This document shows positions 1-64,000 of a stretch of 64,000 nucleotides of DNA, piece after piece (position 1 is the first letter of the stretch; each line of letters begins with the position of its first letter). The position numbers and the translations under genes were made by a program. The notes under the pieces are model-generated. The model made no database searches. It was not told the DNA's origin and was given only the letters and a program-made list of their open reading frames with translations. The stretch comes from Adineta vaga (Eukaryota > Animalia > Rotifera). The DNA is taken from contig CP075493.1 in the NCBI GenBank assembly GCA_021613535.1, forward strand, positions 15,810,001 to 15,874,000, read 5' to 3'.

Positions 1-1718
1 TTATATTCCTCAGCCTATGATCTCAAGTGATTACCGACCGATTTTTTCGTTCTTTCTCGCAAAAAAAAACAATCGGAAGAAAAGAAAGTTCCAACATTTC
101 ACAAACACATACCAGACCGTTTCGGTTTGGATTTGAATGCTGAGTTTGCATATAGCTCAGGTTTAGATTTCTTTGCTGCTCCGATGTCGAAACCTTCGGT
201 ATTGACTTGAAACTCCATACTTAAATCCTTAGTAAGTACTACGAACTCAAGAAACTCAAATAATTTAGGTTCGACGTGTGTCTGATTGAACTATCCCATT
301 CAAACTTCTACTCGCACTTTCAAGCAGTATGAGTTTGGTTTTGGATTTGTTGCATGTCTAACTCCATGCATAGCTATCTACATTTTTCTATTCTCAGTAC
401 TTTTCTGGAGATTCTGAAAGTGTTCTATCACCTTTCTGTCTGATTTTGATCGAGTCAACGTGTTTTCGAAACACGGATTCGTTTGAGCTTTGTCTGCATT
501 TCTTAATGTCCGTTTTTAAACTCAATTCAATTAGCGTAAATCGCGCCAAGATGTGAATCTTCTTGAACTCGCACACATGTAATGTAGAAGCGTTTTTCGT
601 CTAGACTCGAGAGAACGTTTCCGAGTGTTTCTGGTGCTAAGCGGTAAATATTTAATGAAAATCTAAGTATTTACTTACCTAGCTCTTTCAAATTCGTGTC
701 ATCTCTTGAGTTTGCAGGATTGATAGTCATGCGTGTGTCAGCTGAAGCTGCATAATTCATTCTGTACAGCAAATAGAATGATGTAATGATGACGGCGGCT
801 GAGCTTCCTTTCTTTCTTTCTTTCTTTCTTTCTACCGTGAATGACTTGGAAATTGTGTCGTCTGAAGGGTAGAAAAAAATATAGAAGAAGTTTGTATATC
901 TGACAAGGCAAAAACACGTGATTTGATGTAAAGAACGAAAAAAGCTGAGAAACACTATCCCTGTGGAAGTTTTCTGCCTCTGAATACATCCACAAGTGCA
1001 CTTTTGATGATTTGCTGATGCGTTTAAAGCGCTTTTATTAGGAAGAAATGGTCGGATAGGAATACAACTTTTCGGAGAGGATGTGGGTCAGGCTATACTC
1101 TCAACCCACACCCGTCTGCTCACAATCTTAAATCCAAATCATTATCACCAGAATTGAACAATCAGAAGCCTACTAGAGCATCGAAATCCCACAAATTGGA
1201 GAAAAAATAAATACATCATTTACCTTTTCACAGTCTTAGGATATAAAATATAATTTCCAAAGACATCTATCTCATTTTCAATATTCTCAGTTAATTAATA
1301 ACACAGATTTCTTTTTTAAATTAAACTTTTAGAATTTGTCGAAGATTGACAGATTAATGAAAACTAAAACGAAAAATGTGTATGAGTGTCAGATTAAGAT
1401 TGTAATTATAAACATACATTAACGAAAGAGATGAATTCCCAGTGTTAACATGTCTTCTGTTGATAATACAATAAACCACATAAATACATCAATTTCAATA
1501 ATAGTTATTAGTGTATCATTTATTAATCTTATAATTGCTTTTATTAGTCATATATTGGGTGTGGGTGTGAATATTCTTATCTTCTGTCACTCATATCCAC
1601 ACCCGCACTCACCCACCCTCAAGATCAATTTATTCACGAGAATAATAATGGTGATGACATTTTAGAATCTGGTGGTGGTGATTCAATTATTATTAATGCT
1701 CCTGCATATGATCCATTA

Positions 1719-2777
1719 TTGTTTATTCCAGAACATAAATTCAATGAAAAAAAAATGACAACAGAAAATCTTTGGAGTATCCAAGACGCCATTATTTACA
1801 CTCTCAATAAATATTTGTCGAAAAGAGAGACTTTACAAAAGTGGTCTTGCGGTCTTGATATTCGTCTTATTCATCAAGGGTTACATGTCTCGTCAAATCA
1901 TCGACGCCGAATGCTCAAATATGCCATACAAGATGTTCTTGCATTAGCCGATATCATTTGGTTTATGTACAAATCTTCAAATATGAATATGAAATTAGGA
2001 GCGTATTTTTTGAATTTACAAAAACATTTTGTTTCTCCTTTGTCCTCTTCAGCAAAATTTCAACCGGCAACATATCAATCTTTATTTGGTGATACGGACG
2101 ATCATGAAGATGATATGAGAATCGTTCATGTTTCAAATGAACATCCACTATCATTCTTCTTTCATCCACCACCATCAATGGTACCAACTGACCATCAAGT
2201 ATCATCAGCACTTCGTCCATCATGTGAACCATTAACAACAACAGTACTTCCACCAGTCGAACCAACAACAAATGAATCACCATTCATTCCAACATCATCA
2301 ATAGCTGATCTTCCAATAGATATTTTAGCTACAGTTCTTGATGTTCCATTAACTACTGGTGTTGTTCTGCAAAGTGTTTTATTTGCAGCTGCAGTTGTAC
2401 CTGGTTAATCAGATGATATTACATCTATTCCAAGTGAATTTGAAACAAGTGTTCAAATTGTTGAAAACCGTCAAGTTCAAATAATCGATGTTGATTTAAA
2501 TGTTCATCAAGATCCTCTACACTAATCATCAACAAAACCAAGAAAATCGAAAAGAAAACGTTCTACAACAGCTCAACAACATCGAAAAAGCCGGTACCGT
2601 TATGAAGTTATTCGACAAATTAGTTGCCCTCTCAATGATGTCAAGATGATCTTGTGGTGTTATCGAATTCAGTATGTCAACCTGAATCCAGTTGGGCCAA
2701 CATTATTTATTGCTGTTAAGAATCATGCACTTCAACAGCTGTACGACACATTACTCCCGGTGCATGTGTTTTTGTAA
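1719..2777 (+). pseudogene. DEDDy-type 3'-5' exonuclease ORF relic of the kind carried by Terminon (Athena) retroelements
   Basis: SIQDAIIYTLNKYLSKRETLQKWSCGLD...RRRMLKYAIQDVLAL resembles the ExoIII YxxxD motif. It is followed by a P/T/S-rich linker and a basic RKRS...RYRYEVIR tail broken by stops. The 5' Exo motifs are not seen. Confidence 0.5.
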
Positions 2778-3385
2778 ACCAAGTGGAGGGAGAGGTGTCA
2801 GAATCACCATCTGTATTGGATGAACGATCCTTCGCCTACGTTCTCTTTTATCTTTCTAGCCGTCATTGGACGGCAACTCGTTTGTTTTCTTCTCGAGCCA
2901 GTTGTTGTTTTTTTTCTTTGAAATAAAGGTAGTCGGAAAGACCGAAACTCGAATATCAACCTTTTTGTCTTCGTGAGAACCGGATCCTAACAAGAGACAT
3001 AAGCAAGTAAGTAGACAGTTTATGTTTGTTAGACTCTTCTCTGCGAGAACCAGAAAAAATATTTCTTCATTGCAGCCTTACTAAACGTAAAAAAATTAAA
3101 AAAACGTTATCTACGTTAGGGGTAAAAAGGAAAAAGTCATTCTTTCTTTCTTTCTTTCTATACCAGAACTATGAAAAAGGCTCCTTTTTCTTTTTCTTGG
3201 AAAATTTCTTCGTGTTGGGAAAATATTTCTCTTCTTGGAAAAACGTTCTCTTTCTTACACAAATTCTTCCCTTTCTCGGAAAAATGTTTACCTGTTTGGA
3301 GAAGGTCTTCTATTTCTCAGAAAAACAGAAAAGTAAAGGTTCCTCAATTTCAATTGTTCTTGATCAAACTTTATAGACAAAGTGT

Positions 3386-3794
3386 GATTTGGTGCGTTAT
3401 AACGTTTTCCGGGAAACTCAATTTCTATCATGGAAATTAGGTTCATTATGGACTTTTGTTTATGACTGCCATAATGGACATGATTTCCATGATAGATATT
3501 GGGAAATTCTCGATTATGTCCATTATGTCCATTACGGCAGTCATGAACAAAAGTCCATAATGGATAGTATATCCATTTTAAGATGTTGGACTAGTTTTGA
3601 CTGTGCTAGAAAACATAAATCTCGTCACCCTCATCACCCTTCGTGACACCCTCAATGAAAATTTTGTGTATTGGGTTTAGAATAACCAATTGGACTATCG
3701 ACAGTTTTTGGAAAATAATTTTTTGGATTTCCGGGAAACTGATCTTACATTCGAATACATTTTATTTCCGGGAAAACGTTATAACGCATCATAT
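3386..3794. mobile_element. MITE with ~25-bp TIRs, Mutator-like from its 8-9 bp TSD
   Basis: ggtgcgttataacgttttccgggaaa (3391) pairs with tttccgggaaaacgttataacgcatc (ending 3790). Direct repeat acaaagtgt at 3377-3385 and 3795-3803. Internal hairpin at about 3461-3546. Confidence 0.7.
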
Positions 3795-6272
3795 ACAAAG
3801 TGTTTTTGTAACGAAGATATCGTTTGCGTGAAGAACCGAATTTCCATAAATTTTGAAAACTAACGACAGATCCAAGCTCTTCAAGCCCGATTACCATTCG
3901 CTCAACTCTTAACAGAAACGTTTTTCATAAAAAGTGCTCCTTAAAAAGTTTTGAAAAAACGGATCCCTGATTCGAGTTCATCGCCTCCGAACTCTTTTAG
4001 TCAAGTTCCATAGGATATTATAATAACTAATGATCAGTTAATAATGAATAATTATAAACTGAAAATAACCCCAGATTTGAGCTCTTAACCTTCGATTACG
4101 CTTCGATTAAATTTTATAGAAAACAATCCCTTTTGGTTCCACTTTGTTCTTGAGTTAATCAGTGAAGTGCAGACAAACAAACTAGCAAGTGATTATATAA
4201 TTCAGGTTTGCCACACTCTTTTCTACGAGACAAAATATCCTAAGTTGTTTGACAATAATTTCCTGCGAGTTGATATGTAAATGACTGTTTGTTTCAATTT
4301 CTTTGTGTTTTCATTCTATCCTATTACTTACTTTCAATATTAAAACAAGCCCCATAATACGCAAACTTTTTTCTCTTAGAACTTCTCCATTTTTCTTTTC
4401 ATCCTATTTTAATTCTCTACCTCTAAATAGTCTCCGATTAATAGATGAAAATCGGTTATAGTAGAACTTGTCCTTCTTTTCGTCCATATAATCTCAATTC
4501 TCAAATCTGAGAATAAATCTCGATGAGGAAAGGATCATCTTTGATTTGACTTTCATCGTTTTCTCTCTCAAGTGCATATGATCCTACAAGCGTAAGAAAA
4601 AATTCTTTGAAGTAAGTAAAGAACATTTGTTTGAGTTTCCTCCATGTTTCAGTTATCTTATTCTATATTCTTTTTGTCTTAAAATAACTATCGATCATAT
4701 AAAGACATCCTATACTTTGCATTGTCCAAATTCTTCCCATCTCCCACTCTTAGAATCAGTTAGAATAAAAAAAGCAATATCTTTTCGGTGAAGTTTCTTT
4801 TTCTTTTCATCTCAGTTTAAGCCGCACACTTTTTGAGAATGAGTCTTCTGGTACATAGATAAATAGTTTCGATACCAGAATCTGTTTATCTTGCGATTGG
4901 ATTTATTTCGATTCTCAACCATCCCAATAGATCTCGATCAATCTATATGTAGATCTTTTATTAGGATTACTTTGTTTTTTCATTTTATCTGGTTTCAAGA
5001 GTTAGAAAATCTATATCTTCCGAATAGATTTAAAGCTTTTATAAGGATTTTTCTCTTTTAAGTTAACTGCATCTAGATTCAGATCTATCATAGTAGAACT
5101 TGTGCATCTTTTAGTCCAATTTTCTTTTGTCTTAGTGCTTCATCTTATCCCACTTCCCGACTTACATGATGAGTTCCAATGATAGATGGAGTTCTTCTAT
5201 TTGAGTTTCTACATTATATTAATCCCCCTCCCCAAAATAGACGGCCACCCCATATTAGAAGGCCAATGACCCTCTATTCTGGGGCTTTATTGCAGTGAAT
5301 ATTCTTTTATTGTTTCTAAAAACTTACCTTATAAAGATGACTTATTAGGATATTCTCCAAATATCATCATGAGTTCTTGATGGTAAAATTGAGTTAAGTT
5401 TTTACCAACTCAACCGAATGTGCTGAAAATTTGGTTTTAGAGATTTTGGATAATGCTGAACAATATGAGAAGATAAAATTAAAACTAAAAATTATGAAAA
5501 GTACTTTGACTTGTTGAAGGGTCTCTTCGATGATTTCATAATCATTCAGTTATTTTTATCAGCCTCTTGATAATTTAAGGGTAACCTCCCCCTTCTGACA
5601 CTTTTCGAGAACGGCTCATCAGAAAATCTTAAAACTTTCAGAACGAATAGATTTTGATGAATAGCGCAAAAGTTGTTGTAGACTCGAGGTTCCCAAATCC
5701 TACCTTATAGGAGATATCATGGTCCTGATGGCTCAAAAAAGACCCCGTTATAGCTCCTCTTTTTCAACCACAGTACATCCGGTAGGAGGGCTGAAATACT
5801 TTTACAGATACTTGACATTGTTTAAGGGCGCTACTTCTTTTTGTTTCTTTGTATCTCGTTCTACTCGAAAAAACATACCAGAAGTCCAAGAACTCCCCGG
5901 AAAGAAACATGTTTTTTGGAAGTAGTGCTGTTTTTTCAAACTCTGCTAGAAACCAACAGTACATTATATTTTGAAACAAAGAAAGTGATCTCCCGAAACA
6001 TTATTTTTTCTATCAATAGAAGAAAGTTTTATCTCAATGAAATGTACTTCGGAGAGGGAACGGGAGTGAGTCTCCACTTTTTTTCCTCGAACACTCAGTT
6101 TTCAGGAAAACCGAAATAAAATGAAAACTTCGATGTTTTAGCTAGTGGACAACTTGGAGCGTATACTGAATTTGTCGATAGAATGTTCTTTTCAAATAAA
6201 TAAATATTATTTTAAAAGTTCTTTTCGGTGTTAATAGATATTCTGCTAATATTCAAGATTTAAAATAAACGT

Positions 6273-7049
6273 ATGGCTACTAATCAAAATGATTTGAGTG
6301 ACAAGTTATCAAATTTATCAATTGAAAGGCAAGACAGAATAGAAAATAACGATGGAATTCATTCTAATTGGTCAATTCCACATTCGATTAGAGATGGATC
6401 TTCATTTCGATGTCAATTGACACTCAAACAATTAATTGATCGACAAATAAGTCAAAGATATTTTCAAGAATTATTATATATAATTGAACAAGATAATCAA
6501 ATTTTAGATTTTCATATGCGATTACGTCCATGTCGCCAAGAAGGTTTAATTGTAGATTTCATATACAATGACAAAGAAATTCGGTCAGGTCCAGTCAATG
6601 GTGGTGTGTGCATTTCATGTGATATGGACAATAAATTATCGCAACTTAGTTCGATACAACAAAATTCCACAACTTCTATTTGGTTAGATGCACAACTAAG
6701 AAAGAAATTAATTGTTACACCAAAACGACATATTGAACGATTATCAGATATGACCGATGAAGAAATGATACTATTCTGGAAGGATACACAATTGATCCTG
6801 AATGAAGTCGGAGTAAATTGGCAAAGTATGATTATTAATCATGGATTATACAGAAATCATTTTCATCTTCATATGAAAATCAATATTGAACAAAATCAAT
6901 GGAATCAGTTTATTCAAAATAGATACAAAGATAAAATTGAACAAATGAATGATTTACTCTCATCCAGTGAAGACAATCCTATACAACAATATTTTGGGGA
7001 TCGGCAATTTAATCACCGGAGTCCAATAAAAAAGCTGCCACAACGTTAA
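6273..7049 (+). CDS. HIT (histidine triad) family nucleotide hydrolase, intronless
   Basis: 258-aa ORF with CISC, LIVTPKRHIERLSDMTDEE and NHFHLHMK (HxHxH triad). Confidence 0.75.
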   Translation: MATNQNDLSDKLSNLSIERQDRIENNDGIHSNWSIPHSIRDGSSFRCQLTLKQLIDRQISQRYFQELLYIIEQDNQILDFHMRLRPCRQEGLIVDFIYNDKEIRSGPVNGGVCISCDMDNKLSQLSSIQQNSTTSIWLDAQLRKKLIVTPKRHIERLSDMTDEEMILFWKDTQLILNEVGVNWQSMIINHGLYRNHFHLHMKINIEQNQWNQFIQNRYKDKIEQMNDLLSSSEDNPIQQYFGDRQFNHRSPIKKLPQR

Positions 7050-8086
7050 AAAAAAGCTTAATCAGCTTCAAATATAAATAAATTATAAACTAAACTTATA
7101 CAGATTCATTCTAATTTTTTATGATTAATCACAAACATTTAGTAAACTTTTAATCGTTTTCTCCAAATATATAGCAAATTAGTTTTAAAAAGGAATTATA
7201 GAAAAGTATTTTCTTTTGCTTTTTTCTTAAGAGTAAATTTCTGAGAGACTCAGACGGTCGTGATACAATTGGCATCTCAGAACTTGCCGATTCTTTTTAT
7301 GGAAGAGGGGGACATTGATGTAGGTATCCCATAAAAATTTCAGCTTTATCAGACAACTTCTTCCTAGTTAAAAAACCAAAATAGGAAAAAAAAACTTTGA
7401 AAACTTTTACTAATAATTTTTATGTGACTTTTTTTTAGTAAAAATGACTTTTCTACTACGTTCTTTTGGACTTTTGACTTTTCGTTTTTTTTCTATAACT
7501 ACTAAGGAGTTGCACCTCTGCATACAAAATTTCAGGAGTTTCCAACAATTCTTACGGATTCTGGAAGCCTCACGAGAAGGGTCTACATTCATATTTTTCA
7601 TGAAAATGTTAACCTACCGTATTCCATGAGGCAACAGCCGATTGTTCTGATATTTCTACCAGTGATAAGCTATACGAATGGTTATATTCATAGACTTTTT
7701 AGCTTTCGCATTTAAAGAAAAGGGACATCTTTCGTCACAATCCATCAGATGCCATATTTACTACACATATTCACTTCCAACAACATTTTCGTAACTAAGA
7801 CAGTTATGTGGAGTACGAAACTCTTTAATATATGAATCATATATACTTTTCTCAAACTCGTCCACTCTATACCGAGTATAGCATAATGATTGCAACATTT
7901 AGTTTTTGCTAATATCTTAGCAGAGATCAACCATACAATCTTGATTCTTTTCTGAAAAGATGCGATGAGGAAAGTTCTATTGTAACCTTAAAAATAAACC
8001 TCTGCTGACATTTATCCATAATGTTTTCTATATTGAAAATGAATAGACCACACGATGATGCAATGCTTCATCGCCTTCAACAGGAG

Positions 8087-8101
8087 GTGAGGGTGTGAGG
8101 G
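8087..8101 (+). repeat. Telomere-type repeats (GTGAGG/GTGTGAGG) at the end of a minus-strand Terminon 3' end
   Basis: gtgagggtgtgaggg directly adjacent to the hammerhead at 8110-8149. Confidence 0.6.
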
Positions 8102-8109
8102 TAAGTATT

Positions 8110-8149
8110 CATGACCGGTTTCGACCTTTCTCAAGGGTCTTCTCAAATG
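8110..8149 (-). ncRNA. Minimal type I hammerhead ribozyme, U3/A8 core variant
   Basis: Minus strand reads cat TTGAGAA gacc-cttgagaaa-ggtc GAAA ccg GTC atg. Stem II is gacc/ggtc; stem III is the palindrome accggt. Confidence 0.75.
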
Positions 8150-8257
8150 GCTTATCTATTCTAATTCGATTTTAAATAAATTCAATTTCAAAACTAAAAT
8201 TCGATTCATTCAAAATCAATTCAAACAGTCAATGCTACTGTTATAAACTGAATTCAA

Positions 8258-8291
8258 TTTCGAACCTATTAAAGTTCTTTTCAAATGGCTT
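8258..8291 (-). ncRNA. Degenerate hammerhead repeat unit
   Basis: TTGAAAA gaac-tttaatag-gttc GAAA; stem III and the cleavage triplet are lost. Middle unit of a ~145-bp spaced array. Confidence 0.5.
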
Positions 8292-8396
8292 GTTACTTTA
8301 AAATTGATTAAATTCAGCTAATTTCAATCAAAATTTGACTGAAACAAGTATTTTTCAATCAACATGTAGCATAAATGCACTGTTTGTGAGTACAAG

Positions 8397-8443
8397 AAGC
8401 CATGACCGGTTTCGAACTTTTCGGGGTTCTTATCAAATGACTT
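8397..8443 (-). ncRNA. Minimal type I hammerhead ribozyme, U3/A8 core variant
   Basis: aagtcat TTGATAA gaac-cccgaaaa-gttc GAAA ccg GTC atggctt. Stem I is aagtcat/atggctt. Confidence 0.8.
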
Positions 8444-8640
8444 ACAACCTTAAAATCGGTCAAGATTATTCAATTTCAATCTAAACAGATCAAAATTAAC
8501 TAATTCAATTGAAAACAGATTAACTTATATATGTACGATACAAATTAATCTGCTAATTTCAACTTTTGCTTTTCAGCAATCGATCTTCGATGCCAAATAA
8601 ATAATATATATGTATATATAATAGATATCTAATTAGAAAT

Positions 8641-8717
8641 AAATGCAGAATTTGCTTTGCCGACGCGTTTCGTGTATTTATTTAAAAATAAAAAACACTC
8701 TTCAGAGCTCTGCATTT
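8641..8717 (-). ncRNA. Hammerhead ribozyme, canonical core
   Basis: CTGAAGA gtgt...acac GAAA cgc GTC with palindromic acgcgt. Extended stem I is aaatgcaga/tctgcattt. Confidence 0.8.
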
Positions 8718-8890
8718 ATAAAAAAAATAGAAAAATTAACGAAAAATAAAGAAAATTAACGAATTAAACGAAAGCTTGATTATATAATAATAGAATAGAT
8801 TGAGGGGCAACCGATGAAGTTTACTTTTATGTATAAGTCAATCAGGTGCTTTTCTTTTCTCTTATTATTAGTTTTTCTTTATGTTTACAG

Positions 8891-10164
8891 GAAGGAACAC
8901 CATTAAGGCCAATTATATCCTCAATCAATACACCAACAACTGGGATTTCCAAATTTCTCGATCGATTACTTCGACCATTATTTGATAAACATGTTCGTTC
9001 AACCATAATTATTGATGGAGTTGATCTCATTCATCGACTCGATACATATGTTGCAAATGGTTTGTTAAAACCAACAACTTATTTGTGTACATTTGATACC
9101 ATTCGGAAATTAGCTCGTCTTGTCATTACAGAAAATGTCTTTACATATGATAAGAAATACTATCGACAAATTATTGGTGGTGCAATGGGATCTGCATTTA
9201 CCTTAACATTAGCAAATATTTTCATGTGGAAATGGGAAAAAGAGTTAGTAAATAAACAATCAACTGCTAACGAAATCTACGGACGGTATGTTTCCTCAGT
9301 TTGATAGAAACTTTTCTTAGTTATTTAATCAATTTGTTCTTCTCTCTCGTAGGTATATAGATGATATTTTCTTTACTTCCAATGAATCATTGGATCAAAT
9401 TAATGAAATGTTGGATAAAATCAATAGTTTTCATCCAAATATAAAACTCGTACGACAAATTGGATCAAGTGTATCATTTCTAGATGTATACGTTGAAAAC
9501 AAAGAAGGTGTTTTGGCTACATCAGTTCACCACAAAGAAGCAGCTGAACCATATGTCGTACCATTCACATCTGATCATCCTAGACATATATTTAGGAATA
9601 TCATTCGTACAGCTTTGTTACGAGTCGTCCGCTTTTCTTCGACATTAGCTACATTCGAAAATGAACGACGATCAATCAAGCTAATGTTATTATACAACGG
9701 GTCAGTTTCAGATACATACTTCAAACTCTATTTATCATCCTCACATATTTAGCTATCCTCCACGATTTATTTCTACGCAAATCGTGAAATTTTTCAATGA
9801 AAATGGAATAGATCCAACACTGGCACAAACTATTCCAGATGAACACGTATTCATCATTCTACGTCGTCAACTACTAGCCAAACCAACTATTCAACAGATG
9901 GCATTAGAATCTCGATTATCGACAATTACCTGTTCAACTGATGAAGATCCAGCAAATAATCAAAACCTCCCAGCCAAAGCCAAAAAGAAATCGAAATGGG
10001 ATAATAATATCATTATCCATTATAAACATGAAAGTCGACTTAACAGATACAAAACAGATATTCATAAAATTTGGAATAACACCTTCCGTCAAACTCCAGT
10101 CACTCATACACGGCTAATAGTAGGAACCAAAAACAATCCAAATACGGAGAGACAATTGACATAA
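8891..10164 (+). pseudogene. Athena (endonuclease-less Penelope-like) reverse transcriptase fragment with two introns
   Basis: PLRPIISS, GGAMGS, R|YIDD (intron 9286-9352), FLDV, SDHP, NG|YPP (intron 9701-9752). No GIY-YIG domain follows. 5'-truncated, with an in-frame deletion after CTFD. Confidence 0.9.
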
Positions 10165-10714
10165 CAAACAACAGCTCGTCGATGAAATAGAAAACGAACA
10201 TAACGATCCATATAAAATGAACACATATTCCTATCTTTTCCTTCTTTGTACTGTAAATAAAAATTAAAAGCAAAATTCAAACTTTCTTCTTCTAAACAAA
10301 CCCTAACTAATGCAGAAACATAAAAATAAAATTGTCAAATAAACAGTCTTTTTAAAAAATAACTTTCTAACCAAAACTTACTTTCAGACATAATCCAAAG
10401 AAAATCAGCTTTGCCGACAGTTAGAAAAAACAACACAACAGCGAAAAAACACAAACTGAACACTCTATCCAATCATTTTGGCCATCTCCATCAGATTCTA
10501 TCCAAATATATCGACATGTCTTTATTCATACATATGCAACCGTCCGTATAAATTCTCCTACGACACTCTACTCTTTGACTCCTAAAGATGTCGCCCTATT
10601 ATAGTCTTACGACCTAATCACCGACTTATTTCTCAATCAAACCATTCAATATATAAGGAAACCACAACTAGAATAAAATATGTTGGAATACAAACCAACT
10701 AAAAACATACAACA

Positions 10715-10763
10715 CAACCGTCTGAAGAGTCCACCAGCAAGGACGAAATCATGATCACGGTTG
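10715..10763 (+). ncRNA. Minimal type I hammerhead ribozyme at the Athena/Terminon 3' end
   Basis: caaccgt CTGAAGA gtcc-accagcaa-ggac GAAA tcatg ATC acggttg. Perfect 7-bp stem I, 4-bp stem II, palindromic atcatgat. Confidence 0.92.
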
Positions 10764-10769
10764 CTATAC

Positions 10770-10803
10770 TCACACACACACACACATCCACCCACATCCA
10801 CAC
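10770..10803 (-). repeat. Reverse-complement telomere-like tail after the hammerhead
   Basis: tcacacacacacacacatccacccacatccacac, a degenerate (CCCACA)n. Confidence 0.6.
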
Positions 10804-11191
10804 TGTGATATAATAAGGATTATCTCGAAACCAAATTCGGAATCTTCTGATATCAGAGTGGCATTACCGTAAGTATATAAGTAAGTAAGGAAGTAAGAAA
10901 GAAAAAGCGAAGTGGAAAGCGGTATAATGAGGAGTAAGTAGAAAGTTGATGAAGGTAGAAAAAAAAGTTACAAATGATTAGAACTATCTTTTATGGGTTC
11001 CAGTAAAGGAGGATATCAACGAAGAAAAAGGTCGAAAGACCATTAATAGGGCTTTCAAATGGCCTTTGTGAAACTGGTCATAGGTGCATACTCATTATCA
11101 CGTTGTTACGTGAAAAAAGGTGTATTTTCAAATTCGAAAAGTAGCAGAATTGAGACCATAAATGTGTTACGCTCGTGATTTTAGACGAAAA

Positions 11192-12841
11192 TCATCGAGA
11201 TAGTACTTGTTTCAGAACGAGTTCAAGTTTCTGCTGACAATCAGCAAGAAGTCTCCTCTCCCGCCAAGCAATAAATCCATCAGGACGAACAAGCAAGGCT
11301 CCTTGCGATGAAATTCCAGCTGCGGTTTGCCACTGGCAATTAGGATCAGTGAGATTGCCCTTTGGTCCAGCAATATAACAATCCACATCGATGTCCAACG
11401 CAGTACTGGCTTTTCTTGCTGCTTCGCACCATGGTTCACCATCCGACCCTGCCAATAGTACAAAGGTTTTCCCAAACAAATCGAGGGTGGAAATGCGTTT
11501 GCCCTGATATTCAATCCATACATGAGGCGCACGACTTCCGGGTCTTCCGTCAAGTGCTACCATAGAAGCTATAGACCATGGTCTCCAAGTTATCCCACCT
11601 AATGGGAATGTATTTTCAACCACAACTGCTTGAGACGAGTATGTATAGCCGTGTCCAGAGGCTATGTATATCCTATTGAAGGCGCCTAATATTAGCGATA
11701 AAGTTATCTTCATAGAGATCACTCCACGTGCGTCTGCAGCGGAAGCAGATACTTCTGCCGCAGTACGCCCAACAGGAAGTCGTTCAGTATCATAAGTCGA
11801 CAACAGCCCAGGGCCTGCATGGCCTTTTAATACTAGAGCGATTTTCCAGGCTAGATTGTGGGCGTCTGCCACACCGGAATTTGCTCCTTGACCAGCCCAA
11901 GGTGGCATTTGGTGTGCGGCGTCGCCAGCAAGAAAGATACGTCCATGTTGAAATTTATCAGCAATTCGTACGGATGGCTGCCAGGGAAGAATGCTTTTGA
12001 TATCAATTTCGATATCCGGAATACCCAGTGCAACGCGCAAAATTTCTTTGCACCGTTCCGGTGGAAAATCTTCCGCATTCTCGCCTCTCGATGGATCGTA
12101 GGAGAGATGGAATACCCAACGATCGTCGTTGTTGATCGCAGTAAACAATCCAAATACTTCTGGCCGCTCAATTATGCAGAGACTGAATTCGCGTTGGCGT
12201 ACCAAGTCTTTCAAATCAGCAAGAAAGAGAATATTTAGAAGGTGTCCCATTGTTCCCATTCCGCTCGTCTCCACGCCCAATCTCTTCCGAATTGGACTTC
12301 CTGCACCATCAGCAGCAATCAAATAGTCTGCGCACACTGTATATGTCGTACCACTCTCACGCTCACGTAGAATTGCAGTGACGCCATTATCATCTTGCTC
12401 AACAGCTATACATTCCGTGTAGAACCGGGCATCGACCCCGCGTTCCCGCGCTGTTGCCAATAACACAGGCTCGATCATATCCTGTGTTCCCCACGCTCCA
12501 GTCACAGGACTGATACTCCCAAGCAGTCCCGATCCAGGGAATTTTCTCGGTCCTTCTTTTCGAGGTTTAGACTCGATCACTTCTCTGAGTGAAGTACCCG
12601 TGTAGATACCCATACTAGGAGACAGAGTTGAGCCAGCCGCTCGAACTGCTTCGTCAATTCCAAGGCTTCGATATATCTCCATGGTACGCGCATTGACGCT
12701 GCGAGATCGAGGATGGATCGAGGTATCCGCATGGCGTTCGACGAGAATAGAGTCGATTCTATGGTCGGCGAGGAAGAGTGAGGCTGATAGACCGACTATG
12801 CCTCCGCCAACAATGAGAACTGGAACCCGAATTACGGTCAT
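11192..12841 (-). CDS. FAD-dependent aromatic monooxygenase (FAD_binding_3, PheA/TfdB/RdmE-like), intronless, probable HGT
   Basis: 549 aa with GGGIVG, ERH...HPR, IAADGAGSPIR, GRIFLAGDAAH-MPP-AGQGAN, PGSRAPHVW and LLVRPDGFIAWR. Visibly more GC-rich than its flanks. Confidence 0.93.
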   Translation of the reverse strand: MTVIRVPVLIVGGGIVGLSASLFLADHRIDSILVERHADTSIHPRSRSVNARTMEIYRSLGIDEAVRAAGSTLSPSMGIYTGTSLREVIESKPRKEGPRKFPGSGLLGSISPVTGAWGTQDMIEPVLLATARERGVDARFYTECIAVEQDDNGVTAILRERESGTTYTVCADYLIAADGAGSPIRKRLGVETSGMGTMGHLLNILFLADLKDLVRQREFSLCIIERPEVFGLFTAINNDDRWVFHLSYDPSRGENAEDFPPERCKEILRVALGIPDIEIDIKSILPWQPSVRIADKFQHGRIFLAGDAAHQMPPWAGQGANSGVADAHNLAWKIALVLKGHAGPGLLSTYDTERLPVGRTAAEVSASAADARGVISMKITLSLILGAFNRIYIASGHGYTYSSQAVVVENTFPLGGITWRPWSIASMVALDGRPGSRAPHVWIEYQGKRISTLDLFGKTFVLLAGSDGEPWCEAARKASTALDIDVDCYIAGPKGNLTDPNCQWQTAAGISSQGALLVRPDGFIAWRERRLLADCQQKLELVLKQVLSR

Positions 12842-14597
12842 GTTGTTAATATTCAGTTAATTCAATCAGCTGAGATATCTAGAATGAAGGTTTCATGCAT
12901 CTGCCTGAAATGGAGGATAATTCGTGTCGAGTTGTGTTATAGGAAGGAGTTCATGTGCACCTATGGTCGAGATCTATATTCTTTCTTAGGCATGACGGAT
13001 CTGGATAGTCCCCGACTTTATAAAGTGTGGATTTCATGCGGTGATGTGCGCGACTAGCAGCTAGTAGAGCCTACTATGCTATTGGTAGCTATTGCCATCT
13101 GCTGGTCCTCCTCCTTTTCCTCTTCCTAGTAGTAGTAGTAGTGATAGCAGAAGTATATATGTAGTAGTATTCATTGTATTAAAAGTGATCGAGTAACGTA
13201 AATGCTTATTTATGAGCGGAAGAATCGTCCGCGATAGGTCTCCTTTGACCAGCATAGTTTGGTGTTAATTAGTGACCAACTTAGCGCAAATAAATGCTGC
13301 TCAGAACTGCGCTCGCGAGTTAAATTTCATTGCAATTGAATGATCACTAGTTGATAGGTCACTCTGTTGCTCATTTTTTGCGCTTCTCTGAGCACTATCA
13401 GAGGCATTTTAACTTGCTGAAAGAGGCGCACATGAGCATGTTCCTTCTGTGCTAAAAAAATCATTGTTAAGCCGGTCTGCATTGTGCTAATGTAATCCTA
13501 TCAGGAAGCATTCTGTCGCGCTCATATGAGTGTCACACTGAGCTCCCTAATAGTAATCAATTTGGCTCAAAAGAATAGCACTCTTGAGTGCTGATATAAG
13601 TGCCAGAAACCTCTCCCTTGTATACTCTTGTCGTTTCTTTGTTGGACTGATAAGGTTCCTGAATACTGTGTAGACTTTCTGGTATAGAATACTACTTCGA
13701 TGCTCCTATTTTTTTCTGTGGATTTCTGCGAAACATCGAGCGGAACCCACAGGATGCACTCCAGAAATACAAAGAAAATGGTCAGTTCCTGCCGGAATTA
13801 TTGACTTGAATAGTCATGAAATTCTACGTCGATTTCACTTTTTCAAGCAATTCAGAAGGTTTTCATTTCTGTAGAATGTTTTATTGACGAGCAGTTTCAC
13901 TATAGTTCGAATTAAAGAAAACTACCGATCCTTAAATACCATCCGAAAGACTCTTAACTTTCAGTATAGCGTCCAATCGACATTTTCGATTATTGAAGCA
14001 CTTGTCTTTCACATCCTTACTCTGGGCAGTCCTCTCAGAGAATAACAGACTCAAATTCTCTGACAAATCTATGTCTATACCCTACTTTACCATAGCTGCT
14101 GACAAAGGCTGAAGAAAGATCAACAATCTAACGAACATCTTGTTGGGAAGCGATCTCGCCAAAAGTTCCTTTGATCTGGCTCATTGATGCAGCTTTATTT
14201 CCACCATCAGCAACCAGAGAAAAGAGACGAGTATGTCTTTGAATTGCTTTTGTGAATATATCGATAGAATTATAGGTATCAACGACATACTTGAGATGAC
14301 CAATGTTAAGCTTATCTTCCAATAGATCTTTGGCTTTCTGTTCATCTCGTGCGTATGCTGTTGTATCAATGCGTCTCTTGATCTGGTCACAAACACACGT
14401 TCTTTGCTGGACGTCATGTTGATAATCAGAATGAGAAGAAAAAAACTTCCACGTGTTTTTATACTCAACACAATGCGTTGTTCGATGCAAAGATTAAAGT
14501 GTGTCACATACGTAACTAAAGTACGATGGCGTATATCTCGTCCAAAAGCGCGTGGTTATGTTATAAAGATAATTCAGGAAAGCAATAAACAATAGGT

Positions 14598-14720
14598 AAA
14601 AATGTCTTCAAAAATACATCAGCAATGAATGTTAAGGTAATTGTCGATAACCGTAATCATCGAGATGCAGAAAAGGAACTGATGCGTAAACGACCAAAAC
14701 GTTCAATATTACAAAATTAA
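14598..14720 (+). pseudogene. C-terminal fragment of a second Athena RT
   Basis: KNVFKNTSAMNVKVIVDNRNHRDAEKELMRKRPKRSILQN* aligns by eye with the RT tail NTFRQTPVTHTRLIVGTKNNPNTERQL at about 10080-10160. Confidence 0.6.
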
Positions 14721-15065
14721 CGAATAAAAAACAAATATTTGAAGTTCTTCGGTAAACCATTTACTTGATCTACACCTATTCATAATTTCTAATGACTAGT
14801 CCGACAAAAACAAAAAAAAAGAACACTTCAAAATCAAATATTACAAAGAACCAGTCATAACACAAATAGAAAAAGATTTACACTGATCAACTAATCCACT
14901 AGTTGAGAAATATCTAATATGACCATGTTTACTACTCTATTCTCAATTTCACTATTTCATACGCGTAATTCTCACATCAAACTAAAGTACAGCTCACTAC
15001 CTACCTATTCAAAGTGACTCTAGATTTTTCTACTTCAATCGAAAACAGCAAAGGGTGTAAACTAA

Positions 15066-17848
15066 CGAGGGAACATTCCCAGGTGTCCAAGTGTTTTAAA
15101 CCCCATCTTTTGGCCATGGATAGACCTCGATGAGGTATGAAAAACTCCAAAAGGATTCGTGCCCTCGCGCCTTTATTTTCGAGAAATCGAATTTTCAAGA
15201 TACATAGGAAACGAGACAATGAGATGAAAATTTACTGTTTTTGGAGAATAATAGAGTATTAGGATAAAAAATTTTCTCAGTTTTGTATACTGCTCCTGCA
15301 ACCTGTTCTGAATTAAGAGTTAGATCGAAGCTTATCGTTAGCACTCCTACTCATTGTTTATCAACCCATAGAGCACTAAAAATCCTTCGTTTTATTGTTG
15401 ATATCATTATAAACCACAAAAATCCTTGCGAAGGAAAATTAGTGAAAGTGATAGTTCAGGAAAAAATGATTGAAACATAGTGGTTTGGCACACCAGCTGT
15501 AGCAGATGAAAGGGGCCACATCACATGGAGACATAGCACATACTGTAGCGTCAAAGGAAAAACACACTTCGCTGACAGTTTTGAATGATCCTGGATGATT
15601 GTCTGTGTAGCCACTGGCATACCAAGCGTATTGGATCATCCGACGAAAAACTTCAGAAGAGAGTTGATTATGAGTGAGAGACACGAGACGGATGATATTA
15701 TTACGTTCGCTAATGTTGATGTCAAGTTCATCGAGCAGTACACGATCATATAGCCGACGAGGAATCACTTTCATTGGCCTATTGAAAAAGACATCCAATG
15801 GCTGAATTTGATCCGTCGTTTTCTTCGGTATTTCAAGTCTTGTACACCCGGGAATATGGTCGTACAATCCCTTTCCGTGTGTCTGTCCTCCCCAACAGTC
15901 CGAGATAAGTAGGAACGTTTTACGTTCTCCAAGTGACGGGAGGAGTACATGATCGCGTCAATACTCAACCAAAGATGTTGTTAGCTTTCCAGAACTGCTG
16001 CAGGTGATTGCTACATTGGAGGCCTTGAAAAGATGCGAGCGAATATTCTCGCTCATGTGCCCTTTGGGCTCCTTCAAGCACAGATAGAGTGGTGAGAGAA
16101 GGTGACCATCTAGGGTGATTGTTGGCTGTACTGTGTAGCTGTGAGTAGTGGCGTTTACAGAACGGACAGATCCAGTTGTAATCTTCTCTCCCTTGTGGCT
16201 CAACGTGCGAGTAGAGTGCAGTTCTAGTTGTATTCCAGTTTGATCTGTGTTGATAACCTCATTGGCTCCATATTTCGGTAAAAGCTTGCGAACATCAGCC
16301 ACAAAATGATCAGCAGATATTCTAATCGTTTCCTGATTTTCTTTTTGGCGCTTCGTCACAATCTGTAAAAGACACAGTTTCAGTAATCTCGTCTCAAGAT
16401 ATTTTTGAGGGAACTGAAGACTCGCGAAAATTGAGAACTCTAAAACTCGTAAAAGTCTCTTTTATTCATTTTGATCTATGCTTTTAGAGTATAGAGATTC
16501 TTTTCACAGATTCATAAAGGCTGATCACTAATCTCTGACCTTGGTCACTTTGCGTGAGATGATATTGTGTTTGTATTTGAAGTCGTACAGCCATTTGCCT
16601 GAAGCCACAAAGTTGTGTAAAGACTCATCCATAGCTTTTTTAAAAGCCCACCGACGAAGATCAATGTCGTGCACGGGTAAGGCATTCTCTCGAGCTCGTT
16701 CGAACATATCAAATACATGATCATCAATTTTTTCGAGCTTCTGCTTTTTCGTTCCATGCTTTTCAAGATAATCACGAAACCGGGCGAGATACTTTTGGTG
16801 CGGAATGCGTCGAAAGTTATGTTTCACTGTTTCCCATCGTCGCTTTCGTTTTCCAGTTTTTGGATTGATCTCATCATAGAAATTAACTGCCTTGATCATG
16901 TAGTCGAGTGAAAATTCTTTGCAAAATCTCTTCTCATCGTCTTCGTCGTCATTCCAATCGGGATCGAACGCAACTTCATCTTCATCATCGCATTGCACCT
17001 CACTAATCAATTCACCATCGACCAACTCATGATCGAGAGTTGTTTCTACTTCAAAGTAGTGCGAATGACTATTGGTAATCGATTCAAGTATACCGCACAG
17101 CAGCTCGGCTACTTCACATTCACGATTTGTGATAGCACTGGTGATATTCGAAGTGGGCGAATTAGTAGACAACAATAAGTTCGATGCTCGATCAGCGAAA
17201 ATCTTAACAACATTTACTGGATTAACCATTTCGAAGTAGGTGCCAGAAAAACTGATATTAACTACTTGCTTGTGTCTTACTTGTATATTGTATATACGAC
17301 CGAATGAAAAGAAAAACGACTACATAGCACAAATTACATACAAAAGAGAAAGGAAAAAATGAAACTGGGAGAGCGCGGAAGGAAGAATGTACTATACAAC
17401 ATTCATCATCAAAACATGATGGTATCTCAGAGAAGCAAACGAAAAGTAATACAATCGATAATGTATTACCGTCACCTTTTCATCATGCATTATTTTGTGG
17501 TTTATAATGATATCAACAATAAAACGAAGGATTTTTAGTGCTCTATGGGTTGATAAACAATGAGTAGGAGTGCTAACGATAAGCTTCGATCTAACTCTTA
17601 ATTCAGAACAGGTTGCAGGAGCAGTATACAAAACTGAGAAAATTTTTTATCCTAATACTCTATTATTCTCCAAAAACAGTAAATTTTCATCTCATTGTCT
17701 CGTTTCCTATGTATCTTGAAAATTCGATTTCTCGAAAATAAAGGCGCGAGGGCACGAATCCTTTTGGAGTTTTTCATACCTCATCGAGGTCTATCCATGG
17801 CCAAAAGATGGGGTTTAAAACACTTGGACACCTGGGAATGTTCCCTCG
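15066..17848 (-). mobile_element. Tc4/Tc5-like (pogo superfamily) DNA transposon with ~356-bp TIRs
   Basis: TIRs at 15066-15421 and 17493-17848 begin CGAGGGAACA (compare Tc4/Tc5 CNAGGGAA). Flanked by cTAA and TTAg. Confidence 0.9.
15439..17229 (-). pseudogene. Pogo/Tc5-type transposase (CENP-B HTH + DD34D + C-terminal Cys/His domain) with one intron and one premature stop
   Basis: FVASGKWLYDFK..H.I.SRKVT; intron 16363-16539; NTDQ, ISDCW, QPLDV; TGA at 15958-15960 in an otherwise continuous frame. Confidence 0.88.
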
Positions 17849-20800
17849 TTAGCAGATTTTGCATCACTATATAATGTATCGAAGAGAAAAACAGGCAGTA
17901 CCGAAATTTCAGAAAATTCGGATGATGAAAATATCACTGCAGATGAGCTTGATGAGAAAATCAGTGAGAAAGACTCTGATGGCAAAACTACTGCTTTGAA
18001 GATGAAAAATGGAAAAGGTTGGATCAAACGAAGAACCAAGAAAAAAATAATACGATTCAGAAATTTTAAATTACATGTAGATCCTGAAAATTATTACAGG
18101 GAACAGTTGATGTTATTTTTGCCTTGGAATAATGAAGGAGAAGATCTCATTGATATAAATCATGAAGAAAAATTCGAACTAAATAAAGATTTAATTCAAC
18201 AAAAACGAACTGAATATGTTCATCGTGAAGCCAAAGAATTCGAACAGGCTTTGGAAGAGAATATTGATCGAGATGATGAAAATGACATCGACGATGCAAA
18301 TGTTGAATATGATCAAGATAAAAATGAATTTATCATCTATGAAATGGGAAATAATGAAGGTGATATCTTTCTCGAAATGGGAATGAATACTCGAACGGAA
18401 AAAGTGGAACATTTTAATGTTCCGAAAATGATACCAAACAATGAATATCAGGAAATGATGAGAAGTCTCAATAATAATCAAAGAAAATACACCTTAAATG
18501 TAATGAATTTGATCAAAAATAATGATAAGTAGTTCTTTCATTTCATTAATGGAGGTGCTGGTGTCGGTAAAAGTACTTTGATCAAAGCGATATATCAGTC
18601 GATGTTGAGATTTTCTGATTCACTTCCAGGATCTAATCCAGAAGCCATTCGTGTTGCAATATGTGCACCAACTGGTAAAGCAGCAGCTCTACTTGACGGA
18701 ATGACTTTGCATTCATTTTTAAGTTTACCAGTTAATCAATGTAAGCATAAACTAGTTAAACTGGATAGCGATCTTTCAAACCGAATTGGAGTAAAATTGA
18801 GAGAATCGCAATTATTGATAATCGATGAAATATCCATGGTTGGTTTTACGATGTTTCAACAAATCGATGCACGCTTGCAGCAAGTTATGAAGACGAAAAA
18901 ACCATTTGGTGGAATATCAGTCATCGTTTTGGGCGATTTCAATCAATTAAGACCCGTTGGTGACAAATACATATTCCAATTTAACAATTCATATAATGCT
19001 TTAGTAGATAATCCATTATGGACATAATTTGAAATATTCGAATTGACAGAAATAATGAGACAAAAAGATGATAAGGCTTTTGCTATTGCATTAAGTAATC
19101 TAGCAAAAGGTACAATGACAGTTGAAGACATTAATTTATTTAAGTTACGAATCGCTTCAGCTGATCAATTGCACGAAGTTGAAGATGCAATAAGAGTGTT
19201 TCGAAGTAATGCTGAAGTTGATCCATTCAATATAAAAGCACTAAGTAGTCTTAACACGGAAGGTGCTCTTGCAAATGCTTATGACTTTTGTGTGGGTGAT
19301 GGGCTAGCATCTGTAAAAGAAAAAGTGTTAAGTAATGTACAGAAACTTAAAACTACTGAAACATATGGACTACCACTTGAAATCTATTTGAAAGTGGGTG
19401 CCAAATATATGATGACAGTAAATATTGATATAGAAGATGGTCTAGTAAATGGTGCTTGTGGTAGACTAATCATGATTGATTATGGATAACTTCAAAAGAC
19501 CAATGAGACAGTACCATGTCGACTATGGATAAAATTTAATGAAGAGAAAACTGACCGAAAAGCTAGAGCTAATTTTCATAATGTAATGCGATATCGAAAT
19601 ATCGATTCTAGTCTCACACCAGTTGAACCAGTTACACGACAGATTAATACAAGGTCAACGAATTTCAAAGTAGAACGTAAACAATTTCCCGTTGTTCCTT
19701 CTGAAGATATGACCATATATAAAAGTCAAGGTGGTACTTATGAAAACGTTGTTGTTAATTTGAAGAAGGGAATGACTAGATCTAAAATATAGGTCGCTTG
19801 TAGTCGTGCAACAAAAGCAAGCGATTTATATTTAATTGGCGAGTTTGTTCCGCCAAAACCACCTGAAAGTAATGATGCAGTGACTATGATGTTTAAAACA
19901 ATGAGATCCGAAAGAAAGATAAAATTTTCACTCGAATTTCCTGATGAATCACAAGAGGAAAACATCTATTTGATGTTTCATAATGTACAATCATTGAATA
20001 AACATTATTTGGATATAAAATCTGACAAAACGTTTTTGTCTGCTTCCATACTAAGTCTTGTTGAAACGTGGACAAAACCTACTGACAACTTGGAAATTGA
20101 AGGTTTCAAGATAGTTCATAGACGTGATTGTCATGATGTACGAAAACCATTTGGTCAAATTCTTTATGTGAAAAATGGTATGAAATACGAAAATATCACC
20201 GAAAGATATGAATATTCAGGCAAAGATCATATTGAATATTCTTCGATAAAAGTTGATGATATTTGTATAATTTCCGTTTATAATTCACCAAATTCATCAT
20301 TCGATGTCTTACAGCGACATATGACAGAAGTAATAAATCATTCAAAAGATTTTTGTGAGAATATAGTTGTTGTTGGAGATTTCAATATAAATTTGAAGGT
20401 GAAAACCAATCATAAATTAATTGATTATATGAAATCATTTGGACTCACTTTGATTAATAGATTAAATAAAAGCTCCACTGATGCTAAGACACAAATTGAT
20501 TATTGTTTCGCTAATATGCATAACATGACATCTGATTATTTTGAAAGTCTAATAAGTTTCCATAAGCCAATATGGATAAGAACACACAAAGTTTTGGCTA
20601 AGACTCATTTTGATGAAAATGAAGAGGTTCGTACAAATATGTCTTTTGATCTTAATGATGATCAATCTGATGGGATGGAAGTTGATGACAAAATCGATTT
20701 TGACCGTCATGAAATAGTCGATAAAAACGAACAGATTGACTTACATATGTCTTTACAATTACAAGATCTCAGAGCTAATGAGTCATCTGATATGATGGAA

Positions 20801-21568
20801 ATTGAAGAAAATTCTTCTTCAGAGAACTTTGAAATCGTTGATTCCAATTCACGGAAAATTCTTGATCGTTTTCTTTTTACATTTGGTTTTGATAATGTTA
20901 TCGACACTAATCAAATTTCAAGTCAAGCTCGAATAATCACTGATTTAATTGAAAAAGCACCGTTTATAACTATGCAAAACAAAGATAACTCTGTGTGATT
21001 GGAAACACAATCCGAATATCCCGTTCCAGCATTTGGTTCAGTTTATGCTCGAACACGTACGACTGCAGATGGAAATTGTTTATATAGTTCTCTTTCGATA
21101 TTGAATGTTGGATCTGAGAAACTAACACATTCCATGAGATTGTTGGCACTCAATGCAATGATCAATCATATGGATTATTTCGGAACACTTTGTAACATAC
21201 TAGGATATTCATTTGAAGACCAGTTGGAAAGAACTGCTACAGATACAAAATGGGGAGGAGAAGTGCAAATTCAAGCTCTATCTCTAGCACTATCTCGTCC
21301 TATATATGCATATATAAAGTTTAACAAAAATCCAGATCCAAAAAACACACATTTCATTCCAGCAAATATTAGTTTACAGGAATTAATCGATCGATTCAAT
21401 AAAGGAACAGCAAGTGCTCATTTAATATATCTTGCATATGAATCAGACAGAAACAAAATAGGACTTTGTGTTTATTACACCGGCACACATTATGATGTTC
21501 TTTTACCTTGCCAAGATAATCCTCCTCAGCTCGTACCACATTTTGACATAATAAACATGACTTTATAG
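17849..21568 (+). pseudogene. Helentron polyprotein, 5'-truncated: Rep C-terminus, PIF1 helicase, APE endonuclease, OTU protease
   Basis: One reading frame with five in-frame stops. LADFASLY; GGAGVGKS, APTGKAA, IIDEISM, GDFNQL, KSQGGT; FHNVQSL, LVETW, GDFN, IDY; DGNCLY, WGG, HYD. Confidence 0.93.
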
Positions 21569-21905
21569 CATGGAAAGGCTTTCATTAAAGACATAGAAAA
21601 CTAGTGAAATCAAATTTTTCGTTGATGCAAGTAACTACTTCGGTGGAACTAACTCCTCGCCACGTCCTATGGGACAAAAAGAGGGCATCCACAGGGCCTA
21701 AGGGGCAGATTGTTAGTGCGCTCAACGATGAATTTTTCTGACGATTTTATGTGAAATTTTTTTTTTGCAAAAATCTCTTACTCCCCTTCAGGGGTGGACT
21801 GATGACATTTCAGTATTTTTAGAATAACTCGGCCATTACTTTACCGATCCTTCTCATCTTCGAACTCGACCGAGATATTGATGAGACAATTCTTGCAAAA
21901 AAAAA
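21569..21905 (+). mobile_element. Helentron 3' non-coding region
   Basis: cccct-tc-agggg hairpin and ttcgaactcgaccgagatatt motif downstream of the OTU stop codon. Confidence 0.5.
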
Positions 21906-22072
21906 GAACGTGATTAAATTATATTCCTATAAAAAAAAGGAATATTTGATGAAAAATAATATCTTATTTTCATAATAAACACGTTTTTTCTATTTTGTCA
22001 TTTAGATATCAGTTTTCATCAGAAGTCTATCTTTCTTTCATTAATTGAAAAAGATTAAAGAATCAAAATCAA

Positions 22073-25000
22073 ATGTTTCAAATTGTTTTTATTTTCATTT
22101 TATTAACAAAAGTTAATCAAATTTCAGGTAATTTCACCCTTTTCCATTTAAATATTTTTTAGTTTATTAAGGAAATTTCTCTGTTATTCTATTTAGGTTT
22201 TTCATATAATCAACCAAAGTTGTATCCAAATTCTTCTTGGAATACAGTTGGAACGACTTTTGCAAATCAAACTATTGTTGGGATGTTTCCTCCAGCTCTC
22301 TTTGTCGATACAAACAATTCAATTTATGTTGTTAATAAATTTAAAAATCAAGTATTAATTTGGAACGATGGACAGATCAATCCAACTGAAATTACCGAAG
22401 GAAATTTCTCAGATTCATGGTCTATCTTTGTGACAAATAGTGGAGATATTTTTATTGAGAATAGTGAAACTAATCGTCGGGTTGATAAATGGGATAAAAA
22501 TACAAGAACTTTTATCAATATAATGAATGTTGATTCGGCATGTTGGGGTCTCTTTGTTGATATGAATGACACTTTATATTGTTCAATGCATGACAATCAT
22601 AAAGTTGTGAAAATATGGCTGAACGATTCGAATACGACTTCAACAATTGCAGCTGGCACGAGTACTGAAGGTTCTGCTTCGAATGAACTTAATGGTCCTT
22701 CTGGAATTTTTGTTGATGTAAATTTTGATTTATATGTAGCTGATAGTAAAAATCATCGAATACAATTATTCCAGTTTGAACAAAAAACTGGAACAACAAT
22801 TGCAGGAGAAGGAGCACCAAATACAATTTTACTTAGCTCCCCAAGTGGAATAGTTTTAGACATTGATAAAAATATTTTTATTGTCGATTTTGAGAATCAT
22901 CGTATTGTTATTGGATCAGGATCAAATGGTTTTCGATGTTTAGTCGGATGTCAAGGACTCGGATCACAATCCAATCAGTTAACTGGACCATTTACCCTTA
23001 GTTTTGATAAATATGGAAATATGTTTGTCAGTGATGTTTACAATCATCGAATTCAAAAATTTGATCTGCTGATTAATATTTGTGGTAAGTTAATGATAAT
23101 TCAACAAAAAATATTTCATTTCCTGAATTTGATTTTATATAGAACGGATCACTAAGAAAATATTCATTGAAACGAGTTTAAATGATAAATTTCCTTTCTC
23201 TTTTGTTCGATAACAAAATTTTTGAAAAAATTTAAAACGATTTTTCTATTCATTTTATCAAAAATGAAATATTTATCTTAAACTTTACAATTTGAATATA
23301 TCATCGCTTTCTTTCTTATTTTCTTTTACTCTAGTTAAAGATTCTTTTAAATATTAAATTATTTTCTTTCATTAGATATGAATTAATTTTTATACTTGAT
23401 CAATTGATCATTTTAGTTGAAAATATTCATTCGTCTTAACCTTCATGAAAAAGAATTTCTTTCGATAATCAAATAAAAGATTTAGTTTTCTAAATTTAAT
23501 AATTATATTATTACTAGCGGAGATACCCGCTGCAAAAACGACACAATTTACGTTTTTTATCTACAGCAGTGCTTTTCTTATCACCCACAGGACCTCTCCG
23601 TTCGTATTTATCTGTCATGTATCAAAAAATCCTCACACCCTCCTTTTCCGCCCTGACTTAGTTAGTGTAATCTTTCATTTCGTCACTCAGCGTACGTTAC
23701 CTGTCTTCCACACGTCTTTCTCCTCCGTACTGAGATCCTTCCTATATCCCTTTTCGCGTCATGCACCAGCTCTTTTTTTCAGAACTTCGCATCTCTTCAT
23801 TAGTTCTTTCCTACTGATTTTGTCTCGCTATGCATACGATATACAGCTCTGCTCCTTTTAAATCCACTCCTACTGTCCCGCTGCAAGTCCAGTCTCATTC
23901 TATACCCACTGTGCCGCTGCAAGTCATTCTCTACTTTATAAACTTCACTTCTACTCTATACAGGTAGAGTAGTCATTTCACTCCAGATTCAGTTTTTTTG
24001 AGAACCCAACCCACGCTTTGTAGTTGTCTATCCTGGATGCAGACACCCACCCTCATTCCTATATGTCATCTTGAGAGCGAAATTTCACACACGCCGCCAC
24101 CCCCACCCCGTGATGGCCATTCTAACCTCATGTCGACCTTCCTCTGGATCGAGGGAAGCATTGTGGAAAGTTTGGTGACGTTAGCTGTTCCAGGGAACGT
24201 ACGCATAACGAACAAACTTTCTTCTTTATATATATAGATAGATTGATGATAAAGGAATATTACAGATAAATGATATATCTTTGAATCTATTTAATTTACA
24301 ACAATCGAATAGTTTTGAAATTATTTTATCGAAAAAAATTACATATCTCTATCAATATCAAGATCAGAAGAAATGAGATAATTTTCGTATTGATAGTGCA
24401 AATGTAAGGCTTTATCTTATGTTCGTATAGATTTATGGTCAAAATTGGAATTCTAATTTTGACCAGACAGAATTATGATTCCAGTTATGACCAGATATAT
24501 TTTGGATAGAATTAGAATTCCAATTTCGATCGGACAAAATTAGGATTGAACTACAAATAAATACAAATAATTGTAATAAATGAGATTACAGTGGAATAGG
24601 CTATTACTAATTTATGCTAACAGCACAAACACCCAACTTTTCAAGATTGAACATTAGTTCCGCTGACAAACACCCACAACTCGATGAGTTATGAACACAA
24701 ACACCCACTAACACTCATTTTTCCGAACCTTTAACATAGATGAACCCTCAACAAAGTCGAAAAAATGACCTTTCCCACCACTAACACCCAATATCTCTCT
24801 TATAATCCGGACAAACACCCACAGAATTGCATGACCTACGTTTTGGCTCAAGTAAGTGCCATCCCTAAACACATTTTTACAATAAAATTCTTCCATATAT
24901 ACATAAAACCAGTCAAAAAGTGCTATTATAGGCCCACTAACACCTAAAATCTCTCTTATACTTCAGACAAACACCTCAGGTTATCCTTACAAACACTTCT

Positions 25001-28000
25001 ACAACTTCATTCTTTACACTCTGACTAAAATAAATGGAATTCCTAAGTATTTTTTTAAAGGAATTTATTTTCAAGAAACTTTTAGCTGTTTTGCATTTAA
25101 TTCATGCATATTTCAAATTTTCATAGATGATAAAGTATTTGGGATTGTATACATAAATGTGATTTATACTGTTTTCTTGATATTAGAACATATACTTTAG
25201 GTATATTAGGCCAACTATATAATCTCACCAATATTATCAAGTATTTACATAGGTTTCTCTCGAATTTTGTCTTATTTTCATGGCTTTATTATATGAAAAG
25301 AAGTTGTAGAAGGAAATTCCTTTAAAAAAATACTTAGGAATTCCATTTATTTTAGTCAGAGTGTAAAGAATGAAGTTGTAGAAGTGTTTGTAAGGATAAC
25401 CTGAGGTGTTTGTCTGAAGTATAAGAGAGATTTTAGGTGTTAGTGGGCCTATAATAGCACTTTTTGACTGGTTTTATGTATATATGGAAGAATTTTATTG
25501 TAAAAATGTGTTTAGGGATGGCACTTACTTGAGCCAAAACGTAGGTCATGCAATTCTGTGGGTGTTTGTCCGGATTATAAGAGAGATATTGGGTGTTAGT
25601 GGTGGGAAAGGTCATTTTTTCGACTTTGTTGAGGGTTCATCTATGTTAAAGGTTCGGAAAAATGAGTGTTAGTGGGTGTTTGTGTTCATAACTCATCGAG
25701 TTGTGGGTGTTTGTCAGCGGAACTAATGTGCAATCTTGAAAAGTTGGGTGTTTGTGCTGTTAGCATAAATTAGTAATAGCCGATATGCATGATAAAGTTC
25801 GTTTTTTTGAGTATAATGTTATTGTTTCTATTGATAAAAGAAGTGAACTTTTTCTACCAATATAAAAGTGCTTAACATAGATTCTCACTAACTTCTTTTT
25901 GTATAGATTTTATTAGAAATAGTAAAATTTCAGAATTTACAATGAATATTCGTTTATCGTAGATCATCATAAAAAGGTTGGCTCTTTTTCTTTTCCATTG
26001 TTTGATCAATGAAAATAATCTGAATGTGATAGTTATAGCTCATATATGAAATAGTTCTTCTATTGTGAAATACTAGGGAATGAAATAAGATTAACAAAAT
26101 ACGTCAGAGAATCTATTATGCACATTTCATTTGGTTTTTTTTCATTGAATTTAGATATCTCATCTGTTGCTCGATCAATCTATACATCATCGTTAACAAT
26201 GATTAGCACGATACATTCACTAGATGACTGTGATTTAAAGCACTATTATGAAGCTGTAGAAATGAATGTATATGAAGATGGTTGTTATATTCTGACTAGC
26301 AACAGCAGTATTGATTTGTATGGTTATCTCTACACAGATTATTTTGATCTCTTTAATCGATCTACAAATTTAATCATAGGCAATGAAAACAGTCTCAATA
26401 ATTTACAATTCCAAATCATCGTTGATCTTATTGTCAACACTACATATATATTGATTGTGGGAACACGCAATTTAAATGAGAAAAAACCCTTCTCAATTAT
26501 TGTATCTGGTTCAAACAACGTTAGTCTTCGATCTATTAGTTTTAGTGAGTATTTACTTTATCTATACAAAATAAAACACAAACATTATGTAAAGAATGTT
26601 GCGTATATTTAACGTCAATCTTCAAACAGTTTTACAAAGTCTACTAATAATTAGAATTTCGCATTATCAAAAAATTATTTTCTTTCGACTTATAGATAAT
26701 ATCAACGGAAAAACATTGCAGATACTGCAATAAAATAAAATCTTTTTTAAATAATGAAAACTTTCGAGATTTTTTCGAATTTTTATCAAATACTTCACGA
26801 AATATCTTTTTGATGCGTTAGAGATTGTCAGCAATTTTAGTTTGAATTGATTTTCCGGTGATAAAGAATAGTCAAGACAACATCAAAATTATTTTTCAAG
26901 AACGAACTTAAAGTGAATCGAACTTGGAATGTATTTTCAAAAAGACAGATGAACCTAAATCATATATATTCAAAAAATAACAATAATCTTGATAGCGATA
27001 GAAGATGTTCTCAATGATTGTTTTGCATATATTTTCTGATCTCTCTGAATAAGATATGAATCCTTTATTTTAAAATATTTATATTCTGATGAGTCATTTT
27101 CATTTATTCTATATTATAATTTTCTAGATTTTATCATTTCTCTGTTCCTCAACGAATACTTATTTAAAGCATATTGAAATAAATAATAATGAAAGAATAT
27201 CTATTTATATACTAACTGATTCATAGAAAGAACTTTATTCAAATTTATTGTTTGTTTTATTCAATATAAACTTTTCCAAACATAAACTATAGTTTAACAT
27301 CTGTCAATGTTTTATATCATAGTTTATATTGAAGTCGTAGTCAATTTAGTGTGCAGAGAGATTATTAAGTTGAATGTTGCCTCATATCATTGATTAGATC
27401 TATTTTTGAAGAGTTTTATCTGATATTATTACATTAAAAAAGTACCCAGGTTATTTGAATATACTTAACAAAAAGAACTTTTGAAAATACATTTATCCAT
27501 AATCACTTATCTCTAATGTCTTCACTAGTTGTTATTATTAGATTTTAGTATATAATATTGTATTAATTTGTATTTCGTTTGATTACACATGATCACATAT
27601 AGATATGTATAATATATCTTAACACACAAAAAAATTCGAAGTGAATATTATATATTCGATATATATGTATAATTTATCGATCTTATCAATGATAATAATT
27701 TGATTCAAATAGTCACAGCTCTTTTGTGAAACGTTAAGTTTCAATACATTCATTTAAAAAGAAGACAACATTTATAACTAGAGCAGACCCGTGAATACCA
27801 GAGATGTCCATCGCGGCTGAACATCTGCCACTGCCGCGACGGTGACTTTTAAAATCTCTGGATTCTCAAGTCTATGACTGATTTAAACTAAAGATATTGC
27901 CTCTAAACGATGTAATTCATTGAATTTTACAGTTTATCATTCTTTAAAACGAAGATTTCGCGTAAAATCATGAGTTTTTCGAATTCTCTGTTTTTGAAAA

Positions 28001-31000
28001 GTGCCACTACCGCGCCGCGTCGCTGCCGCCATGGACATCTCTGGTGCATACTGCACGGCCACTTTAAGTTTTGAAAACATTTCTTTTTCTACAGTAACAC
28101 AGTTCGGCTCCGCGTGGGATGAGATCGGACGGAAAAAAACGCCTCATGGGATAAAAGTTTTTTTCCGTGCATCCCATAGGATGGGATGAAACGCAAAATT
28201 TTTGTTGTCACATGAGATGCAATGAGATAAATTTTTATTATCCCATCCCATCCCATGATTTTACATACAATCCAAAATCTATTTTAAGAAAAAATTCTTT
28301 AAATGATTGTCAGTTTCACCAGTAACACTAAATTTTTCATCAGTCGAGTAATTAAGAGAAACATCTATGCTAACTGAGTTTCTTTTCAATAAATTGAGAA
28401 TTTTTACAAAAATATTTGTCCTATGGGATCCCATGGGATTTCAGAAGAATATTCATCCCAAGGTGGGATGGGACTCTAAAACTTTTCTGTCCCATGGGAT
28501 GGGATGAGATGGGATGGGATGATCCAATCCCATGCGGAGCCCTGTAACACAGATTATCTAGAAGCTCCTAATATATTCGTATTCGTCTAGACGTCTAGTG
28601 ACCCTTGACTTTTGACCCGGCCACAGACGGACAGATACTCAACATTATAATATAGGTTTTTTATCGAATTTCATTTGTTTATTTCTATTGAATAGATAAT
28701 ACATCAGTCGTTCAAACCGTGTACTTGTCGAATCTGACAACCAACACTCAAGTGTTTTCTCGAAAATGTGACCAATCGAACTATTACTATGAGACTTTGC
28801 AAATAACTGTGATCACAAATTCAAATTATACTCTTGCAGGCAAAAGTAATATCCGTACATTTGGCTACCTATACAAAGATCATTTTGATCCATACAATCC
28901 TTCAAACTCGGTCTCAGAAAATGCTAATGATTGTGATTCTGGCTTAAACTTCAAAATCACGCAATATCTTCAAGTCGGAATTACATACATACTAGTGGTA
29001 ACAACGTGGTACGCAGATACAACGGGAGAAGTCTCAGTCATTGTTTCTGGTCCAACTGAAGTTATTCTCAAAAGCTTTAGTAAGTACTCTTATTACTAAA
29101 TAAATAATTTGTGATCACAGATGTGTAGTGTACGGGAAGGATAAGTGGACTCAATATCTGCTCTACATCTACGTAAGAGTCTGAAAAATGTTTTGCCAGA
29201 GAGATCAATTTTTGAAAAGATTTTGTTATGACAACTTGACACATCTATTGCTAATAAACTGTAGTCGAAGAAATTGTCAACAGTTCTTTTAGAACGATTT
29301 GAGTCCCATCAATAGTGTCACTTCTGATCTATGCATATATAGACCATAAAATAACAATAAAATTATGTCAAATAAAAGTCTTCTTTGTCACAACTTAGTA
29401 CTGTAGTTGTTCATTTACTTTCATTTTTCCATTGTCGCGAACTGCACTTGAATCTTATAGAAAACATTGATTTTATTTTTGTTTTCGCAAATATGTTTCT
29501 TTATTTACTTAATCATGTGCTCATAGTCCAATTCATGTTCACAACATATTGAAGAATATTCGTTTCTTAACTAAACTAATGTCACAGATATATTTTTAAA
29601 ACAAAATTATTCAAAAATAATCGAATAGTTTTCAACAGAAACAACATAGTCATGTACTTTTTTTGATAATTCTAGACTCAAGATGAAGATACTTCGAACT
29701 CCGTCGAAGGAATTTTTCTAGAAATTTCTCTGAACTTTCTCTCATAAAATCTTCTCAGATTTCACAAAAGCAAAAAGTATAATTATTTCGAAGAGAAATT
29801 AGAATAAAAGATGATTCAGAATTCGAATTATAGTAAGTATAACCTTCTAACAGTTAAATTGAAATATCTGAGCTCTTGTATAGTTTTATAGATATTCGAA
29901 TAAATAAGAAAACAGAATAGGGATATTTTTTAACACAATAAAACTTTCAATTTGATCTAATTTCTTTAGCTCAAAACCATGAGAAATGTTATGTTGGAAG
30001 TGGATGTAATACGCATGTCAAAAGTATTGGTGTTACTCTCGATGATATTTTACGATATGAAATCAAATCAAATATGTCATTAAACGATCAATCATTGACA
30101 GTGAAAATTAGTGCTGTTATAACAATGATTATGTTTAGTGCTGGTTTGATCAACAGTGTTCTTTCATTTCTTACATTTCAAAATGCAGAACTACGTACAG
30201 TTGGATGTGGAATGTATCTTCTTGCATCATCGATTACTTCTCTTCTGACAATTTGTATGTTAACAGTTAAATATTGGTTTGTTCTTCTCACTCAAATGAA
30301 CACATCACTTAGTTTATTTATATATGAAGGAGGTTGTCGATCTATTGAACCACTTCTTAAATTATTTCTCTCTTTGGATGGATGGTTGAATGGTTGTGTA
30401 GCTATTGAACGTGCAATTAATGTTTTAAAAGGAGTTAATTTCGATAAAGACAGAAGTAAACGTATTGCTCGATGGATCATCATAATTTTACCATTGTGTA
30501 TCATTGCATCAATCATCCATGAACCTCTTTATCGCGAAGTATTTGAATATAAAATAGAGAATGGAAAGGGAGAAGAAAAAAAAACAGAACGATTTGTTCG
30601 GTGCATGACTGCTTATTCTCATACTGTTCAAGAATACAATACAGCTATCCTATTTATTCATCTTATTGGTCCATTTATTGCTAATCTTTGCTCTGCTTTG
30701 ATCATCATGTTTGGAACTGCTCGACGAAAGGCAGCAGCTCAGGCTAGACGAAGTTTTAGAGAACATATGCGGAAACAATGGCTTGAGCATAAACAATTAC
30801 TAATAAGTCCTGCGATATTATTGGTTCTATCAATGCCACGTCTCGTCATATCATTATTATCTGGATGTGTTGATGCGTCTCGTCAACCATGGTTATTTCT
30901 TTGTGCTTATTTTATTTCATTTATACCATCGATACTTATCTTCGTTGTTTTTGTTGTTCCTTCGAAATTATATATGAAAACATTCAACAAAACGCTGGAA

Positions 31001-31027
31001 AGTTGGCGACAATGTAGTCGTCCATGA
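22073..31027 (+). CDS. Receptor: signal peptide + NHL beta-propeller + two ~128-aa beta-rich repeats + rhodopsin-type 7TM; 5 exons, ~924 aa
   Basis: Exons 22073-22127, 22197-23084, 26155-26544, 28696-29079 and 29970-31027. All introns are phase-1 GT-AG and the exons sum to 2775 nt. NHL motifs LNGPSGIFVD..LYVADS.NHRIQ; the repeats share YYE..Y...SN..YGYLY..F; 7TM has GLINS, CVAIER and MPRL. Confidence 0.85.
23513..24239 (+). mobile_element. Non-autonomous Helentron-associated (HINE/DINE-1-like) element in an intron
   Basis: Starts actag plus hairpin gcgg..ccgc and ends acaaacttt...ttatatatatagat. Internal direct repeat ctgtNccgctgcaagtc occurs twice. Confidence 0.6.
24599..25781. mobile_element. 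Foldback-type non-autonomous DNA transposon with ~468-bp near-perfect TIRs
   Basis: 24599-25066 is the reverse complement of 25314-25781 (identical mirror ORFs in the track). Multiple aaacaccc subrepeats; no clear TSD. Confidence 0.9.
27799..28043. mobile_element. hAT-type MITE
   Basis: TIR cagagatgtccat / atggacatctctg; 8-bp TSD gtgaatac / gtgcatac. Confidence 0.85.
28103..28544. mobile_element. hAT-type MITE with GGGAT subterminal repeats
   Basis: ggctccgcgtgggat / atcccatgcggagcc termini; 8-bp TSD taacacag on both sides. Confidence 0.8.
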
Positions 31028-31285
31028 GAAACTCTTTTGAATTCGATGACTTATTTTCAGAAATACTTTGAACTTCTGACATTGTTCATTTCGTGCGATT
31101 CGGACAATCGATGAGATTATGTGATCGAATGTAATTGGTGAGAGAGAATATGAAAAGATCGCTCTATTGACATCTCTATTTTTCAGCTTTACAATGAATA
31201 TTTTATTTTAATACGCAATAAAATAAAAAACCTTTCAGCATAATCTCCTGTAGAATTCAAAGTATGAGAGACAACTGATTCAGTG

Positions 31286-31393
31286 TTGAGGAATGGGTGT
31301 GTGAGGGTGTGGGTGTGGGTGGGTGTGGGTATATCTTTTTCACGCAGGTCTACACACCCACACCCACCCACCCACCCACCCACCCACTCACAC
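31286..31393. repeat. Head-to-head telomere-repeat palindrome
   Basis: (GGGTGT)n arm, ~20-nt spacer, (ACACCC/ACCC)n arm. Confidence 0.75.
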
Positions 31394-32342
<949 letters not shown>

Positions 32343-32874
32343 TTAAAATGACAATTATTCCAATCGATTAGTTAAAATCTTAAGTTGTATTAATGATATA
32401 CTCTGTCCAACTTTGAATATAGGCGATTGTAGTAGAAGAAGATGATGGAATTTTGATTTAATTTATCAATAAATATATTCACATTGACATGTTTATGTAT
32501 ATACATGTATGTAGAGAGACAAAGAGAACGATTTATATTAAGCTATAACTATTAATTTCATCTAATCCTTTCGACAAACAAGTATAATCATAAAAAACCT
32601 ATCTTAAGATAAGAATGCATCAATACGATCGTACTTTTAATTGTATTAACGAAAGAAAAAGATCTTGTGACAGGTCGATTTTGAAGCTTACCAAATCAAA
32701 ATTTGAGAAGTCAGGAATTTTTGAAGGAAAAACCACGAGTTGTTTCAAATGTATGAGAGACATTATATGACTTCTAATAGATAGAATTTATCTTTGAAAG
32801 ATTATGTATATAAATATGACATCAATTTCTAGTCTCTCATATAAAACTAACCATAAAAACTTTCTTTTAAGTAA

Positions 32875-33012
32875 TTGTGAGAAAGCTCCACAGCTTGAAT
32901 TGAAATTTTAACCTTTGACACATTCAGATTTAGCGGAAACTTATTTAGACAAAGTCGCAACAGTTCTGAAAAACTTTCAAAAAGCACTGAATATTTATAG
33001 AAAAAATCTATG
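32875..33012 (+). pseudogene. TPR relic of the ART-TPR family
   Basis: Translates as KAPQLELKF*PLTHSDLAETY...KNFQKALNIYRKNL, similar to the repeats of 49253-51289. Confidence 0.45.
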
Positions 33013-33253
33013 AATTAATCAAAGATTTTGTTGAGTATCGTACGATGCTCTCGTATCCTCATGATAAATCTGATGTTTAGCATCAATAAGAATATAATAT
33101 TTTTTATCAATGGATCATTGTCATATAATCCAACACTCAAAGTGTTATCATTATTCACTGGAATAATGCGCAAATCTTTCATCTGTCACAATGCTGTCCG
33201 TTTTTATCGAGAAAAACATCACTAAATGAATGAAAATGAAAAAGATCACAATG

Positions 33254-33910
33254 TCAAGAAATAGAATGAAGTGCATCAATACGAGTCAAAACAAACAAAT
33301 AAAAAACACGATTTTTTGACTGTCTTATATGAATCAATGTTAATATACTAAATAGTAACATGCCCCCGTGAGGAATTAAAAGAGTAAAAGTATCAGCATA
33401 AACAGCGACAAGAACTTTTTCAAAGTTAGATGATACTGTACATATACCATTATAAATATCAAATATAATTAATTGAAACATACCAGATATGATAACAATA
33501 AGCATACTTATAAAGAAAAGACGCTTAGCAAACCATATAGAACTTAGATTTCGCCAGTGAACACTCGATGATGTTGACATAAAACGATCGAACGTTGCTA
33601 ATGAAACACATGTTGCTACCATTGTTGATAAACAAATTGGTAGATAACCACGCAATTTACAAACATCACCAGTAATGGATGTCGCACTATTTCCGAAATA
33701 TTCTGTTGAAAGACGAATTGTAATAGTAAAAATATTGTGAATCAAATCAAGCAAAGAACCACAAATCATGTAAAAGATACAAGATTTTGTTCGAAAATCC
33801 TTGGATAATAATGTCATCAGATTTAGAAGATTTCCAATTGTTCCAACAATTAAAATAAAGAAAAAACCAGAGATAGCGAAAGCAGGAGTGAATTCTGCCA
33901 ATGATATCAT
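33254..33910 (-). CDS. Rhodopsin-family GPCR, TM1-TM5 (3' part decayed or in an unresolved exon)
   Basis: GTIGNLLN, CIFY, CKLRGY, LATFDRF and hydrophobic helices. Confidence 0.75.
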   Translation of the reverse strand: MISLAEFTPAFAISGFFFILIVGTIGNLLNLMTLLSKDFRTKSCIFYMICGSLLDLIHNIFTITIRLSTEYFGNSATSITGDVCKLRGYLPICLSTMVATCVSLATFDRFMSTSSSVHWRNLSSIWFAKRLFFISMLIVIISGMFQLIIFDIYNGICTVSSNFEKVLVAVYADTFTLLIPHGGMLLFSILTLIHIRQSKNRVFYLFVLTRIDALHSIS

Positions 33911-36343
33911 ATTGAATTAAGATAAGAAGAAAATAATAATTTTAGTGAATATGATAAATAATCAAATAGAATCTATCGTTTCTGATCATTTAATAAAATG
34001 TATGTTAAGAAAAGTGAATTATATATAAATTCTTTGTCGATTTAATTGATGCAACAGACAACTTTTTTCTTCTATGTAAATTGCGCGTGATAATTTACAG
34101 AAAAAAGTGTTATATTATTATCAAATAATATGAAGAGTTAAAAATACTAAGTATATTGACGTAGATAAAAGCTAAATACGAAGAACAACCTATGATCGCT
34201 CATGCAGTTTATAAGATAATTCTCATAATTATGTTAAAAATGTTGTGTAGAGATGTTCTTTTTTTTATGAAATAGTATCCATAAAGTTCAGATACAAAAA
34301 TATCATTCACATTCAAATACAACAATATCCACATTAAAAATTTAACTCGCAAGGTTAGTTTCATTACAAATTAGATATAAAGCTTCCTTTTTTGTATTTA
34401 TTCGGTTTAACACTTTCAGCAAAAAAAAGCTAATGTATTATTTGTCTACCTATAGTTTTCTTCTATAAAGAGGGATGTGAAAATTCTCATATCATAATAT
34501 CACTATGAATTATTGGGATCTCAATTTTAGAAAACATTGTAGCTGTTACACTTCTATTATCCATCATCGAAGATTACATGCAAAAGAAATTATTCTTTAT
34601 TTATATATTAATAATAACTATGTGAAATCTAAACAATGTGATTAGTTTCATGATAGAATATACGCACAACGTTTGTCACACTTCTTTCCTCGAAAAAATT
34701 CGACCAATTAATAAAACACATCTCAAATATGGAATATCTTTTTTTATTGTACTCTTCCAATGATTAAAAATGTGATTCATATGGATATGGTAGCTCATTT
34801 TGATAGTTTTTGTTGTTTCTATACGCGTAAATTACGATTGATTTTTTCACAGTTGTTAACTATATGTTTTGATATTATTTTAGCTTCTTCACGACTATCC
34901 AATACCAGATGCTCAGACATCAGAGATTGCACATAGACTGTTTGTTTAATTTTAAGAAGCATGACAAGATTTCGTATTACATGTTCATGTTTATTTTTCT
35001 CATATTTACAAAATGTATAAAAATGTCTGTAATATAAATACTTTTGCACAAGAGAAATTAATGAATGTTGTAGCTAAGTGTTCGTACAGGAGCATAAGGA
35101 GTTCCTGATTATAAATCTTATTCTCAAAAGATTTTATATCTCCAAAACTCGTTTGAAATCAAAACTTTGTGCTATTCTATAAGAAAAGATTGTTTTTTAA
35201 ATTTTAAATTGATTTTAATTTAAATTTGGAAAAACAAAAAAACGAAATTTAATCTCTTCAGTTTCAATATCAAAAAGTTTCTTCAATGATACAATTATAT
35301 CAGATGAATCCATCCGATATTCATTTAATTATTTGTGGTTGTGAGAATGTGATTGGTTGTTTAACATTTTTATTACCGATTCAGAAACAATCAAAGATAT
35401 CATTTTCCATTCATTATCATATATGATTAAATATGCATGTTTATTTGATAGTAAACTAGTATTTATGCAATGCGATCATTCCGAATATGTTGTAGACAGT
35501 CGCATCTTATGAAACAGCATTCTTTTTCAATTTATTTATTTCGTTCATTCATATTGCTGTCAGCTTTTATGTAAAGTATGTGATGGGTTTTCTTTTTATT
35601 TTCGCTAAACAATCTGATCAAATCGATATCGTGAACATTGAATAATCGATTAAAACGTGTGTAATCATTCAAAAGCAGGATTTTTTTAATTATTTCTCCG
35701 CTTTCAGTATATCACGAGCACAATTAGTTGCGAAAGAATAAACTTACCTTTTTTATCTGGCTATAGTCAGAGTATAATAAACAATTATGCGTAGAAAATA
35801 CATAATATTATATTGACGTACAAAAGTCATATAACAATATCATGCATAACTAATATACTTAACATACAAGGAACGAATGTACAGAAGAAAGGAACGGAAG
35901 CTGATATTATACATTGTCTCATTATCAAAGCGCTAGTACGTATTCTATTTCTGTGTTTTACGTGAGCAAAGACGATCTTTTATAACATCTATTTCTTTGT
36001 ATATTAGAGAAAATTCTCATAGCAGAAATATTGTTAAATCAAAATCTAATATTTCTTAAAATTTATGTCCATTGATATAAGATTCTAAAATATTTTTAGA
36101 TAGTCTAAGATTACAATAGTGAGAACGATCAATGAAAGGATTTACAATTAAAAAGATTTGCATAGAGTAATTATATTTTTCTATTTATTAGTACAATCTT
36201 CCACAGATTTTATTCAGATTAACAAAACTGAACAATGATTATTTTTCAATTTTTCTATTCTTTCCAATATGAAGAGATATTCAACGTCATCAGAAAGTAA
36301 GGATGATTCAAGATCAAACGTATACAGACTTTTATTCAGTGTA

Positions 36344-36404
36344 GGGTGTGGGTTTGGGTGTGGATATTCTGTTTTACCAGATTCACGCCCACACCCTACA
36401 CCCT
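36344..36404. repeat. Head-to-head telomere-repeat palindrome
   Basis: gggtgtgggtttgggtgtgg - spacer - cacgcccacaccctacaccc. Confidence 0.65.
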
Positions 36405-37013
36405 AAATAATAAAATACGTTCTCCTGTAACAGTCTTTTAAGCCAAAAAATAAAAGTTTTTTCTAAACTATTGACATTATGTTTAATAATAAAAGAAGAA
36501 TTTCTGCTTACAAAAAAAAACATGGAAATTTAAAAAGAATAATAGAAGAAAGAGAACGTAATAAAAGTCAGATAAGGCGATGATTGACTACTATCAAGAC
36601 GCTTTTTACCTTTATTTTTCCGAGAACATAAGACGTAATTTGATAAAGTAAGTTGTTTGAAATCATACAACATGAGAATGCGAGGTTTTTTATGAAGGCG
36701 ATAACGCAGTTTTACCATCTAAAGATCTGTTAGATTTTAGTTTGGATATCTTGAGGGTGTGGGTGTAAGTGTGGGAATATAGTTATAAGGTGCATAACGA
36801 AGGGTGAATTGAGGAGTTAGTAAGCCTATTCATTTTATTATTTTTGTGTGATGCGGCCTGAGTCTTTCCTGTAATTTTTAGTCGATATATTTGAAAAAGA
36901 TACTAATATACCAGACGGCTGATGGTAGTTCAACTCCTTATCTCTCTCATCCCTACAATTTTTTTTCTTCACTAAAACACTAAGCAATACCTATTCAGAT
37001 CATGAGTGTTTAA

Positions 37014-37509
37014 CCCTATGGCGCTGGATGTCCCATATATGAGACGACGACTTTTTTCATTATATAATCTGTATGAATATGACTTCAAATACAATTCTAC
37101 GCAAGTATTTGAGGAGTTCTATCTATCATGAGGATACAGGGATCAATAGTGATCATGGTTTTACAATAACTATGCATTGCTGAAGATAGAATAGTCGAGA
37201 CATAGCATCAAATTGAAACGCTTGTTTGGACAACAACACGACGTTTTTCGTTAAAGGTTAAAAACTCGAATAACGAACGAAGACACTGTCTTGTTTACAC
37301 TCATGCAACTCATGAGCCCAAGCACGAAACAGAAACTAGCTGTAAATGTAAAGAGCGTCATGTTGACTTACTCGTGTTACTATGTTTCGAAGTCTATCAT
37401 ACATTGAAACATGTTTAATAGGAATTATGTTGTAAAGAGCGAAGGTCATTGAGTCATGGGCATTCCAGTGATTGAGAAAGCCGTTTTTCCTCCAAAACGC
37501 ACGAAAGGG
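37014..37509 (+). mobile_element. Internally deleted piggyBac element
   Basis: TTAA|CCCT...AGGG|TTAA. Retains a decayed Cys-rich C-terminus RRHCLV...TSCKCKE...LCFEVYHT. Confidence 0.8.
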
Positions 37510-37848
37510 TTAATCCCCAGACATTCGCAATTGTTTGACAACGTTCCGGTATTAATTCTAGATGACAACTAGAAACTCATCCGTGATTCGCTTCTTGAAC
37601 ATTACGCAGCTCTTGATATCCAATAGATTTACTTACAAAAGGGCGCAGGTGTGAATGTAAATGTTCTATTTATCACTCCCATCCCCATCCCCCAATGGTA
37701 TATTAGTAATTCAGGTCATTATTCCATCACTTGCCATCAGTTATTAAGACGTTTTACAATAATTATCATACTTCTTATTTTGAATCAAATATACCGATAT
37801 TTTCTATTTCATTTTAAAACAAACTTCTAATGAATACTACTGTTTAGA

Positions 37849-40756
37849 ATGAGTTACAAAGCTGCCAAGACCAGTGGTCGAAAACAACAGGCAATTTTGA
37901 ATGATTTATTGACCTTTGATGCACTCTCAGCGTCAGCTGCAACGCGTTTGCCGCATGATTGCTATATGATTCTTGTCGGTCACATTACCAGCCATGAAGA
38001 TTTTGACAGACTGACGAAAGCAGCCGGAAATCACGATGGATCAGATGATAAACAAGAATCAGCGAATACAAATTTCACAATGATGGAATCTGAAGAAATG
38101 GAGTATTTTTTGGAATCTGCAACTTTGCTTCGGAAAACAGCCGTCGGCGAGCTCACTAATGATCGTGAACACCGTTTTGTCTATGAAGATAATTTCAATC
38201 CTGCTCTGTTGACTATGGTAAAAAAGCAAGCATCATTTCAACAATTGAAGAAGGTTTGTCGTTACTATGAAAAGCAAAAAGACGTTGATACAGAGAAGGT
38301 CATGGCTGAACATCTATATCGAACTGAACAATCTGCTCCATACTTCAAAAATATGGGTTTATCATCAGACGATTCCCAAGGAGCGGCCTTGGCTCTATCG
38401 TTTTACACAGGCACCAAGAGTGAATTAGTTAGTCGTGATGCTAATATTATCGCACGTCACGCAAACGGAGAAGTTATCGAAAATAAAACCGTCGAAGAAA
38501 TGCATGAAGCAGCGGTTATTCTCTATTTTTTAGTTAAAGCACTTTCTAATATTCCTTACTATTGGGGTTATGTTACGAGAGCTGTTACCTTGACCGATGA
38601 AGAACTCAAACTCTATATACCCGGTTGCCTAGTTACATGGATTCAATTTAGCAGCTCAAAGAAAGGCAAAGAGGTCGCCGCGGGTTTTGATTTTAGTATG
38701 CGAAACACTGTTTTTAAACTCTATTCATTAACCGGCCGTCCAATAGGGCAATTTTCTAATTTCCAAAATGAAGATGAGGTATTATTTTTACCACATTCTA
38801 CATTTTTTGTCTTCAGACACGATACCGACTATCACGGTTCACAGCATATTATTTACATGAGGCAGGTCGAATTGGGTCTTTGCGAGTGGTCCGTTTTATG
38901 GGTGGATGATCGAATATTTCATGAAAAATGGCAAAATAAAAGCGATATGGAAAGTGCAGCTACGAGATCCATGAATTTAAATGTGCATTTTATCCCAAAA
39001 ACATCAACTGAAAGTGCTCTTTCATTTCTTCGATCACCTTTTGGACAACGTTTGAAAAACAAAGACAAATTTCGTATTGTAACAGACATGAATCGTGAAA
39101 ATGAAAAGCCCGTTCATAATGCAGGTGCACGATTCATTAAAGCTGTACGACGTCTTGGCTTTAAAAACGCATGTATGGTATTTACTAGTGATCAAAGAAA
39201 AGCAGAACAAATTCTTCGATCAGAATTAAATTCAACAGATTTGAGTCGTGTGGCAGTATCAGATAGAACTAAAGATCTACGATCTTTTGTGAATTTTGAG
39301 CAAACAGTCACAAATCCTCAACAATCAATCTTTAAACATTCAGACGAATCTGATAAGTTTCAACAGTCAACATATTCTAGTAAGTTGAGAGAGAGAGAGA
39401 GAGACAGATCTGATGAAGTTTTTTCTTATCAATGCCATCGCTAGTGAAATTTTCAGAGTAGTTCTGATTGTTCGATAAACTGATGTAACTAAATCTTCGT
39501 GTTTTGTAAACTCTGCAAAGTTAATTTAGATCAATTCCTTCATCAGGTACGTGAGCAGTGGAAGTATCACATCTACTCACTGAAAAGCTATTTTTATGGC
39601 TAGTTTTTCTTCAGACTTGTGGCTACTCAAAAATCTCATAGCATTCTACTATTACCTGATCATTAGCAATTTTTGTGCAAGATGACTTTATGAGGAATCA
39701 ATCTTTCTCATCTTTTTAATGACTTTAGAACATGAAACAAATTCACACAAAATGCTCAGCGCCACTTCAAACATGTATCAAGGAAGCAGTAGTAGTCAAT
39801 ACGACGAAACTCCTAATGAAACTGACTATGAAATGATGCATAATCGAATGAATACCAATATTGACATTTTAATAAGAAATTGTAAAATACGAAATTTGGC
39901 AGATAGTCGTGATAAGTAAGTATTCGTATGATAGATACCATCCTGAGGATGATTGTACTCTTTAAGCTATTCATTAACGTTTTATAATATCTCTCATTTA
40001 TGTGTAGTTGTGTTTTGCTTACAACTGGTTCTTTTAATCCTGTTCATCCTTATCATTTTCAAAGTCTTCTACGTGTCAAACAATATCTTGAAAATGAACA
40101 TCAGCCTCCATGGAATGTACTTGCAGGATACATCTCGCCAACACAGTATGTTTCTTTCAATTTATTTCTTCCATAATCGATATGTGTATAAATTCTTTGC
40201 TAGTGATTCTTATGTGCGTCAAAAATTGGGTGACCGCGCATGGATTCCAGCTAACAATCGATGTCGACTTTGCGAAGGTGCTATCGAGTATGAGAGTGAA
40301 GAAATATCATCTTGGATTCGTGTTTCTCATGGTGAAAGTGAATGGTCTGATGGATTTGTTGATTTTGGTCCTGTCACCGAAAATTTCAGAGATTTTCTTA
40401 ATAGCAAACTTGTTGGGCAAGGAAACATTTTCAAATATCCATTGCGTGTAGTTTATGTTTGTGGATTAGATCATTATAACAAATGTTCTTATGTTGAAAG
40501 TATGGCAAAACAGAAAAACATGGCGTGTGCTGTTGTTTTTCGCGTGGGATATGATGAAAAACAAATAAGTCGTTCAGTGAAAACAACAAGTGTCATTTAC
40601 ATCCCCTTATCAACGGAATGTAATAAAACTGCTGATGTAAGTTCAACCGCAATTCGACAATATTTTGAAAATCCAAATACTAGCAAGACACATATCGAAC
40701 GATATATATATCCTAATGTTCGTGATTACATGTGTAGAAAGTACGCAAAAAAATGA
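37849..40756 (+). CDS. Predicted fusion of ADP-ribosyltransferase (R-S-E type) + receiver-like domain + NMNAT/NadD-like adenylyltransferase; 4 exons, ~802 aa
   Basis: Exons 37849-39379, 39729-39915, 40008-40145 and 40204-40756 (2409 nt, open frame). ART: YVTRAV, FSSSK, NEDEVLF. Receiver-like: VLWVDD...N, IVTDMNR, VFT. NMNAT: TGSFNPVHPYH, GYISPTHDSYV, VCGLD, VSSTAIR. Confidence 0.8.
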
Positions 40757-40846
40757 AACCTTGAATTTAAAGTTTAATTCTTCTTTTAAATGATTTTAAG
40801 ACTATTTTATCTCTACTATATTTATCTAATAAAACATATTTTCTAT

Positions 40847-40920
40847 CTTGAGGGTGTGGGTATAGGTGTAGATAGGAGTGTGTGTATCATGCTTTCTCTT
40901 TATCCCTACCCACTCTCCAA
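40847..40920. repeat. Degenerate telomere-repeat palindrome
   Basis: cttgagggtgtggg...ccctacccactctccaa, located between two convergent 3' ends. Confidence 0.5.
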
Positions 40921-41000
40921 TTGTGCATCGAAAAATGAATAAAAATATTAATTAGTTTCTTTTATTTCATTTTGAAGCAGATTATCACGAACATTATTTA

Positions 41001-43802
41001 TTAAAAATAAATTCGATTATCATTTTCTTTTAATTGTTGTCTGACTGCTACGGAAACTTCCTTGTTGAATGAAAGATCCAATGACTTAATTATCTATACA
41101 AAACAAAAAGAACAAGAAATCAGAGAGATAATAAGAGAATCAAGCTTACTTTATTATATTGTAAAGCATCAGCAAGAGATTGCGCACTGTCGTCTGTGAT
41201 TTTATTGTTAGAAAGAGACAATTGGATAAGTCCCTGTGGATCAGAAAAAAGATAACTATGAAAATGAAGAAAACAATGATATATTTACTGTGTTATTTTT
41301 TAATGCATCAGCTAAATATTGTGCACCAATGTTTCCGATATTGTTGGATGTGAGGTATAGTGTTTTGAGCATCTGTGTGCAGAGGAAAAAAGATTATCAT
41401 GCGAAAGGGAAATAAAAAAAAGATATGAATGTTACTGAATTATTTTGTAAAGCATCAGCAAGATATTGTGCGCCATCATCGCCAATTCCATTACTTGTCA
41501 GTACAAGTATGTTGAGCATCTGTGTGAAACAAAAAAATAATTAGAAGAAATATAAATAGGATAATTACTATGTTTTGTTGCAAGACATCAGCAAAATACT
41601 TCGCTCCAAGTGCTGTTATGTTATTTTTGTCAAGAGATAATGATTTCAGGATCTGTGCAAAAAATGGATCATGAATAAGGAATAAAAAATCGAAAATGAA
41701 AGTCACTGTATTATTTTGCAAAGCATAAGCGAGATGTTGTGCACCAATAGGTCCGATTTTATTGTAACCAATTTGTAACTGTTGAAGTTTCTATACTCAG
41801 AGCAAAAGCAATGCGTGTGTGAAAAATGTAAAACAATTAAATATTACCATGTTATTTCTTAGACTATCGGCAAGATATTGTGCACCTAGATCATCAATAT
41901 GATTGAGGGAGACATCTAATACAGTTAACTCCTAGATATACAGAATAGAATAGTTATGAAGACAGAATAACGCTCACTGCGCCATTTTGTAAGGCATTTG
42001 CGAGGTGTTTCACTCCATCATTCCCGATCTGAGTACTTGACAATTCAAGAGTGGTGAGTATCTGTATGAAAGAAAACAACACAAACAGAAAATAAAGAAG
42101 AGAAACAGAAAACAAAAGGTATAGTTGCCTTGTTCTGTTCTATTGCATCAGCGAGATGTTTAGCTCCAAGAACTCCAATTTTATTGTTTGCGAGATTTAA
42201 TGTGACCAGTTTCTGTCCAAAGAACAATAAGTGGATATTAAACAAAGAAAAGTGGATGACACCTACTGTGTTATATAGCAAAGCATCAGCAAGAGACTGC
42301 GCACCGCCTTCCGTAATTTTATTACTAGACAAGTACAAACCCATGAGTCTCTATGCATCAAGAAACGAATAGAAGTATGAAAAATGAGGAAAACAATGAT
42401 ATTCACTGTGTTATTTTTTAATGCATCAGCAAAATATTGTGCACCTATGTTTCCGACATTACTAGATATGAGGTAGAGTGTTTCGAGCTTTTGTGTGTAG
42501 AGTAAAAATAGATTATCATCAAAGAGAATTTAAAAAATAACATGAATGTTACTGTATTATTTTGTAAAGCATCAGCAAGATATTGTGCTCCATAGTCTCC
42601 GATTTTAGTGCCTTGGAGAACTAATGTTTTGAGCGTCTGTATGAAGACAACAAATGAATGTGAAATGGACAAAAAGAAAATACTTATTACCGGGTTATCT
42701 TGTATAGCTTCAGCAAGATGTTGTGCACCTTTATCACCAACAGCATTATAATTGATGCTCAGCGAAATGAGTGCCTAGATATCAAGAGTATGAAACATTG
42801 CTGTTCTAAATCTTAATTGAAAACTAAACATAGAGTTTACGGATATACTTCATGATTTCATTACAGTTCTTTTTCTGTACATAAGTACAGTAATAAGATG
42901 TTTATATAGGATTACATAGAAATGCAATTAGGTCAACAATATGCTGTAACTTTCGTATGTTGTAGACTTATTTTCCTTAAGAGACTGAGTGAAGCAGATA
43001 TTCTCTTACGATATCTCGTATCGCCTGGTTTGCCACAATTTCCATGTCTTGATCAGTCAAATTGTTGAACGGCAACGCCATGAACTGTTGATTTTTGTTT
43101 TCCGCAATGAATTGTTCAAGTGCGGAATTATGGTATACGAGTGGTGAACCTAGCATGATAAGATATCACTTAGATAAACATCTAAGAACAATACAATGCA
43201 AAATGTCATTATCTTTTACAATTATTGTTAAGAATCGACAATAAATTTCGGTATCAATTAAAAGGAAACTTATTCCATAGAAGAGTATGAGCAACATTTT
43301 TCCTTTTAAATTTGAAAAATTTGAGAAGCATACCTGTTGTTGTATCACTCATATTTGTGGAAGTTGAGGTGATTGTACTCGTTGTCATTGTCGTATTCAT
43401 TACTATTCATCAAAAATAAACATAAACCTTCTTTTATCATGTTTCGTTATTTGAAAATTTTTAGAACAAAATTTCTCTATTTTGTTTCTCATAGAGAATG
43501 TCACTAGGATTATATTTTTTCTACATACTAGATTGTATTGGAGGACAGAGGTTTCTATCAATCATCGATGATGGATAACATCTAGGACGATCTCCACATC
43601 GACTGTGATGAATACATAGATGCGATCGATCTGAACATTTTAGTGAAGGTCCACATAGTTCAAGTTCAGCACAAAACGTATAAAGAAAGGCACAAATACC
43701 AACATTATTTGCACCAACCATAGGGAAGCACCCACAAGCACTATTACTCGAACATCTATCATATGGCGTCATGTTACGACATATTTGAGTGTTTACTCGA
43801 CC
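41001..43802 (-). CDS. Cys-rich domain + T-rich linker + RI-type LRR protein, one 28-aa repeat per ~84-nt exon
   Basis: Cys-rich exon at about 43530-43802, linker exon at about 43333, cap exon at about 43009-43149, twelve phase-0 exons of the form L.L..N.IG..GAQ.LADAL.NN, and a last exon ending DNRIYF*. The first exon is unresolved. Confidence 0.82.
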
Positions 43803-45379
43803 TAGTACAAAACCAATCAGTGTACAGCAACAGGTAAAATCAAATAGCAAACAAACCTATCAAACTACAATGAAAAACATTTTATTCATCGAAAAATTGA
43901 AAATAAAACTAAAATTTCAAATACCTCAATAGAATAAAAATAAAATAACCTGATATTCTTCTTTCCATCAATAGATTAGATTTAAACGAGATAATATCTT
44001 GATGAAATCAATTTTTACTACTCGTAATATATATATATATATAGTCATCGTGTATAGAAATAGTTTGAAAATAAAGAATTGGACTTTGTATAATCCTTTT
44101 GATAATTGAAAATACGATACTATTGTTTTTCATTCTATTAAAAGTAATCCTATAGTGACCATGTTATACGAGGATACAAATATGAGCGCATCCTCTTGAT
44201 CATCACCTTCAAGATACAGCGAACAACAAAGGAGATAATCAATCGTGAAGTTGTAAATAAAATAAGCACACATGAACTTCTAAGAAGATGTTTATGTTCC
44301 GTTAATTGTTCTCAGAGATGAGCATTAAATGAATGCTGTGTGCGTACAGTGGCACGTTTTCGTACAATGCATACAATAATAACAATAGCTGAGATAATTG
44401 ACGAGAAAAGGAACAAATGCATGAAAAATAGTTAGTGGAGCATTATAGATATAAAGTGCAGACGATTGACGACGTTTTTTTGCTTCGAATATCATCGAGA
44501 ATATTTCGATGGAATGGATCATACACTAGAAAAGAAGAATTTTTTATTTCTGGTATAAAAGAATGACACGAACAACTTAGACAGTTTGTATCAAATAAAA
44601 AAATAGTCGTTTTCATCTCTTTGTAGGTGTAGAGATTCTCATTGCATAAAAACCTTTTCCTGTAATCAATGCGAGTTATTAGTATGCCATTGACAATCAT
44701 TTATAGAAACTAGAGTATCGATGTGTGTACGTCACGATAAAATTCAAAATGACAATTAAGAGATCATTTTTTGGACAATTCTCTTGTACTATTCAATAAG
44801 AAGTACAATATCTAAAAGTACAAAAACGAGAAAAGTCTGAAAAAAGATAGTGAAACAAAACTTTCATATTTGTATCATCTAAAATTGATTTAACTATGAG
44901 AAAGCGTGCAAAAAAACGTACGTCGTTCTCCATTATTATTTGATATACTAAACACGTGGCTATATAACTTGCATTTCATGAGGAATAAACATCACAACCA
45001 TATGTTGTATCATTTTCTTCACGTAAACTTCGATTGATATCGTTAATCTTTTCTATTCTCGAAATCTTTTCCAAAAAGAGTTTACAAGGACTGAACGTCC
45101 ATTTATGTTCGAAGTCGAATTAGGTAACTCATGAAAACATGTGACTTAGTTTTGATTCATTATATTCCAACGGATAATTGCATATATAAAAAAAAGTTCG
45201 CTCATTTTCTTGGTTAATATCCCTCCAAAATTGGAGGAAGATAATTAGCTTTCCAATGAACGGCATTATAATGTTAGATGCTAAATGAAAAAGAAATGCA
45301 AATATTACCATTAAATCTCGTAGATTATCAGCGAAGCTCTTCTTTATATGTATCATAGTGTTAGGATAAAATAAAATTA

Positions 45380-47764
45380 TGGTATTTGTCTGTAATAATA
45401 CTCTTAGATATTCTACACTTGGATTTCCTATTCGATTATGAGAAATATTCATTTGTTGAGGTGTCTAAAGATAATCAGAATATATGTATTAGCTGAAGAG
45501 AAATAAAAATATCTTTATTCATTTCCAATGCATTTGCAAGTTATTTTGTTCCTTCTGCTAAGATTTAATAAAGTTAATGTCTAATTATAGATGAATAAAT
45601 TGATTAGAATGAACGATTAGAACCGAATAATATTCACTGTGTTTCTCTCTGATGCGTCAGCAATATGTTCTGCTCTCCAAACTCCAATTTCATTCATGCT
45701 AAGGTTTAGTCTCAAAAGTATCTGTGTATGAAGTAGTACAACAGCCATTAGTCCTGCTCCATAATCGCCAATCTAATTATTGGTCAGATCGATTTCTACT
45801 AGTGTCTATAAATTAAGTATAAAATAAAAACATACGAGAGAATTGGATAATGAGAATTACTTTGTTGATTTTCAACATATTCGCAAGATATTTCCTTCTT
45901 TTAATTCCAATTCGAGTATTTTTCAATATAAATGTTGTTAATGTCTATTAAAAGAAAATCAGATAAAAATCCAAAAATTGAAATAGAGAGATCATGAGAA
46001 ATACTGTATTATCTTGTATGACGTCAGCAAGACTCTTAGTACCAGTTGCTCCGATTCGATTGTGGGAAAAAATCACTGTTTTTAGTATCTTTAAGTGTTA
46101 TATAAAGAAGAATGTATATTTGATCATACATATCAGAGTATTACCGTATTATCTCGTAATCCAGAAGCAAGTTTTTGTGCACCGTAGTCATAAATTACAC
46201 TTCTTTCTAAACACAATGTTATCAATCTCTATAAATAGAATAGATAGTAATATGCATTAGAAAAAGTAATAATAAAAATAATTTACAGTATTATTTCTTA
46301 AGATATCATCAAGATAATCTATTGCATATTCTGATAGAAAAATCTTTATCATATTCATTACAGAAAGTGTCTGTATATGCAAATGAAAGAATAGAATTTT
46401 TTCGAACATTACTGGATGATTGCTAATGATGGAAATAAAATATTCGATTGTATATCTTTCGTAATTATTTCAAGGTTTAGTTCCAAAGTAGTAAATGTCT
46501 ATATATGAATTGAAATAGTATCAAAGAAAGATTTTGAAGAGTAGAAATTCACTTGATCAGTTTGTAATCTGATACCTGTTTCTTAACACAAGTATCTGCT
46601 TTTGTAAATTATGCCTAAATCTAACGTTTCTAGAGTCTGCATATAAAAGAGATTGTAAAAATGTGAGATATTTTATATTTTACTACTAACTGTATTGTAT
46701 TTTAATCCACCCAAAAGTATTTTTATTTCATTTTTATCTGATACATTTGCATTGAGATGTAGTATTTTTAGTGTCTGTTTAAAAAGCGAATGATATGTAC
46801 AAGTTCGAATAAAAGAGACAAAGTGAAAGTTACTGTGTTTGTTCGCAAAAGATCAGGAATATATTGTGCGCGTCTGTTGAATTGATGTCAATTCTATTAA
46901 GAAATACTTTAGAAATAGTCTAGACGAACGATACAGTATAAGAAAAAGTAACGAATAATATAATATTAATTTGAGAAACATCAGCGAAGTACATCATTTG
47001 TTCATCTCGAATATTATTATTGTGTAGTTGGATTTAATTGATTGTCTAAATGTAGAATAGACAATCGATAAGATTGAAATAATGAGGAACTATGAGTAAC
47101 TGTATTGTTCCGTAAAGCATCGATAATATACTTGACGCTTTCAGTGTTAAGACGAATGTTGTTCAATGAAAATTTGATTAATGACTATAACAATAAGACA
47201 TCGAACGTTGCTTATATCATTTTTTATTCGGTTCGCCGCTCCAACAACTTTATCGCAAGAATTCCTATTTAGTTCAAGATACACTTTGATCAGAGTATGT
47301 TGTAAAAATTCAAATAAATATTCTGCTCTAAGAATATCAATTCGATTAGAATTAAGATTGAGTGTCGTAAGAATCTGTGTATGCACAAAAAAAAATTACC
47401 AGATTTTCTCGTAATGCCAAAGCGAGATATCGTGCACCATATGGTCTCCAATTTTGAGCGTCTAGATATCACAAAATGCCTCGCACAGCGGATACATTCC
47501 GTTGTCTCCTATTCTGTTCCATCCGCAATGTCTAGTACTGTAAGTGTCTATGTAAAGTAGCAAAATTGAATAGAAACTATAGAAGAGAATAATAATGACT
47601 TTGTTAGTTTTTAACATCTGAGCTATATACTGAACTCCTTTCGCATCAATACGATTTAAACAAAGAGTTAAAAGATTATTTGGTTCTTGTTAAATGCATG
47701 GAGAAGATACTGTATGTCGCAATCATTTATACAAAGGCAAGAGAGATCTAGTTCGATAAGTGTC
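45380..47764 (-). pseudogene. Decayed one-repeat-per-exon LRR array
   Basis: Remnants such as LTTLNLNSNRIDILRAEYL and MNISHNRIGNPSVEYL at ~130-bp spacing, with stops and frameshifts. Confidence 0.7.
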
Positions 47765-48016
47765 TGTATATGAATATCGTTTTGAAAAAGATATCTTTAT
47801 TTTTCCTTATAAAAAACGTTGAACATAGTAATAAAGCATCATATTTAGAACTAAATTTAATCAACCTTCTTTTTTATTAAATAATTACTTACATCGATGA
47901 CACTTTTTTTTGTTAAATCGTTAAATTAAATGATAACCATTGTTTTTATATAAGATTACATAGATCGAACCGCAGCCTTAGTAGTAGTAGTGGTCAGTAT
48001 CATTCATTGGTACTGT

Positions 48017-48655
48017 TTAAAGGGAAATAGCTGAACGACCTAAAACCCATTCACAAACGGTAAACCAACATTTATCATCAAGCCAAAATGGTACTTCAAA
48101 CGGAGCTATGAGCGAGGGAAGGTCAATCATATCGTTTGATGGAATTCCGAGGGTAACGAAGAATTTTATTACTAAATGAGCTAATTTACATTGACTAGGC
48201 CATGTCATATCGTTGGCACTGTAATAAAATTGTTCCCAACATAGTTTCTGAAGATTTGATTCCATAATCTATGATGCGAACTTATAATGTTTTAAATGCC
48301 ATGGTGAATAGTGAGATCAGTTGTTTGTAATTTATGTTTTCGAAAAGAATTTCTAAACTTTCGCCTTTCGAATCATGAACGGTCAAATATCGAAGTCGTG
48401 TAAATCGAATGTCAGACTTATGAAACAATTCCTTAAATAGTCTAGACCATCCGGAATGAGATGTAGTGTATGTGGTGGTGGAAACAACATAGCACTCATC
48501 TTAAATTCAAGTTTAAATTGTTTATATTGATACGCAATAGTACGAAGTCATGTGCAAACACGACCAATTCTATATACTATCGTTCGAACATCACAATAAT
48601 CAAATATGTGATGAAGTATTTCGACAGGTAGTTTGGTTAGATATGCGTTTTCCAT
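48017..48655 (-). pseudogene. F-box protein 5' region, probably the head of the decayed LRR gene
   Basis: MENAYLTKLPVEILHHIFDYCDVRTIVYRIGRVCT*LRTIA: an F-box motif with a stop. Confidence 0.7.
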
Positions 48656-49252
48656 GGAAGTCTATTAATTACTACGTTTAGTTTTTGATGCGCGATATAA
48701 TCTTAAAAAGAGAGAACAAAAATAAACATAGAGAGAATTGTATTGATTTTAGTTTTGTCAATATTAAAATATAACTAGAAAAGTAGCTTAAGAATGAAGA
48801 TGATGTTACTACCGTCGAGCATGAAATTCTAAATTGTTACTATCACTATTCCCATCATAAAACTTACTGATAAATGCTTTACTTATCATCTGCATGCAGA
48901 TAACCATGTGTTTTTTCTCTGTTCTCCCTCAGATTCTTTAACTTTTGTGTAAAGTTTTATCCCGTACATGAAAGAAACATTTGATTAATATTACAAAATT
49001 CGAAATGTTTTTTTTCTGTTTTAAATGATACAAATGTGTTGCTAGTAGTCAAATCTTTTTATTTCATATAGATTATTCAATATTATTGGATTATGATTTT
49101 CACAATAATTGATACAATAAATCTAATATAACAGATATCATGAGCTTCTGATATCGATTACTATTTGATTGAGTTAGCGGTCAATCACATTCGGTCTGTT
49201 ATCCTATGGACTATATACATTATAGTAAATAAACGCTCATCCACACCCTTAT

Positions 49253-51289
49253 CTAAACATTTTTCTCTATAATTTCAATCCAATGACATGTAGTTTCAAT
49301 ATCTGGATGAGTTGGAGGAAGAGAATGTTTCTGTATGTCTTGGGCTCGTTGAAAGTACGACAATGCTTTCGAATTCGCTCCTGTGTTGTAATACAGGACG
49401 CCGATGCTGTGGCAGGCAGAAGCCAAGGAGAGGTGATTTGCAGGAAGAGTTTTCTCAAAGATATCAAGTGTTCTTTCGTAGAACGACAATGCTTCCATGT
49501 ACTCTTTCATATTGGCATACACTAGACCAATGTTATAATAGGAAGCCCCTAGGAATGGATGATTTGCAGGAAGATTTCTCTGTAAGTTAGCAAGTGTTTT
49601 TTCGTAGAACGACAGCGCTTTCTTGTACTCTTTCATATCGGCATACACCAAACCAATGTTATTGTAAGAAGTAGCTAGATTAGGATCATTTTCAGGGAGA
49701 TTTTTCTGATCGATATCAAGTACTTTTTCATAGAATGACAGTGCCTTCGAATGCTGTTCCATTTTGGAATACACCAAGCCAATGTTGTTGTAGGAAGCAG
49801 CTAAATAAGGATGATTTTCAGAAAGAATTTTTTCATTAACACCAATTGATTGTTCATAATAACGAATAGCTGCTTCGTAATCACCTTGTTGATCCTTGAT
49901 GCGTCCCAAATCATTATGATAATAGGCTTGATCGTGTTGTTCCAATGTCTGCCCAAGCAAGGTGAGACACAATTCTTCGGCTTTGTCCAGTTGTCCAACC
50001 CGGATCAGTAATTTAGCAATCCGGCTCCATCCTGTAATACCTTGCGTCTCTTCTTCGAACCTTCTGGTAAGTCTGCGAAGTTGTTCGTCATCATCCGCCG
50101 TCAGAGCCAGTTGCACTTCGAAGAGCTGACCACCCTCGTCTATTCTCTTCACTTGATTGATACGAAAGATGCTATGCATGGAAAAGAGTATCTCCGCTTC
50201 GGTTTGAAAATAACTGGCGGCTTGAATATCAGCGAAGGGTGTCGACGAGATTGTCGGATCAACGGTTATGACGAAAAGAATACCGACCATGCCCGTCTTC
50301 TTCGAAGAACCTTGAGCGAAGTTTAAGGAAACAGACTTCTCCTTGCTGGTGGAAAGAAAGTTGTTGAACGATATTAGTCCACCTTGTGTATTTTTCAGTT
50401 TCTCGAAATTGATTGTCGAGAGTCCTTGTCCTCGGTAAACCATAAAAGGTTGGTCACGATACTGACTAATCTGCTCTTGATGTAGTTGCCCAATTTGTCG
50501 ATGAAGATCATGAATAAAGAAGCCCATATTGACGATTATGTCCGCTTCCAATAATCGGAGAGCTCGATTAAGCATCTGATAAGTAAAACACTCTCGAGTG
50601 TACCACCAAATTGCCTTATTTGGACAATAGTCCCTCTCGAATTCATCGATGACTGTCAATTCGCTTGAATTACCAGTATATTTTCCTCTGCAGTAGTTTA
50701 TCAGGTCCTGGCGAGATTGCTCGCTGTGTTCCATATTGATCAAAGCATCCTTGAATAATTGGGTGTACATAAAGGAAGGCTCTATTTGATTCAGATCAGT
50801 AGTGGAGCTCATCTCATTCGAGACAACAAAGCTTATCGGCATGGTGTCTTGATTGTATTGCTTGACAGAAGATTGAAGGGCCTCACAGATGAGTTGGATG
50901 CGGTTGTATACACCCTTGATTTTGGGCCACTTTGTGATCCACTGTTTGTGTGCGCCCTGATTGCCACATAATATATAAATAGAATTCAACTGTGTCATCG
51001 AATGAATTTGTGGCACTAACTCTTGTCCCATATAGCCTGAACTAATAACAAAGACTTCCTCAGTATGAATCCTTTGCAGAAAGTCCATACACTGATCTAG
51101 TTGATTGAATACTGTAACATTGTTGATCACATTACGTATTTGATACAGAGTCTGTTGGAAATCCTTGTCGAACTCTGTGATACTGCCGTCTATCCATATG
51201 AGTAGAACATTCTGGAGAATGCGTCCTTTGGACGAATCTGTGTCCAACTTTTTGGCTGCGTTTGTAGCATTATTGATTGAACTAGCCAT
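49253..51289 (-). CDS. ADP-ribosyltransferase + TPR (42-aa repeats) protein, intronless
   Basis: N-terminal LIWID domain; AIWWYTR, VYRGQG, FLSTS, TEAEILF; repeats of HP.LA.SYNNIGLVY...KALSFYEK. Confidence 0.93.
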   Translation of the reverse strand: MASSINNATNAAKKLDTDSSKGRILQNVLLIWIDGSITEFDKDFQQTLYQIRNVINNVTVFNQLDQCMDFLQRIHTEEVFVISSGYMGQELVPQIHSMTQLNSIYILCGNQGAHKQWITKWPKIKGVYNRIQLICEALQSSVKQYNQDTMPISFVVSNEMSSTTDLNQIEPSFMYTQLFKDALINMEHSEQSRQDLINYCRGKYTGNSSELTVIDEFERDYCPNKAIWWYTRECFTYQMLNRALRLLEADIIVNMGFFIHDLHRQIGQLHQEQISQYRDQPFMVYRGQGLSTINFEKLKNTQGGLISFNNFLSTSKEKSVSLNFAQGSSKKTGMVGILFVITVDPTISSTPFADIQAASYFQTEAEILFSMHSIFRINQVKRIDEGGQLFEVQLALTADDDEQLRRLTRRFEEETQGITGWSRIAKLLIRVGQLDKAEELCLTLLGQTLEQHDQAYYHNDLGRIKDQQGDYEAAIRYYEQSIGVNEKILSENHPYLAASYNNIGLVYSKMEQHSKALSFYEKVLDIDQKNLPENDPNLATSYNNIGLVYADMKEYKKALSFYEKTLANLQRNLPANHPFLGASYYNIGLVYANMKEYMEALSFYERTLDIFEKTLPANHLSLASACHSIGVLYYNTGANSKALSYFQRAQDIQKHSLPPTHPDIETTCHWIEIIEKNV

Positions 51290-51849
51290 TAATGTTCAGT
51301 TCGTACGATTATTAATATTGCGATGGTAGTCTAAAGAATAGTGATGAATATATAGATAATGTCCGACGAAAAAAAACGTTCTTCCCCTAGAATTGACTAC
51401 AACTAATTTGTACCATTGATGGTATTTATAAAAAGCTAATGGAACTCATTACTAAATCCGTTAGCAAAAACAAAACAAAACGATGATTATAAACAGCGCT
51501 TTTTCTCTCGCATGTCGTTCAACTTAACTTTTCTTTTCAGATTTTTTTCATTCTATTAGTTTCTATGCACTTTCATCTTGTATGACAACTTTGCTTAGCC
51601 TCCAATATAATGTCTTATTTGCATTCCTCTTTCCTTCATCGCTTACATGTGCGCTATCTACAGTTCAAAATATAAACCATTGGAACAAAAACATACAAAG
51701 AGAGCGTATATGGAAGACAACTTTTGCTATAGCGTTAACATACGTCACTAGATGACGTACCTCGTTCTTGTGATGTTGAGTTCATCACAATCCTCTTAAG
51801 AGTGGGTGAGAATCAAAGAAAGAAAGAAAGAAAGACAGACACATATACT

Positions 51850-52461
51850 CTTGTCCCTCACCCTCAATCGACATTTCAGTTCAATTGCTTCATTATTAGC
51901 CTCAGAAACTGCATCAATTTCAGCTGTTGTCAAAATTTTAAAATTGCCAATATTTCCTTTAATTAAAAAATGATAACTTGAATCGGTTTGGTAATTAGGT
52001 GTACACATTTTTTCGAATCGATGCCCTTCATAACTCCTATCCACATGTCATTCTTCATTATTCACGGCAATTTTTCTGAGCGAATTTCTTTCGCTTATTA
52101 TATGATATTGACGAATATCGATATTTTAACGTTGAGCTACAACTAAAAGAGGAAAAACTGAAGTATTTTTTAGTGGACGAATTACAGACTTGGGTAATTT
52201 CGATGAAAACATTAATGGAACTGGTGGTGTGTTGTAATATGGTGTCTGTGGGGAGGCGTTTGAATACATCGCTACCACTCCGCAATTCTTGTATGGTCTG
52301 CAGGATGAGAATGTGTCAGATTAAATCCACAGAGGACATTGCATAAGTAAGAATCAGATAAAAGCAGAGTGCCTGCATTGAAATGTCGATAATTGGGTTC
52401 CTTGAATTTCACTGATAACTGACAGTCTTTTAAAGCTTTTTGTACGACTGGAATCCTTCAT
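51850..52461 (-). pseudogene. Possible Rai1/DXO (Dom3Z) family nuclease relic
   Basis: YEGHRFE ... IGNFKILTTAEID ... IELK follows the G.xFE / EhD / EhK motif order. Surrounding frames are broken. Confidence 0.4.
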
Positions 52462-53193
52462 AGTTTTTGATAGATTTGTAAATGTATCTAATTTATACGA
52501 GAAAAATCCAATTCTATACTTTGTTTCTTTTCTTTTATATAACAGAGAAGAATCTCTTCTAGATAAAATTCTTTTGAAATCTTTTCTTTATCATATTCAG
52601 ATAGCAACTCATATATTATCTTTAACGCTAATTTATTAAATGAATCAATCAGATCAACAGATTAGTTTACCGATGATACGACTAGTTATAATATTAATAG
52701 GATTTAAATAAATATTGATTGAATGAATCATTATAAGAAAAGCTTTATTTCTACCTAAATAATTCATCAATTATATGGAGCTTCTGTACATTGTGGACCA
52801 AAAGAAAACATATCGGAATGTAAATAAATATGGTATATATTCACTTTTTCTATAAAAGAATAAAAAGTTTCATTACAACTTAAACATAATTACACTTGAT
52901 TTTTTCAATTATAACTAGTGAATTTTCTTTCGAAAGAAATACTTTATATCATCGTATTATAATCAAAAATTTCTATCAAAATCTATGGTTTTATTTAGCA
53001 ATTTTTTCGAATTTGAGTCATTCGATCTGATTGATCTTAGATATAGGTTTAAAATGACAACTCCAAGAAATATTTCTCTTCCCATTAATTCACCACGAGA
53101 GCTGGCACTTGCCATAGACATAAGTGATTATGTGGAACCTGTTTTCTAGATCACATTAAAACAAAAATATTTTTCTTTTACGATTTGGTTATA

Positions 53194-54373
53194 CAGGGCT
53201 TTCCAAAATTATAGACCCCCTATACTTTTCTATCTTCTTCCTGAATAATTTATTTGACAAAGAACTGTTTTTGTACAAAATAATACACATTTACAATTTA
53301 CAAGAAAAACCGTTACAATGAATGACGTGTCGAAGTCGTTTTTGGAAGCGACTGATAAAGTTTTTGTACAGTATCATATGAAATATCTGCCCATACTTCT
53401 TGTAATGCAGATTTTAAATCATCAGTATTTGTAATCGAAAGTTTTAATAATTTCTGGTCCACAATCGACCAGATGTTCTCAATAATATTTAAATCTGGAC
53501 TATTCGATGGCCATTCCAGTAATGTAATTCGTTTTTTTTTTCAAGTATTCTTTGGTTATAGCAGATCTATGAGGACCTGCATTGTCTTGTTGATATAATA
53601 ATTTGTTCAATTGTCTAGATGGAAACTTCAGGTAAGCTGTTGATAAATGGTCCTTGAGAATGCTAATATATTCAATTGAATTGAGACGTCCACCGAAGAT
53701 GACTAATGGTCCTAAACCATGGCACGTGATGTATGACCAAACTCCTATTCCAACACCTTTATGGACTCGCTGTTGTGAACGATATAATCGACCTGGATCA
53801 TGACGAAATCGACGAATATAAATTCGATTCTTCCGATTAAGTATTTCAAAATTACTTTCATCGGAAAAAATTACGTTTGACCAATCTTCTACTGACCAAT
53901 CCAAATGTTCATAACACCAATGAAGTCGACTACGTCGTTGTACTGGAGTTATACGAGGCTTTCTTGGTGCAATAAGTGACATCATGTTATAATCTTGTAG
54001 AATACGACTTAATGTTGCTTGACTAATAGATAAATTCAAATTCGTGAAAGCATATCGAATGAGATCCTTTAATGAACTTGTATCATCTCGAAGTTGTTGA
54101 AGTTTAATTAATCGTCGTTCACGATCGGTTGTTTTTCGTGGACGACCAGCGCCAGGTTTTGCGGCGATTGTGTGAAATTTATCAAATTTACGAATTGTTG
54201 AACGAATACAACGTCGAGAAATTTTTAATTTACGAGAAATCCCGTGTGTTTATGTAGTACATGTAATCATCTATCTAACGAACATATATACTGAACAAAT
54301 AGATGTTTCTTAGAAATGCAAAATAAATTTTCTTCGACAAGACAAGGGGGGTCTATAATTTTGGAAAGCCCTG
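53194..54373 (-). mobile_element. Tc1 (DD34E) transposon, defective
   Basis: TA|cagggctttccaaaattatagacccc TIRs|TA. GRPRKTT, WSNVIFSDES, QQDNAGPH, a frameshift in the A-run at about 53535, then WPSNSPDLNIIENIW. Confidence 0.93.
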
Positions 54374-56063
54374 TACGTGTAGGAAACAAAACAGCCAATG
54401 AGAATTTATTGTTCAGAACAATCGAATCCTTGCCGATCACCGATGGAACAAGCAGTAAATCGGCAGTAGAAACAAAGTAGAAAATGGTAAACTAACTGAA
54501 GCTCCACCGAACCACTGGCGATGGTTCGATAACTACATCTTTCTGCTACTAATGAACACTCGCACGTTGTGATGGTCTCCTCTCCCGGGTGGATCTTAAA
54601 CTGGCTCAACTATTCATCAAATTTGAAGGCGGTTGAGACGATGGACAACTATTATTTTTATAAGAATTGTTTTGATGTATGTAATAGAGAGGCTGAATAC
54701 TTGCTTTGCTCCACGTTCATTAGATGAACTGTAGTATAAACAATTCATAGGCATCGCTCTATAGTGTTCATCTTAGAGAGGTTTTACTGTATTAAGTAAA
54801 ATCTAAGACAAAAACTTGCATAAAATCTTACTACTTATAATTTTCTTACAGATATCAGAATTCGAAATGGACTTCCTACGTTTGAAAGGAATGTTTTTTG
54901 TATTATGAATAAATGTAATTGTGTTGATGAATACGAATGTACATATTGATACTTCTTTTCGTTCACAAAACAATAGAATAAGTTTGCTGTAATAATTACT
55001 TGTGATGCATATCAGAGATCTTTTTCTCTTTTATTTAATAAAGTGAGGACTGATGAGAATGTATCAGATTCAAATTTCCATTCTCATCGACACTCTCCTT
55101 CACTCTATAATATATAGAATACAACAAGCTTTATCAACGAATCGAATTCTTTTCTAAAATCAATAAGAAATACATTGATTTTGACGTCATACAACATACA
55201 AATCGAAAGCAATTATTAATCTAGCGATTAAAACATCAAATAATTTTAATAGAAATTTTTCAAACAAATACGTATTAATATTATAAAAGTATAGGTATTA
55301 ACTGAAAATCAAATGATCAAATGTTCATCAAAATATATTTATTCTATTTTATCAAAGAAATTTATAGCAGTTTTTTGTTGTTTTGTTTCGTCGATGCAAA
55401 TCAAACAACCTTCAAGTGGTTAATACTCATTTACCTCGTTTTTTCTTTCTCATTTTGTTATACCTGAGTGATTTTATACATATATCGTTTTTACAAAAAT
55501 ATAAGATGTTCATGTTCAATAAAAGTAAAATATTGATCTATACAATTTCATTGAACTCGATATAGACATTTCAAATTTTCATGTAGAAGTCAAATCTAAA
55601 CTCATATGAAAATTGTTTTATATAGATGAAATTTTTCATCACATCGTGTATATGTGTCTACGTAATAAAATAATCGAAAACTGAAAGCTTTGCTTATTTA
55701 CCTATCTTACCTTGAGATTTTCTTTCTTTCTCTCTCTTCTTATCTGTAACTATAAACAAAAACAAAGATTTGATGATTTGATGTTTTGATTTATGATACT
55801 TTTTCCTGTCAATATGTCATAAACGAAGAAAAAGATGATCAATCAAAATTTCTTATCGCGTAAACAGTTGACTAGTTCTCATCAACTGTCAAAATATCAT
55901 TTATTTTTTGCCTCACTGATCGCATTCGATACATACATTTTTTGTCTATTTTATATCTCGATATTTTCATTTATTCATTCATTTCATTTACATTCGAATC
56001 GACGAAGGTAGCTCTTACTCTATATATTCATTTTCATAAAAAAAACATTTGATATTCAACATC

Positions 56064-56324
56064 ATGAATACTTACACAGTTATCTTTGCTTTTCTCTTCT
56101 TGGCTTTGGCAACAAATCATTGTATGGGAAGAAGTATGAGAAACTATGATAATGATGATGAGAATAGTTTTTTTCGTCGACGAAACTTCAATAGTCGAAA
56201 AGCACCGCCATCACTAGATTCTTTAGTAGAAAAGCGATTTGAATTACGTCAAGGACAGTCATCTTTTGTTCATTCAATTCTTTCGAATTTCAACATCATT
56301 CACATAAAATCAACATCCATATAA
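56064..56324 (+). CDS. Small secreted, neuropeptide-precursor-like protein
   Basis: MNTYTVIFAFLFLALATNHCMG signal-like segment, an acidic spacer, and RRR, RK and KR sites. The 3' end is uncertain. Confidence 0.45.
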   Translation: MNTYTVIFAFLFLALATNHCMGRSMRNYDNDDENSFFRRRNFNSRKAPPSLDSLVEKRFELRQGQSSFVHSILSNFNIIHIKSTSI

Positions 56325-59300
56325 GATTTATTTAATATATGTGAACGATCATCTTGTCAAAATAATTCGTTTTCAATCTCATAACTAATCGAAATCAATG
56401 ATAAATTTATCATTTTGAATGATAGAAATAGTTGAATGAATTTTTCCTTTGATCAATTCATCATTGACATTATTTCTCGTCGATCGTCATATTTGGCATC
56501 ATTTATCGTTGACTATTGAGTATATGAATATATTTCTACTTCATAACTTTCAAATTTTATCTCGAATCTTTTTCCTATATTAACTTCAATGGATGAGTTC
56601 ATAGGGGTGACTAATAAATGAATATGATTTTGGTCAAAACCATTCATTGATCATCAGATATGTCAATAATCGAAAGTGTTCGTTTTCTTTTTGAATGATA
56701 ATGATATTTTTTGAATAGAATCATTTTTAGTACTTTTCACATTTCTCATCACCAGTCAAAAACGATTTCACTTTAAATTTTGAATATTTGATGATTAATA
56801 TCAATGAATTGAGTATTCATTCTTATCAGTCATTTTCGATGAAATGTTAAATTGATTAGAATAATTGAATTTTATGTTTTTGCATATTGAGTCGTTATTG
56901 AATAAATATATGGAAATTAAAAAATTCGTAAATAAGATCATCGTCATGTAATGTTTGTCTTTTATTTTCTATTTTTTCTTTTGATCTCAATTTGTGAACA
57001 AATGATCTCTCAAACTGGAAGAAATACATTTCTCATCTTATCTTACATTTGATAAATTCTATTCTTTCTTTGCAAAATAATTGTAACATATATGTACGAA
57101 ATATTATTCAAGTTTGTACATTTCATATCTGATGTATGTTTGAAACGATATGATTAATTTTTATTTTCATATCAATCAACATATTTGAATATCTTTGTAA
57201 TAAAGAGAAGTCAGAATTGATATAATCATGAATACATAACAATTACATAGATTTGTTATTTAAACTTCAAAATAATTGAAAAATGTCTTGCTAAACACAA
57301 ATCATTATTTATGTAATTTGTCGAACCTATTGATAAACAATATTAATAATATGAATAAACGCATATAAGTGATGAATTGTTTAAAGCATTTAAAAAGTAA
57401 ACGATTCTAAATCTATGAAATCATCATGAAAGACATAATTGAACTATTTTCTTCTCTGAATTACGGATAATATTTGAAAATAAATTCTATAATAACAAAT
57501 CGCAAATCACTCAGTCATTAGTTTAGATAGATTTAGAAACATTTTTTCGAAAAAAAAATCAAATAATCGAATCAAAGTATCTTATATGCAGTTCACAAAT
57601 CTGATCATTGTTCATACATAATAAATAGAAAACGTTTTTCATGGTTAACAATAGGAATATTTGATTCATATCATGAAAAATAAATCGCAATTTACGTGAT
57701 TCTTAAAATATACTTCTAGTGAATTTGTTTAATAAAAAGATTCGATAAAACTTGAAAGGATTCAGATCAATAAAAGTCATTACTAATGAAATTATGATTA
57801 TTTCATTTGAAAATTAAGATTTAATTCGAGTTAATTGAAATTTTTGAACGAAAATTTACATATATTAATAAGCGAAAGCTATATAATCATTATTAATTAT
57901 CGATTAGAACATTTTTATGAAAAATAATCGAAATAATAAAACAAATTTTTGGTTGTTATAAATCATATGACATGAAATTCTTTGTTGATAGAAGTTAATG
58001 ATAAGGATCTGATTATCAACAAGAGAGATATATATGAATATAACCTTACTCAGACATAGTCTTAGTTTATGTAATCATTGTAATATCATCATCAACAAGA
58101 TATTTTATATGAAATACTCAAGAATAAATGAAAAAAAGTATAAGACATACAAATCATTATCTACAGATTCATTTATAAAGATATTCATTGTAAATACATA
58201 GGAAAAGTTCTCGAAAATAATTGAACATAATATTATAAAAATAATTTCTATTTTACATGATCATCGTTTGATATTTATCATGAAGATACTTTTTTTAAAA
58301 TAATTTGAATAATTGAAAAGATTTCTGATAAATAATAATCATCATTCGTACAGTTTTACATTTATGATCATAAGAAATATATTTAATATAATGAAATTGA
58401 CATAAATGAATAGATTGATGGTATATATAGATCAAAATTCACTCAATTATCAATATCTTTGAAATCTATGAGATTTATTTTTCTATTTTCGAAATAATCG
58501 AACATAGTTCTACTCATTACAAATCACAAATCATATAATTCATAATATATAATTTCAATTCTGATAATTTGTTTTGAAATAGTTATTATAATGGAAAAGA
58601 CATTTATTAGAGATAGATCTTTAATTATGTGACTATTATTCAATCTAATAATCATAAATGAATGTTCATCAATTCAAGAAATAGTTGAAAAATATTCTCG
58701 TAAATACAAATCATTATTCTTCTGTTCATTTATACGTACTTATCACAAGTAATTTTAAATATCCATAAACAAAATTATTGAAAAGAATTCTGATCGATAC
58801 GAATCGAAATCTGTATAATGCATTCATAAATATGAACAATATACAAACTTTCATATAAAATGATAAAATATTTGAAAGATCTTTTGGTAGAGATCAATCA
58901 TAATCTATATCATTTACTTATTGAACGTAATCATAGAAAATAATAAAGTAATTTCTTAAAATATTGGATCTATTTTCTGATAGAAATAAATCGAATTTGA
59001 TATGATAATTTTTACATAGTTAAATTACACAGATATTTTTCATAATTTCTTAGAATCGTTGAATAGAATTATTATTATGATCAGTCATGAAAGATATTAT
59101 TCGAAAGATATTTTCTTTTTTGTAACTTTCGTTTTTGATAACGAAAAGTAGATGAATTGAATTTTTGTTTGAAATATTCGTTTATTATCAAATGATTCAT
59201 TCCTTTGACAATAAAAGAGTACGTCAATTATAGTTTCTAAATATATTCAAATAAGATTTTATTTCAAACATTTCACTTATGATATAGATTAAAATAAAAC

Positions 59301-62300
59301 AAACGAAATACATGATATATTTCGTTGAGAGAATAAATATTGAACAAAAATATTGTTTGATCAAAACATCAATCTTATAAATGTATATGTGAAATAAAAA
59401 AAATGAAATTATAGATTTAGAGCATCGAAATACATGAACATATAGATTACCTTTCAAATTTATCAATATTTATACACAATGTGTTCTTATTTCTATTGTA
59501 TCTAATCTCACTTTGATTAACTTCGTATATGCGAATAGAAGTTTATTGCTCAAATAATTCCTATTTTATATCTTATTGTACGAATATCATTTTTCAAATA
59601 ATTATTGATAAAACGAAAAATATATTCGAATAGATTTACTAGTGTTAAGTCATTTCTTTAGTAACTTTCAATTGCTTACAAAATGTATAGTTTTATTTTT
59701 AAAATGATCGATATAATTGATCTCATTCTTCCACTGTAGTATTTAATTATTAGAATTCATTTCAAAACAAAATCAAACGATATTTATCTATTAAGTAACA
59801 AAGAGATTATGTGAATGAAATCCTCTTCAAACGATTCATTTATATGATCATATTTAATATATCTTTGATTTAATCTTCTTTCTACTATATACTCTTAACA
59901 TATACGTATTGAATTATGGTATTTTGATTTGTTCAGTAATCCGATTGAAAGTTCTACTGATTCTTTTCATTCATTTACTCTATAAATTATTAACATAGAT
60001 GAATAATCTCGTGATGCAAATTATTCATGTTGTTGAGTAATGTTTCTATAATTTTATTAATTTATGTTTAGATCTTGATATGAGACAAATAGTTGAATTG
60101 AATTTACATGTAAAAACAATTTCATTTTTATGAAAAATGATTTCTTTTTTATGATTATTCATATTCCGTTGAAAATATCAAAAATATTTGAATGTAATTA
60201 CCAAATGGTCATACATATTCATTTACTATCTGATACTAATTGATAATAAGCAAAGTAATACAATATTATCATAGATATTTAATATTGAGTTATTTTATTC
60301 GCGATGTAAAGAATTTATTAACTAGATGATCTTTAATCGATATTTATATTGGTATATTTAGTTTTCATTAGCAAAAATATTTGAATATGTTGATCAAAAA
60401 TGTAAGAGAAGTCATGAAATCTGTCATCTATTTGATCAATATGAATGAGAAGTATTTTATTACCATTTCAACACATATTTGTATCAATGATTGATTAGAA
60501 TTGTTCGCTAAATCTCTTTATGAGAAATTAACTTTTGTAATATCGTTTCAATAATACAAGAGTTATTAATATATGAATGCAGTTGTGCTGTGAATAGTTT
60601 ATTTCTTATTAAATACTAAAATCGAATCAAATGAAAACTTCTAATTGGAGAAAGAATTAAATAATTGAATAAAATCTTGGATTGTATTCATTTTATCGTG
60701 TCATCTCATTCTTGATATCATATACATGAATTATTATTATCAAATGAATAGAATAGTTGAATGAATTTGTAATCTGTACGATCATTTATTATCATTCTCT
60801 TCTCTCTATCATTGAAGTTGAAAGAAATTAATTCGATGATATAAAATATTTGACAAAAACTTCGGATCAATTATTCATATTACATAAAATCAAATTTACT
60901 AAATCATTTTCTTGTTTTTATTTCTATCTTGTAAGTATATCTGTACATTATCATATTTCAAGTGATTCATTTCATAGACAGAATTCAAATATTATCATGC
61001 ATTTAAATATTTTGTCAATCTTTATTCTAATATATGAATAAATCTTTGCTAAAGTTAATTCATATGAGTTTTGATAGTTGATTGATTTGGTTTTTTTCAA
61101 AATAATAATATTAAATAATTACTAAATTCGAATAGTTAATTGTCGGGACAAATCATATAAAATAAAATGTCCAACAAAAATATAAATATTCATATTCATA
61201 TTTAAAGTCATGATAATAAATGAATAGTATGATATATTATGGGCTAGTTGAGTTTTTATCATGTATATAGTATAGGTTGAATTGAAATGTTTTTTCTTCA
61301 AAAAAAATGATTTAAATAGATGAATATAAGTTTAATATCATTTTCTATGTGATATTTTATTTAATACTAGAATCATTTTTATTATATCACATACTTCAAA
61401 TATAAATATGTACAGAACGTACTAGAAAATATTTCAATTATAATATGATTTTCAATTTTTTAATTCATTCGAATTATTTAGTTTTTATTGATACACATTG
61501 CTGGATTTAATCTTGGTGATACATTTCATTTATAAGATCACCGTTCAATAATAAATAATTTCTATTGTTGAACTTTAAATCATCATAATAGGTGAAAAGA
61601 TTGTTTAGGATAAATATCATTTTCTATTTCATACTAAACATTAGAAAAACCAAATCATTTTTGTTTCGAAATTACAAACATATCTGAATAAAGGAATTCG
61701 ACTTTGAATCAATCATTTATGACATTATACTTTTGAAGACATCAGATTATTATTCGATTACATATTAACTCATAGAAATAATTGAATAGAAATCTCTTAC
61801 AAATAATTCACTTATTATACTTAATATATCATGTAAAATATTAATTTTATTAGATTATTTTTAAGATGAGTAAAATTGAATAAAATTTTTATCATTATTG
61901 TTTACTTTTATTGTTATATATTAACTTAGAATAAAGTTGTAATTCATTTTCAACCATATTCATAGTATTGGATGAGATTTATTGCCTCTATCAATTCATT
62001 TACCGTTCGATAATATTAGTTCACCAATTTATTACAATGTATTTATTGTAATGATCAACATACTTGAATGATTAATCCACTGGTTTGAAAAATGTAAGTT
62101 ATGTTTTTTAATGTTGCTTGATTTCTATAGTGATGAATTTTAGGGAACAAATTGTGCCGATTTAATTCAAGGACATTACATACCAACGACTTTCATAAAA
62201 AAATTTCTATTTTCATTATTTTATCAATTTTTTCTTCTTATTTGCTTTCAATTATTTTATTCTCGAACATTATATTATCCATTCGTTTTTTCTTAGTTTT

Positions 62301-62615
62301 TAATAAAGATACCACTCGTTAACGTATATTAATTTCATAGATTTAGCAAAAGCCATTGTATATTAGATTCATCTTCAAGGTGAGTCTGGATGTAAATAAA
62401 GAAGCGAGATATCCTTACATATAATAATCATTAAACCTACTTTGAAAGTTTTTCTTCATACATATGTTGAAAGAATAAATCTTCTGCAAATCACTGTTAA
62501 CGGATCAAATCAAACTTCAGCCACATGTTAAGGATTTGAATCGATAATAACATATACAATCATCATGATAAAATATGAAAAATGAAGAAGCAGATATCTT
62601 ATATTCGCACTCTCA

Positions 62616-62713
62616 CTTGAGGGTGTGGGTGTGGGTGTGAGTGTGGGTGTGAGTGTGGGTCTCTTCTCCATTATCAACTCTCACCCACACCCACACCCAC
62701 CCACACCCTCAAG
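62616..62713. repeat. Best-preserved telomere-repeat palindrome
   Basis: cttgagggtgtgggtgtgggtgtgagtgtgggtgtgagtgtggg - ~20 nt - tcacccacacccacacccacccacaccctcaag. Confidence 0.85.
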
Positions 62714-63370
62714 AATATTTCACATAGTCATACATGGAGAAGACTTGAAGATATTTGTTAGTTCGCAATAAATTATAATCGTCAACAATTTGACGAATCG
62801 TCAAACACTCTCTATCAATGTAAAATATAGAGAGAGAAAATTGCAAAAAAATTTAGCATTAGGTGGAGAAAGTCAATTTTTAGCAGGTGACATTGGTTTG
62901 GTTTATGACATTGGTCATCCATCATTTGCTTATCGAAGTCAATTAGCAATAAAACAAAAGTATTAGAACCTGATGGGTTAAATTGGAATCATGATACTGT
63001 TGGTATAAGAATACTTCACGATTGGGCACAAAATGAAAATTTATCTTCAACACTCATTGAAGATATTCCTAAAAGATTCTGGCGTTATGATCAGAACAAA
63101 CCATGTATACATTGACACTACGACTAACAAACATCTCTTAAAAATGTATATGACTAACAATGCTTTCCTTTGATTTACTCCTTTTCTTTCGTCGTAGTTT
63201 CTCATGATAAAAGAAAGTTATTTTCGCCCAGTTGTAGTATATTTCAGAGTAAAAATTTTACAATTTATTCATCGTTATTAAACAGGAAAATCATTTTTGC
63301 AATACGAACACTTCAATTCTAATGACAAATATAAATTTATTTTCTCATTCTCTGTTTATTTGTTATTGTC

Positions 63371-64000
63371 ATGGATTCTTTAAAACAGTATATGTTGAGT
63401 TTAAATTTCTTTACATCATCATCACCGCAATAATAATGATCAAGAACGTCAATGGAATATTATTGGAACTCGAATTTATATTGTATTTTTCATATTAATT
63501 CTCTTTATAATTGGTCTTGGATTGATACTGATGCAGCAAACAATAGTTATTACTATTAAAAATCCAACAAAAGAACAATATGAACTTCTTCCTAGTGATA
63601 CGAAATGTTTATGTTCTCAAATTTCAATTCCTTATGGAAAATTTACATCATTTCAAGTGATTTTATAAATGAACGATGGATAAATACACTAAATATTCAT
63701 GATGATTTAATTTATTTAGGTCTTATTGATTTTCGAAAATATGGTAGTGCTCAATTCCAAGCAATTGCTGGTTTTTGTCGTTTTGCTAAAACTGCTGTCG
63801 ATCAAATTATAAGTAGTTCATATTCAAATACATTGCTTAAAACAGAAATTCTCTCACAATATACTCTTCAATATCAAATACAAGCATGGAATAATCAATT
63901 TCGACTAACATCATCGAGTATATTCAAGTCTTAATTGAGATTAATTGATCAAATGACAACTAACAATTTATTAATTAATGGTTTAGGTACAGATGCTCAA
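63371..64000 (+). pseudogene. Membrane-anchored protein of a bdelloid-expanded family, frameshifted and running off the window
   Basis: TRIYIVFFILILFIIGL, TIKNPT.EQYE.L, CLCSQISIPYG.F, SDFINERWI, FQAIAGFC spread across three frame segments. Confidence 0.6.

Follow-up and report, generated by a model that had tools for sequence, protein, structure and literature searches.

The locus analysed here raises the question of whether a single animal gene can join an enzyme that spends NAD+ to a relative of the enzymes that make it. It lies within a stretch of 64,000 nucleotides of the Adineta vaga genome (the window), where an earlier note, made from the letters alone, had proposed that splicing 39379>39729, 39915>40008 and 40145>40204 would yield one frame of about 802 amino acids, with an R-S-E ADP-ribosyltransferase (ART) linked to an NMNAT-like NAD+ synthesis domain through a receiver-like domain. 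All three splices proved exact. Four joined exons at 37849-40756 (+) give 802 codons plus a stop, with three GT-AG introns whose phases fit, and this frame is that of the public protein P0001 (NCBI I4U23_005215, Adineta vaga, 802 aa, labelled hypothetical protein; the gene is named FUN_000003 in the AV19 annotation), in agreement with the RNA contigs. Exon 1 is 100% identical to P0001, which shows exactly the three junctions read here; the codons split at these junctions are AAA (K511), AAT (N573) and CAT (H619). In the sequence searches each exon was used singly, and P0001 stood for the whole protein. The protein runs from an N-terminal helical region through an R-S-E ART, a receiver-fold domain and a low-complexity linker of about 60 aa to an NMNAT-family nucleotidyltransferase. 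Every motif that had been quoted is present in it: TRAV (R244), FSSS (267-270), EDE (308-310) and VLWVDD (349-354), followed in the C-terminal domain by GSFNPVHPYH (580-589), SPTHDSYV (616-623), CGLD (705-708) and VSSTAIR (764-770). The features are as follows; the RNA-type contigs come from two studies (runs X1 and X8), and X7 is a DNA-type run.

37848-40878 (+): mRNA extent by RNA-type contigs, X8 record 23 (37848-38541) and record 24 (38527-40878), with the three introns absent
37849-39379 (+): exon 1, encoding the N-terminal region, ART, receiver-like domain and linker start (aa 1-510 and the first base of K511); an ORF identical to P0001
38356-38883 (+): ART catalytic domain, aa 170-345, from Pfam PF01129, conservation and Foldseek
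38578-38580, 38650-38652, 38770-38772 and 38776-38778 (+): ART residues R244, S268, E308 and E310, respectively, of the R-S-E motif
38884-39318 (+): receiver-fold (beta-alpha)5 domain, aa 346-490, from AF2 model, Foldseek, VIA-align and conservation
38905-38910, 39085-39087 and 39184-39186 (+): receiver-fold residues D353/D354, D413 and T446, respectively, of the acidic pocket
39380-39728 (+): intron 1, 349 nt, GT at 39380 and AG at 39728, from sequence and RNA contigs; it includes (GA)n repeat sequence and, at 39445-39447, the stop that closes the unspliced 531-aa ORF
39729-39915 (+): exon 2, low-complexity linker and NMNAT-like N-terminal segment
39839-39913 (+): conserved N-terminal segment of the NMNAT-like domain, aa 548-572; the same segment starts stand-alone rotifer NMNAT-like proteins
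39916-40007 (+): intron 2, 92 nt, GT..AG; joint in RNA runs X1 and X8, none in DNA run X7
40008-40145 (+): exon 3, from the first NMNAT motif GSFNPVHPYH (H586 at 40045-40047) to ISPT
40146-40203 (+): intron 3, 58 nt, GT..AG; joint in RNA runs X1 and X8
40204-40756 (+): exon 4, remaining NMNAT-like domain (HDSYV, CGLDH..KC, DVSSTAIR), with the TGA stop at 40754-40756

The ART domain matches its Pfam profile (PF01129) over aa 177-327 with 36.8 bits against a cut-off of 22.3, and with 35.7 bits on P0001. Among 38 family members R244, F267 and E310 never vary, at least 90% have E308, and S268-S270 are mostly kept; the AF2 model of the domain (pLDDT 74.8) is placed by Foldseek nearest to XopAI (2.9e-10) and Tre1 (3.8e-9), with C3, ExoS/T, Vis and Certhrax next. 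The R-S-E call thus stands on a Pfam match above cut-off, the R, FSSS and EDE motifs and an ART fold, and the domain is, as predicted from its motifs and modelled structure, an R-S-E, ExE-type, arginine-class mono-ADP-ribosyltransferase. The rotifer protein shares the Pfam match, the Arg / S-x-S / ExE triad and the fold with known R-S-E ARTs (PF01129; XopAI, Tre1, C3, ExoS/T), but adds to them about 170 N-terminal residues, an obligatory receiver-fold domain and the NMNAT-like domain. Vertebrate ecto-ARTs carry a signal peptide and a GPI signal, whereas the rotifer protein has neither, and it is not a secreted toxin. The first 35 residues of P0001, read by eye, are polar and charged, without a hydrophobic stretch; because no signal peptide is obvious, the protein is probably cytosolic. 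Named matches in an ART-only search for non-rotifer kin were all rotifer, the rest being unnamed metagenome fragments, and a protein-feature atlas returned rotifer clusters only for the ART-receiver core. Moris et al. (2024) report BLAST matches in Stentor (1e-50) and Chrysochromulina (1e-42) (PMC10809525).

The second part of the question is whether the C-terminal domain makes NAD+. It had been described as a complete-looking adenylyltransferase, and completeness is evident in the match to CTP_transf_like (PF01467; 28.7 bits against a cut-off of 21, aa 577-771), which spans essentially the whole profile (positions 1-132 of 133), in the full-length match of the NMNAT-like family profile to solved NMNATs (E 1e-36 to 3e-30; NadD weaker), and in the presence of both ATP motifs. 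H586, H589 and S765-S766..R770 are all present; none of 26 members differs at the two His or the two Ser, and at least 90% keep the Arg. Since both the ATP and the catalysis motifs are kept, the domain is probably an active adenylyltransferase. Its departures from the known enzymes lie elsewhere. NMNAT1-3 and NadD share with it full-length homology and the (H/T)xxH, SSTxxR, SPxxDxY and CGxD motifs, but SP[TS]HDxYV and CGLDH..KC mark its own subfamily and set it apart from them. Phe and Asp stand in place of Trp92 and Glu94 of human NMNAT1, the fused copies have Gly for the Trp of the DTWES / WE motif, and the stretch around NMNAT1 Trp169 is replaced by H(F/Y)NKC, without a conserved Trp; the NMNAT1 residues concerned we take to belong to the NMN / acceptor pocket. 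By these features the domain is a member of a divergent, non-canonical NMNAT-like subfamily with an acceptor pocket that differs from those of solved NMNATs.

It is possible, though not in our view probable, that the fusion is real and that this domain makes no NAD+, serving instead as a sensor of ATP, NMN or NAD+ that regulates the ART, or as a nucleotidyltransferase with another acceptor, producing a signalling dinucleotide or adenylylating a substrate. The altered Trp residues of the acceptor pocket are consistent with such a role. So is the placement of the fused domain in a subfamily of protist, fungal and rotifer proteins, apart from the canonical animal NMNAT, which coexists with it in the genome with all classical motifs (chromosome 6, G000:C6:11326402-11327152). 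In A. vaga the non-canonical subfamily is also found fused to protein-kinase and small-molecule-kinase-like domains, a pattern suggestive of a module with a general role in regulation or nucleotide handling. A pure sensor, however, would not need the invariant HxxH and SSTxxR motifs; the nearest solved relatives of the domain are all NMN/NaMN adenylyltransferases; and Phe and Asp at the positions of Trp92 and Glu94 keep part of the pocket conservatively. Two A. vaga genes that carry PF01467 only, and are not assigned to this subfamily, are strongly stress-induced according to a published supplementary table.

The distribution of the fusion bears on whether its domains have any joint function at all. 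Fused models of 760-824 aa are found in A. vaga (4 loci), A. steineri, A. ricciae, Rotaria magnacalcarata and R. socialis; the architecture search across bdelloids that had been proposed recovers a fusion conserved across Adineta and Rotaria. In the tree a single clade (100/99) holds the fused NMNAT-like domains; it sits beside stand-alone rotifer copies at a weakly supported fork (84/38), and protist and fungal kin fall outside the clade (96/84) that unites all rotifer NMNAT-like copies. dN/dS lies at 0.05-0.16 in the ART, 0.14-0.24 in the receiver domain and 0.11-0.30 in NMNAT exon 4; these ratios are rough, as dS is near or past saturation (about 0.85-4.8) and some pairs are incalculable. 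Judged from these comparisons of sequence, the fusion arose once, in bdelloids, and purifying selection acts on every domain. That the fusion is a neutral or decaying by-product of duplication, its parts serving no common function, is accordingly very improbable: L026 on chromosome 5, one of the four copies in A. vaga, does carry two in-frame stops and the I4U23_005215 copy is weakly expressed, but the fusion has been kept in both genera, dN/dS is well below 1 in all domains and the catalytic residues are invariant. The low expression of I4U23_005215 corresponds to a published mean of 19.6, with no induction by desiccation or X-rays and a slight decrease 2.5 h after X-rays (PMC10809525, Table S1). 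No paper discussing the ART-receiver-NMNAT-like architecture was found in a literature search, so that the statement that no description was known holds in this respect; it does not hold for the public record, since fused models are already in NCBI and UniProt, and Moris et al. (2024) include the gene, with its two Pfam domains, in a supplementary table (PMC10809525).

The domain between the ART and the NMNAT-like domain was read from its VLWVDD motif as receiver-like, and the fold bears this out. Its AF2 model is a (beta-alpha)5 structure (pLDDT 82.6), nearly all of the best 50 Foldseek matches are receiver domains, and VIA-align superposes it on ComE, PorX and other REC domains with Z of 12.7-10.4 and an rmsd of 2.3-3.1 over 115-124 residues (ComE REC, Z 12.7). 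Of the pocket residues in the family alignment, D353 never changes, at least 90% of sequences keep D354 and D413, and T446 is conserved in about 70% as read by eye. Profile-level searches give a different picture from the fold: PF00072 does not match the middle domain in a Pfam profile search at E up to 10, a profile search against solved structures gives no significant match, and the feature atlas yields leads below 0.9 only. A weak Pfam match to DUF4197 lies below its own cut-off and was rejected as an identity. A pattern scan of limited sensitivity found no bacterial or archaeal kin of the domain, and the N-terminal 'LIWID' region of a neighbouring ART-TPR gene has an hhalign probability of only 0.8% against the receiver-like profile, which lends no support to kinship.

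CheY-like receivers (PF00072) share with the rotifer domain the (beta-alpha)5 fold, the acidic residues after beta1 and beta3 and, in most family members, the Thr after beta4; they also have a Pfam profile, a beta5 Lys and histidine kinase partners, whereas the rotifer sequence and genome lack these. No conserved Lys follows beta5 in the family alignment, HisKA (PF00512) has no match in the 100.8-Mb A. vaga genome (controls matched in 12 of 14 genomes), and Response_reg PF00072 has no match in the whole genome. Because the genome is without HisKA or Pfam Response_reg matches and the beta5 Lys is missing, the middle domain is very unlikely to be a classical phosphorelay receiver. That it is nonetheless a true two-component receiver, through which a histidine kinase would turn the enzyme from spending NAD+ to making it or back, agrees with a receiver fold whose acidic pocket (DD, D and T) is placed as in canonical receivers, but is highly unlikely given these same absences and that of a Pfam receiver match on the domain itself. 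Conflict systems are proposed to use kinase-independent receiver domains as switches that respond to nucleotides (PMC8195603), and it is these that the rotifer domain resembles. It follows the ART in every member of the rotifer family.

That the domains are encoded by one gene is shown by the RNA contigs. X8 record 24 (1853 nt) is placed on 38527-39377, 39729-39915, 40008-40145 and 40204-40878, and X1 record 3 on 39319-39377, 39729-39915 and 40008-40145; in both, exactly two letters stand between 39377 and 39729, fitting 39378-39379. These two positions are masked as (GA)n repeat, so junction 1 is absent from the table of joints, which does give junctions 2 and 3, both GT..AG (X1, X8). The 39379/39729 junction, which the earlier note had named for checking, is thus spliced in two studies, and the depth of RNA-type contigs is zero over 39436-39677. 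The X7 DNA contig is collinear over 37500-40476, without a joint. An AATAAA lies at 40828-40833, and an AG at 37846-37847 directly precedes the RNA contig start at 37848. The joining of ART and NMNAT-like domain in one protein is seen independently in the paralog L024 (chromosome 3, P0007), where the linker has no intron and a 553-aa ORF spans ART, receiver, linker and the NMNAT-like N-terminal segment. The ART-receiver-NMNAT-like fusion is confirmed as one real, spliced and transcribed A. vaga gene. The reading of the locus as two genes, an ART gene closed by the stop at 39445-39447 and an NMNAT-like gene that begins with the in-frame ATG at 39752, with the fused model an annotation artefact, is largely refuted and exceedingly improbable: intron 1 is far longer than introns 2 and 3, exon 2 does hold that ATG, and the halves are separate in several rotifer gene models and metagenome ORFs, but contigs of two studies join 39379 in frame to 39729 and none covers 39436-39677, a single ORF reaches both modules in L024, and the stand-alone models within the fused clade are probably split models, as one is identical to the domain of a fused model.

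For the protein as a whole, we lean towards a fusion in which the ART spends NAD+, the receiver gates it and the NMNAT-like domain makes NAD+ or an analogue. The ART would be the output enzyme; the receiver-fold domain would probably gate it as a kinase-independent switch, responding to a ligand, a metal or oligomerisation; and the NMNAT-like domain would make NAD+ or a close analogue adjacent to it. In mammals NMNAT1 is reported to bind PARP1, coupling NMNAT with ART, and by analogy the rotifer fusion may hard-wire a coupling of this kind. Both NAD+ synthesis by the NMNAT-like domain and any functional coupling between the domains are what we infer from sequence. Other rotifer members of the ART-receiver family carry caspase, ubiquitin, PDZ or phosphatase domains, and because the family's partners are modular in this way, a role in stress, immune or cell-death signalling is suggested rather than housekeeping NAD+ metabolism. 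Whether the protein might be self-fuelling, self-buffering or a switch between use and synthesis, as first proposed, is a matter of pure inference. NMN, which NMNAT requires, is not regenerated by the ART, so that a strictly self-fuelling protein would also need NAMPT. More tentatively still, synthesis and spending could be combined in one animal polypeptide under kinase-independent receiver gating, with NAD+ or its analogue fed to the ART, an output that reads local NMN and ATP, and a place for the whole as a stress or immune checkpoint specific to bdelloids.

Natural fusions and partnerships of NMNATs include NadM-Nudix, NadR, the mouse WldS protein and the binding of NMNAT1 to PARP1, all of which likewise tie an NAD+ synthesis module to an NAD+/ADP-ribose enzyme or regulator. 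To our knowledge, none of them joins an NMNAT covalently to an R-S-E ART via a receiver-fold domain. SARM1-driven axon death, PARP biology and phage-bacterium conflict all turn on the depletion and reconstitution of NAD+, and in the cases known to us one protein makes the NAD+ and another spends it. If the C-terminal domain makes no NAD+, the question shifts to a non-canonical NMNAT-like subfamily that rotifers share with protists. In an animal without a detectable histidine kinase, the obligatory receiver-fold domain offers a clean case for kinase-independent receiver switches. As a natural experiment, a conserved covalent fusion of an ART and an NMNAT-family domain would bear on substrate channelling or on signalling gated by NAD+, and would offer a tractable recombinant system for asking whether local NAD+ synthesis controls an ART.

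The gene at 37849-40756 (+; I4U23_005215, FUN_000003) encodes one expressed, conserved protein that joins an ADP-ribosyltransferase (ART), a receiver-fold domain and an NMNAT-family domain, the first and last of these being catalytically complete-looking. The surrounding window is AT-rich, eukaryotic DNA, and the frames of the gene are as follows.

37849-39444, + strand: ORF of 531 aa, the upstream frame of the fusion gene
39731-39913, 40009-40143 and 40205-40753, + strand: downstream frames, joined to the 531-aa ORF through three GT..AG introns

The earlier note had read these introns, and a single frame of about 802 aa, from the sequence alone; its intron positions prove exact, with compatible phases and 802 codons. 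Exons were searched singly against protein databases, and the search with exon 1 recovered a public Adineta vaga protein (P0001; NCBI I4U23_005215, 802 aa), 100% identical to that exon, which shows the predicted junctions (...STYS-K-HETN..., ...SRD-N-CVLL... and ...SPT-H-DSYV...) and was then used for whole-protein analyses. A (GA)n microsatellite occupies 39389-39403, at the 5' end of intron 1.

Four sequencing runs were aligned to 37500-41100 (3601 nt). A single 1853-nt contig from run X8 covers 38527-39377, 39729-39915, 40008-40145 and 40204-40878, and a 442-nt contig from run X1, belonging to a different study, covers 39319-39377, 39729-39915 and 40008-40145. Both therefore cross the 39379/39729 junction, the RNA check that had been proposed, free of the intron, with exactly two letters between 39377 and 39729, consistent with 39378-39379. 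Both runs list GT..AG joints for introns 2 and 3; junction 1 is missing from the listed splice joints because 39378-39413, which holds the (GA)n microsatellite, is masked as a repeat. No RNA contig from the aligned runs covers 39436-39677. Run X7 is DNA-like: a contig spans 37500-40476 collinearly, with zero joints. The RNA-type runs, labelled just "RNA?" or "?", are taken to be cDNA because their contigs are without introns; such contigs show the presence of a junction, isoform proportions not being derivable from them. One X8 contig begins at 37848, after a T-rich tract and AG, one base ahead of the ATG (37846-37848). Spliced-leader trans-splicing occurs in bdelloids, and this start would fit a trans-splice acceptor; it may also be a mere contig end.

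Four loci in the Adineta vaga genome have the ART-receiver-NMNAT-like order: the fusion gene and copies at C3:7.27 Mb, C3:15.01 Mb and C5:5.77 Mb. The linker intron is present in the latter two. At C3:7.27 Mb (L024, protein P0007) the linker has no intron, and a single 553-aa ORF spans the ART, the receiver-like domain and the linker and continues into a conserved stretch at the start of the NMNAT-like module, the stretch with which stand-alone rotifer NMNAT-like proteins also start. The fusion is thus independent of any long-intron reading, and we regard the fused architecture as almost certainly real. The C5 copy (L026, G000:C5:5763000-5768000) is interrupted by two in-frame stops, the first within the ART-receiver part and the other, a TAG, within the last exon. 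It may be decaying or a pseudogene, and its NCBI model is a 631-aa protein (P0082).

The description of the first domain as an R-S-E ART is well supported. The Pfam ART score exceeds the cut-off; R244, F267 and E310 do not vary among 38 family members, E308 is nearly invariant, and the S-x-S motif is mostly retained. The AF2 model of aa 1-345 (pLDDT 74.8) matches XopAI, Tre1, C3 exoenzymes, ExoS/T, Vis and Certhrax, all of them R-S-E enzymes. The ExE motif marks arginine-directed R-S-E enzymes. The N-terminus is polar and lacks a hydrophobic leader, and the protein is therefore not an ecto-ART.

The middle domain (aa 346-490) is highly conserved, with 63% mean column identity among 40 members, and has zero Pfam or PDB sequence matches. 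Its AF2 model is a (beta-alpha)5 sandwich (pLDDT 82.6, pTM 0.79); the best 50 Foldseek matches are almost all response-regulator receiver domains, and an independent all-against-representatives structure search returned ComE, PorX and many other receivers (Z 12.7-10.4, rmsd 2.3-3.1, 115-124 residues). Acidic-pocket residues occupy receiver positions (D353/D354 after beta1, D413 after beta3, T446 after beta4), with no conserved Lys after beta5. The term "receiver-like" thus holds for the fold and for the placing of the pocket residues but is wrong in the phosphorelay sense, since the whole Adineta vaga genome yields no HisKA or Pfam Response_reg match, whereas control genomes do. Kinase-independent receivers in conflict systems have been proposed to be nucleotide-responsive switches (PMC8195603), an idea that may offer a lead for this domain.

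The C-terminal domain is as complete-looking as first read. PF01467 matches along its entire length, above the cut-off, and a profile built from 26 family members aligns with solved NMNATs from one end to the other (263-aa NMNAT, 1e-36; human NMNAT1, 3e-33; NMNAT3, 3e-30), with a weaker match to NadD. In the first motif both His residues are invariant, as is the SS..R of the final motif, so nucleotidyl-transfer chemistry is probably intact. The domain is distinct from the housekeeping NMNAT of animals, for which a canonical gene carrying every classical motif is present on chromosome 6. The fused domain falls within a subfamily marked by signatures of its own, whose stand-alone members (240-270 aa) are found in rotifers, Willaertia, Clastostelium and Paraglomus and among many eukaryote-like metagenome proteins. 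Opposite Trp92 and Glu94 of human NMNAT1 stand Phe and Asp, the Trp169 stretch is replaced, and the WE-motif Trp is Gly in fused copies; we take the roles of these residues from NMNAT1 structures. The acceptor is uncertain because these pocket residues differ. From its motifs, the domain is quite probably an active nucleotidyltransferase, with roughly even chances that its product would be NAD+ or NaAD.

Other NMNAT-like fusions lie at L011 (G000:C6:8212532-8215789), L017 (G000:C1:14224500-14228500) and L016 (G000:C3:4758500-4761800): among them are a 493-aa ORF with the NMNAT-like domain before a putative protein-kinase domain, a 608-aa ORF with a kinase-like N-terminal part before it, and a third in which an APH/EcKL-like part follows it. 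Fusions that include this module seem to recur in the genome.

A maximum-likelihood tree groups the fused NMNAT-like domains in one clade (100/99), together with a few "stand-alone" models that are probably split models, because one is identical to the domain of a fused model. This clade sits beside true stand-alone rotifer copies at a weakly supported fork (84/38), and all rotifer copies form one clade (96/84) separate from other eukaryotes. The simplest reading is a single fusion event before the Adineta/Rotaria split. Pairwise dN/dS among Adineta vaga copies is well below 1 for each domain, with dS near saturation. The ART-receiver core is present at nine or more loci of this genome, and the database proteins that contain it number at least 165; source-named proteins among the 120 listed are all rotifer. 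In some of the proteins a caspase, ubiquitin, PDZ or rhodanese-phosphatase domain stands at the N-terminus; the only C-terminal addition is the NMNAT-like domain.

Neighbouring features in the window are listed below.

11192-12841, - strand: FAD-binding aromatic-ring monooxygenase, 549 aa
19880-20998, + strand: endonuclease/reverse-transcriptase-type ORF, non-LTR retroelement
31350-31994, - strand: sulfatase fragment
about 41000-48000, - strand: RNI/NLR-type leucine-rich repeats in many short exons, motif like GAQYLADALQNN, corresponding to NLRC5-like FUN_000002
49253-51289, - strand: second ART gene, 678-aa ORF, ADPrib_exo_Tox/ART at aa 226-385, then TPR_12 repeats, matching FUN_000001
53500-54039, - strand: Tc3-type transposase HTH fragment

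An interval of 8.5 kb, which holds the leucine-rich-repeat exons, separates the fusion gene from the second ART gene downstream; the N-terminal "LIWID" region of this second gene does not significantly match the receiver-like profile (hhalign probability 0.8%). In Moris et al. (2024; PMC10809525), Table S1 gives the order ART+TPR, NLRC5-like LRR, PF01129+PF01467, sulfatase and FAD monooxygenase, the last two marked as horizontally acquired. This order mirrors the window, which identifies FUN_000003 as the fusion gene. The table names this gene as a candidate for horizontal acquisition, its best matches being in Stentor and Chrysochromulina; its expression is low (mean 19.6), not induced by desiccation and modestly reduced when measured 2.5 h after X-rays (lfc -1.11, FDR 0.002). 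Among the strongly induced genes in the same tables are one with PF01467 only (lfc about +4) and one with PF01467+EcKL (lfc about +2.7), at unmapped loci. The fusion architecture goes undiscussed in that study (PMC10809525).

The earlier note had also suggested a self-fuelling NAD+ effector. Strict self-fuelling is unlikely, because the ART reaction yields nicotinamide, not NMN. The ART domain may be the effector, gated by the receiver-fold domain, with the NMNAT-like domain supplying or sensing dinucleotide locally. The earlier note's statement that no description was known stands as regards papers, none describing an ART-receiver-NMNAT-like architecture having been found in a literature search, but not as regards annotation. 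The fusion is real and unusual, and already in public annotation, though unremarked.
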